NCBI GenBank assembly: GCA_963725665.1 | Contig: CAVRZA010000004.1 | Coordinates: forward strand, 256,001 to 320,000 | Origin: an uncultured Actinomycetes bacterium | GTDB taxonomy: Bacteria; Actinomycetota; Thermoleophilia; UBA2241 | Length of the DNA: 64,000 nt | Reading direction: 5' to 3' | In this document: piece after piece, positions 1 to 64,000 of the stretch | Numbering within the stretch: position 1 is the first letter of the stretch | Layout: each line of letters opens with the position of its first letter | Notes under the pieces: model-generated | What the model was told of the DNA's origin: nothing | The model's database searches: none | Seen by the model: only the letters and a program-made list of their open reading frames with translations | Made by a program: the position numbers and the translations under genes

Positions 1-2
1 AC

Positions 3-941
3 CGTGCCGTGGTCCGTGCCCCCGCCAATGTGACCGAGCCCGGCGAGGACTCGATCTGGCTCCAGCCGGGCGAGCGTCTCACTGTCGACCAGCTCATGAA
101 GGCGCTGCTCATCAAGAGCGCCAACGACGCCGCGCTCACCCTCGGCGACTACGTCGCCGGCAACGAGCCGGCTTTTGTGGCGATGATGAACGAGAAGGCC
201 GCCGTGCTGGGCCTCACGAACACTCACTACCGCAATCCTCACGGCCTCGACCAGCCGGGCCACTACACGAGCGCGCTCGACCTCGCGCGGCTCGCGCGCT
301 ACGCGATGCGCGAGCCGCGCTTCCGCGGCTACGTGCGCATCTACAGGGCCACCATCCCCTGGCGCAAGCATCCCTGGCCGCGGCTGCTCATCTCGCACAA
401 CCAGCTCCTGCACGACTACGCCTGGGTCGACGGCGTGAAGACGGGGATGACCGACGACGCCGGGTACTGCATCGCCGCTTCCGGCCGCTACGGAGGGCGG
501 CGCTTCATCGTCACCCTGCTCCACGAGCCGACGCCCAAGCGGCGCGTGAGGGACGCGGTGGCGCTGTTTAAGTACGCGGCCCGTCTGTACGAGAAACGCC
601 AGGTCGTCGCAGCCGGTGCGGCTCTCGCGCACGCGCAGGTGCCCTATCACGACGAGGGCGTCGACCTGGTCGTACAGAAGCCGGTCGCGGCGCTCATGCG
701 CACGGCCGCGCGGGTGATCTCGACCGTGCGCGCGCCGGCGCGGATACCCCTGCCGGTGACGCAGGGGCAGGTCCTGGGAGCGGTCGTCTACAAGGCCGAC
801 GGTGTGGTCGTCGCCCGCCGCTGGCTCGTCGCGGAGCGCGGCTATCCCAAGGCCGATTGGCAGACGAGGGCCGGCTACGGCGTCCACGAGGCCTGGTCCT
901 GGGTCAAGGACGAGGTCGGCCGCGTCCTATCCTGGCTCTAG
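3..941 (+). CDS. D-alanyl-D-alanine carboxypeptidase (peptidase S11 + PBP5 C-terminal domain), 5'-partial
   Basis: SxN (KSANDAA), NPHGLD and KTG (GVKTG) motifs; SxxK is absent, so the start lies before the window. Confidence 0.9.
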   Translation, partial: RAVVRAPANVTEPGEDSIWLQPGERLTVDQLMKALLIKSANDAALTLGDYVAGNEPAFVAMMNEKAAVLGLTNTHYRNPHGLDQPGHYTSALDLARLARYAMREPRFRGYVRIYRATIPWRKHPWPRLLISHNQLLHDYAWVDGVKTGMTDDAGYCIAASGRYGGRRFIVTLLHEPTPKRRVRDAVALFKYAARLYEKRQVVAAGAALAHAQVPYHDEGVDLVVQKPVAALMRTAARVISTVRAPARIPLPVTQGQVLGAVVYKADGVVVARRWLVAERGYPKADWQTRAGYGVHEAWSWVKDEVGRVLSWL

Positions 942-1090
942 CTTCTCCCGAGTCGGGTCCACACCCAGCCGATTCGCTCGGACGTCACCGCACGAGGGCC
1001 CCGGTCGTCCCGACATGCTTCACACTGCTTAACATGACCAGCCAGCGGTCGCGTGTCCCCCCGCGGACGGCGTGCGGGTACACTGGTTCC

Positions 1091-1801
1091 ATGCGCGTGT
1101 CCCGCTTGCTGATCGCCTTCCTCGTCGTGAACTGGGCGTTCCTGGCCCTGTACCCGGACCCGCGCGTCCTGTGGCGCAGCGTCGACAACCTGCGCCATCC
1201 GAACGTCGACTCGGCGGCGGTGAGCGCCTTGGCGGCCCGCTTGCCCAACGACCCCAATGCCATCCGCGATGCCGTGCTCACGCGCATCGTCCCCTACGCC
1301 TACGATTGGCGGGTGAACGGGGTGCCGTGGTACTTCCCCACCACCGCGCAGGCGCTGCGAGCCGGGCGAGGGGACTGCGAGAGCCAGGCCGTCGTGCTGG
1401 CGAGCGTCCTCAAGGCGAAGGGGATCCCGTTCAGGCTCGAGATGAGCTTCGACCACATCTGGGTGCAATACCCGGGCAAGACGGCCAACGCCCTCGAGAA
1501 CGCCGGCGTCGCCTTCGCGGTGCAGAAGCACGGCCGCTTCATGTTCCATTGGCCGGCGAACTTCAATCTCGCGAAGGAGGCCCGCGCCCAGGTGGAGATC
1601 TACTGGACGCCCATGCCCCTCGGACGCAAGTTCGTCTTCTTCGGCGGCATCATAGCCCTCCTCTTCCTCAACGCACTCGTCACGCTGGCGCGGCGCGGCG
1701 CCGGCGACGCCCTGTCGCTCGCCGCGGCGCCGCCGGCGCCGCGCCGTCGGCGTCCGCGCAAGGCTCTGCAGCCCACCCCCGCCGGCGCGCGCGGGCGCTA
1801 G
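1091..1801 (+). CDS. Membrane-anchored transglutaminase-like (Cys-His) protein
   Basis: GDCESQA and DHIWV motifs, N- and C-terminal hydrophobic segments; TACACT -10 box 6 nt upstream of the ATG (leaderless-type start). Confidence 0.6.
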   Translation: MRVSRLLIAFLVVNWAFLALYPDPRVLWRSVDNLRHPNVDSAAVSALAARLPNDPNAIRDAVLTRIVPYAYDWRVNGVPWYFPTTAQALRAGRGDCESQAVVLASVLKAKGIPFRLEMSFDHIWVQYPGKTANALENAGVAFAVQKHGRFMFHWPANFNLAKEARAQVEIYWTPMPLGRKFVFFGGIIALLFLNALVTLARRGAGDALSLAAAPPAPRRRRPRKALQPTPAGARGR

Positions 1802-1953
1802 AGCCGGCGCCCGCTCTCGCTTCTGGAGGAGGGTCTGCTCCCGACCCGTCTCGTCCCGGGCGCGTCTCGCGAGGGCGGCTCTCGAGACGCCGCCGCGTGC
1901 CCACCCTCCCGGAGACCATCTGGGTGCCGGACACGCTCCGAAGCCTGTAGACT

Positions 1954-1988
1954 TGGGCGGCCTCGCCGCTCCGCGGCGAGGCCGCCCA
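1954..1988. repeat. Perfect 16-bp inverted repeat (hairpin)
   Basis: TGGGCGGCCTCGCCGC-TCC-GCGGCGAGGCCGCCCA. Confidence 0.7.
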
Positions 1989-2010
1989 CGACCCTCGAGG
2001 AGGGCAGTCC

Positions 2011-3096
2011 ATGGAAGACGAGCGGCTGCGCGCCGTAGCGCGCAAGATCGTGCGCGAGTGCGCCGGCGTGGCGAGCGGCGAGAACGTCTATATCGAGGGC
2101 CGCCTCGACTCGGCGGCCTACCTCGAGCAGTTGGCCTTCGAGTGCGAGCTCGTGGGCGCCCGCCCGCTGGTCGTCATGCAGAGCGACGAGTTCAACCTGC
2201 GGCGCTTGACGGATCTCTCTGAGGAACAGCTCGCCACCAGGGCCGAGCCGTGGATCGCCGCCGTCAAGGCTGCAGACGTCGTGTTCTCGGTGAGCATGGA
2301 GCACGGCGACCCGGCGCTCTTCGCTGGCGTGCCGGCGGCCAAGCAGGGCGCGGCGCGCAAGGGCCGCAAGCTGTTGGCCGACCACATCTACGACGGCACG
2401 CGGCGCTGGATCGGGACCGACTTTCCCACGCCCGCCCAGGCGCGCGCGCACGGGGTGTCGTGGGAGCGGTTCGCCGGCACCTTCTGGGGCGCTCTCGACG
2501 TCGACTACCGCCTGCTCCGCGAGCGCGCCGACCGTATCTCCGCGGTGCTCGAGAAGGCTGAGATCGTGCGTGTGCGGTCGCCCAAGGGCACCGACCTCAC
2601 CATGCGCATCGCCGGCCGGCCGCTCGACAAGGACATCGGCGTGGTCACCGCCGACGCCGTCCTCTCGAATCTGCCGGCCGGCGAGGTCTGTCTCGCACCG
2701 CACGAGGACGGCGCCGACGGACGCGTGGTCTTCGACCTCGCGTTCTGGGACGGGCGCCGCATCGAGGACCTCGAAGTCGAGTTCGAGCGCGGCCGCGCCC
2801 GCGCTGTGCGCGCCGCGCAGGGCCTCGAGGTCTTCACCGGCACGCTGGCGTCGGCCAGCGGTGCCGCCGACGTGATCGGTGAGCTGGGCATCGGCCTCAA
2901 CCCCGCGGTGACCGAGGTGACCGGCTACATGCTGACCGACGAGAAGATCCTCGGCACGATCCACATCGCCGTGGGTGAGAACCGCATGCTGGGCGGTGTG
3001 AACGAGTCGAGCCTGCATTGGGACCTCCTGGTCATGCAGGCGAGCCTCGAGGCCGACGGCGTGGCCATCCTCGACGACGGGCGGCTGGTGGTCTGA
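2011..3096 (+). CDS. Aminopeptidase, M29 (AmpS/PepS) family
   Basis: [26 protein letters not shown] and HWD metal-binding motifs. Confidence 0.9.
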
Positions 3097-3161
3097 AGAA
3101 CGACGCGGGCGGTCGATCGGTCGCTCGCGTCGAACGAGACGAGAACGAAAGCGAGCGGACG

Positions 3162-4238
3162 ATGAGCGACACGAAGTCAGCGGCCGGCGTGCGGCGGACG
3201 ATAGATCTGCGCAGCGACACGGTGACGAGGCCCAGCTCGCAGATGCGACGGGCGATGGCCGAAGCAGAGGTCGGCGACGACGTGCTGGGCGACGACCCAA
3301 CGGTGATCGCCCTGCAGGAGTACGCCGCTGGACTGTTCGGCAAGGAGGCCGCTCTCTACGTGCCCTCGGGGACGATGTCGAACCAGGCCGCTCTCTACGC
3401 GCACACCGCGCGCGGCGAAGAGATCTTCGTCCACGAGCAGGCGCACATCCTCCTCTACGAGCGCGGCGGCGCCGCCGTGCACTCCGCATTGCAGGTGCGC
3501 TGCTTCCGGTCGGACGACGGCCTGCTCCCTCTCGACGAGCTCGAGGAGTATGTGCACGACGGGACCGACCCGCACCACGCGCCGACGCGGCTCGTCGCGC
3601 TCGAGAACACACACAACCACTGCGGCGGGCTGGTGCTGCCGCTCGAGAAGGTCGCCGAGACGCGCGCCTTCTGCGACCGCCACGGTCTGATCCTGCACCT
3701 CGACGGCGCCCGCGTCTGCAACGCGTCCGTCGCCTCCGGCGTGCCGCTGCCGGAGATCGTCGCGCCGTACGACTCGGTGAGCGTCTGTCTGTCGAAGGGG
3801 CTTGGGGCCCCAGTGGGATCGGTCCTGCTGGGTACGCGCGACTTCATCGCGAGGGCGCTCGCGGCGCGTAAGCTCATGGGGGGCGGCATGCGGCAGGCGG
3901 GCATCATCGCCGCCGGTGGGCTGTGCGCGCTGCGGGACAACATCACCCGACTGGCCGACGACCACCGCCGTTGCCGCGTGCTGGCCGAACGTCTGGCGAC
4001 GGCGCCGGGGTTCGCCATCGACCTCGCCCGGGTGCAGACGAACATGGTGTTCGCCGACTGCCGCGCGAGCGGCAAGCGCGCCCCCGAGGTCGTCGCGCTG
4101 CTCGCCGACGCCGGCGTCCTGGCGATCGACGAGGGGCCGTACCTGGTGCGCTTCGTCACGCACCTCGACGTCGACGACGCCGACATCGAGGAAGCGGCGG
4201 CTATCGCCGTCGCGACCATGGAGCGCCTCGCGGTCTGA
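3162..4238 (+). CDS. ltaE: Low-specificity L-threonine aldolase
   Basis: [22 protein letters not shown] and [12 protein letters not shown] (PLP Lys) motifs. Confidence 0.93.
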
Positions 4239-4251
4239 AGGCGGTCGGGGC

Positions 4252-4278
4252 GCGGGGCGCGGCTGAGCCGCGCCCCGC
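4252..4278. terminator. GC-rich hairpin between convergent ltaE and Fe-ADH
   Basis: GCGGGGCGCGGC..GCCGCGCCCCGC inverted repeat. Confidence 0.55.
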
Positions 4279-4303
4279 CCGCGACAGGCGGCGGCCGGCC
4301 GGC

Positions 4304-5515
4304 CTACTTCGCGGCCGCCGCCCGCTTCTCCTTGACCGGCTTCGCGCCGGGCCGCAGGGCGGCGTTCTTGTAGATCTGCACGACGTCCTCGCGCGTGAGC
4401 TTGCGCGGGTTGTTGGTGAGCAGGCGCGTCTGCGTCATCGCGCCGTCGGCGAGGTCCTCGATGGCCGACTCGGGGATGCCGACGTCCGAGAGGTACTGCG
4501 GCACCTGCAGGTCGGCCGCCAGCGTGCGCAACGCGGCGAGCGTGCACTCGGCGCCCTCCCGCAGCGAGAGCCCCTGGAGGTTCTCACCCATGGCCTCGCC
4601 GATCTCGTTGAACCACTGCAGGCAGGCGAGCATGTTGTACTCCATCACCCACGGCAGCATGAGCGTGTTGGCCACGCCGTGCGGCACGTGGAAGGTGCCG
4701 CCGATGGGGTAGGAGAGCGCGTGCACCGCGCCCACCCCGGCGTTGCCGAAGGAGATGCCGCCGAGCAGCGAGCCGATGGCCATGTTGTGGCGCGCCCAAG
4801 CGTTCTGGCCGTCGAAGGTCGCGGTGCGGATGCTCTTCGAGATCAGCTTGATGCCCTCGTAGGCCAGCGGGTCCGTGTGCATGGTCGCGTTGACCGAGAT
4901 GTAGGCCTCGATGTTGTGGATCAGGGCGTCCATGCCGGCGGCGGCGGTGACCGACGGCGGGCAGCTGTAGGTGAGCTCTGGGTCGATGAGGCCGATGTTG
5001 GGGATCAAGTGGGGGCTCACGACGCCCTGCTTCACGTTGAGCTTCTCGTTCGAGAAGATGGCGACGGCCGTCGCCTCGGAGCCGGTCCCGGCCGTCGTCG
5101 GCACCGCGATCAGAGGCAGGCCCTTCTTGGACACCTTGTCGAGGCCGACGAAGTCCTCGACCGTCTTGCCGGTGTGCGGGAGCACGGCCGTGATCTTGGC
5201 CACGTCGATGGCGGAGCCTCCGCCAAAGCCGACGATCAGGTCGTAGCTGCCCTGCTCGACGAACTCGACGCCCTCGTGGATGCTGCTCATCGGCGGCTCG
5301 GGCACGGCCTTGTCGTAGACGCCGACCTCGAGACCGGCCTCACGCAGCGGGCGCTCGACGTCGGCGACGTTGCCCGCGCAGGCGACGCCCGGGTCGGTGA
5401 GGATGCACACCTTGGTGGCGCCGAGCTTCCTCGCTTCGTCGCCGATGCGGCTGAGAGATCCGTTACCCGTGATGAGCGTCTTGGGCGCCCGGTGGATGCG
5501 GACCTTCGTGTCCAT
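4304..5515 (-). CDS. Iron-containing alcohol dehydrogenase (probable 4-hydroxybutyrate dehydrogenase)
   Basis: GGGSAID, PTTAGTGSE, DALIH, HALS and PHG motifs; substrate inferred from operon context. Confidence 0.85.
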   Translation of the reverse strand: MDTKVRIHRAPKTLITGNGSLSRIGDEARKLGATKVCILTDPGVACAGNVADVERPLREAGLEVGVYDKAVPEPPMSSIHEGVEFVEQGSYDLIVGFGGGSAIDVAKITAVLPHTGKTVEDFVGLDKVSKKGLPLIAVPTTAGTGSEATAVAIFSNEKLNVKQGVVSPHLIPNIGLIDPELTYSCPPSVTAAAGMDALIHNIEAYISVNATMHTDPLAYEGIKLISKSIRTATFDGQNAWARHNMAIGSLLGGISFGNAGVGAVHALSYPIGGTFHVPHGVANTLMLPWVMEYNMLACLQWFNEIGEAMGENLQGLSLREGAECTLAALRTLAADLQVPQYLSDVGIPESAIEDLADGAMTQTRLLTNNPRKLTREDVVQIYKNAALRPGAKPVKEKRAAAAK

Positions 5516-5651
5516 GCCCTGCTCTCCTCGCTCCATCATGGCGGCGTGGCCCGTGTCGTCTATGTGGCGGGGGACGCCTCCCGTCTTGCTTGCTTCTGGT
5601 CTGCGCGCGATGGTCATGTCGGCCCTCTCACGGTCGGTTGGTCGGTAACGG

Positions 5652-6995
5652 CTAGCCGGCCGACGGCCGGGCGAGGCTCTCCTCGCGCCCGCGCAGCCAG
5701 CCTTCGCCGCGAAGCTCCTTGACGCCGGCTATCAGCTCGTCCTTGAACGCCGGATCGGCGATCTCGATGAGCGCCTCGGCGCGTTCGCGCAGGCGTCTGC
5801 CCTTCAGGTGGGCGACGCCGTGCTCGGTCACCACATAGTCGACGTCGGCGCGCATGGTCGTCACGGCGGCGCCGTCGGCGATCTTGGGGACGATGCGCGA
5901 GACCGTGCCCTTCTTGGCCGTCGAGGGCAGCGCGATGATCGCCTTGCCACCCTTGCTGCGCGCGGCCCCGCGCACGAAGTCGACCTGCCCGCCGATGCCG
6001 GTGTACTGCACCGGCCCCATGGAGTCGGCGACCACCTGCCCCATGATGTCGACCTCGATGGCGGAGTTGATGGCCACCACGCCGTCGTTCTGCCCGATCA
6101 CGTAGGGGTCGTTGACGTAGCTGACGGGGAACATGTTGACGGCCGGGTTGTCGTCGACGAAGTCGTAGAGGCGGCGCGTGCCCATGAGGAAGTTGGCGAC
6201 CATCTTGTCCCTGTGCAGCGTCTTGCGGGCGTTGGTGATGACACCCTCGTTGTAGAGGTCGACGACGCCCTCGCTGAACATCTCGGTGTGGATGCCGAGG
6301 TCGTTCTTCTCGTGCAAGAAGAGCAGCACCGCGTCGGGGATGCCGCCGATGCCGAGCTGCAGGCAGGCGCCGTCGTCGACCAGGCCGGCGATGTTCTTGC
6401 CGATGGCCTCTTCAACGACGCCGATCCGCGGCGGCGGCAGCTCGATGATCGGCTGCTCCGAGTCGACCACGTAGTCGATCTGGGAGACGTGGATGAACGC
6501 GTCGCCGTGCGTGCGCGGCATGTTCGGGTTGACTTGCGCGATGACGCACGCCGCGACTGACGCGGCGGCCTTGGTGTAGTCGACCGAGACGCCGAACGAG
6601 CACCAGCCGTGCTTGTCGGGCGGCGAGAGGTGCACCAGCGCGACGTCGACCGGCAGGTAACCGTCGAGGAAGAGGCCGGGGATCTCGTGGAAGAAGACGG
6701 GCGTGTAGTCGCCGCGTCCCTCTCTGACGGCCTCGCGGCTCGAGGCGCCGGTGAACAGGGAGTTGTGGAAGAACGACTCGGCGTACTCCGGCTTGCAGTA
6801 CTCGCCCTTGCCCATGGCGACCATGTGCACGATCTCGACCTGGCGCAGCTCGGATGCGCGTGCGACGAGCGCGTCGACGAGGTCGAGCGGCTCGCCGCAC
6901 GCGTGCGCGAAGACGACGCGCTCGCCGGACTTGACCACCTCGAGCGCTGCGGCCGCGGTGACCCGCTTGCGTGCGTAGTCGGCCTGCCAGTCCAT
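5652..6995 (-). CDS. 4-hydroxybutyrate CoA-transferase (Cat2/AbfT; acetyl-CoA hydrolase/transferase family)
   Basis: LQLGIGGIP, IHTEMF, GIGGQVDFVRGA and VTEHG motifs; adjacent to abfD. Confidence 0.88.
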   Translation of the reverse strand: MDWQADYARKRVTAAAALEVVKSGERVVFAHACGEPLDLVDALVARASELRQVEIVHMVAMGKGEYCKPEYAESFFHNSLFTGASSREAVREGRGDYTPVFFHEIPGLFLDGYLPVDVALVHLSPPDKHGWCSFGVSVDYTKAAASVAACVIAQVNPNMPRTHGDAFIHVSQIDYVVDSEQPIIELPPPRIGVVEEAIGKNIAGLVDDGACLQLGIGGIPDAVLLFLHEKNDLGIHTEMFSEGVVDLYNEGVITNARKTLHRDKMVANFLMGTRRLYDFVDDNPAVNMFPVSYVNDPYVIGQNDGVVAINSAIEVDIMGQVVADSMGPVQYTGIGGQVDFVRGAARSKGGKAIIALPSTAKKGTVSRIVPKIADGAAVTTMRADVDYVVTEHGVAHLKGRRLRERAEALIEIADPAFKDELIAGVKELRGEGWLRGREESLARPSAG

Positions 6996-6998
6996 GGG

Positions 6999-7283
6999 CT
7001 ACTCCTTCAGCTTGCGCCTGATCGTCTCGGCGAGGGCGTGACCGGCGGCCGACCGACCGTCGACACACTCGCCCGCCACGACGACGACCCGCGAGTCGTC
7101 GAGCAGCAGCGAGTGGCCCGAGGCACAGGCGCGCTCGCATCCCGACAGGTGTACGGTCACCTCGCCATCCGTGCCCGCGAGGAAGGATTCGTCGTCACGC
7201 AGCGCTGCTGCCACGGCCGAGCGGTCGATGCGCGGGTTGCAGCCCCCGCAGAAGACCACCTTCAGCTTCTTGGAGTCCGGCAT
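6999..7283 (-). CDS. Small 4-Cys protein (CGGCNP...GCxxAC)
   Basis: 94-aa ORF tightly packed between abfD and the CoA-transferase. Confidence 0.7.
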   Translation of the reverse strand: MPDSKKLKVVFCGGCNPRIDRSAVAAALRDDESFLAGTDGEVTVHLSGCERACASGHSLLLDDSRVVVVAGECVDGRSAAGHALAETIRRKLKE

Positions 7284-7326
7284 CGCCGGGTCGTCGTGCC
7301 TCACCGGCCGCAACGCGCGCGGGCTG

Positions 7327-8805
7327 CTAGGCCTCGACGGGCGGTCGCTTGGCCGGCTGGCCGACGCGCGCCAGCTCCTTGGCCAGCTCCTTCTTGTGCG
7401 CCAGGTTCGCCTGCCGCGCGATCATGATGCGCTGCGCCTGCGGCGAGCCGGCGCCGTGCATCGACTCGGTACGGTACCCAACGGCCGCGGTGCCCAGCGT
7501 GAGGTTCTCGATGAGGCGCAGGAGCCGCATGCGGTCGATCGTCGGCACCTCGCGCTGGCCGGCGAAGTACTTCTCGCACCAGACGCCCACCTTGTCGGAG
7601 ATGAAGTCCTTCTCCGAGGGCATGGTGACGAGCAGGCCGCCGGCAATATCCTCCGCCAGACGCGCGATCTCATACGGGAACCGGGTGACGTTCTGCTTGC
7701 ATACGTTGGCCAGCAGCAGATCGATCTCGAAGTTGCCGGCGACCGTCTTGTGGCCCTCGCAGGAGCAAGCGATACCGCACGAGAAGAGCGTCTCGTTGAG
7801 GTGCGTCATCTCGATGAGCTTGTCCTTGATGTGGCTGGCCTTGGCGGCGCCGTTGTAGTCGGCAACCAATGCTGCGGCGCCGATGAGCACGTCGCCGACG
7901 CCGACCTTGCAGCCGCCGTAGCTCTGGCGGTGGTAGCCGGCGAAGCGCTCGACCAGCGCTCCCGAGAACTCGGTCTCGCCGGCCATGAAGACGCGCTCCC
8001 AGGGCACGAAGACGTCGTTGAAGACGATCAGGGCCTCCTGACCCCCGAAGCGCTTGTTGCCCACGTCGAGGTCGTTGTCTTCGAGCTTGCGCGTGTCGCA
8101 CGACTGGCGGCCGTAGATGTAGACGATGCCGGGGGCGTTCGCCGGCGTGGCGAAGGAGACGGCGTAGTCCTCGTCTCCTTCGCGCATGGCGATCGTGGGC
8201 ATGACGAGGATCTCGTGCGAGTTGCAGGCGCCCGTCTGGTGGGCCTTCGCGCCGCGCACCACGATGCCGTCGTCGCGACGTTCCACGATGTGCAGGTAGA
8301 GGTCGGGGTCGGCCTGCTGTGATGGAGAGAGGCTGCGATCGCCCTTGGTATCGGTCATCGCTCCGTCGGCCACGAGATCGTTCTCCTGCAAGTAGCGCAC
8401 GTAGTCGCGGAAACGACGGTGGTAGTGCGTGCCCCGGGATTGATCGATCTCGAAGGTCACGGACCAGACGGCGTTGATGCCGTCCATGCCCACGCAGCGC
8501 TGGAAGCACGACCCGGTCTTCTGCCCCAACAGACGCTGCATCTTGACCTTCTTGATGAGGTCGTCGACCGACTGGTGGATGTGCGTGAAGCGGTTGACCT
8601 TCTCGCCGGTGAGGTTGCTCGTCGCCAGCATGAGGTCCTCGTACTCGGGCTGCCGGGCAAGCTCGTAGGTCATAGCCAGGCAGTTGAGGCTGGGGCGGAT
8701 GATGGGATGCTCCGTGTAGTCTTCGACACGCTCGCCAAAGAGGTAGATCTCGAGATCCAGGTCAGCGATGCTCTGGATGTACGCCTCGGGGGTCTTGAGC
8801 GTCAT
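7327..8805 (-). CDS. abfD: 4-hydroxybutyryl-CoA dehydratase / vinylacetyl-CoA isomerase
   Basis: CFQRC and YHRQSYGGCK [4Fe-4S] ligands; MHGAGSPQAQR; AAGGAG SD upstream. Confidence 0.93.
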   Translation of the reverse strand: MTLKTPEAYIQSIADLDLEIYLFGERVEDYTEHPIIRPSLNCLAMTYELARQPEYEDLMLATSNLTGEKVNRFTHIHQSVDDLIKKVKMQRLLGQKTGSCFQRCVGMDGINAVWSVTFEIDQSRGTHYHRRFRDYVRYLQENDLVADGAMTDTKGDRSLSPSQQADPDLYLHIVERRDDGIVVRGAKAHQTGACNSHEILVMPTIAMREGDEDYAVSFATPANAPGIVYIYGRQSCDTRKLEDNDLDVGNKRFGGQEALIVFNDVFVPWERVFMAGETEFSGALVERFAGYHRQSYGGCKVGVGDVLIGAAALVADYNGAAKASHIKDKLIEMTHLNETLFSCGIACSCEGHKTVAGNFEIDLLLANVCKQNVTRFPYEIARLAEDIAGGLLVTMPSEKDFISDKVGVWCEKYFAGQREVPTIDRMRLLRLIENLTLGTAAVGYRTESMHGAGSPQAQRIMIARQANLAHKKELAKELARVGQPAKRPPVEA

Positions 8806-8867
8806 TGCCGCGAGCTCCTTTCTCGCACGCGCCTGCCGACGGTGTCGCGTGCGGGCGTCCAGGGACT

Positions 8868-8930
8868 TTGTGCCGCGCGTCACAACGTCTCGCGCGGCAC
8901 ACAGGCGTCTGCCTGTCCGTGGGTTCACAG
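8868..8930. promoter_or_regulatory. Two Rex/CRP-like 18-bp boxes in the abfD leader
   Basis: TTGTG-N8-CACAA at 8868-8885 and CTGTC-N8-CACAG at 8913-8930. Confidence 0.45.
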
Positions 8931-8932
8931 CG

Positions 8933-8961
8933 ACTATACTGTCGACGTCGGTCTTCGTCAA
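8933..8961 (-). promoter_or_regulatory. Sigma70-type promoter of the abfD operon
   Basis: Minus strand reads TTGACG-17 bp-TATAGT. Confidence 0.7.
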
Positions 8962-9081
8962 TTCAGCGAAAGAGCCGGGTGTTTCACCCCTGCAGTCTGT
9001 ACATTTTGGAGTATGTTATTGGCCTGCGTGGAGAGGCTCGCCACGCGCTCGCGAAGCTTCCGGTTCCGTCACCTCGCTATG

Positions 9082-9099
9082 GTTGACCGGTCTGTCAAC
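9082..9099. promoter_or_regulatory. Palindromic operator candidate
   Basis: GTTGAC-CGGTCT-GTCAAC. Confidence 0.4.
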
Positions 9100-9170
9100 T
9101 GTTTGTCGAAACGACTGGCGCCTGGACGGGCTGCTGTTTGCCGTCGTGTCCACGCCCTCGGGGGCAAGTT

Positions 9171-9214
9171 TGTTACTTCTGTCACATGAGGGCCGGCGGT
9201 GGCGGACGTATAAT
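9171..9214 (+). promoter_or_regulatory. gdhA promoter: CRP/FNR-family-like site plus TATAAT -10 box
   Basis: TGTTA-N6-TCACA at 9171-9186, centred about 42 nt upstream of the expected start; TATAAT at 9209-9214. Confidence 0.5.
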
Positions 9215-9323
9215 CGCCGCAACGCGCAGGCTTTCGCGCTGCTCGGCGCCGTCGAGCCGCGCGAAAGCCCAACCGATCGAGCGCATCGATCAGGACCCAA
9301 CTGCAGCAAGGGAGGAGTCGGGA

Positions 9324-10722
<1,399 letters not shown>

Positions 10723-10807
10723 AACGCGCGGCGCAGGCAGAGTAGCCTGTGGGTTGTCGGGCCAACTGTTTACGATGCCGTGTAGGGGCGTCGAAAGGTA
10801 GGGTTCC

Positions 10808-11149
10808 ATGAAGAAGATCGAAGTGTTCGTACAGCCGTACAACCTCAGTGACCTCGCGGAGGCGCTGGCGGTCGACGGCGTCGTGGGCATGAGCGTGACC
10901 GAGTGCAAGGGATTCGGCGTGCAGCGCGGCTTCACGCGCGGGGAGGAGCTCGCGCCGGGGGAGTTCCGCTTTCATCCCAAGATGAAGGTCGAGATGGTCG
11001 TCGAGGCCGACCAGGTCGAGAAGATCATCAACCGCATCAGGGAGTCGCTCAAGACGAGCGGTGTCGGGCAGGGCAAGATCTTCGTGCAGCCGATCGAGGA
11101 CGCCATCCGCACCCGCACCGGGGAGCGCGGCAAGGCGGCCATCAAGTAA
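10808..11149 (+). CDS. PII signal transduction protein with atypical T-loop
   Basis: GFGxQ, PK58, G.GKIFV and RTRTGERG motifs; position 51 is Gly rather than Tyr. Confidence 0.9.
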   Translation: MKKIEVFVQPYNLSDLAEALAVDGVVGMSVTECKGFGVQRGFTRGEELAPGEFRFHPKMKVEMVVEADQVEKIINRIRESLKTSGVGQGKIFVQPIEDAIRTRTGERGKAAIK

Positions 11150-11215
11150 GAGCCGCTTGAAGCGGCAGCGGCGGGCGGGGCGATCGCGGGCGCAGCGCTC
11201 GGGCCGCGGTCGTAG

Positions 11216-11261
11216 GGAGATGCGCGACGGGCGCCCCGAGGGGCGCCCGTCGCGCATCTCC
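11216..11261. terminator. Bidirectional hairpin between convergent PII and trxA
   Basis: 21-bp perfect inverted repeat GGAGATGCGCGACGGGCGCCC. Confidence 0.75.
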
Positions 11262-11279
11262 GTTCTGTGCGTCGGGACC

Positions 11280-11606
11280 TCAGGCGAGCTCGAACTCGCG
11301 CTCGAAGTCGCGCTTGCTGCGCGCCCCGATGACCTTCTTCACCGGTTGTCCTTTGTCGAAAAGGATGATGGTCGGGATGCTCATGATGCCGTACTTGCCG
11401 GCCGTCGACTGGTTCTCGTCGACGTTGAGCTTGCCGACCGTCACCTTGCCGGCGTGTTCACTGGCGATCTCCTCGATGATGGGACCGACAGTGCGGCACG
11501 GACCGCACCACGGCGCCCAGAAGTCGACGATGATGGGCGTCGCTGCGTCTTTGAGCTCCTGCTCGAAGGTCGCGTCGGTCAGGGTCTTGATGATCTCGCT
11601 CGCCAA
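11280..11606 (-). CDS. trxA: Thioredoxin
   Basis: DFWAPWCGPC and SIPT motifs; TTG start with AGGAGG SD. Confidence 0.95.
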   Translation of the reverse strand: MASEIIKTLTDATFEQELKDAATPIIVDFWAPWCGPCRTVGPIIEEIASEHAGKVTVGKLNVDENQSTAGKYGIMSIPTIILFDKGQPVKKVIGARSKRDFEREFELA

Positions 11607-11651
11607 AGGTCCCTCCTTGTTCTCCGCCCCCGCTGGGCGGCTCTTGCCAGT

Positions 11652-12044
11652 CTAGACGCTCTCGATGACGGAGCGCAGCCGCTCGCCCACCTCCACGGCC
11701 ACGTCGCTCAACTCGGGATTGCCCACGAAGCCGAGCATGAGCTCGGGGTCGATGGCGCTCACTTTGGCGCCGCCTTCGCTCTCGTAGACGATGACGTTGC
11801 AGGGCAGAAGCAGCCCGATCTCGCGTTCGGCCGTCAGGGCGCGGTGGGCGAGCGGCGGGTTGCAGGCTCCGAGGATGACGTACTTGTCGCCCTCGACGCC
11901 CAGCTTCTCCTTCATCGTCGCCTGCACGTCGATCTCGCACAGGACTCCGAAGCCCTGCTCCTTGAGGGCGTCGCGCACGCTCGCCACCGTCTCGTCGAAC
12001 GGTCGCTGCACAAGCTTGCCGATGCCGTACGCCGCCGTGGCCAT
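11652..12044 (-). CDS. DUF302 protein
   Basis: GFGVL.EID, ILGACNP and GLLLPCNV motifs. Confidence 0.88.
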   Translation of the reverse strand: MATAAYGIGKLVQRPFDETVASVRDALKEQGFGVLCEIDVQATMKEKLGVEGDKYVILGACNPPLAHRALTAEREIGLLLPCNVIVYESEGGAKVSAIDPELMLGFVGNPELSDVAVEVGERLRSVIESV

Positions 12045-12082
12045 GATGCTGCCTCCTTCGCTGCCGGGGTTCGCAGGACAGT

Positions 12083-12098
12083 ATACCCCAGAGGGTAT
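12083..12098. promoter_or_regulatory. CsoR/CstR/RcnR-family operator
   Basis: ATACCC-CAGA-GGGTAT palindrome upstream of DUF302-trxA. Confidence 0.65.
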
Positions 12099-12392
12099 CT
12101 GAGACAAGCGGCTCCCGCGTCACGAAGACGACCGGACGGAGAGAAGGATTGCCACGGCCGGAGGGCGCTAAACGGCGCCGCCGCCCGTTCGGGGGCCGAG
12201 CGCGCCGCTGCCGACGGTCCCTGGCATCGCTGCGCCAGGGTCTGCGGCGCAGATCTCGAGAGCTGTCGCGTCGCCTCGCAGAACTCGTGGCGTCGCTGCA
12301 GGGGCTCCGCTATTATTGGCAGTCCAAACGCTGCCCGGACGTGAGTGTCCGGGCGCCGTTCGACCCACGACCCGCGAGAAAGGCACAGCGCC

Positions 12393-14055
12393 GTGAGAAG
12401 CGACGAGATCAAGCGCGGTGTCCTGCGCGCCCCGCACCGCTCGCTGCTGCGCGCGCTGGGCGTGAGCGACACCGAGATGGAACGGCCCTTCGTCGGCATA
12501 GCCAACTCCTTCAACGAGGTGGTGCCCGGGCACATGCACCTGCGCGGCATCGTCGAGGCCGTCAAGGCCGGCGTGCGCCAGGCCGGCGGCACGCCGTTCG
12601 AGTTCGGGGTCATGGGCATCTGCGACGGCCTCGCCATGAACCATCGCGGCATGCTGTACTCGCTGCCGAGCCGCGAGCTGATCGCCGATACGGTCGAGTC
12701 GATGGCGGAGGCGCACGCGTTCGACGCCCTCGTGCTCGTGCCCTCGTGCGACAAGGTCGTCCCCGGCATGCTCATGGCCGCTGTGCGCCTCGACCTGCCG
12801 GCCGTGGTGGTGGGCGGCGGGCCGATGCTCGCCGGGCGCGCGGACGACGGCAGCGCGATCGACTTGAACACGGCCTTCGAGGCCGTCGGCCAGCACATGG
12901 CCGGCAAGATCGACGACGAGGAGCTCAAGGCCATCGAGTGCGCCGTCTGTCCGACGTGCGGGTCCTGTTCGGGGCTGTTCACGGCCAACTCGATGGGTTG
13001 TCTCACCGAGGTGCTGGGCCTCGGTCTGCCGGGCAACGGCACCATCCCGGCGCCGTTCTCCGAGCGGCTTGCGGCTCGCCAAGCGGGCAGGCGAGACGGT
13101 GATGCGCGTCCTCGCCGACGGCCTGCGGCCGCGCGACATCGTCACCGACGTCGCGATCGGCAACGCCCTCGTCGCCGACGCCAGCCTGGGCTGCTCCACC
13201 AACACCGTGCTCCACTTGGCCGCCATCGCCACCGAGGCGGGGCTCGACTTTCGCCTCGAGCGCATCAACGAGATCGCGGCGACGACGCCACACGTGTGCG
13301 CGCTCGCGCCGTCAGGCATCCATCACATGGAGGACCTCTACCGCGCCGGCGGCGTGCAGGCGCTCTGCCGGCAGCTCGTCGAGGCGGGGCTGATGGACGG
13401 TTCGGCGCGCACCGTGACCGGCCTCACTCTCGGTGAGGCCGTCGCCGGTGCGCGCGTCGTCGACCCGGCCGTCATCCACCCACTCGACGAGCCCTACCAC
13501 AAGTCGGGCGGCCTGGCCGTCCTGTTCGGCAACCTCGCTCCGTACGGGGCGGTCGTCAAGGAGTCTGCCGTCGACCACTCCATGCTGCGTCACAGCGGTC
13601 CGGCCCAAGTCTTCGAGTCGGAGGACGCGGCGGTGGCGGCGATCGCGGCCGACGAGATCCGCCGCGGCTCCGTCGTGGTGATCCGCAACGTGGGGCCGAA
13701 GGGCGCGCCGGGCATGCCCGAGATGCTCACGCCGACGTCGGCTCTCGACGGCCGCGGCCTCGACCGCGAGGTCGCCCTCATCACCGACGGGCGCTTCAGC
13801 GGCGCCTCGCGCGGCGCGGCGATCGGCCACGTCGCGCCGGAGGCGCAGGCAGGAGGGACCATCGGTCTCGTTGAAGACGGTGACCACATCAGCATCGACA
13901 TCCCGGCTCGCACGCTCACGCTGGACGTCGACGTGGAGGTACTCGAGCGGCGGCGCGCCGCGAAGCAAGCCGCGCCGCCGCGAGACCTCACGGGCTATCT
14001 CGCCCGCTACGTCAAACTCGTCTCCGGAGCGGAGAAGGGAGCGGTTCTCAGATGA
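12393..14055 (+). CDS. ilvD: Dihydroxy-acid dehydratase; +1 frameshift near 13069
   Basis: CDG, CDK..PG, G.FTANSM, GPKG.PGMPEML and TDGRFSG motifs split over two frames. Confidence 0.92.
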
Positions 14056-15755
14056 AAGGCTCGCAGGCGATCGTGAAGGCCCTCCAGGAGGAGGGCTGTG
14101 AGGTCATCTTCGGGTACCCCGGCGGGGTCGTCATCCCGTTCTACGACGCCCTCTTCGACAGCGACCTGCGTCACGTGCTGGTGCGCCACGAGCAGGGTGC
14201 GGCCCACGCCGCCGACGGCTACGCGCGCGCCACCGGCAAGGTCGGCGTCTGCGTGGCGACCAGCGGACCCGGCGCGACCAACCTCGTGACGGGCATCGCC
14301 AACGCCTACCTCGATTCGGTGCCGATCGTGGCCATCACCGGGCAGGTCAAGGCCGACCTGATCGGCACCGACGCCTTCCAGGAGGCCGACACGACCGGCA
14401 TCACCCTGCCGATCGTGAAGCATTCCTACCTCGTGACGCGCGGCCAGGACCTGCCGCAGACCATCCACGAGGCGTTCCACATCGCCGGCACCGGGCGGCC
14501 CGGGCCGGTGCTCATCGACGTCCCGGTGACCAGTCAGCTCGAGGACTTCGCCTACCGCAAGGCGACGCAGCTCGACCTGCCCGGCTACAAGCCGACGCTC
14601 AAGGGCCACACCAAGCAGATCAGTGCGGCGGCCAAGGCCCTGGCCGAGGCGCAGCGGCCGGTGCTCTACATCGGCGGCGGTGTGATCTCCTCCGGGGCCA
14701 CCGAAGAGCTGCATGGAGCTCGCCGACGCTGCTCGAGATCCCCGTGACCACGACGCTGATGGCCATGGGCGCGTTCCCCGAGACGCACCCCCTGTCGCTG
14801 GGGATGCTGGGCATGCACGGCACCGCCTACGCCAACTGGGCGGTGCACGAGTGCAGCCTCCTGGTCGCCGTCGGGGCGCGCTTCGACGACCGCGTGACCG
14901 GCAAGCTCTCGGCCTTCGCGCCCCAGGCCAAGGTGATCCACGTCGACATCGACCCGGCCGAGATCGGCAAGAACGTCGAGCCCCAGATCCCTATCGTCGG
15001 CGACGCCCGCCGCGTGCTCGCCGACCTCGTCGCAGAGCTCAAGGGCATGGAGCGTACGCCCGGCCTGACGCGCGAGTGGCTGGCGCGCATCGAGGAGCTG
15101 CGCGAGCAGCATCCGCTGGCCTACCACGACGAGGGCGAGGGCATCCCGCCGCAGTTCGTCGTGCAGGAGATCGACCGCGTCACCGGCGGTGACGCGGTCA
15201 TCGCCACCGACGTGGGGCAGCACCAGATGTGGGCCTGCCAGTACTTCCGCTACACGCAGCCGCGCCAGCTCGTGAGCTCCGGCGGCCTCGGCACGATGGG
15301 CTTCGGCCTGCCGGCGGCCATCGGGGCGCAGATCGGTCGCCCCGACAAGCAGGTCATCGACATCGGCGGCGACGGGAGCTTCCAGATGACGATGCAGGAG
15401 CTGGGCACGGCCATGGCGTACGAAGTGCCGGTCGTGGTCGCCATCCTCAACAACCGCTACCTGGGCATGGTGCGCCAGTGGCAGGACCTCTTCTGGAACA
15501 AGCGCTACTCGCACACCTACTTCGAGACACAGCCCGACTTCGCCAAGATCGCGCGAGGCCTACGGGGCCTACGGCGCCACGGTGACCGAGAAGGACCAGG
15601 TCGGCGACGCCCTGCGCGAGGCGATCAAGGACCCGCGGCCGGCCGTCATCGACTTCCACGTGCGCCAGGAGGAGAACGTCTACCCGATGGTGCCCTCAGG
15701 CGCCTCGATCATGGAGATGATCGGCGGCACGGCCGGGCGGAGGAAGAAGCCATGA
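14052..15755 (+). CDS. ilvB: Acetolactate synthase large subunit; +1 frameshifts near 14712, 14728 and 15554
   Basis: [33 protein letters not shown] and EENVYPMVP motifs across successive frames. Confidence 0.92.
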
Positions 15756-16225
15756 AGCACACACTCTCGGTGCTGGTCGAGAACAAGCCCGGCGTGCTCA
15801 CGCGCGTGGCCGGGCTCTTCGCGCGGCGCGGCTTCAACATCGACAGCCTGGTGGTGGGGGAGAGCGAGGATCCCAGGCTCTCGCGCATGACGATCACCAT
15901 CGACGGCGCGGCACACCCCATCGACCAGGTGACCAAGCAGCTGCACAAGCTGATCAACGTGGTGAAGATCCGCGAGCTCGACCCGGAACACATGGTGGCC
16001 CGCGAGCTCGCGCTCATCAAGGTCAACGCGAGCGGCGCCACGCGCAGCGAGATCGTGCAGATCGTCGAGATCTTCGAGGCGAGGGTGGTCGATGTCGACA
16101 AGCGCACATTGACGATCGAGATGGCCTCGTCTCCCGGCAAACTCCTCGCGCTCCAGGAGATGCTGCAGCCATTCGGCGTCATCGAGATCGTGCGTACGGG
16201 CACCGTCGCCATCGCGCGCGGGTAG
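15752..16225 (+). CDS. ilvN: Acetolactate synthase small subunit
   Basis: [16 protein letters not shown]...RRGFNIDSL ACT domain; ATGA overlap with ilvB. Confidence 0.95.
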   Translation: MKHTLSVLVENKPGVLTRVAGLFARRGFNIDSLVVGESEDPRLSRMTITIDGAAHPIDQVTKQLHKLINVVKIRELDPEHMVARELALIKVNASGATRSEIVQIVEIFEARVVDVDKRTLTIEMASSPGKLLALQEMLQPFGVIEIVRTGTVAIARG

Positions 16226-16389
16226 AAGCGGCGGGGCGGCGGGGCCGAGGCTCGCCGCCCTTCAGCTCGGCCCCTAGCCTCGTGGCTACCGCCCCCTCGC
16301 CGCCGCAGGCGAGAAGCTGAAAGAACACGCCCAACCTGCCGATACGCTCCCAGACCGAACTCAAACGGTGCCTCCAGGAGGGAACGAGC

Positions 16390-16857
16390 ATGGCCAGTTG
16401 GCTCAAGTCGATCCTCAGGAATCCACAGCCGTCGGGCCCGCCGGAGACCGTGCGACAGTTCCTGACGAGCGACCCAACGCTGAGCCACGACGGCATCACT
16501 ATCGAGCAAGACAGCTGGGTGGTCGACTCGCGGGAGGAGATGACCGTCCGTCTCTTCGAAGTCCAGGCACCGCTGGTCGAGCAGTGCCTCCTCACCTACA
16601 GGGCGATGGTGAAGAGTGAAGACCTGGCCGGTCGCGCCTACCTGGAGATGTGGTGCCGCCTGCCGGGGCGCGGTGAGTTCTTCTCGAAGGGCCTCACTCA
16701 GGCCGTGAAGGGTACGACCGACTGGGGTTCTTACGAGACTCCCTTCTACCTCGAGAAGGGACAACGTCCCGATCTCATCAAGCTCAACCTGGTGGTCGAA
16801 GGCAGAGGGAAGGTCCGGATCAGGGACGTCGAGCTCCTCAAGACGCCGCTTCGCTGA
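16390..16857 (+). CDS. Hypothetical beta-rich protein
   Basis: AGGAGG SD and GC3-rich codon usage; YLEMWC...GEFFS motif of unknown family. Confidence 0.7.
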   Translation: MASWLKSILRNPQPSGPPETVRQFLTSDPTLSHDGITIEQDSWVVDSREEMTVRLFEVQAPLVEQCLLTYRAMVKSEDLAGRAYLEMWCRLPGRGEFFSKGLTQAVKGTTDWGSYETPFYLEKGQRPDLIKLNLVVEGRGKVRIRDVELLKTPLR

Positions 16858-17192
16858 CGTTGCGGTTCGCCGCTTGATCCGCCGCGGAGGGCGGGTACAG
16901 GCAGCCGCTTCTTCGCTGGCGCTCTCCAGCCGACTGCACCCAGCAACACGGGCACGCTCACCGGGAGGGCGGTAACCACGCCGACCTGACCGACGTGTGA
17001 GCCCATGCCAGCGCCCTCCTTCGTGAGTGACACGTTCCCTCGCGCAACGGAGTCAGTTTGGCATTCGGCTTGAAAACGGGTATGCGAGGACGAGCGCCGA
17101 TCAAGGTCATATGTCGGCCGACCCGTCGGTCGCAGAGGGGCCCCATGGCTGATTGTGCGGGTCAAGAGATCCGACAAGTCGCCCGCTACGAA

Positions 17193-17541
17193 GTTGTGTA
17201 CGTCAAGTGGTGCAGAAGCTGATCGTGGCATGCGTGTGTGAGTCCTTGGGTCACGCGGCCTCTTCGATCACGCGCATCAGCTCCTTCTTCTGTTCGACCA
17301 GCAGCGCCATGTTGAGGTAGCGGTGTTCCTCGAGCCAGCCCTCGTGCGTCTCGACGGCGAGGGCGCGGATGAGGCGCAGGCAGCTCTCCTGGTTGGGGAA
17401 GATGCGCACCACGCGGGTGCGGCGGCGGATCTCCTCGTTGAAGCGCTCCATGCGAGTGGGTGGAGGAGAACATCGCCGAGACGCTTACCTTCTATCGTCT
17501 GCCCCGGGAGCACCACAAGCACCTCAAAAGCACCAACATGC
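17193..17541 (-). mobile_element. IS256-family remnant (transposase C-terminus plus putative terminal IR); 91-bp piece inverted
   Basis: Minus strand ERFNEEIRRRTRVVRIFPNQESCLRL; plus strand WVEENIAETLTFYRLPREHHKHLKSTNM; GTTGTGTACGTCAAG end. Confidence 0.85.
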
Positions 17542-18066
17542 ACGGGTGGCGCGACCGCTCTCGCGCTCGGCGGTGCGGCCTTCGACCCCACGGCACTCTC
17601 GACCTACTGTCGCTCCGATGCCGGGAAGGGCGACAAAGGGTGCCAATACGGTCAGCGACCCGTGGATCCTCCTGCTCCACCGGCCGAGACCAGGCGGTCA
17701 TCTCCAGACTCGCGGATCAGGGCCATCGTCGCGATGGATCCGGCGGCAGGCCCTGGGCACAGCGCCGCCTCATTGGCCAAGGTGAACGACCCGGTATTGG
17801 TGATCGGCTCCGAAGACAACGATTTCCTGCCGTTCGACCGCCATGCCGGTCGCTACGCGGTCTTGCTCCCGAATGCGTCGCTCATCACGTTGCGCCGCGG
17901 CGAGGGACACTTCGTCTATCTCAACTCATGCCGGTCCGACGTGGCGGCGAACGGTGTGCCCCTCTGCGTCGATCGAAAGGGCGTGGATCGGGTTGCGGTG
18001 CATGCCTTCTTGGCGCCGAGAATCCTCGCCATTCTCACCTCTTCCTTCGCAGAGGGCGCCTGCTAG
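17542..18066 (+). pseudogene. 5'-truncated alpha/beta hydrolase
   Basis: Begins at GGATALALGG, just after the missing nucleophile Ser; GSEDND and GHFVYL retained; abuts the IS remnant. Confidence 0.7.
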
Positions 18067-18224
18067 CGGGAGGTGCGCGTTCGCGCAGCGCGAAGGCCGG
18101 CTGGCCGCCCAAGACCGTGCAGACACGGCTTGCCGGCTGAGCTATCCTCGTCGGTGGGCGTGGTGCGCGCCGGTGCGCCGGACGTCCTGTCAGCCTTCTC
18201 GCAGGCACGCGCAAGGAGAGGGGA

Positions 18225-18746
18225 GTGGGCGGAAGTAACCGAGTCGACGTCGATATCCGACCGTGGTCGAAGGGCGACCTGCCCGTGCTCGAGCGCCTGC
18301 TGGGTGACCCGGTCATGACCGAACATCTCGGTGGGCCCGAGCCCCCGGAGAAGCTGCTCGAGCGCCATCGCCGCTACTGCCGGATCAGCGAGTCCGGCGA
18401 CGGGGGCACGTTCGTGATCGTTGTGGCCCCCAAGGGAGCCGCTGCCGGCTGGACCGGGTACTGGGAGACGGGGTGGCGCGGCCAGCTCGTTTGGGAGACC
18501 GGCTGGAGCGTGCTCCCGGAGTACCAGGGCCGAGGCGTGGCCACCAAGGCGACCAGGGTCGTGGTGGAGCGCGCACGTGCTGAAAGAAGACACCGGTTCA
18601 TCCATGCCTTTCCGTCGATCGATAACGGGTCGTCGAACGCCATCTGCAGGAAGGTCGGATTCGCTCTTCAGGAGGAGGTCGACATCGAGTACCCGCCGGG
18701 CCACTCCATGCGCTGCAACGATTGGCGTCTGGACCTGTTCGCCTAG
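18225..18746 (+). CDS. GNAT N-acetyltransferase (RimJ/RimL-like)
   Basis: GWSVLPEYQGRGVAT and N..SNAICRKVGF motifs. Confidence 0.88.
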   Translation: MGGSNRVDVDIRPWSKGDLPVLERLLGDPVMTEHLGGPEPPEKLLERHRRYCRISESGDGGTFVIVVAPKGAAAGWTGYWETGWRGQLVWETGWSVLPEYQGRGVATKATRVVVERARAERRHRFIHAFPSIDNGSSNAICRKVGFALQEEVDIEYPPGHSMRCNDWRLDLFA

Positions 18747-18835
18747 GCGGCCGTCTTGCTCCGCATAGCGAGGCAGGCCGAAACGACCGCGTCGGTAGGC
18801 CGCGCGGAGCGCTTTCGGCGCTGACGGGGACGAAC

Positions 18836-19258
18836 ATGGTGCTACTCCTGGTCCTGCTTATCTCCAGCTTGGTCGGTGTCGTCGCGGGCGGTTGCACGGC
18901 GGACCAGGGTGCGGAGATCCCTGCCGGCGACGTCGTCCTGGCGAAGGCGTTCGCGGATCACGCTCGCGATCTGCAGCTCGAGGGCCAAGGCACCGTCGTG
19001 CGGATCCTGAAGGACGACACCGAGGGGGGCCGGCATCAGCGGTTCGTCGTCCGGCTGGCGTCCGGACAGACGCTCCTCATCGCGCACAACATCGACGTCG
19101 CTCCGAGGGTCGCCGGCCTCAGTATCGGCGACAGCATCGTGTTCCGCGGCGTCTACGAGTGGAGCGTCGAGGGCGGCACGATCCACTGGACGCACCACGA
19201 TCCGGATGGCCGGCACGCAGCGGGGTGGATCCGCCACGACGGGCAAACGTACCAGTAG
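18836..19258 (+). CDS. DUF3465 secreted/lipoprotein
   Basis: DD.EG.RHQRF, AHNID.APR and IHWTHHDP motifs; start uncertain. Confidence 0.8.
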   Translation: MVLLLVLLISSLVGVVAGGCTADQGAEIPAGDVVLAKAFADHARDLQLEGQGTVVRILKDDTEGGRHQRFVVRLASGQTLLIAHNIDVAPRVAGLSIGDSIVFRGVYEWSVEGGTIHWTHHDPDGRHAAGWIRHDGQTYQ

Positions 19259-19303
19259 TAGGGCAGCGCAGTCGCGGTGGCTGTCACGCCCTAGTGGGCG
19301 CGA

Positions 19304-20107
19304 TCACGGCCGCGGTCGCTCCGCGTTTGCCGCGGCCGCGTCGCAGAGGTACTGCGCCATTCCTGGGCGCAGCTTCTCGTACGTCGCCCTGAAACGAGGG
19401 TCGGTGACGTACATCCGGGCGAGCTGGGTGTGCATCTCGCGCGAGCACGGGTAGAACCACGAGTCGATCAGCAGGCGGTGGCGCTCCACCGCGTCCATCG
19501 CCCGCTGGCCGCTGGGTTTGACTCCCTCGTCCATGAGCGCCGCGATCGAGCTGCTGACCTCGTCGCTCTCGGACCTGAAGCGCGACCAGTCGTCCTTCGT
19601 GTAGCGCTGAGTCCGGCGCGTCGACGCCTCGTAGGCTTCGCTGCCGCCCCAACGCTCTCGGGCCTCTTGCTCGTGCGCTGATGGATCGAAGTCGCCGAAC
19701 ACCTCGAACATCTCGTCCTGTCGCATCTGTATGCCACCTTCCTGCGCCGCCAGCGTCTTGTCGATGAGGATGAGCATGGCCTCGAGCCGACCCGCCCGTC
19801 GCGCCAGCAGGTCACGCTGCGCAATCAAAGCCTCTCGGCGGTCGAACGCCGGGTCGGTCACGAGGGCGCGGATGTGCTCGAGGCCGAAGCCGAGCTCCTT
19901 GTAGAAGAGCACCTGCTGCAGCCGCTCGAGGTCCTCCGGCGTGTAGAGCGGCAGCCGCTCGAGGTCCTCCGGCGTGTAGAAGCGGTAGCCCCCTTCGCTG
20001 CGCCCTGAGGGCGCGAGGAGGCCGATCTCATGGTAGTGGTGCAGGCTGCGCACGCTCACGTGAGCGAGCCTCGCGACCTCGCCGACCTTGTACGACATCG
20101 TGTCCAT
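19304..20107 (-). CDS. MerR-family regulator with TipAS antibiotic-recognition domain
   Basis: VGEVA..VSVRSLHHY..IGLL.PS HTH; EARERWG and MYVTDPRF TipAS motifs. Confidence 0.9.
   Translation of the reverse strand: MDTMSYKVGEVARLAHVSVRSLHHYHEIGLLAPSGRSEGGYRFYTPEDLERLPLYTPEDLERLQQVLFYKELGFGLEHIRALVTDPAFDRREALIAQRDLLARRAGRLEAMLILIDKTLAAQEGGIQMRQDEMFEVFGDFDPSAHEQEARERWGGSEAYEASTRRTQRYTKDDWSRFRSESDEVSSSIAALMDEGVKPSGQRAMDAVERHRLLIDSWFYPCSREMHTQLARMYVTDPRFRATYEKLRPGMAQYLCDAAAANAERPRP
19918..19983. repeat. 33-bp in-frame tandem duplication in the MerR gene
   Basis: GCAGCCGCTCGAGGTCCTCCGGCGTGTAGA twice; protein YTPEDLERL twice. Confidence 0.9.
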
Positions 20108-20119
20108 CTCCGAGAGTGG

Positions 20120-20150
20120 AGGATAGACCCTCACGTTACGTGAGGGTCAA
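20120..20150 (-). promoter_or_regulatory. MerR/TipA-type promoter-operator
   Basis: TTGACC-19 bp-TATCCT with dyad GACCCTCACGT-N-ACGTGAGGGTC. Confidence 0.88.
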
Positions 20151-20338
20151 GTCCTTCTCGACTGCGAACCCGCGAGCAACGCGGGCACGCGTTCGAGGCA
20201 GAGGAACGAGGGGAACGCTCAGCCCGACTGCAGGGATGGCCACAACAGGCCGCGGGCATCGATCGCGCGCCCCTGCAAGCGCCACGACGGGTTGGGAGTG
20301 ACCTCAGCGTCGCTCGGAGGCAGACGCAGGCACAGGAC

Positions 20339-21550
20339 ATGAGCGCCGCAGGATTCTCAGAGGCTCGTCTCGAGCGCATGAACGAGGTCATGGCCGGCCA
20401 CGTCGAGCGCGGCGACGTGCCCGGCCTCGTGACGGCGGTCAGCCGGCACGATGAGGTGCACGTCGCCGCGCTCGGGGCGACGGCCCTCGGGGGAGCCGAG
20501 CCGATGCGGCGTGACACCATCTTCCGCATCTCCTCCATGACGAAGCCGATCACGGCCGCGGCGACCATGATCCTTGTGGAGGAATGTCGGCTGCGACTCG
20601 ATGAGCCGGTCGATCGGCTTCTGCCGGAGCTGGCCGGGCGGAGGGTCCTGAAGCGACTCGACGGGCCGCTGGACGATACCGTGCCCGCGAAGCGTCCGAT
20701 CACGGTGCGCGACCTGCTGACCTTCCGTCTCGGCCTGGGCCTCATCATGGCGCCGCCGGGCATGTATCCGATCCAGCAGGCGGTCGCCGAGGCGATCGGG
20801 GCTGCGGGGCCCCCGAGTCCCTTGTCGCAGCCTGGGCCCGATGAGTGGATGCGTCGTTTGGGGACGCTGCCGCTCCTTCACCAACCGGGCGAGAGGTGGC
20901 TCTACAACACGGGGTCCGACGTCTTGGGCGTCCTGATAGCACGCGCCTCTGGCCGGCCGCTGGAGGCGTTCTTGCGCGAGCGCGTCTTCGACCCCCTGGG
21001 CATGAAGGACACGGGTTTCAGCGTGCCGGCCGCCAAGCTCGGCCGGCTGTCTACGAGCTACTGGACGAGTCCCGAGACGGGGGCGCTCGAGATCTACGAC
21101 CAAGCCGAAGACAGCCAGTGGGCGCGGACGCCGGCATTCCCCTCGGGTGCCGGAGGGTTGGTCTCGACCATCGACGACTACCTGGCCTTCGGCCGGATGA
21201 TGCTGAACATGGGCAGACTCGGCGGTGAGCGCATCCTGTCGCGGCTCTCGGTCGAGGCCATGACAAGCGACCAGCTGACCCCGCAGCAGAAGGCCATCTC
21301 GGGACTCGTGCCGGGCTACTTCGACAGTCACGGCTGGGGGTTCGGCGTGGCCATCGTCACCAGGCGAGACGACGTGGCCGCCGTCCCCGGACGCTTCGGA
21401 TGGGACGGCGGCCTGGGCACCTCCTGGTACGCGGATCCCCATGAGGACCTGGTCGGCACTCTGCTGACACAGCGAGCCTGGGAGTCCCCGAGCCCCCCGC
21501 CCGCCTGTCTCGACTTCTGGACCTCGGTCTACGAGGCGATCGACGACTGA
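20339..21550 (+). CDS. Serine hydrolase, beta-lactamase class C/esterase family
   Basis: FRISSMTK (SxxK), LLT, PGERWLY and FGWDG motifs. Confidence 0.9.
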   Translation: MSAAGFSEARLERMNEVMAGHVERGDVPGLVTAVSRHDEVHVAALGATALGGAEPMRRDTIFRISSMTKPITAAATMILVEECRLRLDEPVDRLLPELAGRRVLKRLDGPLDDTVPAKRPITVRDLLTFRLGLGLIMAPPGMYPIQQAVAEAIGAAGPPSPLSQPGPDEWMRRLGTLPLLHQPGERWLYNTGSDVLGVLIARASGRPLEAFLRERVFDPLGMKDTGFSVPAAKLGRLSTSYWTSPETGALEIYDQAEDSQWARTPAFPSGAGGLVSTIDDYLAFGRMMLNMGRLGGERILSRLSVEAMTSDQLTPQQKAISGLVPGYFDSHGWGFGVAIVTRRDDVAAVPGRFGWDGGLGTSWYADPHEDLVGTLLTQRAWESPSPPPACLDFWTSVYEAIDD

Positions 21551-21600
21551 GGATGTCGCGGCCGCCGCGTGGCTGTGGACGAAAGCGTGAGGTGAGCGAC

Positions 21601-21870
21601 GTGTGCAGGAACATCAAGACGTTGTACAACTTCGAGCCGCCGGCGACCGATGCCGAGATCAGGGCTGCCGCCTTGCAGTATGTGAGGAAGATCAGCGGAT
21701 TCGCGGCGCCCTCTGCCGCGAACGAAGAAGCGTTCGCGCACGCAGTGGACGAGGTCGCGGGGGCGTCCTCGGCCCTGCTCGGCCAGCTCGTGACCACCGC
21801 TCCCCCTCGGGATCGTGCGACCGAGGCCGCCAGGGCTCACGCTCGCGCGCTACGCAGATTCGGCTCATAG
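21601..21870 (+). CDS. DUF2277 protein
   Basis: MCRNIKTLYNFEPPAT..EIRAAALQYVRKISG. Confidence 0.9.
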   Translation: MCRNIKTLYNFEPPATDAEIRAAALQYVRKISGFAAPSAANEEAFAHAVDEVAGASSALLGQLVTTAPPRDRATEAARAHARALRRFGS

Positions 21871-22033
21871 CGGGCCGTGGGACAGTCGCGCGACCTCTGT
21901 CCGCTTTATGCCTCGCAGGGGCTCGACGCGGCTGTGACAGAGTCTCCTCCGCGCCCGTTGCCGCTTCGCCGTCGAGCAAGTAGAGTCCTAAGCTCCCAGA
22001 GTACGTTCGCCCATGGGCAAAGGAGCGGCCAAC

Positions 22034-23194
22034 ATGCAGAAGCGGTTCCTGCTGACACCCGGACCGACCCCCGTCCCGCCCGAGGTGCTCCTGGCCTCCG
22101 CGGAGCCGGTCGTCCATCACCGCGCGCCGCGCTTCACGGAGATCCTCAAAGGCGTGATCGCCGGTCTGAAGTACGTCTTCCAGACCGGGAACGACATCAT
22201 CATCTTCGCCTCGTCGGGCACGGGGGCGATGGAGTCCGCCGTGGTCAACACGGTGTCGCCCGGCGACCAGGTGCTAGTGACCTCTTGTGGCAACTTCGGC
22301 GAACGCTGGAACAAGCTGGCGACGACCTACGGCGCCGTTGTGACTCTGCTCGAGTACGAGTGGGGCACAAAGGTCGACCCCGACGACGTCCGCAAGGCAT
22401 TGGCGGAGAACCCAGCCATCAAGGCGGTGTTCGTCCAGCAGAGCGAGACGTCGACCGGCGTCGTCAACGACGTTGCGGCCATCGGCGCCATCGTCGCTGA
22501 GACGCCGGCCCTCCTCGTGGTGGACGCCATCTCCGGGCTTGGAGCCACTGATCTCAAGACTGACGCCTGGCACGTCGATGTGTGCGTGGCGGGCTCGCAG
22601 AAGGCGCTCATGACACCACCCGGCCTGGCCTTCGTCGCCGTCTCCGAGAAGGCCTGGCCGGTGATCGAGGCCAACGCCGCGCCGCGCTTCTACTTCGACT
22701 TCGTGAGCTACCGCAAGAAGATGACCGGCGACGCGGCGCAGACGCCCTACACGCCGGCGGTGTCGGCGCTGGTAGCGCAAAGCAAGGCCATCGAGATGAT
22801 CCGCGAAGAGGGGCTCGAGAACGTCTTCGAGCGTCACCGCGTGCTCTCACGTGCGGCCAAAGAGGGCATGAAGGCCCTCGGCCTGGAGCTCTTCGGTCCC
22901 GATGACCCCGAAGCCAACTCCGTGACAGCAGTGAGAGTCCCGGAGGGCGTCGACGGCGCGCAGATCGGCAAGCTGGCGCGCGACAAATACGGCGTCTGGC
23001 TCGCCGGCGGCCAGGGCAAGCTCAAGGGCAAGATCTTCCGCCTCGGTCACTGCGGCTACTTCGGCGCGTCGGACATCGTCGTCGGGCTCTCCACCGTCGA
23101 GATGGTCCTGGCGCAGCTCGGCTACGACGTGCCCCTCGGAGCCTCGCTGGCCGCCGCCGAGCGGGTCTTCCTGAAGAGCGAGGTGGCGCTGTGA
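22034..23194 (+). CDS. Class V aminotransferase (serine-pyruvate/alanine-glyoxylate family; probable SerC role)
   Basis: LTPGPT, SGTGAME, ETSTG and GSQKAL (PLP Lys) motifs; GTGA coupling to serA. Confidence 0.88.
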   Translation: MQKRFLLTPGPTPVPPEVLLASAEPVVHHRAPRFTEILKGVIAGLKYVFQTGNDIIIFASSGTGAMESAVVNTVSPGDQVLVTSCGNFGERWNKLATTYGAVVTLLEYEWGTKVDPDDVRKALAENPAIKAVFVQQSETSTGVVNDVAAIGAIVAETPALLVVDAISGLGATDLKTDAWHVDVCVAGSQKALMTPPGLAFVAVSEKAWPVIEANAAPRFYFDFVSYRKKMTGDAAQTPYTPAVSALVAQSKAIEMIREEGLENVFERHRVLSRAAKEGMKALGLELFGPDDPEANSVTAVRVPEGVDGAQIGKLARDKYGVWLAGGQGKLKGKIFRLGHCGYFGASDIVVGLSTVEMVLAQLGYDVPLGASLAAAERVFLKSEVAL

Positions 23195-24789
23195 GCGAGG
23201 CTCGCAAGAAGGTCCTCGTCAAGGACAAGCTCGGCAAGGCGGGCGTCGACCTCCTGGAGCAGGAGTTCGACGTCGTGCAGGGGATCGACTGGGACCAGGG
23301 CGAGTTCGTGCGTCGCATCGGTGAGTTCGACGGACTCGTCGTGCGTTCCGCAGCCAGGGTCACGGCAGAGGTCATCGAGGCAGGAACGCGTCTCAAGGTG
23401 ATCGGGCGTGCCGGCGTGGGCGTCGACAACATCGACGTCGAGGCGGCGACAAGGCGCGGCATCGTCGTCGTGAACGCACCGCAGAGCAACGTGCTCTCGG
23501 CGGCCGAGCACACCATCGCCATGCTGCTCGCCTGCGCGCGCAACATCCCGCAGGCCCACAGCGCCTTGAAGGCCGGCCGCTGGGAGAAATCGCGCTGGGG
23601 TGGCGTCGAGGTGCAGGACAAGACGCTCGGCGTCATCGGGCTCGGCCGCATCGGCTTCCTCGTCGCGCAGCGAGCCAAGGGTCTCGGCATGCGCGTCATC
23701 GCCTACGACCCCTACGTGCCGGTGGAGCGCTTCCGCGAGCTCGACCTCGATCGGGCGGACTCGCCCGAGAAGGTCTACCGCGAGGCGGACTTCATCACCG
23801 TGCACCTGCCCAAGAACGCCGAGACGCTCGGCTTCGTCGATGACGAGGCGTTCGCGCAGATGAAGGACGGCGTGCGCGTGGTCAACGTCGCCCGGGGCGG
23901 CATCATCGACGAGGAGTCGCTGGCGCGCGCTCTGGAGAGCGGCAAGGTGGCGGCTGCAGGGGTTGACGTGTTCCCGGTGGAGCCGACCACCGACGACCTT
24001 CTGCTGGCCTACGATGCCGTCGTCGTGACGCCTCACCTGGGGGCCTCGACGGCAGAGGCGAGCGTGCGGGCCGGGACGATCATCGCCGAGCAGGTCTCGG
24101 CGGCGCTCAAGGGCGAGCTCGCCGGCAACGCCGTCAACGTCCCTCTCGTCCCGGGCGAAGAGGCCGACGAGCTCATGCCGTTCCTTCCGGTCTGCAGGAT
24201 GTTGGGGGAGCTGGTCACCCAGCTCTCCGACGGACCCGTCGACGATCTCGAGATCGCCTACGAGGGCAACGTAGCACGCTACGACACGCGTATCCTCACC
24301 GTCGCGGTCCTGGAGGGGATCCTCAAGAACACCGTCGAGGACGAGGTCAACTTCGTCAGTGCGGGCCCGATGGCCGAGGAGCGTGGCATCTCCTACAGGG
24401 AGGAGAAGAATCCGGTCGTCACCGACTTCCTCAGCCTTGTGCGGGTGCGCGCCTTCGACGCAGAGCATGAGCTGGTCGTGGCGGGCACCACCCTCGGACC
24501 TCGCCACCGGCCGCGCTTCGTCACTGTCTATGGCCTCGACCTCGACATCGAGCCGGTCGAGCACATGGTCTTCGTGCGCGCGCAGTCGCCCGCGCCGGGC
24601 ACGTTCGGCAAGATTGGCACGCTCCTCGGCGGCTTCGGTGTCAACGTCTTGCAGGTCTCTGTGGCGAAGGCCGGTGAGGACGAGCCCGGCGTGATGGGGC
24701 TCGCCCTCGACGCGCCTATCGCCGAGACGCAGCTGGTCGAGCTCGTGGAGGCGGCCGGCCTGCTCGACGCCAAGCGCGTCGAGCTGTAG
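23191..24789 (+). CDS. serA: D-3-phosphoglycerate dehydrogenase
   Basis: RAGVGVDNID, GLGRIG and TPHLGAST motifs; ASB and ACT domains. Confidence 0.93.
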   Translation: MSEARKKVLVKDKLGKAGVDLLEQEFDVVQGIDWDQGEFVRRIGEFDGLVVRSAARVTAEVIEAGTRLKVIGRAGVGVDNIDVEAATRRGIVVVNAPQSNVLSAAEHTIAMLLACARNIPQAHSALKAGRWEKSRWGGVEVQDKTLGVIGLGRIGFLVAQRAKGLGMRVIAYDPYVPVERFRELDLDRADSPEKVYREADFITVHLPKNAETLGFVDDEAFAQMKDGVRVVNVARGGIIDEESLARALESGKVAAAGVDVFPVEPTTDDLLLAYDAVVVTPHLGASTAEASVRAGTIIAEQVSAALKGELAGNAVNVPLVPGEEADELMPFLPVCRMLGELVTQLSDGPVDDLEIAYEGNVARYDTRILTVAVLEGILKNTVEDEVNFVSAGPMAEERGISYREEKNPVVTDFLSLVRVRAFDAEHELVVAGTTLGPRHRPRFVTVYGLDLDIEPVEHMVFVRAQSPAPGTFGKIGTLLGGFGVNVLQVSVAKAGEDEPGVMGLALDAPIAETQLVELVEAAGLLDAKRVEL

Positions 24790-24886
24790 CGGCGGGGTGG
24801 GCGGGGGCGGCGGCCCTCGCGGCCGCCGCCCCCGCCGTCCGTGCCCCGTCTGCTGCGCCCGGCCTTGCCATGTCCGGAAGGCTCGC

Positions 24887-24916
24887 TTGCGCCTGGTTCG
24901 CGCGGCGACATACAAT
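24887..24916 (+). promoter_or_regulatory. leu operon promoter
   Basis: TTGCGC-18 bp-TACAAT. Confidence 0.6.
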
Positions 24917-24925
24917 CGCCAGACC

Positions 24926-25033
24926 ATGCATCACGGTGAGTCGAGAGAGACGTCTGATGTACCCGGGATCGTCGCGGGGCGCTTGCTCCTGCTCCCGGTC
25001 GTGGTGCTCCTCCCCCCGCGGGGGGATAGGTAG
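24926..25033 (+). CDS. Leu/Val-rich leader (attenuator) peptide, 35 aa
   Basis: MHHGESRETSDVPGIVAGRLLLLPVVVLLPPRGDR*, located between the promoter and leuA. Confidence 0.7.
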   Translation: MHHGESRETSDVPGIVAGRLLLLPVVVLLPPRGDR

Positions 25034-25123
25034 ACACCAGCCCGGGCCCCGTGCCCACACGCTCTCCCACTCATTGACGGCCACCTCGTGGTCGACCCAC
25101 CCTCCGACGAAGGGCGGAACGCC

Positions 25124-26698
25124 GTGAGCAGACGCCACATCCACATCTTCGACACGACCCTGCGCGACGGTGAGCAAGCGCCGGGCGCGAGCATGAACAG
25201 GGCCGAGAAGCTCGAGGTCGCTCAGCAACTCGCGCGCCTCAACGTCGACATCATCGAGGCCGGCTTCCCCATCGCCTCCCCCGACGACTTCGAGGCGGTG
25301 AAAGCGATCGCCAAGCAGGTGCAAGGACCGCGCATAGCCGGTCTTGCACGGGCCATCGAGCAGGACGTGCGCTCGGCCTGGGACGCGGTGAAGCACGCGC
25401 CTCGGGCGCGCATCCACACGTTCATCTCGACCAGCCCCCTGCACCTGAAGTACCAGATCCGCAAGACCGAGGCCGAGGTGCTCGCCGACACCGAGGCCAT
25501 GGTCACGCTCTCCAAGCAGCTCACCGCCGGGCACGCCGACGCCGACGTCGAGTTCAGCGCCATGGACGCCAGCCGATCCGAACCCAGCTTCCTGGCCGAG
25601 ACCGTCGGCGTCGCCATCGCCGCCGGGGCCACGACCATCAATATCCCGGACACTGTCGGCTACGCGCTGCCGCTTGAGTTCGGCGACTTTATCGGCGAGC
25701 TCTTCCGGCGCTGTCCGGCTCTCGCCGATGTCGTCGTGAGCGTGCACTGCCACAACGACCTGGGCCTGGCCACGGCCAACTCGCTGGCCGCCGTGCGTGG
25801 CGGCGCGACCCAGGTCGAATGCGCCGTGAACGGCATCGGGGAGCGGGCCGGCAACGCCTCACTCGAAGAGGTCGTCATGGCCATCCGCACGCGCGGCGAC
25901 TACTTCGACGCCGAGACGACGGTGCGCACCGAGGAGATCGCGCGCACGAGCAAGCTGGTCTCGAACGTGACGGGCTACGCGATCCAGCCCAACAAGGCCA
26001 TCGTGGGCCGCAACGCTTTCGCGCACGAGTCGGGCATCCACCAGGACGGCATCCTCAAGGAGGCCTCGACCTTCGAGATCATGCGCGCCGCCGACGTCGG
26101 GCTCACCGAGAGCGACCTGGTGCTGGGCAAGCACAGCGGACGTCACGCCCTGCGCGCCCGGCTCTCGGAGCTCGGCTACGAGCTGTCGGGCGACGAGCTC
26201 GACGAGGCCTTCCGTCGCTTCAAGGGCATCGCCGACAAGAAGAAGGAAGTCACGGTCGCCGACCTCGAGGCGCTCGTCGGCGAGGAGATCCGTGAGCGCA
26301 CGGACCACTTCACGCTGCGCAGCTTCGTCATGCAGGCGGGCTCGAGCATAATCCCCACGACGCAGGTCGAGGTCGAGGTGCGCGGCCGCCTGCGGCGTGG
26401 CAAGAGCTTCTCCAACGGCACGGTCGAGTCCATCTTCAAGGCTATCGACAACGCCGTCGGCATGAAGGGCTCGCTGGCCGACTACCAGGTGCGTGCGGTC
26501 ACGGCCGGCAAGGACGCGCTGGCCGAGGTACGCGTGGCCGTGGCGGTCGACGACGAGACCTACAACGGCCAGGCTGTGAGCTTCGATGTGATGGAGGCGT
26601 CCGCCAAAGCCTACGTGCGGGCTATGAACAACGCCGCCACCGCGCAGGGGCGCGAGCGTCTCCTGGCCCGCCAGGCGACGACGGTGAAGGGGCAGTGA
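25124..26698 (+). CDS. leuA: 2-isopropylmalate synthase
   Basis: [24 protein letters not shown] and HESGIHQDG motifs. Confidence 0.95.
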
Positions 26699-28005
26699 TG
26701 GCACACACGATCGCCGAGAAGATCCTGGCGCGGGCTGCGGGGCGCGACGAAGTCGCACCGGGCGAGATCATCGAGGTGCCCGTCGACCTGGCCCTGGCCA
26801 ACGACATAACCGCGCCCATGGCCATCGCCGAGTTCGAGAAGGCTGGGTTCGGCAAGGTGTTCGACCCGGCGAAGATCGCCCTGGTGCCCGACCACTTCGC
26901 GCCCAACAAGGACATCAAGGCGGCGGGACAGAGCAAGCTGATGCGCGAGTTCGCCCGCAAGTACGGCATCGTGCACTATTTCGAGGTCGGACGCATGGGG
27001 ATCGAGCACGTGCTGCTCCCCGAGCAGGGGCTCGTCGCGCCGGGCGACGTCGTGATCGGCGCCGATTCGCACACGTGTACCTACGGCGCCCTGGCTCTGT
27101 TCTCGACCGGCGTCGGCTCGACGGACTTCGCCGCCGCGATGGCGTGGGGCCGCGTGTGGCTGCGTGTGCCCGAGTCGATCAGGTTCGTCTACCAGGGGAT
27201 ACCGCGCCGGCACGTCGTCGGCAAGGACCTGATGCTGCACACCATCGGCCTCATCGGGGTCGACGGGGCTCTCTACAAAGCGATGGAGTTCGCCGGCGAG
27301 GCGATCGACGGCCTCTCGATCGACGGCCGCTTCACGATGTGCAACATGGCCATCGAGGCGGGTGGCAAGTGCGGCCTCGTCGGCTTCGACGAGACGACGG
27401 CGGCCTATCTCGAGTCGAGGCCCGAGGGCAGCCGCGCGCGCCAGGTGCGTCGGGTGTTCGCGAGCGATGCCGACGCCGAGTACGAGCGGGTCGTCGAGGT
27501 CGATGCCGGCGCGATCGAGCCCACGGTGGCCCGCCCGCACTTGCCCTCGAACACCGTCTCGGCCGCGGAGCTCACCGACGTGACCATCGATCAGGTAGTC
27601 GTCGGCTCGTGCACGAACGGGCATCTCGAGGACCTGCACCAGGCGGCGGAGGTGTTGCGGGGCCGGCGCGTGCACCCCGACGTACGCCTGATCGTGCTGC
27701 CCGGCTCGCAGCAGGTCTATCTCGACGCCCTGGCCGACGGCACGATGCAGGCGCTCGTCGAGGCAGGCGCCGCCTTCTCGACGCCGACCTGCGGCGCCTG
27801 CCTCGGAGGGCACATGGGCGTCCTGGCGGCCGGTGAGCGTGCGGTGGCCACGACCAACCGCAACTTCGTCGGCCGCATGGGGCACCCCGAGAGCGAGATC
27901 TACCTGGCCAACCCCTATGTGGCCGCCGCCTCCGCCGTCGCGGGGCATGTGGCGACGCCGGAGATGCTCGAGAGGGAACGCGTGGCGACGGGAGGGCGGT
28001 CATGA
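26698..28005 (+). CDS. leuC: 3-isopropylmalate dehydratase large subunit
   Basis: GADSHTC, GSCTNG, CGACLG and TNRNF motifs. Confidence 0.93.
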   Translation: MAHTIAEKILARAAGRDEVAPGEIIEVPVDLALANDITAPMAIAEFEKAGFGKVFDPAKIALVPDHFAPNKDIKAAGQSKLMREFARKYGIVHYFEVGRMGIEHVLLPEQGLVAPGDVVIGADSHTCTYGALALFSTGVGSTDFAAAMAWGRVWLRVPESIRFVYQGIPRRHVVGKDLMLHTIGLIGVDGALYKAMEFAGEAIDGLSIDGRFTMCNMAIEAGGKCGLVGFDETTAAYLESRPEGSRARQVRRVFASDADAEYERVVEVDAGAIEPTVARPHLPSNTVSAAELTDVTIDQVVVGSCTNGHLEDLHQAAEVLRGRRVHPDVRLIVLPGSQQVYLDALADGTMQALVEAGAAFSTPTCGACLGGHMGVLAAGERAVATTNRNFVGRMGHPESEIYLANPYVAAASAVAGHVATPEMLERERVATGGRS

Positions 28006-28502
28006 TGTTCGAGGGCACGGCGCACGTGTTCGGCCGCGACGTCGACACTGACGTCATCATCCCGGCCCGCTACCTGAACACCAGCGACCCCGCCGAGTTG
28101 GGGGCGCACTGCATGGAGGACATCGACGCCGGGTTCGTGCGCCGCGTGCGGCCGGGCGACGTCATCGTCGCCGGCGAGAACTTCGGCTGCGGCTCCTCGC
28201 GCGAGCACGCGCCCGTGGCCATCAAGGCCGCAGGCGTCTCGTGCGTCGTCGCGGCGAGCTTCGCGCGCATCTTCTACCGCAACGCCATCAACACCGGCCT
28301 GCCGATCGTCGTCTCGAAGGAGGCGGCGGCCGGCGTGCGCGCGGGCGACCGTCTGCGCATCGATCCGGCTGCCGGCCTGGTCGAGGACCTGACGCAGGGC
28401 ACTCGCTACGCGGCCGACGCGTTCCCACCCTTCATGCAGGAGCTCATCGAGCGCGGCGGCCTTCTGCCGTACGTCCGGGCGCGTCTGGCGGAGCAGTCGT
28501 GA
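28002..28502 (+). CDS. leuD: 3-isopropylmalate dehydratase small subunit
   Basis: DTDVIIP and NFGCGSSREHA motifs. Confidence 0.95.
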   Translation: MMFEGTAHVFGRDVDTDVIIPARYLNTSDPAELGAHCMEDIDAGFVRRVRPGDVIVAGENFGCGSSREHAPVAIKAAGVSCVVAASFARIFYRNAINTGLPIVVSKEAAAGVRAGDRLRIDPAAGLVEDLTQGTRYAADAFPPFMQELIERGGLLPYVRARLAEQS

Positions 28503-29596
28503 CGCCCGCCGAGACCTACCGGGTGCTGCTCCTGCCGGGCGACGGTGTCGGCCCTGAAATCATCGCTGCCGCGCAGCGTGTCCTCGACGAGGCGGCCGCT
28601 CGCTTCGGCTTCTCGCTGGCTTACGAGACCGGGCTCGCCGGCGGCGCGGCCATCGACGCGACCGGCGCGCCGCTCGAGCCCGGTCTCGTCGCGCGCTGCG
28701 CCGCCAGTGACGCCGTCTTCCTCGGCGCCGTCGGCGGTCCGCGCTGGGAGACCACCGACCCTGACAGGCCGCGGCCGGAGCAGGGGCTCCTGGCGCTGCG
28801 CAAGGGGCTCGGACTGTTCGCCAACCTGCGGCCAGTCAAATGCCATGCGCCGCTCGCCTTCGCCAGCACGCTGAAGCCCGAGGTGATCGCTGGCGTCGAC
28901 ATCATGGTCGTGCGCGAGCTCACCGGCGGCCTCTACTTCGGCGAGCGCGAACGAACGGCCGACACGGCCTACGACACGATGTACTACGAGCGCGGCGAGA
29001 TCGAGCGCATCGTGGCCTTCGCCTGCGAGCTCGCGCGCGGCCGCCGGCGCGAGCTGACGAGCGTCGACAAGGCCAACGTGCTCGAGAGCTCGCGCCTGTG
29101 GCGCGAGGTGGCTGAGGAGGTGGCGCAGCGCTACGAAGACGTCTCGCTGCGCCACCTCTACGTCGACAACGCCGCCATGCAGCTCGTGCGCGAGCCGAGG
29201 CAGTTCGACGTGATCGTGACGGAGAACATGTTCGGCGACATCCTCTCCGACGAGGCGGCCATGCTCACCGGCAGCATCGGCATGCTGCCGTCGGTGAGCG
29301 TGGGCGCCGGCGGTGTCTCGCTCTACGAGCCGATCCACGGCACGGCGCCCGACATCGCCGGCCGCGGAGTCGTGAACCCGTGCGCCACTATCCTTTCGGG
29401 GGCGCTGATGCTCGACCTGAGCTTCGCCCGCAAGGAGGCCGCGCGCGCCGTGGAGCGCGCGGTGGAACGCGCGCTCGACGGCGGCGCGCGCACGGCCGAC
29501 ATCGCGCAGCAGGGGGAAGCGGCGCTGTCGACCGAACAGATGACCGACCGAGTGATCGCCGAGCTCGCTCTCGCTGGCGAAGAGGTGACGGCGTGA
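28499..29596 (+). CDS. leuB: 3-isopropylmalate dehydrogenase
   Basis: [27 protein letters not shown] and [12 protein letters not shown] motifs. Confidence 0.95.
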
Positions 29597-29666
29597 CGCC
29601 GGCGACGCCGCCGGCGACCAGACCGAGAAACGACACGACGCGCAGAAGCGTGGAGAGGAGGCGACG

Positions 29667-30587
29667 GTGTCGATCACGCCCGTTGAGAAGATCTGGATGA
29701 ACGGAGAGCTCGTGCCCTGGGACGAGGCGCGCATCCACGTCCTGACCCACGCGCTGCACTACGGCTCGGGCGTCTTCGAGGGCGTGCGCGCCTACGAGAC
29801 GGCCCGTGGCGCGGCGGTCTTCCGCCTGACCGACCACCTGCGCCGCCTCGAGCGCTCGGCCAAGCTCTACTACATGTCGCTGCCGTACTCCGTCGAGGAG
29901 CTCGTCCAGGCGACCAAGGACGTCATCGCCGCCAACGGCCTCAGTGCCTGCTACATCCGGCCGCTGGCCTACCGTGGCTACGGCGAGATGGGTCTCTTTC
30001 CCCTCAAGGCGACGGTCGACTGCATCGTCGCCGTCTGGCCGTGGGGGACCTACCTGGGCGACGAGGGCATCAAGCACGGCATCCGCGCCAAGGTCTCGAC
30101 CATCCAGGCGCTCGGCCACACGCAGCTCGCACGCGCGGCCAAGGCCACCGGGCAGTACCTCAACAGCATCCTGGCCAAGGTCGAGGTGGTCAACGCCGGC
30201 TACGACGAGGCGATCATGCTCGACGATCACGGGCGCGTCGCCGAGGGCTCCGGGGAGAACATCTTCCTCGTGCGCGACGGCGTGATCTACACGCCGTTTC
30301 CGGCCGACGGCGTGCTCGAGGGCCTCACGCGCGACACGGTGCTGCGCATCGCGGAGTCGGAGGGCATCAGGGCGGAGGAACGCACGCTGGCTCGCAGCGA
30401 CCTGGTCCTAGCCGACGAGCTCTTCTTCACCGGCACGGCGGCCGAGATCGTCCCCATCCGCGAGGTCGACGACCATCCCATCGGCGAGCCCGGACCCATC
30501 ACACGTCGCATGCAGGAGCGCTTCCGGGACATCGTCGAGGGACGCGACGAGGAGTTCGGCCACTACTTGGAGTACGTGACGGGGTAG
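29667..30587 (+). CDS. ilvE: Branched-chain amino acid aminotransferase
   Basis: LHYG..VFEG, AKATGQY, EGSGENIF and TGTAAE motifs. Confidence 0.94.
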   Translation: MSITPVEKIWMNGELVPWDEARIHVLTHALHYGSGVFEGVRAYETARGAAVFRLTDHLRRLERSAKLYYMSLPYSVEELVQATKDVIAANGLSACYIRPLAYRGYGEMGLFPLKATVDCIVAVWPWGTYLGDEGIKHGIRAKVSTIQALGHTQLARAAKATGQYLNSILAKVEVVNAGYDEAIMLDDHGRVAEGSGENIFLVRDGVIYTPFPADGVLEGLTRDTVLRIAESEGIRAEERTLARSDLVLADELFFTGTAAEIVPIREVDDHPIGEPGPITRRMQERFRDIVEGRDEEFGHYLEYVTG

Positions 30588-30601
30588 GCGGGGAGGCAGC
30601 G

Positions 30602-32278
30602 ATGAGCGGCACAGGGGTCCGGCTCTACGACACCACGCTACGCGACGGCATGCAGCAGGAGGGCATGTCGGTCTCGGTCGACGAAAAGGTGCGCATCGCC
30701 CTCAAGCTCGACGAGCTCGGCATCCACTTCATCGAGGGCGGCTTTCCCGCCTCCAACCCCAAGGAGCTCGCTTTCTTCGAACAGATGGAACGCGAGCATC
30801 TGCAGCACTCCCGGCTGGTCGCCTTCGGCATGACGCGGCGCAAGGGCGTGAAGCCCGAAGACGATGAGGGCCTGCAGGTGCTCGCCGATACTTTCACTGA
30901 GACCGTGGCCATCGTGGGCAAGACATGGGGGCTGCACCTCTCGAAGGTGCTGCGCGTGAGCCGCGACGAGAACCTGCGCATGATCGCCGACAGCGTCGGC
31001 TTCCTCGTCGCGAAGGGCAAGTCGGTCGTCTACGACGCGGAGCACTTCTTCGACGCCTACCGGGACGACCCCCCCTACGCGCTGCAGTGTGCGCGTGCGG
31101 CGGCCGCGGCCGGCGCCGGCGTCGTTTGCCTCTGCGACACCAACGGCGCCTCGCTGCCGGGGTTCGTCCGTGACACGGTCGCTGCGGTGGTCGCCGCCGT
31201 CCCCGCCGAGATCGGGGTGCATATACACAACGACACCGACTGCGCGGTGGCGGGCAGCCTCGTCGCCGTCGAGGCGGGCGCGACGCACGTGCAGGGCACG
31301 ATGAACGGCTACGGCGAGCGCTGCGGCAACGCCAACCTCACCTCGATCATCCCGGCGCTCGTCCTCAAGATGGGTCTGCCCGTGGTGACCGAGGAACAGC
31401 TCGCTCGCCTCACCGAGACGGCGCACTTCGTGGCCGAGACGGTCAACGTCGCGCTGTGGGCGCACCAGCCCTACGTGGGCCGCACCGCCTTCGCTCACAA
31501 GGGCGGGCTGCACGTGGCGGCCGTCGACGCGGCGCCGCAGACCTTCGAGCATGTCGATCCCGAGCTCGTCGGCAACGAGCAGCGTATCCTCATCTCGGAG
31601 CTGTCCGGAAAGGCCGCTGTGCTGCGCAAGGCGCGTGAGCTCGGCATCGTCCTCGAGGGCGACGACGAGCGCGTCGGCGGCGTCCTGAAGCACCTCAAGG
31701 AGAGGGAACACCAGGGCTACCACTACGAGGCCGCCGACGCCTCGTTCGAGCTCCTCTTGCGCGAACGGCTCGACCCGCCCGAGCCCCTGTTCAGGCTCGA
31801 GAGCTTCCGCGTGATCGTGGAGAAGCGCGAGGACGGCAAGGTCATGACGGAGGCCACGGTCAAGGTCCACGCCGGCGGCGAGCGGCTGATCGCGACCGCC
31901 GAGGGAAACGGCCCCGTGAACGCGCTCGACAAGGCGCTGCGCCTGGCCATCACCCGCAAGCACCCCCACCTCGCCGATATCGACCTGGTGAACTACAAGG
32001 TGCGTATCCTCGACGAGGCGAAGGGAACCGGGGCGGTGACGCGCGTCCTGCTCGACGCGAGCGACGGCGAGGAGAGCTGGGGCAGCATCGGCGTCTCGGA
32101 GAACGTCATCGAGGCCAGTTGGGAGGCTCTGGTCGACTCCATCGTCTACGGGATGCTGCACGTGGCCGGGCCGCAGCGAGAGACGCCATCGAAGGGCCCG
32201 GTCGCGGATCGAGCAGCTCCTGATGGAGCCGGAGGGACGGACGCCGACGCATCTTCGCAGGGGACTCCCGGCCCATGA
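30602..32278 (+). CDS. cimA: Citramalate synthase
   Basis: YDTTLRDG, YDAEHFFD, CDTNG, AFAHKGGLH and GNGPVNALD motifs. Confidence 0.9.
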   Translation: MSGTGVRLYDTTLRDGMQQEGMSVSVDEKVRIALKLDELGIHFIEGGFPASNPKELAFFEQMEREHLQHSRLVAFGMTRRKGVKPEDDEGLQVLADTFTETVAIVGKTWGLHLSKVLRVSRDENLRMIADSVGFLVAKGKSVVYDAEHFFDAYRDDPPYALQCARAAAAAGAGVVCLCDTNGASLPGFVRDTVAAVVAAVPAEIGVHIHNDTDCAVAGSLVAVEAGATHVQGTMNGYGERCGNANLTSIIPALVLKMGLPVVTEEQLARLTETAHFVAETVNVALWAHQPYVGRTAFAHKGGLHVAAVDAAPQTFEHVDPELVGNEQRILISELSGKAAVLRKARELGIVLEGDDERVGGVLKHLKEREHQGYHYEAADASFELLLRERLDPPEPLFRLESFRVIVEKREDGKVMTEATVKVHAGGERLIATAEGNGPVNALDKALRLAITRKHPHLADIDLVNYKVRILDEAKGTGAVTRVLLDASDGEESWGSIGVSENVIEASWEALVDSIVYGMLHVAGPQRETPSKGPVADRAAPDGAGGTDADASSQGTPGP

Positions 32279-33054
32279 GCGTGCGGCCCTGCGAGAGTCC
32301 ACTGCCGTTCGGCCGCGTGCTCGTCGCCGGCGAGGGGCGCCACTGCCTGTTCGACGGTGAGTGCGTGCGCCTGCTCGACGGGCCTGCCTATCTGGATGAC
32401 ACGCGTGAGACCGGGGAGGTGGGCCTCGGCACGTTCGAGCTGCTGGCTCCGGTCACGCCCTCGAAGATCGTCTGCGGGGGCCTCAACTACAAGGCCCACG
32501 CCGCCGAGTTCGACCAGGAGGTGCCCGACGAACCGCTGCTCTTCCTCAAGCCATCGTCGGCCGTGATCGGCCCCGGCGAGGCGGTGGTGCTGCCCTGCCA
32601 GTCGGAGCGTGTCGACTACGAGGCGGAGCTGGCGCTCGTCGTCGGGCGTCGCTGCCGGCAGGTGCAGGCCGGCGAGGCGGCGAGCTTCGTGGCCGGCTAC
32701 ACCTGCGGCAACGACGTGACGGCGCGCGACCTGCAGGCCAGGGACGGGCAGTGGACGAGGTCGAAGTCGTTCGACACGTTCTGTCCGTTGGGACCTAACG
32801 TGGTGAGGTCGGCGCCGGCCGAGACCGCGGTCGTGGCCGCGCTGCTCGACGGAGTCGAAGTGCAGCGCGCCCTTGTCGCGGACCTGCTCTTCTCGCCCCT
32901 CGACCTGCTCGCCTTCGTCAGCTCGGTCATGACGCTCGAGCCCGGCGACGTGATCATGACGGGGACGCCGCCGGGCGTGGGACCGCTGCGCCGCGGCCAG
33001 ACCATCACCGTCGAGGTCGACGGTGTCGGGTCGCTAACGAACCCCGTGGCCTGA
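32275..33054 (+). CDS. Fumarylacetoacetate hydrolase family protein
   Basis: DYEAEL, NDVTARD, KSFDTFCPLGP and TGTP motifs. Confidence 0.9.
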   Translation: MSVRPCESPLPFGRVLVAGEGRHCLFDGECVRLLDGPAYLDDTRETGEVGLGTFELLAPVTPSKIVCGGLNYKAHAAEFDQEVPDEPLLFLKPSSAVIGPGEAVVLPCQSERVDYEAELALVVGRRCRQVQAGEAASFVAGYTCGNDVTARDLQARDGQWTRSKSFDTFCPLGPNVVRSAPAETAVVAALLDGVEVQRALVADLLFSPLDLLAFVSSVMTLEPGDVIMTGTPPGVGPLRRGQTITVEVDGVGSLTNPVA

Positions 33055-33103
33055 AGCGACGTGGACCGCCGGCTCGGCCTGGCGATAGAATGGACCTCTG
33101 TAC

Positions 33104-36100
33104 ATGGCTTCCGGCTTCGTCCATCTCCACGTCCACAGCGAGTACTCGCTCCTCGACGGCGCTTGCCGCGTCCCAGCTCTAGTCGACCGAGTGCGCGAGC
33201 TCGGCATGCCGGCGGTGGCGCTGACCGACCATGGCTCGCTCGCGGGGACCGTGCAGTTCTACAGCGAGGCGCGCAAGGCCGGGGTGAAGCCGATCATCGG
33301 TCTCGAGCTGTACATCGTCGACGACCGTCTCAACCGCCAGAGCGTGCGCGAGGAGCGCTTCCATCTGACGCTCCTCGCGCGCGACGCACACGGCTACCGC
33401 AACCTGGTCGAGCTCTCCACGACGGCCTACCTCGAGGGGTACTGGTACAAGCCGCGCGCCGACTGGCAGCTCCTCTCGCAGCACCACGCGGGCCTCATCT
33501 GTCTCACGGGCTGCATGACGGGGCGCATCGCGCGCCTCGTGCGTGAGGCCCGCGGCGACGAGGCGCTCGCCGAGGTGCTCCGCCTGAAGGAGCTGTTCGG
33601 CTCCGACGACCTCTACGTCGAGTTGCAGGACGCCGGCCTGCCCGAGCAGCGCGAGCTGGTGCCCAAGCTCGTCGCGCTGGCGGGGCAGGCCGGCGTGAAG
33701 ACGGCGGCCACGAACGACGTGCACTACTTGCGCCACGAGGACGCCCACGCGCACGACGCGCTGCTCTGCATCCAGACGCAAAGCATGCTCGACGACGAGA
33801 ACCGCATGCGCTACGGCAGCGACGAGTTCTTCCTCAAGACCGCGGAGGAGATGCGCGAGCGCTTCGCGGCCTACCCCGAGGCCTGCGACGCGACGCTCGA
33901 GATAGCCGAGCGCTGCGCCGTCGAGCTCGAGTTCGGGCGCATCCTGCTGCCGAGCTATCCCGTCCCCGAGGGGGAGACCGAGGAGGGGTACCTGCGCGCG
34001 CTCTGCGAGCTGGGCGTGCGTCAGCGCTATGGGGCGCAGCCCGGACCCGAGGTGCGCGAGCGTCTCGACTACGAGCTCAAGGTCATCTCCGAGATGGGCT
34101 TCAGCGCCTACTTCCTCATCGTCTGGGACTTCGTCAAGTTCGCCAAGGACAACGGCATCGCCGTCGGTCCGGGCCGCGGGTCGGCGGCGGGGAGCATCGT
34201 CTCCTACGTCCTGAGCATCACCGATCTCGACCCGCTCAAGTACGACCTGCTCTTCGAGCGCTTCCTGAACCCGGGGCGCAAGTCGATGCCCGACATCGAC
34301 ATGGACTTCTCGGTCGAGCGCCGCGACGAGGTCATCGAGTACGTGGCCCAGAAGTACGGCCGCGACCGCGTGGCCCAGATCATCACCTTCGGCACCATGG
34401 CGGCGCGCGCCGCGACGCGAGACGCGGCGCGCGTCATGGGCCTGCCCTACGCGGTCGGCGACCGCATCGCCAAGATGATCCCCGAGCAGGCGCCGCCGGC
34501 GACCTTCGAGCAGGCCATGGCGCCCGGCGGCGAGCTGCGGCGGGCCTATGAGAGCGACCAGCAGGTCAAGGAGGCCGTCGACCTCGCGCGGGCGCTCGAG
34601 GGACTCATCCGCAACGACTCCATCCACGCCGCCGGCGTGGTCATCTCCGACAAACCGCTCACCGAGTACGTCCCGTTGCAGCAGAAGGGCGAGGCCGAGA
34701 TCGTCACCCAGTTCAGCATGGACGACGTGGCGAAGCTGGGGCTCCTCAAGATGGACTTCCTCGGCCTGCGCAACCTCGACGTCATCGAGGCGGCCCTGGG
34801 GCTCATCGAGAATAGCCGGGGCGTCTGCGTCGACATGACGACGCTGCCTCTCGACGACGCGAAGACCTACGAGATGCTGCGCCGCGGTGACGCCCTGGGC
34901 GTCTTCCAGTTCGAGTCGGGTGGCATGCGCGACGCGCTGCGCGAGGTCGGGCCGACGCAGTTCGAAGACCTGATCGCCATCGTGGCTCTCTACCGGCCCG
35001 GACCGATGCAGTACATCCCTGCCTACGCGCGCAACAAGAGGGATCCGGGAGCGGTGGTCTACGACCACGAGCTGCTGCGCCCGATCCTCGAGTCGACGCA
35101 CGGGGTGACGATCTACCAGGAGCAATACATGGCCATCGCCCGCCGCGTGGCCGGCTTCACCCCGGCGCAGGCGGACGATCTGCGCAAGGCCATCGGCAAG
35201 AAGGACAAGAAGCTGATGGCCACGCTCAAGGAGCCCCTCATGGCGGGTCTGCGCGCGAGCGGCGTGCCGCAGCAGGTCATCAACAGGCTGTGGAGCAACT
35301 TCGAGGCCACGGGCGACTACTCGTTCAACAAGAGCCACGCCGCCTGTTACGCGCTCATCAGCTACCGCACAGCCTTCCTCAAGGCCAACTACCCGGTCGA
35401 GTACATGGCGGCGCTGATCTCGAGCGTCATGAACACCAAGGACAAGGTGCCGTTCTACGTCAACGCCTGCCACGAGATGGCGATCGAGGTCTTGCCGCCG
35501 GACGTCAACGAGAGCGACGTCGGGTTCACCGTGGTCGGCGGCAAGATCCGCTTCGGACTCAATGCGGTGAAGGGCGTGGGGAGGGGGGCCATCGAGGCGA
35601 TCGTCGCCGCGCGCGCCGACGGCCCCTTCACCTCGCTGTACGACTTCTGCGCCCGCGTCGACTCGGCCCTGGTCAACAAGCGGACGCTGGAGGCTCTCAT
35701 CAAGAGCGGAGCCCTCGATTCCACCGGCGACACGCGGCGCGGCATGCTCGCGGCGCTGCCCGCCGCGGCCAGCGAGGGGGAGCGCCGGCGCAAGGACCGG
35801 GCCGTGGGCCAGGTCGATCTCTTCGCCCACGCCGAGGTCGAGGAGACCCACCACGCGCCCATCTCGCGTGAGGAGTTCGAGCGCGAGACGCTGCTGCGCT
35901 GCGAGAAGGAGGCGCTGGGGCTGTACGTCTCTTCGCACCCGTTGCAGGGCCTGCGCCAGCAGCTCAAGGACGAGGTAGACGCCACCGTGAGCGAGCTGGC
36001 CGACATGCCCGACGGGACCATCCTCTGGACCGGCGGCGTCATCTCCGGTCTGCAGCGGCGGCCGACGCGCAGCGGCGGCATCATGGTCATCTTCCGCCTC

Positions 36101-36511
36101 GACGACGTCGACGGCGGCATCGAGGTAGTGGCCTTCAACACCGTGGCGGAGCAGTACGCCGAGCTCCTGCGCGAGGACGCCATCGTCAAGGTGAAGGGCC
36201 GTCTCGACCGCAAGAGCGAGGACGAGACCAAGCTGATCGCTATGGAGGTGCGGCCGTTCGGCGGCGTCAGCGAGTCGCGACCGCTGACGGTGACCGTCGA
36301 CGCCGACCGCGTGCAACTCGCCCTGCTGCAGGAGCTCAAGGAGATCCTCGCCTCGTTCCCGGGTCAGGTGCCCGTCGTCCTACAGATGGAGTCGCTCCAG
36401 GGCCAGCAGCGGCTGCGCATCGGCGATGGCTATCGCGTGGCCCCAGTGGGCGGCCTCTACGCCGAGCTCAAGGCGCTGCTCGGCGAGAGCTGCATCCAGA
36501 TCGCTTGCTAG
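33104..36511 (+). CDS. dnaE: DNA polymerase III alpha subunit
   Basis: PHP HLHVHSEYSLLDG, GRGSAAGS, PDIDMDF and FNKSH motifs; OB fold. Confidence 0.97.
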   Translation: MASGFVHLHVHSEYSLLDGACRVPALVDRVRELGMPAVALTDHGSLAGTVQFYSEARKAGVKPIIGLELYIVDDRLNRQSVREERFHLTLLARDAHGYRNLVELSTTAYLEGYWYKPRADWQLLSQHHAGLICLTGCMTGRIARLVREARGDEALAEVLRLKELFGSDDLYVELQDAGLPEQRELVPKLVALAGQAGVKTAATNDVHYLRHEDAHAHDALLCIQTQSMLDDENRMRYGSDEFFLKTAEEMRERFAAYPEACDATLEIAERCAVELEFGRILLPSYPVPEGETEEGYLRALCELGVRQRYGAQPGPEVRERLDYELKVISEMGFSAYFLIVWDFVKFAKDNGIAVGPGRGSAAGSIVSYVLSITDLDPLKYDLLFERFLNPGRKSMPDIDMDFSVERRDEVIEYVAQKYGRDRVAQIITFGTMAARAATRDAARVMGLPYAVGDRIAKMIPEQAPPATFEQAMAPGGELRRAYESDQQVKEAVDLARALEGLIRNDSIHAAGVVISDKPLTEYVPLQQKGEAEIVTQFSMDDVAKLGLLKMDFLGLRNLDVIEAALGLIENSRGVCVDMTTLPLDDAKTYEMLRRGDALGVFQFESGGMRDALREVGPTQFEDLIAIVALYRPGPMQYIPAYARNKRDPGAVVYDHELLRPILESTHGVTIYQEQYMAIARRVAGFTPAQADDLRKAIGKKDKKLMATLKEPLMAGLRASGVPQQVINRLWSNFEATGDYSFNKSHAACYALISYRTAFLKANYPVEYMAALISSVMNTKDKVPFYVNACHEMAIEVLPPDVNESDVGFTVVGGKIRFGLNAVKGVGRGAIEAIVAARADGPFTSLYDFCARVDSALVNKRTLEALIKSGALDSTGDTRRGMLAALPAAASEGERRRKDRAVGQVDLFAHAEVEETHHAPISREEFERETLLRCEKEALGLYVSSHPLQGLRQQLKDEVDATVSELADMPDGTILWTGGVISGLQRRPTRSGGIMVIFRLDDVDGGIEVVAFNTVAEQYAELLREDAIVKVKGRLDRKSEDETKLIAMEVRPFGGVSESRPLTVTVDADRVQLALLQELKEILASFPGQVPVVLQMESLQGQQRLRIGDGYRVAPVGGLYAELKALLGESCIQIAC

Positions 36512-36677
36512 ACCGGTTCCGGCGCCGGGGACGAGCGGCTACACCTGTGCGCTGGTCTGCCGCTGTCGCCGAGCGCCGACGGGAGAGTGCCCCCTCGGAC
36601 AGCGTGCTTGGGCCTGCGCTTCGCGGGTAGAGTACAGGTTCCGAGGCCCTCGAAGCGGGCAGCGGGGAGGGACAGGC

Positions 36678-37982
36678 GTGAGGCGCCTTGAGCTGACCGA
36701 CATAGCGGCAACGGTCGCCGAGCTGCGCTCGGTGGCGCCGGCGCGCAGCGACGTGCGCGCGGCGGTCGAGGAGATCGTGGGCGAGGTGCGGCGGCAGGGC
36801 GACGAGGCGCTGCGGCGCCTCACCGAGCGCCTCGACGACGTCGCCCTGCCGCCGCACCTCGCCGTCCCGCCCGAGAAGATGCTTGCCGCGCTGCGCGAGC
36901 TCGACCCCGAGCTGCGCTCGGCCCTCGAGCTCGCCGTCGCCAACATCCGCGCCTATCACGAGCGTGAGGCGCCCGTCTCGTGGCGCGAGACGTTGGCGCA
37001 GGGCCAGACGGTGGGCCAGGAGATCGTGCCGCTGGCCGTCGCAGGCCTCTACGTGCCCGGCGGCCTTGCCGACTATCCCTCGACGGTGCTGATGACCGCC
37101 ATACCGGCACAGGTCGCCGGCGTCGGCAGGCTGGTCGTCTGCTCGGCGCCGCGGCCCGGCGGCGGCGTGGCCGCCGGGGTGGCCGCGGCCTGCGCCCTGC
37201 TGGGCATCACCGACCTGTTCCCGATCGGCGGCGCCCAGGCCGTGGCGGCCATGGCCTACGGCACCGCGCAGGTCCCGCGCTGCGACATCGTGGTCGGTCC
37301 GGGCAACGCCTTCGTCACCGAGGCCAAGCGGCAGGTGATGGGCGACGTGGCGATCGACGGGCTCGCCGGTCCCAGCGAGGTGCTCATCGTCGCCGGCAAG
37401 GGGGCGCGGCCCACCTGGCTGGCTGCAGACCTGCTGGCGCAGGCCGAGCACGGCGCCGGGGCCTCGGGAGTGTTGCTCGACGTGGGCGGCTCGTTGCTCG
37501 ACCGGGTGGAGGCGGAGGTGCGACGCCTCGGCGAGGAGCTGAAGGTTTCCCTCGGCGGTGTGACCTTGGTCGCGTGTCCCTCGCTCGATGACGCGCTCGC
37601 CTTGGTGGACGCCTTCGCTCCTGAGCACCTCGAGCTGCATCTCGACGACGCCGCGGCGCTCGTGCCGCGCGTGCGCGCCGCCGGCGCGGTCTTCGTCGGA
37701 CCATCGACCGCCACGGCGTTCGCCGACTACGGCGCCGGCACCAACCACGTGCTGCCCACGGGCGGCTCGGCCCGCTTCGCGCAGGGCCTTTCGGTGGTCC
37801 ATTTCCAGAGACGCGTGGGGGTGCTCGAGGTAGATGAGGGCTCGGCGTCTCGTCTGGCGCGAGCCGTTGCCGCGATCGCCGGGGAGGAGGGTCTACGCTC
37901 TCACGCGCGCTCGGCGCTGCTCCGGCTCGAGGACGGGCCCGACGCCGAGACGAGCGCCGCGAGGAGCATCGGAGAGAGGTGA
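36678..37982 (+). CDS. hisD: Histidinol dehydrogenase
   Basis: YVPGG, GPGN, AGPSE, QAEH, APEHLE and GTNHVLPT motifs. Confidence 0.93.
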   Translation: MRRLELTDIAATVAELRSVAPARSDVRAAVEEIVGEVRRQGDEALRRLTERLDDVALPPHLAVPPEKMLAALRELDPELRSALELAVANIRAYHEREAPVSWRETLAQGQTVGQEIVPLAVAGLYVPGGLADYPSTVLMTAIPAQVAGVGRLVVCSAPRPGGGVAAGVAAACALLGITDLFPIGGAQAVAAMAYGTAQVPRCDIVVGPGNAFVTEAKRQVMGDVAIDGLAGPSEVLIVAGKGARPTWLAADLLAQAEHGAGASGVLLDVGGSLLDRVEAEVRRLGEELKVSLGGVTLVACPSLDDALALVDAFAPEHLELHLDDAAALVPRVRAAGAVFVGPSTATAFADYGAGTNHVLPTGGSARFAQGLSVVHFQRRVGVLEVDEGSASRLARAVAAIAGEEGLRSHARSALLRLEDGPDAETSAARSIGER

Positions 37983-37992
37983 AAGTGCGGCG

Positions 37993-38589
37993 ATGACAGA
38001 GGCAGGACCCAGGGTGGCCGCGGTCGCCCGAACCACCAGCGAGACGACGGTCTCGGTGCGACTCGACCTCGAAGGCGGGGGCACCGCTCGGGTCGAGACC
38101 GGCATCCGGTTCCTCGATCACATGCTGGAGCTCTTCGCCCACCACAGCGGATTCGGACTCGAGGTGCGCGCCACCGGCGACCTCGACGTCGGCGGCCATC
38201 ACACCGTCGAGGACATCGGCCTCGCCCTCGGACAGGCGCTGCGCGAGGCGGTGGGAGAGAAGCGCGGCATCCGTCGCTACGGGTTCTTCATGCTGCCCAT
38301 GGACGAGGCGCTGGTGCAGGTCGCTATCGAATTCTCGGGGAGGCCCTTCTTTGCCCACAACTTCGAGCTCTCGGGGCTCCGCGTCGGCGACTTCGACGCC
38401 GAGCTCACGAGCCACTTCTTCCAGTCGCTTGTCAACGAGGCGGCCTTGACGCTGCACATCAGGCTGATCAGCGGGAGCGACACGCACCACATCGTCGAGG
38501 CCGTCTTCAAGGGGGTGGCCCGCGCTCTCGGCGTGGCTTGCGAGCGCCACGACCACGACGACCTGCCCTCGGCCAAGGTCGTCCCTTAG
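37993..38589 (+). CDS. hisB: Imidazoleglycerol-phosphate dehydratase
   Basis: FLDHML, HHTVED, PMDEAL and HHIVEA motifs. Confidence 0.94.
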
Positions 38590-38707
38590 GAGGCGCCCGA
38601 GGCTCGAGGCACGTCGGGCGCGGCCTTTCCTCTTATCTCGCCCCGCCTACGGCCGAAAGGGAGTGGGGATGAGTCGACAGGCGAGGCTGGCGACTGAAGG
38701 AGTGCCC

Positions 38708-38938
38708 GTGGAGGCGCTTTCTGAGATCGTCCTCATCGACTACGGCCGGGGTCACCTAGCCGCGCGCTGCGCCGCCGTCGCCGTGGTGGCCGGCGTGACG
38801 AACCACGGCGGCGGCGTGGTCGCCGCCGTAGCGCGCGACGCTGTCTGGGCGGTACAGTTCCACCCAGAGAAGAGCTCGTCGGTCGGGCTGCTCCTGGCCA
38901 ACTTCATGGCGCCGGTGCGAAAGGAGCGTGCAAGGTGA
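38708..38938 (+). pseudogene. hisH: hisH stub: in-frame internal deletion, 76 aa
   Basis: N-terminal [11 protein letters not shown] joined to C-terminal [15 protein letters not shown]; the catalytic GICLG region is missing. Confidence 0.85.
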
Positions 38939-39654
38939 AACTGTTCCCTGCCATCGACATCCAGGAAGGCCGCGCCGTCCGGCTGCGGCGCGGCGACTTC
39001 GCCGATGCGACCGTCTTCGCCGACGACCCCGTGGAGCAGGCGCGCGACTGGGAGCGGCAGGGGGCTGACGCGTTGCACGTCGTCGACCTCGACGGGGCTC
39101 GGCGAGGCACCCTGGTCAACTTCGACATCGTGGGCGCCATCGTCGACGCGGTCGGCATCCCCGTCGAGTACGGCGGCGGCGTGCGCAGCTCCGAGACGCT
39201 CCAGACGGTGGCGGCGAGCGGGGTCGAGTGGGTCGTACTGGGCACCGCCGCCGTCACGGACCTCGACCTTCTCGACGAGGCCCTGCGCGTGCTCGGCCCA
39301 CGGCTCGTCGTGGGCGTCGACTGCGAAAGCGGCATTGTCGCCACGCACGGCTGGCAGGAGCGCTCCGAGATGAGCGCCCTGCACTTCGTGCACCTGCTCA
39401 AGGATCGGGGAGTGCGGCGCATCGTCTACACCGACGTGCTGCGTGACGGCATGCTCGAGGGGCCCAACCTGGAGGGGCTCCACGAGCTGACGGAAGGGAC
39501 CCAGCTCGAGGTCGTCATGTCGGGCGGTATCAGTCGCCTCGAAGACCTGCGCTGGGTCAAGCGCGAGGCACCCGATGTGGTGGCCATCATCGTCGGCCGT
39601 GCCCTGTACGAGGGTGCCTTCACGCTCGCTCAGGCCAAGGCCGCCCTCGCCTAG
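38935..39654 (+). CDS. hisA: ProFAR isomerase
   Basis: [31 protein letters not shown] and SGG motifs. Confidence 0.94.
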
Positions 39655-39824
39655 TGGCCACGCGCCGCGTCATCCCCTGTCTCGACGTCCTCGACGGCCG
39701 GGTCGTGAAGGGCGTCCGGCTCGTGGGGGTGCGCGACGCCGGCGATCCGGTCGAGCTCGCGGTGCGCTACGACCGCGACGACTGCGACGAGCTCGTCTTT
39801 CCTAGGTCGGGCTGCGACGGGTGA
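39654..39824 (+). pseudogene. hisF: hisF stub, 56 aa
   Basis: [29 protein letters not shown]....DELVF, then abrupt end; not in the supplied ORF track. Confidence 0.88.
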
Positions 39825-40516
39825 GCGGGCCGCGGCGTGTCGCGCTGGCGGACCTGGGGCCGGCCGACGGCCTGCGCCTCATCGACCTCGTGGCCGAGGC
39901 CGGCCTGGTCTGCTTCCCGACCGACACACTCTACGGCATCGGCGGGCTGCTACGACCGTCGGTCGGGCGGCGCGTCTACGAAGCCAAACGGCGCGCCGCC
40001 GACAAACCTCTCCAGGTCATCTTCCCGACCGTCGAGGCCTTGGTCGGCGCGGTTGCGCTGGGCAGGCGGACGCTCGACGCGGTGCGGCGGCTGCTCCCCG
40101 GTGGGCTGACGCTGCTCCTCCCCTACCCTGTGGGGCTCGACTACCCGCCGCCGGGCAAGGTCGAGGTGCCGGGGAAGGGGCAGCGCCGGCGTGAGGTCGA
40201 GACGCTGGGCGTGCGCGTGCCGCGCTGGCCCGAGGCTGCCCGCGTGCTCGGCGCGCTCAGCCTTCCCTTGCTCGGCTCCAGCGCCAACGTGAGCGGCGGG
40301 CCGCCGGCGCGCAGCCTCGACGAGGTCGATGCCGAGATCAGGGCGGCGTGCGATCTCTTGCTCGATGCCGGACCCGTGGCCGGGGTGCCGTCGACGGTCG
40401 TCGACCTGACCACCTACGGGCAGGGGCGGCGCTGGCGCGTCCTGCGCACGGGAGCGGTGGGCGAGGACGAGGTACGCGAGATGCTCGAACGCAGGCGCGA
40501 GGACCTGCCGCGGTGA
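39821..40516 (+). CDS. tsaC: L-threonylcarbamoyladenylate synthase (YrdC/Sua5)
   Basis: [25 protein letters not shown] and PSTVVD motifs. Confidence 0.88.
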
Positions 40517-40532
40517 TAGGCTGCATGGCACC

Positions 40533-41420
40533 ATGAGACGGCTGCCGTTCCAACAGGTCGACGTGTTCACCGAGCGCCCGTTCGCGGGCAATCCCCTGGC
40601 CGTGTTCACCGAGGCGGAAGGCTTGGGCGAGCGCGAGATGCAGGAGATCGCCCGCGAGATGAACCTCTCTGAAACGACGTTCGTCTCGCCTCCGCAGGGT
40701 TCGGGTGACGCGCGCGTGCGCATCTTCACGCCCGAGACCGAGCTGCCGTTCGCCGGTCACCCGAGCGTCGGCACCGCCTGGCTGCTTGTGCACCTGGATC
40801 TGGTTACGGTGCGTGAACCGGTGACGACCGTGGTCCTCGAGCTGGGCGTCGGGCCGACCGCCGTCGACGTCTCCGTCGTCGGCGGTCGGCCGACCAGTGG
40901 CCTCGTGCACCAGGGGCCGGCGGAGTTCGGCGAGGAGATCTCGGCGAGCGAGGCGGCGGCGGTGCTCGGTCTGCAAGGGAGCGACCTGCACGAAGAGCTC
41001 GTCCCCCGTGTCGTCGGCACCGGGCTCTCCTACGCCATCATCCCGCTGCGCAGCACCCGGACCCTCGCTCGCGCGTGGTTCGACATCGCCTTGCTGCCCG
41101 AGTTCGAGCGCGCCCATGCCGAGGTCTACCCCTTCGCGTTCACGGGCGAGGAGGAGCCGTGGGTGGCTGCTCGCGGTCTCTTCCCCCTGGTCGGCATCCC
41201 TGAGGACCCGGCGACCGGCAGCGCGGCGGGCCCGCTGGCGGCCTACCTGGCGCGCGCCGGGCTGCTGCCGGCTGGGGCGGCCCGCGTGGTCGCCCAGGGC
41301 GACCACGCGGGCCGCCCCAGCCGGCTCACCGTCTCCGTGACCGAGGAGCACGGACGTATCGTCGACGTGCAGGTCGCCGGCGGGGTGGTGCCGGTGCTCT
41401 CGGGCGTGCTCGAGCTGTAG
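40533..41420 (+). CDS. PhzF-family isomerase/epimerase
   Basis: VDVFT..FAGNP, NLSETTF, ELPFAGHP and EDPATGSA motifs. Confidence 0.92.
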   Translation: MRRLPFQQVDVFTERPFAGNPLAVFTEAEGLGEREMQEIAREMNLSETTFVSPPQGSGDARVRIFTPETELPFAGHPSVGTAWLLVHLDLVTVREPVTTVVLELGVGPTAVDVSVVGGRPTSGLVHQGPAEFGEEISASEAAAVLGLQGSDLHEELVPRVVGTGLSYAIIPLRSTRTLARAWFDIALLPEFERAHAEVYPFAFTGEEEPWVAARGLFPLVGIPEDPATGSAAGPLAAYLARAGLLPAGAARVVAQGDHAGRPSRLTVSVTEEHGRIVDVQVAGGVVPVLSGVLEL

Positions 41421-41626
41421 AGGAAGCCTGCGATCCGGCCTGAGGCCGCCACGGCCGTGTCGACCGGTTCCGCGCCGCCCCTCGGCCCTCGTCTAGCTCC
41501 GCTTTGGTAGAATCGGCCGTGATCGAGAGTGTTGCTCGTGCCCGCCCGACGCCACCGCCCGACCGCCGTCGTGACGCGCGCCCGGGCCCCCGCTCGAGCG
41601 GCGCCCTGAGCAGGGAGGAGGACGGG

Positions 41627-42076
41627 ATGAGGATCGCGGCTGGAGCCGATCACGCCGGCTTCGAGCTCAAGGACGCGCTGGTCGTGCGCCTGCGAGAAGC
41701 GGGCCACGAGGTCGTCGATGTGGGCACGAGCTCGCCGGAATCGGTCGACTATCCGACCTTCGCTCACGCGGTCGCCCGGAGCGTGGCTGCCGGAGATGTC
41801 GACCGCGGCCTGCTCGTCTGCGGCACGGGCATCGGCATGTGCATGGCGGCGAACCGCCATCCCGGGGTCCGGGCCGCCGACTGCTTCACGGAGCACCTCG
41901 CCGAGCTGTCGCGCCGCCACAACGACGCCAATGTCCTCTGTCTGGCGGGGCGCAGCCTCGACGAGGGAGAGGCGTGGGCGATCACCGAGCTCTGGCTCGC
42001 CACGCCCTTCGAGGGCGACCGTCACGCGCGGCGCGTCGCTCAGATCGACGAGACGACCGCCGCAGAGGAGGCCTGA
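41627..42076 (+). CDS. rpiB: Ribose-5-phosphate isomerase B
   Basis: DHAG, DYP, CGTGIG, HNDAN and RHARRV motifs. Confidence 0.93.
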   Translation: MRIAAGADHAGFELKDALVVRLREAGHEVVDVGTSSPESVDYPTFAHAVARSVAAGDVDRGLLVCGTGIGMCMAANRHPGVRAADCFTEHLAELSRRHNDANVLCLAGRSLDEGEAWAITELWLATPFEGDRHARRVAQIDETTAAEEA

Positions 42077-42130
42077 CGTCGTGTCGCCGGTCGCCCTGGA
42101 GTGGCGCCGCGAGCGGCTCTACGAGTCGTC

Positions 42131-42622
42131 GTGAGCCCGGACGGCGCAGACCGCCTCGAGGAGGCGCCGGGTCGCGAGCGGCCCAGCTGGCACGAGTACT
42201 TCCTGCAGCTTGCGCGGCAGGCCTCGAGCCGGTCGACCTGCCTTCGTCGCCAGGTCGGCGCCGTGCTCGTGCGCGACAAGCGCATCCTTGCGACGGGTTA
42301 CAACGGGGCTCCGCGCGGTATCGCACACTGCCTCGACGTGGGCTGCCTGCGCGAGGAGCTCGGCGTGCCTTCCGGCGAGCGTCACGAGCTCTGCCGCGCC
42401 ATCCACGCGGAGCAGAACGCCATCATCCAGGCGGCCATCCACGGCGTGGCTATCGAGGGTTCGACGCTCTACTGCACCCACCAGCCGTGCATCCTGTGCG
42501 CCAAGATGATCATCAACTCCGGCGTCAAGGAGATCTACTTCGCCGAGGGGTACCCAGACGAGCTGTCGCTGGCCATGTTCTCTGAGGCCGGCGTCGCTCT
42601 GCATCGCGAGGAGGTCCCATAG
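42131..42622 (+). CDS. dCMP deaminase (ComEB family)
   Basis: RPSW..YF, RSTC.RRQVGA, GYNG, HAEQNA and PC..C motifs. Confidence 0.92.
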
Positions 42623-43833
42623 ACAGGCTCCTGGACGCGCCCTCGAGCGTCCTGCTCGCCGCCGCCGGCTTCGTCCTGGCGGCGAGCATCGTCTACCTCG
42701 TCACTCCGCTGATGAGCTGGATCGCTCGGCGGGCAGGCGTGGTCGTGCGGCCCACGGACGAGCGGCACATGCACCACGCCACGATGCCGCTGCTGGGCGG
42801 CCTCGCCATGTACATCGGCGTGATGGTGCCCACGCTGGCTCTGGTGCGAATGAGCGACGCGAGCAAGGCGATCCTTGTGGGCGGGACGATCATCACGCTG
42901 GTCGGGCTCGTCGACGATCTCCTCGACATCCGTCCGCTCTTGAAGTTCGCCGGTCAGCTCGCCGCGATCGGCGTGATGCTGTACTTCAATGTGCGCATCT
43001 CGCGCTTCACGCTGCCCCTCAGCGACGAGACGTTCACCTTCCACATCGCCGTCTCGGTGGCGCTGACAGTCCTCTGGATGGGCGTCATCATCAATATGGT
43101 GAACTTCATCGACGGCCTCGACGGCCTGGCGGCGGGCGTGTGCGCCATCTCGGCCATGACCTTCAGCGTGATCGCCCTCTCGCTCGACCGGGCGCCCATG
43201 GGCGTTGAGGCCGCCGTGCTGGCAGGAGCCGCGTTCGCCTTCCTGCGCTTCAACTTCTACCCAGCGAGCATCTTCATGGGGGACACGGGGTCGATGCTCC
43301 TCGGCTACTGTCTCGGCGTCATCAGTGTGCAAGGCGTCCTCAAGGGCGCCGCGACCGTGGCGCTCATCTTCCCGCTCCTCGTGTTGGGCGTGCCCTTCGT
43401 CGACTTCTTCCGCATCGTCTTCCGGCGCTGGCGCGAGGGCGTGCCCTTCTACCGCGGCGGCAAGGACCACGTGCATCACCACCTGGTCCTGGTCGTCGGC
43501 TACTCGCAGCGCAAGGCGGTGCTGCTGCTCTACGGCTGGTGCGTGCTGCTGAGCGGCCTCGCCGTGGCCATGCGCGAGCGCGCGCTGTGGGCTGTGGTCG
43601 TTCTGGGCGCGGCCGCCCTCGTTGCGACGGTGTCGATGCTTCGCCTGTTGCGCCGCTTTCGCGCTCGCTCCGAAGAGGAGGCGCGGCGCGAGGTGCTCGG
43701 GGACGAGGCGTCCGCGCCGGGCACCGGGAGCGCGTCCTCACCGCAATCTACGCAGCCCCCGCGGGACGGCGGCGTGCGGGGCCGCGCCGGGCGCGGATGG
43801 CAGTGGCCCGTGGCGGGTGTAGGCTCGCTGTGA
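42619..43833 (+). CDS. Undecaprenyl-phosphate GlcNAc-1-P transferase (MraY/TagO/WecA family); probable ATA start
   Basis: [25 protein letters not shown] and HVHH motifs; first TM helix lies upstream of the first ATG (42712). Confidence 0.88.
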
Positions 43834-43947
43834 GGCGGGCAGAACATCCGTCGGCGGGGGAACGTGATGGCCGTCACGAGGGGTTCCGAAGTACCCCTGG
43901 CGGTATCGCCGACGTTCCTTGTCGCTGCGGGGAAAGGTCTATATACT

Positions 43948-44175
43948 GTGCCGCACGAAGAACCCCGTGAGAAGGGTTCGCGTCGCCCTGAGCAGCGAAA
44001 ATCCCCTGCTCAGGCCGAGTCGATCGCGTTCACGCTATTGGCCGGGGTAGCCGTGGGCTTGGGCATCGGATACGTGATCGACAGGCTGGCGAAGACGTCC
44101 CCCTTGTTCTTGATCTTGGGTGTGTTCGTCGGGTTCGCCGCCGCGCTGTACGCGGTCTTTCTCGAGACGAGGTGA
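43948..44175 (+). CDS. AtpZ/AtpI family protein
   Basis: G.GY.ID...T.PLF..LG pattern at the head of the atp operon; start uncertain. Confidence 0.75.
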   Translation: MPHEEPREKGSRRPEQRKSPAQAESIAFTLLAGVAVGLGIGYVIDRLAKTSPLFLILGVFVGFAAALYAVFLETR

Positions 44176-44238
44176 CGAGGGCTCCGCAACCCGCTCGGTC
44201 CGGACGAAGGTGGAAGCATCAAGCGCGATACGCTACTA

Positions 44239-44589
44239 GTGCTGACGTTGCTGGCGATGACCGTCGCCTGCGGCGTCGTTGCCGGCCTCCTCGGACGCAG
44301 CGTGTGGGCGGCGGCGCTCGGTTCGGCGCTCGTCATCGCTTACTGGCTCCTCGAACTGCTCGTGGCGAGACTGGGCGCCCGCGGTAGCTTTGCCAACGCC
44401 GTCGCCCTGGGCCTCGGCGGCATGGTGGCGCGCCTCGTCGTCGTGCTCGGCGTGCTGGCGGCGATCGGGCTCTTCGCCAGGCCCGCCTTCCCCGAGGCGG
44501 CGCTATCGTTCCTCGTCACGTACAGCGCCTACCAGGTGCTGCGGCTGTTCGCCCACCCGGCTCTGTCCGCGCATCCCCGGGGGGAGTAG
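44239..44589 (+). CDS. atpI: ATP synthase protein I-like membrane protein
   Basis: Four hydrophobic segments; directly precedes atpB. Confidence 0.65.
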   Translation: MLTLLAMTVACGVVAGLLGRSVWAAALGSALVIAYWLLELLVARLGARGSFANAVALGLGGMVARLVVVLGVLAAIGLFARPAFPEAALSFLVTYSAYQVLRLFAHPALSAHPRGE

Positions 44590-45536
44590 TGGACCCTGCG
44601 CGCGATCAGCACCAGCAGGAGATGCGGCGGGTCACGGCCGGCGAGGACGAGGTCATCGCCACCATCGCCAAGCACCGCCGCCTCGGGGGCCTGCCGGTGT
44701 GGCTCTGGGGGGTCATAGGGCTGCTCGTGCTCGTGGGGCTTTTCTTCATCCCCGGAGGTGCCAAGCAGGAGCTTGAGATCGCCGGCGAGTTCAACCTCGA
44801 GCCGCTGGTGAGCCTGCCCAAGATCGGCCCGTTCGACCTGTCGATCACCAAGGCCGTCGTCTACCTCTGGATCGCCACCGCCGTCATCGTCGTGGTGGCG
44901 ATCGTCATCGCGCGCAACATCAAGCCGCATCCGAGCCGGTTCCAGTACGCCATGGAGGCTCTCTACGAGCTCGCCTACGACGGCATCACCTCCTCGGTGA
45001 TGAAGAGCGGCGTCTCGACGTGGTTCCCGTACGTGGGCGCGGCTTTCTTCTTCATCCTCGTCAACAACCTCGCCGGTCTCATCCCCCTGCCCTTCGGCGA
45101 GCACCACCAGTTGAGCTTCTACGCCGCCACGGCCAACCTGAACGTGACCATCACGCTTGCCTTCTTCACGTTCCTCTTCACGCACTACGCCGGGATGAAG
45201 AAGAATGGGCCCGTGACGTACTTCAGAAACTGGATGCCCAGGGGCGCGCCGCCGGTGCTGCGCGAGTTCATCTTCGTCATCCACATCGTGAGCGAGGTCT
45301 TCCGGTTGATCTCGCTCTCGGTCCGACTCTTCGCCAACATGGTCGCCGGGCACGCCATCCTGGCCGTGTTCTTCGCTATGGCGCTGATCTTCCAGAGCTA
45401 CCTTGCGGCCGTGGTGCTGCAGGGTGGCTCCGTGCTGATCTACATGTTCGAGATCTTCGTGGCCGTGATCCAGGCCTTCATCTTCGCCATCCTCTCCGCC
45501 GTTTACATCGGCGGTGCGCTCGACCAGGAGCACTAG
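44589..45536 (+). CDS. atpB: ATP synthase subunit a
   Basis: SLSVRLFANM.AGH and IQAFIF..L...Y motifs. Confidence 0.95.
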   Translation: MDPARDQHQQEMRRVTAGEDEVIATIAKHRRLGGLPVWLWGVIGLLVLVGLFFIPGGAKQELEIAGEFNLEPLVSLPKIGPFDLSITKAVVYLWIATAVIVVVAIVIARNIKPHPSRFQYAMEALYELAYDGITSSVMKSGVSTWFPYVGAAFFFILVNNLAGLIPLPFGEHHQLSFYAATANLNVTITLAFFTFLFTHYAGMKKNGPVTYFRNWMPRGAPPVLREFIFVIHIVSEVFRLISLSVRLFANMVAGHAILAVFFAMALIFQSYLAAVVLQGGSVLIYMFEIFVAVIQAFIFAILSAVYIGGALDQEH

Positions 45537-45590
45537 GGACGGGACAGTCGCAAAGCAATGACGATAGTCGCAAGAGCAGGAGGTCAGTGA

Positions 45591-45821
<231 letters not shown>

Positions 45822-45862
45822 CGAGGCGGGGACGGCAGGGTACGGAAGAGCGGGGAGGAAGC

Positions 45863-46381
45863 ATGCTGAGCATCAACCCCGGCCTCATGCTGTGGACCCT
45901 GATTACGTTCGCCATCGCCGTGTTCATCCTGTGGAAGTACGCCTTCGGGCCGCTGCAGCGCATCATCGACCAGCGCCGGGCGCGCATCAGGGAGAGCTTC
46001 GAGGCCGCCGAGGAGACACGCTCCGAGGCGCAGCGTCTGCTGGCGGAGTACAAGGAGTCGCTGGCACGCGTGCGCGGCGAGGCCGAGGACATCGTCGAGC
46101 GGGCGCGCAAGGCGGGCGAATCGACCAAGGCCGAGATCCTGGCCACGGCCAAGGAGCAGGCCGACCGCCGGCTCGAGCATGCGCGCCAGCAGATCGAGCG
46201 CGACACTCGGGCGGCACTGCGGGACATCAAGGGTGAGGTCGCCGACCTGGCTCTTATGGTGGCCGAGAAGGTGACGGCGAAGAGCCTGACCGACGAGGAC
46301 CACCGGCGGCTGATCGATGACGCTCTCAAGGGCGTCGATCTGAGCGACGTCGGGATGGGGACGCCGGGGACGCCCGGGTGA
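45863..46381 (+). CDS. atpF: ATP synthase subunit b
   Basis: N-terminal TM followed by coiled coil. Confidence 0.93.
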   Translation: MLSINPGLMLWTLITFAIAVFILWKYAFGPLQRIIDQRRARIRESFEAAEETRSEAQRLLAEYKESLARVRGEAEDIVERARKAGESTKAEILATAKEQADRRLEHARQQIERDTRAALRDIKGEVADLALMVAEKVTAKSLTDEDHRRLIDDALKGVDLSDVGMGTPGTPG

Positions 46382-46388
46382 GCGCGCT

Positions 46389-46946
46389 GTGAGCGAGGAA
46401 CAGGTCGCACGCGTCTACGCCGGCGCGTTGCTCGAGGCGGCGCGCGAGGCCGGCTCGGTCGAGCACGTCGGCAAGGACTTCAAGGCCTTTGCCGACGCGC
46501 TCGACGCGTCGCAGCCGCTGCGCGCCGTGCTCTTCGACCCGCAGATCGAGGTCTCTGCCAAGCGAGGCGTGGTGGCCGCCTTGACCGAGGGGGTCGATCC
46601 ACTGGTGGCGAACGCCCTGCGTCTGCTGCTCGACAAGGGGCGCCAGGCGGCGATCGCCGGCGTGTGCCGCGAGTATGAGGAGCTCGCCGCCGAAGAGGCG
46701 CGGGTCGTGGCCGTCGAGGTCACCACGGCGGTCCGGCTGACGCCCGACGCCGAAGAACGCATCGCGCGGCGCGTCGAGGAGGCCACGGGCATGCGGCCGC
46801 AACTCACAAAGCGCGTCGACGAAGCGATCATCGGCGGTCTCATCCTCCGTGTCGGCGACGTCATCATCGACGCGAGCGTGCGCTCCCGGCTGCAGCAACT
46901 ACGAGAGAGACTGCTGACCGCAGATGTGAGAGGTGGCGACCAGTGA
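46389..46946 (+). CDS. atpH: ATP synthase delta
   Basis: ARVYAGAL and IIGG...GD.IIDAS motifs. Confidence 0.93.
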
Positions 46947-48559
46947 AGCTGCGTCCAGAAGAGATCACCTCGGTCTTGAGATCGCAGATCGAGAACTACC
47001 AGGCCGAGGTCGAGGTCGAGGAGGTCGGCACCGTCCTCGAGGTCGGGGACGGGATCGCTCGCATCTACGGTCTCAGGAACGCAGTCATGTCGGAGATGCT
47101 CGACTTGTCGCACGACGTGACCGGCCTCGTGCTCAACCTCGAGGAGGACAACGTCGGTGCGGTGCTGCTCGGTGAGGACACCCTGGTCAAAGAGGGCGAC
47201 CTGGTGCGACGCACGGGTCGCGTGCTCCAGGTCCCCGTGGGCGATGCGCTCGTGGGACGCGTGGTGAACCCGCTGGGCGTGCCGCTGGACGAGAAGGGTC
47301 GCATCGAGGCGGCGGCCTTCAGGCCGGTGGAGTTCAAGGCCCCCGGGGTCGTCGAGCGGCAGCCGGTGAGGGAGCCGCTGCAGACCGGCGTCAAGGCGAT
47401 CGACGCGATGACGCCGATCGGACGCGGCCAGCGCGAGTTGATCATCGGCGATCGTCAGACGGGCAAGACCTCGATCATCGTCGACACGATCATCAACCAG
47501 AAGGGCCAGGACGAGATCTGCATCTACGTGGCCATCGGTCAGAAGGCCTCGACCGTCATGCAGGTGGTGCAGAAGCTCGAGGAGTACGGGGCCATGGAGT
47601 ACACGATCGTCGTGGCTGCAACCGCCTCCGCCTCGGCGCCTCTCAAGTACCTCGCCCCGTACGCCGGGGCGGCTATGGGCGAGTACTACCTCTACAACGG
47701 TCGCCACGCCGTCTGCTTCTACGACGACCTCTCAAAGCACGCCGATGCGTATCGCCAGATGTCACTGCTGCTGCGCCGTCCGCCGGGCCGCGAAGCCTTT
47801 CCCGGCGACGTCTTCTACCTGCACTCGCGGCTGCTGGAGCGGTCGTGCAAGCTGAACGACGAGCTAGGCGGGGGCTCGATGACAGGCATCCCGGTGATCG
47901 AGACGCAGGCCGGCGACGTCTCCGCCTACATCCCGACCAACGTCATCTCCATCACCGACGGCCAGATCTTCCTGCAGAGCGACCTCTTCCACTCGGGCAT
48001 CAGGCCGGCCATCAACGTTGGCATCTCGGTCTCCCGCGTGGGCGGCTACGCGCAGATCAAGGCGTACCGTCAGGTAGCCGGGCGCCTGCGCCTCGACCTC
48101 GCTCAGTACCGCGAGCTCGAAGCTTTCGCGCAGTTCGGCTCCGAGCTCGACGAGTCGACGCAGCGCGCGCTGTCCCGCGGCGCGCGCATGGTCGAGGTGC
48201 TAAACCAGCCGCGCTTTCAGCCGCTGCCCGTAGAGGAGCAGGTGGGGCAGATCTTCGCCGGCACGCAGGGCTACCTCGACGACGTCCCGGTCGAGCGCGT
48301 GAGGGAGTTCCTCGCCGGTCTGCGCGGCCATCTACGCGCGCACCACGCCGACGTGCTCGACAAGCTGGCCGCGGCCAAGGAGATCACCGACGAGACCGAT
48401 AAGGCACTGCGCGCCGGCATCGACGAGTTCCGGCGCAGCTTCGTCGTCGAGACCGGCCGCGATGAGGTTCCGGCCCTCAAGGTGGGCACCCCGGCGACCG
48501 TCGACGTCAAGAGTACGACCGACGAGGTCGAAGCCGCCGAAGAGGCGGCGGAGGGCTAG
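46943..48559 (+). CDS. atpA: ATP synthase alpha
   Basis: GDRQTGKT and [21 protein letters not shown] motifs. Confidence 0.97.
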
Positions 48560-48567
48560 GTCGTCCG

Positions 48568-50953
<2,386 letters not shown>

Positions 50954-50962
50954 GGGGAGCAG

Positions 50963-51391
50963 GTGGTCGACGAACCGTCGTTGCAGGTCGAGATCGTCGC
51001 TCCCGACGGGGGTGTCTATGCCGACACGGTGGCCATGGTGGTGGCGCCAGGGGTCGAGGGTCAGCTGGGGATCCTGCCGCGTCACGAGCCGCTCGTCTCG
51101 TTGCTCGCCATCGGGGAGACGCGCGTGCGGCGCCTCGACGGCGACTGGGAGCATTTCGCCACCGGCATCGGCTACCTGCAGGTACTTTTCAACAAGGTGA
51201 TGGTGGTCGTCGACCACGCCGAGCAGGCTGGAAGGATCGACGTGGAGCGAGCCGAGACAGCGCGCAGGCGCGCTGAGGAGCGGCTCGCTCGCGGGGCCGA
51301 TCCCGAGGCCGAGGCCGAGGTCGACTACTTCCGTTCCGAGATGGCCCTGAAGCGGGCCGAGAACCGCCTCAAGGTGGCGGCGCGGGCCTGA
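50963..51391 (+). CDS. atpC: ATP synthase epsilon
   Basis: GQLGILPRH motif; C-terminal helices. Confidence 0.94.
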   Translation: MVDEPSLQVEIVAPDGGVYADTVAMVVAPGVEGQLGILPRHEPLVSLLAIGETRVRRLDGDWEHFATGIGYLQVLFNKVMVVVDHAEQAGRIDVERAETARRRAEERLARGADPEAEAEVDYFRSEMALKRAENRLKVAARA

Positions 51392-51438
51392 GCCGCACGC
51401 GGCCGGCCTGGGCCCCACGGAGCGGTGGAGTCAGCTCG

Positions 51439-52740
51439 ATGATGAACGGTCCCGATCAGAGCGACAGCTATCTCCTCCAGGGAGGCCGCCCGCTGGTGGG
51501 CTCCGTCGAGCTCGCGGGAGCCAAGAACTCCGTCCTCAAGCTGATGGCCGCTGGCCTGCTCTCGGACGAGGTGTCGGTCATCACGCGCGTGCCGCGCATC
51601 TCGGACGTCCTCACGATGGCCGATATGCTACGCGCCCTCGGCGCCTCGGTGTCGTTCCACGGCGATGAGGTCGTCATCGACCCGCGGGGGCCGCTCAATG
51701 GTCACGCGCCGTACGAGCTCGTGCGCACGATGCGCGCCAGCATCATCGTCATGGGTCCGCTCGTGGCGCGCCTGGGCAGGGCGAGCATTGCGATGCCGGG
51801 GGGCTGCAACATCGGCCCGCGGCGCATCGACTTCCACCTGCGGGGGCTGCAGCGCCTCGGGGCCCGGGTCGCCATCGAACACGGTTTCATCGAGGTCGAT
51901 GGCGACCGTTTGCGGGGCGGCGTCGTGCCCCTCGACTACCCGAGCGTCGGCGCCACCGAGAACCTGTTGATGACGGCGACCGCCGCGCGGGGCGTGACCG
52001 TCATCGAGAACGCCGCCCGGGAGCCCGAGATCGTCGACCTCTGCCGCTTCCTCTCGGCCATGGGGGCGTGCATCGAGGGCGCCGGGACGAGCGCGATCCG
52101 TGTCGAGGGGGGCCACCCGCTGCGCGGGGCGAGACACGAGGTCATCGCCGATCGCATAGAAGCGGGCACCTTTCTGATCGCCGCGGGCGCGACGCACGGC
52201 GACGTGACCGTCCGCGGTCTCGATCCAGTCCATCTCGAGCTCTTCCTCCACAAGCTGCGAGCCATTGGCATCCAGGTCGACGAAGGTGACGGGTCGATCC
52301 GGGCCCGCTACGCCGGGCGCCTGCGTCCGGTCGACATCTCGACACTCCCCCATCCAGGGTTCGCGACCGATCTCCAGGCGCAGGTGATGGTCCTGCTGTC
52401 GCTGGCGGCGGGGACGTCGATCGTCACGGAGAACGTCTTCGAGAATCGCTTCGTCGTCGTCGACGAGCTCAACCGCCTGGGCGCGGGTATCACTACGAGT
52501 GGGCATCATGCTGTCATCGCGGGGCCTCGCCAGCTCACGGGCACCGTCGTCGAGGCCCCCGATCTGCGCGGTGGCGCCGCCCTTGTGATCGCCGGGCTCG
52601 TCGCCGAGGGTTCTACCGAGGTGCGCTCGGTGATGCACATCGATCGAGGGTACGAGGCGCTCGAGTCGAAGCTCGCGACGCTGGGGGCAGATATCAGGCG
52701 TCTAACGGGCGAGCATTCGCCGCTCATCGCCACGGTCTGA
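51439..52740 (+). CDS. murA: UDP-GlcNAc 1-carboxyvinyltransferase
   Basis: GAKNS, MRAS, PGGC, SVGATEN and DRIEAGT motifs. Confidence 0.95.
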   Translation: MMNGPDQSDSYLLQGGRPLVGSVELAGAKNSVLKLMAAGLLSDEVSVITRVPRISDVLTMADMLRALGASVSFHGDEVVIDPRGPLNGHAPYELVRTMRASIIVMGPLVARLGRASIAMPGGCNIGPRRIDFHLRGLQRLGARVAIEHGFIEVDGDRLRGGVVPLDYPSVGATENLLMTATAARGVTVIENAAREPEIVDLCRFLSAMGACIEGAGTSAIRVEGGHPLRGARHEVIADRIEAGTFLIAAGATHGDVTVRGLDPVHLELFLHKLRAIGIQVDEGDGSIRARYAGRLRPVDISTLPHPGFATDLQAQVMVLLSLAAGTSIVTENVFENRFVVVDELNRLGAGITTSGHHAVIAGPRQLTGTVVEAPDLRGGAALVIAGLVAEGSTEVRSVMHIDRGYEALESKLATLGADIRRLTGEHSPLIATV

Positions 52741-52835
52741 GCCGTCGCGTCGAGCGGGAGCGAGCGACGATACGATAGAATCCGCGGCGGCCCGGTGGCG
52801 CGAGCTCCCGGAGTCACCTCGAAAGCGAGTCTGCT

Positions 52836-54629
52836 GTGGCCGAGTACACACGCTACACGGCGACCCTGCGGCCCAGGCGCAAGCGCCGGCTGTGGGTCTC
52901 TATCCTCTGGTGGACGAGCCTCGTCCTCGTCGTCGTCGTCTCTATGGGCGCCGGCATGGCGTTCGGCTGGTTGTCGCGGACGGTAGCAGAGGTCGAGACG
53001 CGCAACCCGGAGACGGTGAGCGCCGCGCGCAAGCAGCTCACCGAGACCCTGCCCGGCAAGCCCGTCACGGTCCTGCTCCTCGGCAGCGACCGCCGCGAGG
53101 TGCTCGGTCCCTCGGACGTCGGCCGCTCCGACACCCTCATCCTGGCGCGCCTCGACCCCCAGACGAAGAGCATCTCGATGCTGTCGATCCCGCGCGACCT
53201 GCGTGTCGAGATACCCGGCTACGGCACCGATCGCATCAACGCCGCGTATTCGCTGGGTGGAGGCAAGGACGGCGCCGCACTCGCCCTCAAGACGGTGAAG
53301 CAGCTCACGGGGCTGCAGATCAACGACTTCATCGACATCAACTTCAGGGGCTTCATCCGCGTGATCGACAAGCTGGACGGGGCGTACTTCATGGTCGATC
53401 GCCGCTACTACAACGACACGGCGGTGACCAACTTCGCGTCGATCGACCTGCAGCCGGGCTATCAGCGGCTCGACGGCAGGGACGCGCTGTCGTTCGTCCG
53501 CTTCCGCCACGACCAGACGGGCGACTTCGGGCGCATCGTGCGGCAGCAGATGTTCCTGCGCGAGCTCAAGCGGCAGATCGGCGAGTCCGCCAAGTGGACG
53601 AACTGGCGCGCGCTTCCCGGGCTGATCCGGCTGGTGGCGGAGAACACGATCAGCGACATCTCGTCGTTCCCGAAGCTCCTCTCGCTCGGGCGGCTGGTCA
53701 TGGGGCTCGACGCGACCCACGTGTACCAGACGCACATCGAGGCCCAGAACATCCAGGTCCCCACGGCCGACGGCACGATGGCCGCCGAGCTCGAGGCCTC
53801 TCCGGAGCAGATCCAGGCCGCGGTGCAGAGCTTCCTCCATCCCGAGGCGGCCCCGGCGGCTGCCGTCGAACGTCTGCCCCTCGATGCGTTCCTGGTGAGA
53901 GTGCAGAACGGCTCGGGGACGCCCGGCATCGCCGAGGAGGTCTCTCACCAACTGTCAAGCCTGGGCTACCGGACCAGGGTCGCGGGCAACGCCCCGACGT
54001 TCGACTACCAGGAGTCCATCGTCTACGCGAGCCCGGGTCTCGTGACGCAGGCCGACCGTATCGCCCGCCTCCTCAAGGGCGCGCCGGTGCAGGTCGTCCC
54101 GCGCGGACCGGGGGTCTACGACGGCGTCACCGTGATCGTGGGGGCCAGCTATGCCGGCACGCTCGCGGTCCCCGAGTCGACATCGACGGCGACGCCGGCG
54201 CCCACGCTCGTCTACCACACGCGTCCCGACCTCGCCGAGTGGCGGGCGCTCGACAAGCAGACGCGTATGAAGCTTTACATGCCGACGACCTGGCCCAGTG
54301 GGTACGGCTTCGACCAGTTCCGCGTCTACACGACGCCGAAGGTGCGCGGAGGAAGTGCGGGGGCGGCCGTCGTCGTGTGCACCACCCTGCAGGGCGGCTA
54401 CTTCGACATCCAGGTGCTGCACTGGGCTTCTCCGCCGGCCACGGCCAAGCCCGACCAGCGACGGACGATCGACGGCCGCAAGTACCTGCTCTTCTACGAC
54501 GGCAGGAAGCTGCACATGGTCGCGTGGCGCGTCCGCGCCTCGACCTACTGGGTCAACAACACGTTGGATGACGCGATCCCCAACGCCACGCTGCTCGCGA
54601 TCGCGACGTCGTTCACCCGGGTGGGGTGA
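52836..54629 (+). CDS. LCP (LytR-CpsA-Psr) phosphotransferase with LytR_C and an extra C-terminal domain
   Basis: LLGSDRR, RSDT, SIPRDL, RINAAY, FVRFRH and DFGRIVRQQ motifs; VQNGSG LytR_C. Confidence 0.92.
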   Translation: MAEYTRYTATLRPRRKRRLWVSILWWTSLVLVVVVSMGAGMAFGWLSRTVAEVETRNPETVSAARKQLTETLPGKPVTVLLLGSDRREVLGPSDVGRSDTLILARLDPQTKSISMLSIPRDLRVEIPGYGTDRINAAYSLGGGKDGAALALKTVKQLTGLQINDFIDINFRGFIRVIDKLDGAYFMVDRRYYNDTAVTNFASIDLQPGYQRLDGRDALSFVRFRHDQTGDFGRIVRQQMFLRELKRQIGESAKWTNWRALPGLIRLVAENTISDISSFPKLLSLGRLVMGLDATHVYQTHIEAQNIQVPTADGTMAAELEASPEQIQAAVQSFLHPEAAPAAAVERLPLDAFLVRVQNGSGTPGIAEEVSHQLSSLGYRTRVAGNAPTFDYQESIVYASPGLVTQADRIARLLKGAPVQVVPRGPGVYDGVTVIVGASYAGTLAVPESTSTATPAPTLVYHTRPDLAEWRALDKQTRMKLYMPTTWPSGYGFDQFRVYTTPKVRGGSAGAAVVVCTTLQGGYFDIQVLHWASPPATAKPDQRRTIDGRKYLLFYDGRKLHMVAWRVRASTYWVNNTLDDAIPNATLLAIATSFTRVG

Positions 54630-56296
54630 GCCGTCTGCGCGCGGTCCTGCGCCGTCTCGATGCGTGGGCCGCAGTGGTGCTCGGCGTCCTCGTCACCCTC
54701 GGGGTGATCATCCTCGTCGCCACTCCGGGACCGTGGCACGTAGTCGTCAGGTCGGCGCCGCAGATCCGTCTCGCCGCCCCGCCGCCTTCCGACGTCGCCG
54801 TCTTCGTCAACGGCACATCGAGTCCCGGCGGCTGCACCGGCATCGTGTGGCTCCATCTGCGCTACGACTCACCTGCTCTCGCCTGCATGGTCGTGCCGGC
54901 CGAGTTGCAGGGCGGGCTTGCCGGAGCCGGCTACCAGTCGCTGGCGCGCATCGTGCGCGACGCCGGTCCCGCCGCTGGCGCGCAGGCTCTTGGTGAGGCT
55001 CTCGGGGTGAAGATGAAGTCGTGGGTGTATCTCGACCGGAGTGCCCTGCGGACCGCCTTCCCGGGTGTGTTCGAGGACGCGGGCACGCTGCCCATGCGAG
55101 CGCGCCTGCGCGCTATGGAGCGAGCCTGGAGCGGGAGAGGCGCCGCCCGGGGCCGCTTTGTTCTGCAGACCGGCTCCTTGCGCGGCGCCATCAACGGCTC
55201 GTCGTGGGTCGACCTCAACTTGGTGGCGTTCGTGAACTACGTCCTCGCGGCGCCCAGCGTCGATACCGACCTGCGCCTGCAGGGGGCGTCAGCCATCGCC
55301 ACGGTGCTCAAGACGGCGCCCCCCGATCAGATCCTGGTTGGCGCGGTGCCCGTGGTGGAGCTGCGCTGCGGCCGCTATCGACGCTGGATGCCGGCGAGGC
55401 TTCCTCTGCTCGCCCTGCGGCAGGCCTTCGCCTTCGATGCCAGCGTCCCGGTGTTGCGCCCCGTCGTCTCTCAAGAACGGCTTCCGTCGCGGGTGCTCGT
55501 CCTTGCCTCGCCGGCGCCGGCCGCTTTGCTACGTGCCTACGGGGAGGGGCTGGAGCGTGCCCTGCGGGACTCGGCCGGTCGCAGAGTAGCCGTGGACGTG
55601 GTTCCCGTGGCCACGGCCGTCGCCGCACTCCCCGTCGTCGAAGGGCTGGCAGAGCGCCCGCCGCTCGCCGTTGTCGTGGCCATCGGGCGCCAGCGGCCGG
55701 CTGCGCCCGAGGGCATCGAGCAGGGCTTGCGCATCTTGCTCGATGCCCTCACGGCGGCCGGCCAGCCGGCCCTCGTCTCGGAGGTGCCCGTGGGCGATGA
55801 CGGTGTCTGGGCAGGGGTGAACAAGGCGATCGACGCCGCAGCGGCGGCGAGCGGCACGCCGCTCTCGCCGGTGGCGCCGCTGCTGCAGGGGACCGGCGAG
55901 AGCGGCGTGCCGCTCGCCGCCCCCGTCTACTCGCGCTGGGCGGCACTGAACGCTCAGGCGCTGGTCAGGGCGGTGCAGCCCGTGTATTTCGCCCCGCGCC
56001 TGCTCTCCACGCGCAGCGGTTTCGACTATTACCAGCGCACCAAGACCAGCGTCGCCGTTGCCGGCCCGGATCCCGCCCGGGTGGTCCGGCAGGCCTCCTC
56101 GGTCGCCAACCTCGGTTTCGCCGTCGCCGAGGGCCAGTCCAAGGAGATGCCGGACGCAGGCTACCGGACCCTCTACTACCAGCCGACCGCGTTGCGTCCG
56201 GCGCTCATCCTCGCCGATGAGCTACACGTGCCTGAGGTCGCCGTCACGGCGTCGCCGCCGCCCCCGTCGAGCGACCTCGCTTTGATCCTGCCGTAA
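54626..56296 (+). CDS. Membrane protein with degenerate LCP-like, SGNH-like and LytR_C-like regions
   Basis: N-terminal TM; GTGA coupling to the LCP gene; domain resemblance judged by eye. Confidence 0.6.
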   Translation: MSRLRAVLRRLDAWAAVVLGVLVTLGVIILVATPGPWHVVVRSAPQIRLAAPPPSDVAVFVNGTSSPGGCTGIVWLHLRYDSPALACMVVPAELQGGLAGAGYQSLARIVRDAGPAAGAQALGEALGVKMKSWVYLDRSALRTAFPGVFEDAGTLPMRARLRAMERAWSGRGAARGRFVLQTGSLRGAINGSSWVDLNLVAFVNYVLAAPSVDTDLRLQGASAIATVLKTAPPDQILVGAVPVVELRCGRYRRWMPARLPLLALRQAFAFDASVPVLRPVVSQERLPSRVLVLASPAPAALLRAYGEGLERALRDSAGRRVAVDVVPVATAVAALPVVEGLAERPPLAVVVAIGRQRPAAPEGIEQGLRILLDALTAAGQPALVSEVPVGDDGVWAGVNKAIDAAAAASGTPLSPVAPLLQGTGESGVPLAAPVYSRWAALNAQALVRAVQPVYFAPRLLSTRSGFDYYQRTKTSVAVAGPDPARVVRQASSVANLGFAVAEGQSKEMPDAGYRTLYYQPTALRPALILADELHVPEVAVTASPPPPSSDLALILP

Positions 56297-56340
56297 GGGC
56301 GGTGCCTGAGCGGAGGACTCGCCGTCCAGACTGGAGAAAG

Positions 56341-56368
56341 GCGAAACGCCCCTGCAGGGGCGTTTCGC
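56341..56368. terminator. Hairpin between convergent genes
   Basis: GCGAAACGCCCCTGCAGGGGCGTTTCGC perfect palindrome. Confidence 0.75.
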
Positions 56369-56395
56369 AGTGACGTACGCTTCTTGCGCCGGCGA

Positions 56396-56764
56396 TCAGC
56401 CGCGACGACGTCGCAGGAGTGTGCCGCTCCCGATCAATCCGGCGCCGGCCGCGAACATCATGAGCAGCTCGCCGCCGGTGAACTTCAGCTCGCCGGCGTT
56501 GGCGGCGCCGGGGGACTGTAGGCTGGCCAGATAATCCTCGAGCACGCCCTGGACGTTGCTGTACTGCAAGACGTCCGGGTTGGCCCTGGCGTAGTTGAGG
56601 GCGGCCTGGATGTCGGCCGCGCTGTAGGTGCCGTCGATTGTCCCGTCAGTCGCGTCGTTGATGATCTCGTCGATGGTGGCTTGCGAGGTCGCGAACGCGA
56701 CGGACGCGAAGACGAGCGTCAGGACGAGCGCAAGAACAATCGCTATTCCGATCCCGGCCTTCAT
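56396..56764 (-). CDS. Small secreted protein with sortase-like LKFTG sorting signal
   Basis: Signal peptide (..SVAFA), LKFTG + TM + RRRRG tail; AAGGGGG SD. Confidence 0.8.
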   Translation of the reverse strand: MKAGIGIAIVLALVLTLVFASVAFATSQATIDEIINDATDGTIDGTYSAADIQAALNYARANPDVLQYSNVQGVLEDYLASLQSPGAANAGELKFTGGELLMMFAAGAGLIGSGTLLRRRRG

Positions 56765-56953
56765 GCGTGCACCCCCCTTCGCTTCGAGGGCCCGATCTTA
56801 CTCTCTTATACCATACGTTCGTCGCTTGTCCACGGTGTCGTCCGTCGAGGACACGGCTTTCGGGCGCCTCATCGCAGCGGCGCGGCCGGTGCCAGCCGGC
56901 ACCTGCCCGAGAACCAGGCGAGGGTGCTTGGGAGGCTGGCTATAATGGGCGCC

Positions 56954-58945
56954 ATGTCCGCCTCGCGTCTTCTTGCCGTGCTCCCGCAGACGGTGCTCCT
57001 CGCGGCCGCGGCGGCGCTGGCCTTTCTCTCGGGGGGGTATGTCTTCTCGCGCACGGCTCCCGTCGCGCTCGTCCTCGCCCTGGCCGCGCTCGTGTGGCTG
57101 TGGGCTGCACGTCACCGAGAGCGCCTGCCGGCACCCTATGTTGTTGCCCTGGCGGCCTTCGCCGCGTTCACCGTGTGGACCGGCCTGTCGGTGCTTTGGT
57201 CGGTGGGTCCCGACCTCTCGTGGCCGGTCTTCGACGTGACTGTCCTGTACGTCGGCGTCGCCTGGATCGCGGCGCTCGTGCGTGTCGACCGACTTCAACT
57301 CCGCGTCGTCGGTTACGGCTACGTCGGCGTGGCGGTGGCGGTCGCGGCGTACGCCTTCCTCGCCAAGGTCCTGCCCGACGTCGTGACGCATGCTCACACG
57401 TACGCGCGACTCAGCGATCCCGTCGGCTACTGGAACGTGCTCGCCATCACGATGGTCTTCGGCGCCGTCCTCGCTCTCGAAGCTGCGGCTCGGCCCGGCC
57501 TGCCCCCGCCGCTTCGCAGCGCCGCGGCGGCTGGGCTTCTGCTTATGGTCTTCACCCTCTTCTTCACGTTCTCCCGCGGCGGAGTCGTCGCCTTCGTCCT
57601 CGCCCTCTTCGTCTTCTTCCTACTGTCGAACCGCAGGTTGAGCGCCGCGTTCACTCTGGTTCTCGTCCTCGCCTTCACCGGGGCGGTGCTCTGGCATGCG
57701 CGGCACCTCTCGACCCTCTTCAGCGCGACAACCGATGACGCGCTGCGCACGGCCCAGGGTCACGCGCTCGGGCGCTGGTTCCTCGTTGCGCTGGGGGGTG
57801 TCGTCGCCGTACAGGCGCTGGCGGCACTCGTCCAGCGGCGACTGCGCCTGCGATCACGCGTGCGGCTCGCGGTCGGGTCGGCCATCGTCGTCGTGCTCAT
57901 CGCCGGTGCGGTCGGCGCGGGCGCCTGGTACTTGCCCCGACACGGCGGCCTGGGGCCTTGGGTGAGGACGCACTACGAGGCTCTCATCAACGACACGGGG
58001 GCGCAGGGCGAGGGCGCGGGCCGACTGCTCGCCTTCGGCACCAACGGGCGCCTGGAGCTCTACCGCGAGGCGCTGCGTGGGGCACGTGGTCACGAATTGC
58101 TCGGCAGGGGGGCGGGGACGTTCCGCTTCACGCACTACGAGCAGCGGAGCGGCGGCGTCGTGAAGCACGCCCACAGCGAGTGGTTCAACATCTACAGCGA
58201 GCTCGGCGTGGTCGGGCTGGCGCTGTTCGCTGTTGCCGTCGCTGGCCTGATCGTGGCCGCCTTTGCGCGCCTGCTCAAAGACAGGTCAGACCCGGACCGG
58301 GCGTTGCTCGCCGCGCTCCAGGCGGGCATCGTGGCGTTCGTCTTCCACATCTCCGTGGATTGGGACTGGGGGATGGCGTCGGCGACGCTCGCTTTCCTGC
58401 TGTTCACGGCGACCGCCGTCGGGTATCTGAGGACTCGCGCCACGGCGACTGAGGCGGTCACCGCCGGCGCGTCCGCCGAGGGAGGCGAGGGCGCAGGCCG
58501 CCACGCGACGGCGCGGCGGCTGCCGGTGGCGGCCTGCGCCCTCGCCTCCGGCCTGATCGCGCTCGGCGTGGTGAGCTGGACGCTGCCGTATCTCTCTCAG
58601 AGCGCCTACAACGCGGCCGTCAACGCGGCGGGCCAGGACCGCATCGCGACGGCCGTCTCGTCCGCGGAGCGAGCCCGCAGGCTCGACCCCTTGGCCGTCG
58701 ATCCTCTGATCGTGCTGGCCCAGCTGGAACAGCAGCAAGGAAAGGGGCGAGAGGCGAGAGCGACGCTGGAGCGGGCGCTAAGGCTCCAGCCGCGCAACTA
58801 CGAGGTCTACTACCAGCTCGGACTGCTCGAGCTGAACACCTTCGGCAACAAAGCCGATGCGGCCGCGTGGTTCCGCAAAGCGCTCGTGCTCAATCCCAAG
58901 GATGCGGCAACGCAGTACCAGTTGAGCGTGGCCGAGGGGGGCTGA
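56954..58945 (+). CDS. O-antigen ligase (Wzy_C)-family membrane protein with C-terminal TPR
   Basis: GYWN, TFSRGG, NGR..LY, G.G.GTF, HAHSEW..ELG and DWDW motifs; TPR tail; TATAAT 7 nt before the ATG. Confidence 0.88.
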   Translation: MSASRLLAVLPQTVLLAAAAALAFLSGGYVFSRTAPVALVLALAALVWLWAARHRERLPAPYVVALAAFAAFTVWTGLSVLWSVGPDLSWPVFDVTVLYVGVAWIAALVRVDRLQLRVVGYGYVGVAVAVAAYAFLAKVLPDVVTHAHTYARLSDPVGYWNVLAITMVFGAVLALEAAARPGLPPPLRSAAAAGLLLMVFTLFFTFSRGGVVAFVLALFVFFLLSNRRLSAAFTLVLVLAFTGAVLWHARHLSTLFSATTDDALRTAQGHALGRWFLVALGGVVAVQALAALVQRRLRLRSRVRLAVGSAIVVVLIAGAVGAGAWYLPRHGGLGPWVRTHYEALINDTGAQGEGAGRLLAFGTNGRLELYREALRGARGHELLGRGAGTFRFTHYEQRSGGVVKHAHSEWFNIYSELGVVGLALFAVAVAGLIVAAFARLLKDRSDPDRALLAALQAGIVAFVFHISVDWDWGMASATLAFLLFTATAVGYLRTRATATEAVTAGASAEGGEGAGRHATARRLPVAACALASGLIALGVVSWTLPYLSQSAYNAAVNAAGQDRIATAVSSAERARRLDPLAVDPLIVLAQLEQQQGKGREARATLERALRLQPRNYEVYYQLGLLELNTFGNKADAAAWFRKALVLNPKDAATQYQLSVAEGG

Positions 58946-59157
58946 GAGGGGCGAGAGTCCCCACCGAAGCTGATGACGCCCGGTCGACGAAAGGCCCGGC
59001 CGGCCGGTGACGGCCGCTCGGCGAAGACCCCGTCGCGGGCCCGAAGCGTCCCCCATGGTAGACTACGCCCACCGCCGCCTCCGAGACGCGCGATGCCGGT
59101 CGCGTCCCACAGGTGGCGGAACGCGTTGCGATTGTCCAGCAGGGAGGCCGTGCCGGC

Positions 59158-60483
59158 GTGAGCGAAGCAGAACAGCCCATCGGCGTCGTCGGAGTGGGCT
59201 ACGTGGGCCTCGTCACCGGCGTCTGTCTGGCGCATCTGGGCCATCGCGTCGCCTGTCTCGACGTCGACGAGGCGAGGATCGCGGCGCTCCGCGGGGGGAC
59301 CGTGCCCATCTTCGAGCCCGGTCTCGAAAAACTCGTCGACGACAACGCCGCGCGTCTCTCCTTCACCACCTCCTACGACCAGCTCCTGGCGCAGTGCCGC
59401 ATCCTCTTCGTGGCCGTGGACACGCCGCCGACGGCGTCGGGCGACGCCGACCTGTCGCGTGTGCGCCGTGTGGTCGACGAGGTGGCGAGTCGCGGCGGCC
59501 GTCATCTCCTCGTCATGAAGAGCACCGTGCCGGTGGGGACCGGCGGGCACATCATGGCCGACCTCGACAGTGAGGGCGTCGACGGCATCGCCTACGTCTC
59601 GAACCCTGAGTTCCTGCGCGAGGGCGCCGCGATCCAGGATTTCCTTGCCCCCGACCGCATCGTCATCGGCTCGTTCACCGACGAGGCCGGCGACGAGGTG
59701 GAGGCCCTCTATCGGGGTATCGATGCCACCGTCGTGCGCACGAGCGTGCCGACCGCGGAGATGATCAAGTACGCCTCCAACGCCTTTCTGGCCACCAAGA
59801 TCTCCTTCGTGAACGAGATCGCCAACGTCTGCGAGGAGGTCGGCGCCGACGTGCGCACGGTCGCCGAGGGTATGGGTCTCGACCATCGCATCGGGCCTCA
59901 CTTCCTGCAGGCCGGCATCGGCTTCGGCGGCTCGTGCTTCCCCAAGGACGTGCAGGCGCTCAAGCAACTCGCCGGCAACTCGGGCTATCATTTTCAGCTG
60001 CTGACCGCCGTCATCGAGGTGAACCATCTGCAGAAGAGACGCGTGATCGGGAAGCTCAAGCACCATCTCGGCAGCCTGCGCGGCGCGCGTATCGCCCTGC
60101 TCGGTCTCACCTTCAAGCCCCACACCGACGACCTCCGCGAGGCGGCCTCCATCGTCCTCGCGGCGAGGCTGCGCGGCGAGGGCGCGACGGTTGCCGCCTA
60201 CGACCCCATGCTAGCCCCGGGCGGTCACGAGCAGTTCCCCGGGGTGACCTTGTGCGCGGAGCCGCTGGAGGCCGTGCGCGATGCCGACGCGCTCGTCGTC
60301 GTCACGGAGTGGCCTGAGTTCCTGCGCCTCGACTGGACCGCCCTCAAGGAAACCATGCGCAGGCCGGTCGTCATCGACGGGCGCAACGTGCTCGACCCTG
60401 ACGCTCTCCGTGAGGCGGGCTTCACCTACGAAGGGGTGGGTGTCGCGGGCCTTCCCGAAGCGGTGCGTTCGAGGTCGTCCTAG
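59158..60483 (+). CDS. ugd: UDP-glucose/GDP-mannose 6-dehydrogenase
   Basis: G.GYVG, KSTVPVGT, NPEFLREG, GFGGSCFPKD and FKP.TDD.RE motifs. Confidence 0.93.
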   Translation: MSEAEQPIGVVGVGYVGLVTGVCLAHLGHRVACLDVDEARIAALRGGTVPIFEPGLEKLVDDNAARLSFTTSYDQLLAQCRILFVAVDTPPTASGDADLSRVRRVVDEVASRGGRHLLVMKSTVPVGTGGHIMADLDSEGVDGIAYVSNPEFLREGAAIQDFLAPDRIVIGSFTDEAGDEVEALYRGIDATVVRTSVPTAEMIKYASNAFLATKISFVNEIANVCEEVGADVRTVAEGMGLDHRIGPHFLQAGIGFGGSCFPKDVQALKQLAGNSGYHFQLLTAVIEVNHLQKRRVIGKLKHHLGSLRGARIALLGLTFKPHTDDLREAASIVLAARLRGEGATVAAYDPMLAPGGHEQFPGVTLCAEPLEAVRDADALVVVTEWPEFLRLDWTALKETMRRPVVIDGRNVLDPDALREAGFTYEGVGVAGLPEAVRSRSS

Positions 60484-60503
60484 CGCCGCGTGGGAGCGCT
60501 GTC

Positions 60504-61658
60504 GTGACCAGGTGTGCCTGCCCCCAAGCGGTGGTGCTCGTCGGCGGCGAGGGGACGCGGTTGCGACCCATCACCTCGCGCGTGCCCAAGCCCGTCGCGC
60601 CGTTGCTCGAGCGCCCTATGCTCGTCTACCTCCTGGAACACTTGGCGCGGTACGGCGTGGAGCGGGTGGTCTTCTCGACCGGCTTCCTGGCCGAGGCCAT
60701 CCAGGCGGCGATAGGCGATGGGTCAGCGTTCGGCCTCGATGTGCGCTATGTCGTCGAGGACCGACCCCTCGGTACCGCAGGCGCCATCAAGAACGCCCAG
60801 AGCGAGCTCGACGACGCCTGCTTCTTCGCCTTCAACGGTGACGTGCTCAGCGAGGTCGATCTGACGGCGCTGATCGAGTTCCACCGAGAACGGAGTGCTC
60901 TGGGGACCATCTTCTTGACGCCCGTGGACGATCCGCGCCGGTACGGCATGGTCGAGCTCGGGGACGACGGACTCATCCTCGAGTTCCTCGAGAAGCCGAG
61001 CAGCGACGTCGAGGGGGGCGCGCTCATCAACGCCGGCATCTACGTGCTGGAGCCCGAGGTGTTGGAGCTCGTCCCGCCGAGCAGGACGTACTCGATAGAG
61101 CGCGGGGTCTTCCCCGGACTTGCCTCGCTCGGCAAGCTGTTCGGGTACGCCGGCGGCGGCTACTGGCGCGACATCGGCACTCCCGACAGCTATCTCGAGG
61201 CGCATTTCGACATCCTCCAGCGCACGTTCGAGACCCCGCTCTCGGGACAGCTTGGAGAGTCGTACGTCCTTGTGTCGCCGGACGCGACGGTGGAGCCTGG
61301 CGCCCGGGTCGTTCCACCCGCCTACATCGGTCCCGGTGCGCGCGTGGCGAGCGGGGCGCGGGTAGGGCCGCTGGCCGTGATCGGCGCCGGCAGCGTGGTC
61401 GGGGAGAAGGCCATGGTCGTCGAGTCGGTGCTTCAGGAGGGAGTGCGCGTTGGAGCCGGCGCCAGCATCGAGCGCACGATCATCGTGCGCGAGGCCTCGA
61501 TCGGGGCCGGCTCGCAGGTGAGCCACGCCGTGATCGGTGAGCGTTGTCGTGTCGGAGCAGAGAACCAGCTCGCCAACGGCTTGTGCTTGTACCCTGAAGT
61601 GGTACTACCGGATGGGAGCATGAAGTTCAGAGAGGTGGAGGGAAGAGAATCGGGATGA
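60504..61658 (+). CDS. Mannose-1-phosphate guanylyltransferase-like NDP-sugar synthase
   Basis: GGEGTRLRP..PKP, NGD, EKP and YWRDIGT motifs; left-handed beta-helix tail. Confidence 0.9.
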   Translation: MTRCACPQAVVLVGGEGTRLRPITSRVPKPVAPLLERPMLVYLLEHLARYGVERVVFSTGFLAEAIQAAIGDGSAFGLDVRYVVEDRPLGTAGAIKNAQSELDDACFFAFNGDVLSEVDLTALIEFHRERSALGTIFLTPVDDPRRYGMVELGDDGLILEFLEKPSSDVEGGALINAGIYVLEPEVLELVPPSRTYSIERGVFPGLASLGKLFGYAGGGYWRDIGTPDSYLEAHFDILQRTFETPLSGQLGESYVLVSPDATVEPGARVVPPAYIGPGARVASGARVGPLAVIGAGSVVGEKAMVVESVLQEGVRVGAGASIERTIIVREASIGAGSQVSHAVIGERCRVGAENQLANGLCLYPEVVLPDGSMKFREVEGRESG

Positions 61659-63004
61659 CGGTCGCCGAAGGCATCTTCAAGGCCTACGACGTCCGTGGCC
61701 TCTACCCCGAAGAGATCGACGCCGACGTCGCGCGATGCATCGGCTACTCGCTCACGCAGCAGCTTGGGGCGACAAGCATGGGCGCCGGCAGGGACCCGCG
61801 CCTGTCGGGGCCGGAGCTCCAGGGGGCGTTCACCGAGGGCGCGATCGCTGCCGGTGCCAACGTCGTCGACTTCGGCACGATCGCCACCGAGATGCTCTAC
61901 TACGGCGTGGCCTCACGCGGCCTCGGCGGGGGCGCGGAGATCACCGCCTCGCACAACCCCAAGTCCTACAACGGGATGAAGCTCGTCGGCGAGGGCGCCC
62001 TGCCGCTCTCAGGTGAGCAGGGCATGCCCGAGCTGAAGCGCCGCGTGCTCGAGCTTGACCGGGTGCCGGCCGCCTCCCTCGACGGCAGGGTGCGCGAGGA
62101 GGATCTCTATCCCGACTACACCGACCACCTCCTGTCGTTCGTCGAGCCCGCGGAGCTCGCCCCACTGCGAGTCGTCATGGACGCCGCCAACGGTATGGCC
62201 GGTAAGCTGGCGCCACTGGTCTTCGATCGCACCCCCGTGCGCCGCGTCGAGATGTACTTCGAAGTGGACGGGGACTTCCCCAACCACGAGCCCAATCCAC
62301 TGCTCGAGGAGAACAGCCGCGAGATACGCCGGCGCGTCGTTTCCGAGAACGCCGATCTCGGCATCGCCTGGGACGGCGACGCCGACCGCTGCTTCTTCAT
62401 CGACGAGGGCGGCGAGTTCGTGCCCGGCGACTTCGTCACCACGCTGCTGGCCGAGGCGCTCCTGCGGCGCCATCCCGGCGCGCACATCCTCTACGATTTG
62501 CGCGCCAGCCGCGCGGTGCCCGACACCATCCGCGCCAACGGCGGCGTGCCGCTCGTGAACCGCGTCGGGCACGCCTTCTTCAAGCAGCGCATGCGCCGCG
62601 AGCCGGTGCTCTTCGGCGGCGAGGTCTCCGGCCACTACTACTTCAGAGACAACTACAACGCCGATTCGGGCTTCGTTCCGGCGCTGCTCATCCTCGAGCT
62701 CCTGTCGCGCAAGGGAACGACGATGAGCGAGCTGCTCGAGCCCTTGCGCGCGCGCTACTTCATCTCGGGCGAGATCAACTCAAAGGTGGCCGACGTGGGC
62801 GCCGCGCTGGCGCGTCTCGGGCAGCGCTTCGGTGACGGCGAGGTCGCCCACCTCGACGGCATCTCCGTCGACTATCCGACGTGGCACTTCAACGTGCGGC
62901 CCTCCAACACCGAACCGCTGGTGCGCCTCAACCTCGGGGCGGACAGCCAGGCTGAGATGGAGGAGAAGCGCGACCTCGTGCTGACGACGATCAGGGAGTC
63001 CTGA
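61655..63004 (+). CDS. Phosphomannomutase/phosphoglucomutase
   Basis: FKAYDVRG, TASHNP, DGDADR, GGEVSGH and RPSNTEP motifs. Confidence 0.94.
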   Translation: MTVAEGIFKAYDVRGLYPEEIDADVARCIGYSLTQQLGATSMGAGRDPRLSGPELQGAFTEGAIAAGANVVDFGTIATEMLYYGVASRGLGGGAEITASHNPKSYNGMKLVGEGALPLSGEQGMPELKRRVLELDRVPAASLDGRVREEDLYPDYTDHLLSFVEPAELAPLRVVMDAANGMAGKLAPLVFDRTPVRRVEMYFEVDGDFPNHEPNPLLEENSREIRRRVVSENADLGIAWDGDADRCFFIDEGGEFVPGDFVTTLLAEALLRRHPGAHILYDLRASRAVPDTIRANGGVPLVNRVGHAFFKQRMRREPVLFGGEVSGHYYFRDNYNADSGFVPALLILELLSRKGTTMSELLEPLRARYFISGEINSKVADVGAALARLGQRFGDGEVAHLDGISVDYPTWHFNVRPSNTEPLVRLNLGADSQAEMEEKRDLVLTTIRES

Positions 63005-64000
63005 TGTCGACGGGGTGGGACGGGACTCCCCCGCGGCCTGAGGCAGAGCTCGACCTCGTCCTCGTCGCACGACTGGACCCGAGCGGCCAGTTCGCCGCGG
63101 CCGCCGACCTGGGAGGGCAGCTCGAGAGAGGCTGGGCCCTGGCCGCCCAGGCTCTCGATGGAGTCTCCGTCCTGGGAACAAGAACGGGGGCGATCGACGG
63201 CGTCATCGTCTGCGGCATGGGCGGCTCGGCCATCGGCGGCGACGTCGTACGGGCCTCCATCGTGGACCGCATGACGGTGCCGTTTGAGGTAGTGCGCGGC
63301 TACGAGCTTCCGGCGTGGGCCTCGCCGTACACGCTCGTCGTCTGCGTGAGCCACTCGGGGAACACCGAGGAGACGCTCTCTTGCGTGAGAGGGGCGCTCG
63401 CGCGCGAGAGCCGTCTGGTGGCCGTCGCCTCGGGCGGAGAGCTCGCCGTAGTCGCGCGCGAGCGCCCTGTTCCCCTCGTCCCCGTCCCGGGCGGCGGGCT
63501 GCAGCCCCGCGCCGCGCTGGGCTACCTGGTCGCGGCGCTCGCCGCCCTCCTCGAGCGCGCTGGCCTGGTCGACGGGTTCGGCGGACAGGTGGCGGAGGCG
63601 TCGGAGCTCACACGTCGCCTTGCCGCCGAGCTCGCTCCCGAGGTGCCCGAGCCCGACAACGTCGCCAAGCGGCTCGCGCGGCGCCTGTACGGGCGCGTAG
63701 CGCTGATCTACGGCGCCGCGCTCGCCGCCCCGGCGGCGCGGCGCTGGAAGGCGCAGATCAACGAGAACGCCAACGCCGCCGCCTTCTACGCCGAGCTACC
63801 CGAGCTCAACCATAACGAGTTCTCGGGCTGGACGGCCGACCGGGCCATCTCGAGCAGTCTGCACGTCATACTTCTCGAGGATCGTCTCGCCGCCGCGCCA
63901 CTGCGCCGTCGCACGGCGCTCACACACGAGCTCATGTCCGCGTACGCAGCCGGCGTCGACGTTGTCCAGAGCAGGGGCGAGTCCCCGCTGGCGCGCCTTC
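63004..64000 (+). CDS. Bifunctional phosphoglucose/phosphomannose isomerase, 3'-partial
   Basis: Translated by hand: CGMGGSAIGGD, SHSGNTEET, QPRAA, RWKAQINENA and PELNHNE; runs off the window. Confidence 0.9.
   Translation, partial: MSTGWDGTPPRPEAELDLVLVARLDPSGQFAAAADLGGQLERGWALAAQALDGVSVLGTRTGAIDGVIVCGMGGSAIGGDVVRASIVDRMTVPFEVVRGYELPAWASPYTLVVCVSHSGNTEETLSCVRGALARESRLVAVASGGELAVVARERPVPLVPVPGGGLQPRAALGYLVAALAALLERAGLVDGFGGQVAEASELTRRLAAELAPEVPEPDNVAKRLARRLYGRVALIYGAALAAPAARRWKAQINENANAAAFYAELPELNHNEFSGWTADRAISSSLHVILLEDRLAAAPLRRRTALTHELMSAYAAGVDVVQSRGESPLARL

Follow-up and report, generated by a model that had tools for sequence, protein, structure and literature searches.

Relics of hisH and hisF in an eroded histidine cluster joined to a tsaC-like gene in an uncultured actinobacterium

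Gene content of the locus and anatomy of the stubs

The window (the whole 64,000-nucleotide stretch of DNA analyzed here) belongs to genome G000, which comprises 3.73 Mb in 12 contigs at 97.5% completeness, and the locus described here is on a 654 kb contig. The his genes lie downstream of dnaE, the conserved left border of the locus, whose syntenic counterparts in relatives are 70–78% identical to the window copy, and they are followed by a tsaC-like gene and a PhzF-family isomerase gene (Table 1). As the initial annotation of this DNA had stated, hisD, hisB, and hisA are full length, with near-complete matches to the profiles TIGR00069, NF002111, and TIGR00007, respectively; the true start of hisD is probably near 36700, because the HMM match begins at residue 114 of the listed frame. 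A scan of positions 36300–41800 returned no promoter-like sites, under a model that may not fit actinobacterial promoters, and a single terminator-like site on the minus strand, which is the number expected from shuffled sequence.

Table 1. Features of the dnaE-his-tsaC locus, in window coordinates.
Feature	Position	Strand	Evidence or remark
dnaE (DNA polymerase III alpha)	33104..36511	+	ORF; conserved left border of locus
hisD, full length	36426..37982	+	ORF listed from 36426; TIGR00069 434 bits, profile 1-393/393
hisB (imidazoleglycerol-phosphate dehydratase), full length	37993..38589	+	NF002111 243.5 bits, cut-off 231, profile 4-191/194
AAGGAG Shine-Dalgarno match, 5 nt before hisH-stub GTG	38697..38702	+	duplex energy -8.7 kcal/mol
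hisH relic, 76 aa	38708..38938 (GTG to TGA)	+	TIGR01855 profile 148-196/198 only
AAGGAG Shine-Dalgarno match for hisA, inside retained hisH 3' end	38921..38926	+	duplex energy -9.4 kcal/mol
hisA, full length, well conserved	38935..39654	+	TIGR00007 240.5 bits, cut-off 228.95, profile 2-230/231
hisF relic, 56 aa	39654..39824 (GTG to TGA)	+	TIGR00735 profile 1-49/254 only
Sua5/YciO/YrdC-family gene (tsaC-like)	39821..40516	+	PF01300 110.8 bits; without own Shine-Dalgarno match
PhzF-family isomerase, 16 nt downstream of tsaC-like gene	40533..41420	+	syntenic in relatives

The initial annotation described hisH as a 76-residue stub whose first motif is fused to its last, with the catalytic Cys region gone, and this description agrees with the ORF, the NCBIfam model, and the alignment with full-length relatives. 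In that alignment, approximately 13 N-terminal residues (the IDYG region) are fused in frame to the last ∼55 (the QFHPEKS region), so that ∼140 internal codons are lost, including the catalytic-Cys segment (GVCLG in relatives); the deletion junction lies near 38760–38765. Alternative starts for this stub are an ATG at 38669 (89 aa) and a GTG at 38663 (91 aa). The 56-residue N-terminal hisF stub of the same annotation is likewise borne out, and is comprised of codons 1–49 fused in frame to the seven terminal codons, with ∼200 codons lost at a junction at 39800/39801. The hisH stub does not encode the class-I amidotransferase fold that defines HisH, with its nucleophilic Cys segment and the His-Glu of the triad (TIGR01855, 36.1 bits against a cut-off of 105.4; PF00117, 20.9 against 22.8), and the hisF stub does not encode the complete (beta-alpha)8 barrel of ∼250 residues that defines HisF (TIGR00735, 63.1 bits against a cut-off of 294.55; PF00977, positions 1–48 of 228).

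Both stubs do have the GTGA coupling to the next gene that had been reported for them, at 38935–38938 (hisH stub to hisA) and 39821–39824 (hisF stub to the tsaC-like gene), and the start of the hisF stub overlaps the hisA stop (TAGTG). With homology to both ends of the parent gene, a maintained frame, a native start, a stop/start overlap, and relaxed constraint, the two stubs are internal in-frame deletion relics of hisH and hisF. Because neither deletion extends beyond its gene or shifts the frame, the native start and the stop/start overlaps survive, as does the ribosome-binding site of the following gene.

It is scarcely credible that the organism has intact copies of both genes and that the assembly collapsed them. 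The initial annotation had called for read mapping across both junctions; the coverage assessed here is that of contigs (Logan) of other metagenomes. Among the pieces listed, the hisF junction is independently covered (X4 record 30 spans 39734–39836, with at least 31 nt on either side; X3 record 24 spans 39778–39925 with 0 differences), but the hisH junction (∼38760) is bridged by none, which leaves some room for an artefact there. Against an artefact, both deletions are in frame, leave gene ends with recognizable homology, and are situated mid-contig; an equivalent relic pair occurs in a different genus (G008), and the residues of the stubs have drifted, which a collapse in assembly would not yield.

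Missing steps of histidine and tryptophan synthesis

Whole-genome six-frame HMM searches found no second HisF, HisH, or fused form in G000; as a control, the gene was recovered in 14 of 14 reference genomes. Other matches in these searches were limited to hisA and to weak, unrelated barrels and amidotransferases, and what the HisF model matched besides the stub and hisA was one stretch, at ∼30 bits, within an unrelated 578-aa frame; relatives have this frame as well. Further steps are missing. No match was found in G000 for HisG (step 1; six-frame HMM and tblastn) or for the PRA-CH domain of HisI (step 3). In the case of hisI, the flanks of the gene in genomes G003 and G012 map collinearly to C4:544897-545619 and C4:546074-547621 of G000, and no hisI-like frame occurs between C4:545619 and C4:546074, i.e., the gene is cleanly absent at its syntenic site. 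No conserved synteny was found for the unlinked long hisG, whose flanks are scattered in G000; in a genome that is 97.5% complete, its absence is therefore that seen in the HMM and tblastn searches. HisC is encoded (342 bits), and HisE (PF01503) yields weak matches only, even in prototrophic relatives, which makes this model uninformative in the family. The histidine pathway of G000 is thus incomplete, with HisG and HisI absent and HisH/HisF present only as stubs beside HisA, B, C, and D. The genome also lacks trpC, trpD, and trpF of the tryptophan pathway.

At least steps 1, 3, and 5 of histidine synthesis are therefore gone in this genome, and a hypothetical replacement enzyme would have no substrate. 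This does not agree with the claim of the initial annotation that exactly one step had been lost, nor with its proposal that IGP synthase was displaced by a copy elsewhere. Known alternative forms that might have taken the place of hisH-hisF are the fused IGP synthase (yeast HIS7 type) and stand-alone HisF/HisH paralogues (WbuZ, AglZ/HisF2); none of these is present in G000. A pathway that still runs on an unrelated or fused IGP synthase would fit the intact, HMM-typical hisD, hisB, hisA, and hisC, but is highly improbable: beyond the negative searches, the absence of HisG and HisI would demand three unrelated replacements, the trp genes are likewise lost from the same genome, and relatives exhibit plain erosion of the same locus. 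The missing HisG and HisI amount to the decay of other his genes that the annotation had itself set against displacement, and together with the loss of HisH/HisF they favor the alternative it had named, histidine auxotrophy. We consider it likely that this lineage has abandoned de novo histidine synthesis, with the stubs as dead remnants, nothing in place of IGP synthase, and a proposed relay to tsaC (discussed below). We predict that both histidine and tryptophan are imported by the organism.

Parallel erosion, drift of the stubs, and conservation of hisA

The dnaE-his-tsaC locus has been eroded independently in three lineages: G000, G008, and genus g2. In G008, hisH and hisF relics flank an intact hisA, the hisF relic has an in-frame TAG at codon 38, and the hisH relic is frameshifted. 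In three g2 genomes the stretch from hisB to hisF is deleted, leaving the junctions hisD-GTGA-tsaC (G022), hisD-ATGA-31-codon ORF-GTGA-tsaC (G001), and hisD-GTGA-∼41-codon ORF-13 nt-tsaC (G019). After this loss, the g2 hisD is under purifying selection (omega 0.09–0.12, with omega = 1 rejected, LRT 22–26), so leftover his genes can have a use of their own. G008 groups with G002, in which the cluster is intact (support 98/92), and a G000+G008 clade, chosen after the tree was seen, is rejected by the AU test (p = 6.9e-5). A single ancestral hisF deletion common to G000 and G008 was therefore rejected. The 5' breakpoints of hisF in these two genomes are 1–3 codons apart, which would favor such a shared event, but their hisH relics also keep different parts of the gene; both genomes have kept hisA, the hisA Shine-Dalgarno region in the hisH 3' end, and the first 46–49 codons of hisF.

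The stubs are drifting, as judged from an excess of changes at otherwise invariant residues. The HisF stub has changed at 5 of 34 family-invariant residues, vs. 0–1 of 34–35 in each of 17 functional relatives (Fisher p = 7.5e-6 against the pooled relatives), and under a branch codon model stub dN is 0.126, compared with 0.018–0.068 in three functional lineages. Over the whole branch, omega = 1 is rejected (LRT 26), and the neutral-equivalent time is ∼0.08 substitutions per site out of a dS of 1.39. These values suggest that the deletions occurred recently on the time scale of the lineage, which may explain the intact appearance of hisA, hisB, and hisD. Selection of the stubs as functional small proteins could be read from their open frames, each with a start, and from their 62–80% identity to the matching parts of functional proteins, but recency explains that identity, and such a role is very improbable given the excess changes at invariant residues, the in-frame stop and the frameshift in the G008 relics, and the differences found in related strains from other metagenomes, where all three of the stub differences listed are nonsynonymous (two of these restore an invariant residue).

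The conservation of hisA is the point that the relic explanation leaves unaccounted for, given that the gene shows no decay in G000 and seems just as fully conserved in G008. Only 2 of its 76 invariant residues are changed in G000, where ∼11–13 changes would be expected had it been neutral for as long as the stubs, and 5 of 76 are changed in G008; its TIGR00007 score is 240.5 bits in both genomes, within the range of 11 intact relatives (228.5–247.8). The encoded protein is a HisA, and its alignment with solved HisA/PriA chains includes the PAIDI and YTDV..DG segments, which would carry the active-site Asp motifs. Among the strain differences listed for hisA, three of four are synonymous. Because synonymous sites are saturated (dS is very large in 4 of the 7 hisA branches tested), only dN was used for hisA, hisD, and tsaC; the terminal-branch dN of hisA is 0.123, vs. 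0.111–0.140 in functional lineages. The hisA/DnaE ratio for terminal branches varies between 0.66 and 3.1, and this variation in rate among lineages leaves the comparison little power. Close kin of this hisA for a post-deletion dN/dS were not found, the best of the 80 metagenome loci retained being only 63% identical. Separately, the hisA-like match at L020 (G011) is 31% identical to HisF and represents a different paralogue. For hisD, 12 of 180 family-invariant residues are changed, vs. 2–16 in functional relatives, and for hisB, which aligns to 2f1d over residues 6–187, 6 of 75 are changed, one of them being D120G, located two positions ahead of the HH motif; these counts are only mildly elevated and do not exceed what the most divergent functional relatives show.

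Such conservation raises the question of whether pathway fragments are still used, i.e., whether the stubs are relics but hisA (perhaps also hisB, hisC, and hisD) is selected outside complete de novo synthesis, for example in the salvage of cross-fed histidinol through HisD or in a moonlighting isomerase role of HisA. Both hisF-less lineages, G000 and G008, independently conserve hisA as prototrophs do, hisC is present, and hisD is under purifying selection in g2 after the loss of hisB to hisF; moreover, recruitment of HisA/PriA and HisG homologues into other pathways is known (PMC13055916). Nevertheless, we regard this explanation as unlikely. ProFAR has no source without HisG and HisI, a signature acidic position of HisB is altered by D120G, and hisA is deleted altogether in genus g2. 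The contrast between hisA and the stubs in changed invariant residues is statistically weak (Fisher p = 0.028 for the hisF stub and p = 0.06 for both stubs together), and recency alone could account for the intact genes. The absence of trpC, trpD, and trpF excludes a TrpF-type role. The gene likewise falls short of PriA, the bifunctional HisA/TrpF (TIGR01919, 163.3 bits against a cut-off of 306.45), and PriA/TrpF moonlighting as the reason for keeping hisA was rejected, since neither G000 nor G008 encodes PRAI, IGPS, or TrpD.

Actinomycetaceae that have lost his and trp genes but retain HisA/PriA have been described (Juarez-Vazquez et al., 2017, eLife; PMC5404923), and G000 is similar in combining actinobacterial his and trp loss with the persistence of a HisA-family gene, a process which that report reads as genome decay under relaxed selection. 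In the case described there, the retained enzyme still serves whichever pathway remains (SubHisA2, SubTrpF) and has a raised dN/dS. In contrast, G000 lacks the neighboring steps of either pathway (hisG, hisI, and hisHF; trpC, trpD, and trpF), and its hisA is not a PriA equivalog and has no detectable relaxation.

A possible ribosome relay into the tsaC-like gene

The tsaC-like gene is the only strong Sua5/YrdC-family match in the genome (110.8 bits against PF01300, cut-off 25.1; 95.9 bits against TIGR00057, cut-off 123.2), and its product presumably has an essential role via t6A synthesis. Shine-Dalgarno duplex energies (in kcal/mol, background mean -4.2), calculated with a generic anti-Shine-Dalgarno motif rather than one from the 16S rRNA of this genome, are strong for hisB (-8.6), the hisH stub (-8.2/-8.7), and hisA (-9.4), and indicate no match for the hisF stub (-3.2) or for tsaC (-4.5). 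Among 10 relatives with an intact cluster, 9 have an in-frame tsaC start overlapping the stop codon of hisF, and in all three erosions (G000, G008, and g2) tsaC remains joined to the upstream frame. Strict overlap is evidently not required, given that it is replaced by gaps of 24 nt in G008 and 13 nt in G019.

This pattern would be consistent with ribosomes loading at the strong Shine-Dalgarno sites of the hisH stub and hisA, and being handed on by termination-reinitiation through the hisF stub to the single-copy tsaC-like gene, neither of which has a site of its own. Any deletion or frameshift that interrupts such a relay would be purged, because a needed gene would be expressed less; the "clean" in-frame relics would then be those that are seen, with the sequence of the stubs itself free to drift neutrally. 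For the his operons of E. coli and Salmonella, a review (PMC10138114) describes translational coupling, cistrons that overlap, and cryptic Rho-dependent terminators within cistrons, and because of such coupling and terminators, out-of-frame lesions would be polar on downstream genes. The genes of those enterobacterial operons are all functional; here, in a high-GC actinobacterium, the chain as read from sequence would instead pass via two relics into a non-his Sua5/YrdC gene.

The suggestion of the initial annotation that the stubs are kept as coupling spacers is accordingly a plausible one, with partial support from sequence: the in-frame deletions, the overlaps, the Shine-Dalgarno pattern, and the three erosions speak for it. 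More tentatively, and with the balance of probability against it, selection may actively preserve the relics and the remaining his cistrons to relay ribosomes to the tsaC-like gene, in which case the architecture of the operon would dictate the route of pathway loss. On this reading, each of the three erosions rebuilt or kept an unbroken run of translated frames into tsaC. A relay role accounts for the open frame of hisA, not for its amino acid conservation. A bolder corollary is that hisA may be under selection at the amino acid level even where the genome provides neither a source of its substrate nor a use for its product, which, if true, would imply an unrecognized HisA activity.

For annotation, these findings mean that histidine and tryptophan auxotrophy should be recorded for this genome, even though a pipeline may find five "his" genes in the cluster. 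For cultivation, they mean that a supply of histidine and tryptophan is probably required by the uncultured actinobacteria of this family from soil and sediment. In evolutionary terms, the locus has been eroded several times independently and to different stages, always beside a needed gene; this natural series makes it a compact system in which to test whether translational coupling and polarity filter the deletions that survive. A fully conserved hisA in two hisF-less lineages would, if confirmed, be of wider interest.

Anatomy of the relics in the his cluster

The hisD, hisB and hisA genes score at or above a curated NCBIfam cut-off over their full span, and the two IGP synthase subunit genes are present as stubs, here termed hisH' and hisF'. 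The hisH frame covers positions 148-196 of 198 in TIGR01855, at 36 bits against a cut-off of 105, and the hisF frame covers positions 1-49 of 254 in TIGR00735, at 63 bits against 295. In alignment to full-length relatives, hisH' is an in-frame join of ∼13 N-terminal residues to the last ∼55, with the nucleophile segment lost. Likewise, hisF' joins codons 1-49 in frame to seven terminal codons, which look like the native C-terminus of the relatives and preserve its GTGA overlap with the gene that follows. The initial annotation's description of the two stubs and the full-length his genes is borne out in every particular by ORFs, NCBIfam matches, alignments and the GTGA overlaps.

Genes and overlaps of the his locus (window coordinates, + strand)
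Feature	Position	Remark	Basis
dnaE	33104-36511	left end of gene order	ORF
hisD	end 37982	matched end to end	NCBIfam
hisB	37993-38589	matched end to end	NCBIfam
hisH' (hisH frame, 76 aa)	38708-38938	alternative starts 38669, 38663	ORF, NCBIfam
GTGA overlap	38935-38938		sequence
hisA	38935-39654	matched end to end	NCBIfam
hisF' (hisF frame, 56 aa)	39654-39824		ORF, NCBIfam
GTGA overlap	39821-39824		sequence
Sua5/YciO/YrdC-family gene (tsaC-like)	39821-40516	directly after hisF'	
PhzF-family gene		3' of tsaC-like gene	
rpiB		after PhzF-family gene	

The possibility that misassembly produced these stubs is contradicted on several grounds. The window covers positions 256001-320000 of the 654-kb contig C4, so that both deletions sit deep inside this contig, and the hisF junction is covered by independent contigs from other metagenomes (X4 record 30, 39734-39836; X3 record 24, 39778-39925, with zero differences to the window; X2 record 13, 39424-39816), while the hisH junction is bridged by none of the listed pieces of such contigs. 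Equivalent relics also occur in G008, a genome of another genus, and the stub residues have drifted.

Missing pathway steps and auxotrophy

Loss of exactly one step, and hence displacement of IGP synthase by a copy elsewhere, was the initial interpretation, with histidine auxotrophy as its alternative. In the source genome (G000; 3.73 Mb, 12 contigs, 97.5% complete, 5% contamination), the suggested search for HisF, HisH, hisG, hisI and hisC recovered hisC (342 bits), and six-frame HMM searches found no HisF or HisH beyond the stubs. HisG gave zero matches (HMM searches, and tblastn with the relatives' proteins), as did the HisI PRA-CH domain genome-wide; in all 14 control genomes, the HisF, HisH, HisG and HisI searches each detected their target. 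Because the hisI flanks of two relatives (G003 and G012) are collinear in the source genome (C4:544897-545619 and C4:546074-547621), and the short gap between them holds no HisI-like coding in any frame, the hisI loss is a real deletion rather than an assembly hole. With the HisG, HisI and HisH/HisF searches empty, at least steps 1, 3, and 5 of histidine synthesis are gone. The single-step premise therefore fails, and displacement by another enzyme is not supported, as it would require three replacements and has no candidate. The auxotrophy alternative stands, and the evidence supports auxotrophy via recent, parallel operon erosion.

A single frameshift breaks a further hisD-family gene, located beyond the window at C6:42439-43648, into two frames (330 + 78 bits), which may reflect either pseudogenization or an error in the sequence. 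Intact unlinked hisD copies of the same type are carried by G008, G012, G005, G001, and G011. The source genome also lacks trpF, trpC, and trpD in genome searches. Tryptophan genes are patchy in the family (f1): PRAI and IGPS each occur in 13 of 24 family genomes besides G000 and are missing jointly in the same ones, including G003, G005, and G012. Amino-acid auxotrophies seem to be common in this group.

Eroded forms of the locus in relatives

HisF above the cut-off was found in 31 of 41 genomes (family and class, G000 included). The usual family layout is dnaE-hisZ-hisG(short)-hisD-hisB-hisH-hisA-hisF-tsaC-(phzF)-rpiB, with variants lacking hisZG or hisD, and the long hisG and hisI are unlinked to the cluster. 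Most family members have two hisG types, a long stand-alone form (∼170-180 bits) and a divergent short form beside hisZ (∼43-76 bits), the latter often under the cut-off.

Three eroded forms were identified: in the source genome, in G008, and in genus g2. The G008 locus (L019, C61 7240-9060) reads dnaE-hisZ-truncated hisG-hisH relic-intact hisA-hisF relic-tsaC, where hisG breaks off at profile position 154. The hisH relic of G008 retains an internal part different from that of hisH' (ESSGEGG..KVPHIGWN), followed by a frameshift and the C-terminus. In its hisF relic, codon 38 is a TAG stop, homology ends at codon 46-48, and the frame is joined directly to the ATG of tsaC. hisI, trpC, trpD, and trpF are absent from this genome. 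In three g2 genomes (G019, G022, and G001), the order is dnaE-hisZ-hisG-hisD-tsaC, with a short hisG, hisB to hisF gone, and hisI also absent. A further g2 genome, G015, has an eroded native locus (short hisG and hisD) and a complete operon of order hisI-hisG-hisC-hisB-hisH-hisF-hisA (L021, C13 46000-58000 and C21:9259-11144); the latter is 45-53% identical to the family's genes and looks like a re-acquisition by horizontal transfer.

In a tree of DnaE, TsaC, RpiB and dCMP deaminase (22 taxa), G008 stands beside G002 (support 98/92), whose cluster is intact, and G000 is placed elsewhere. A G000+G008 clade, named after the tree was seen, was rejected by the AU test (delta lnL 69.9, p = 6.9e-5). 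Together, these two results indicate that the erosions are independent. The hisF deletions of the two genomes start 1-3 codons apart, after codon 49 in G000 (39786-39800) and at codon 46-48 in G008 (L019 9028-9054), a ∼1-in-40 coincidence for a ∼770-nt gene; a site prone to deletion, or a requirement for the ∼47 initial hisF codons, is possible.

Constraint, age and coupling into tsaC

Constraint was assessed by counting changes at residues invariant among functional relatives and by a branch codon model (own script, GY94+F3x4, background fixed from IQ-TREE). For the longer genes dN is given, because their synonymous sites are saturated and omega is unreliable.

Changes at invariant residues and terminal-branch dN
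Gene	Changed, G000	Changed, G008	Changed, functional relatives	dN, G000	dN, G008	dN, functional lineages
HisF stub	5/34	2/27, plus stop	0-1 of 34-35 in each of 17			
HisA	2/76	5/76	0-4 of ∼78	0.123	0.144	0.111-0.140
HisB	6/75		0-8	0.133	not applicable	0.066-0.132
HisD	12/180		2-16	0.140	not applicable	0.089-0.140
tsaC (control)				0.185	0.134	0.118-0.130

Both G000 stubs jointly gave dN 0.126, dS 1.39 and omega 0.09, versus a background of 0.037, and omega = 1 across the whole branch was rejected (LRT 26). In neutral terms this equals ∼0.08 substitutions per site, about 5% of the length of the terminal branch, which indicates that the deletions are recent on the lineage's scale. The HisA HMM score is identical in G000 and G008 (240.5 bits), versus 228.5-247.8 in 11 intact relatives. 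Among the best-supported differences to related strains, hisA carries three synonymous changes and V193I, and the hisF stub three of three nonsynonymous, two of which restore a family-invariant residue. The stubs thus drift and hisA shows no visible drift, a statistically modest contrast (Fisher tests of changed invariant residues: hisF stub versus hisA, p = 0.028; both stubs versus hisA, p = 0.06; both stubs versus hisA+hisB+hisD, p = 0.14). One of the six HisB changes is D120G (38190-38200), two residues ahead of the metal-binding HH motif. At this acidic position the protein has Gly (vgghh), and the 16 relatives all have Asp, as does the Arabidopsis enzyme (iddhh); the change is possibly a first inactivating one.

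Were the stubs functional micro-proteins, their amino-acid drift and the stop and frameshift in the G008 relics would be unexpected, and this reading is contradicted. Some remaining activity of the leftover his genes is unlikely, with two observations in its favor: hisA is conserved in two hisF-less lineages (G000 and G008), and g2 hisD is under clear purifying selection after the hisB-to-hisF loss (omega 0.09-0.12 at dS ∼0.49; omega = 1 rejected, LRT 22-26). A TrpF-type role for hisA, with a precedent in actinobacterial PriA (PMC5404923), is excluded because the trp genes are missing.

Shine-Dalgarno duplex energies, scored with a standard anti-SD motif, show strong matches at hisB, hisH', and hisA (−8.2 to −9.4 kcal/mol, ∼5th percentile of background 21-mers) and none at hisF' (−3.2), the tsaC-like gene (−4.5), or phzF (−2.8 kcal/mol). 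The hisF' and tsaC-like start codons overlap the preceding stop, and phzF starts 16 nt past the tsaC-like stop. Similarly, tsaC has no such match in four of five relatives tested or in G008, and nine of ten intact relatives have an in-frame tsaC start overlapping the stop of hisF, the tenth having an 8-nt gap. The g2 junctions are hisD-GTGA-tsaC in G022 (L045), hisD-ATGA-31-codon ORF-GTGA-tsaC in G001 (L046), and hisD-GTGA-∼41-codon ORF-13 nt-tsaC in G019 (L044). The tsaC-like gene is the sole good Sua5/YrdC-family match in the source genome, and is presumably needed by the cell, given t6A synthesis.

His operons are classically known for coupling between cistrons, gene overlaps and polarity that depends on Rho (PMC10138114). 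The simplest reading of the sequences is that the surviving deletions would be solely those keeping ribosome flow into tsaC. Such a filter would account for deletions that are in frame and confined within each gene, for the retained hisH 3' end, site of the hisA ribosome-binding site, and for the retained hisF 5' end, the presumed re-initiation site. It does not explain the amino-acid conservation of HisA, nor the near-equal starts of the two independent hisF deletions. The role of coupling spacers first proposed for the stubs is plausible.

Keyword searches of open-access text found no paper on hisH/hisF relics in this group. The locus is a well-documented case of a known process, in which a biosynthetic pathway is lost and in-frame relics of its genes stay behind in an operon that remains in use, and the conserved hisA and the repeatedly preserved translated chain into tsaC are what make it worth pursuing.
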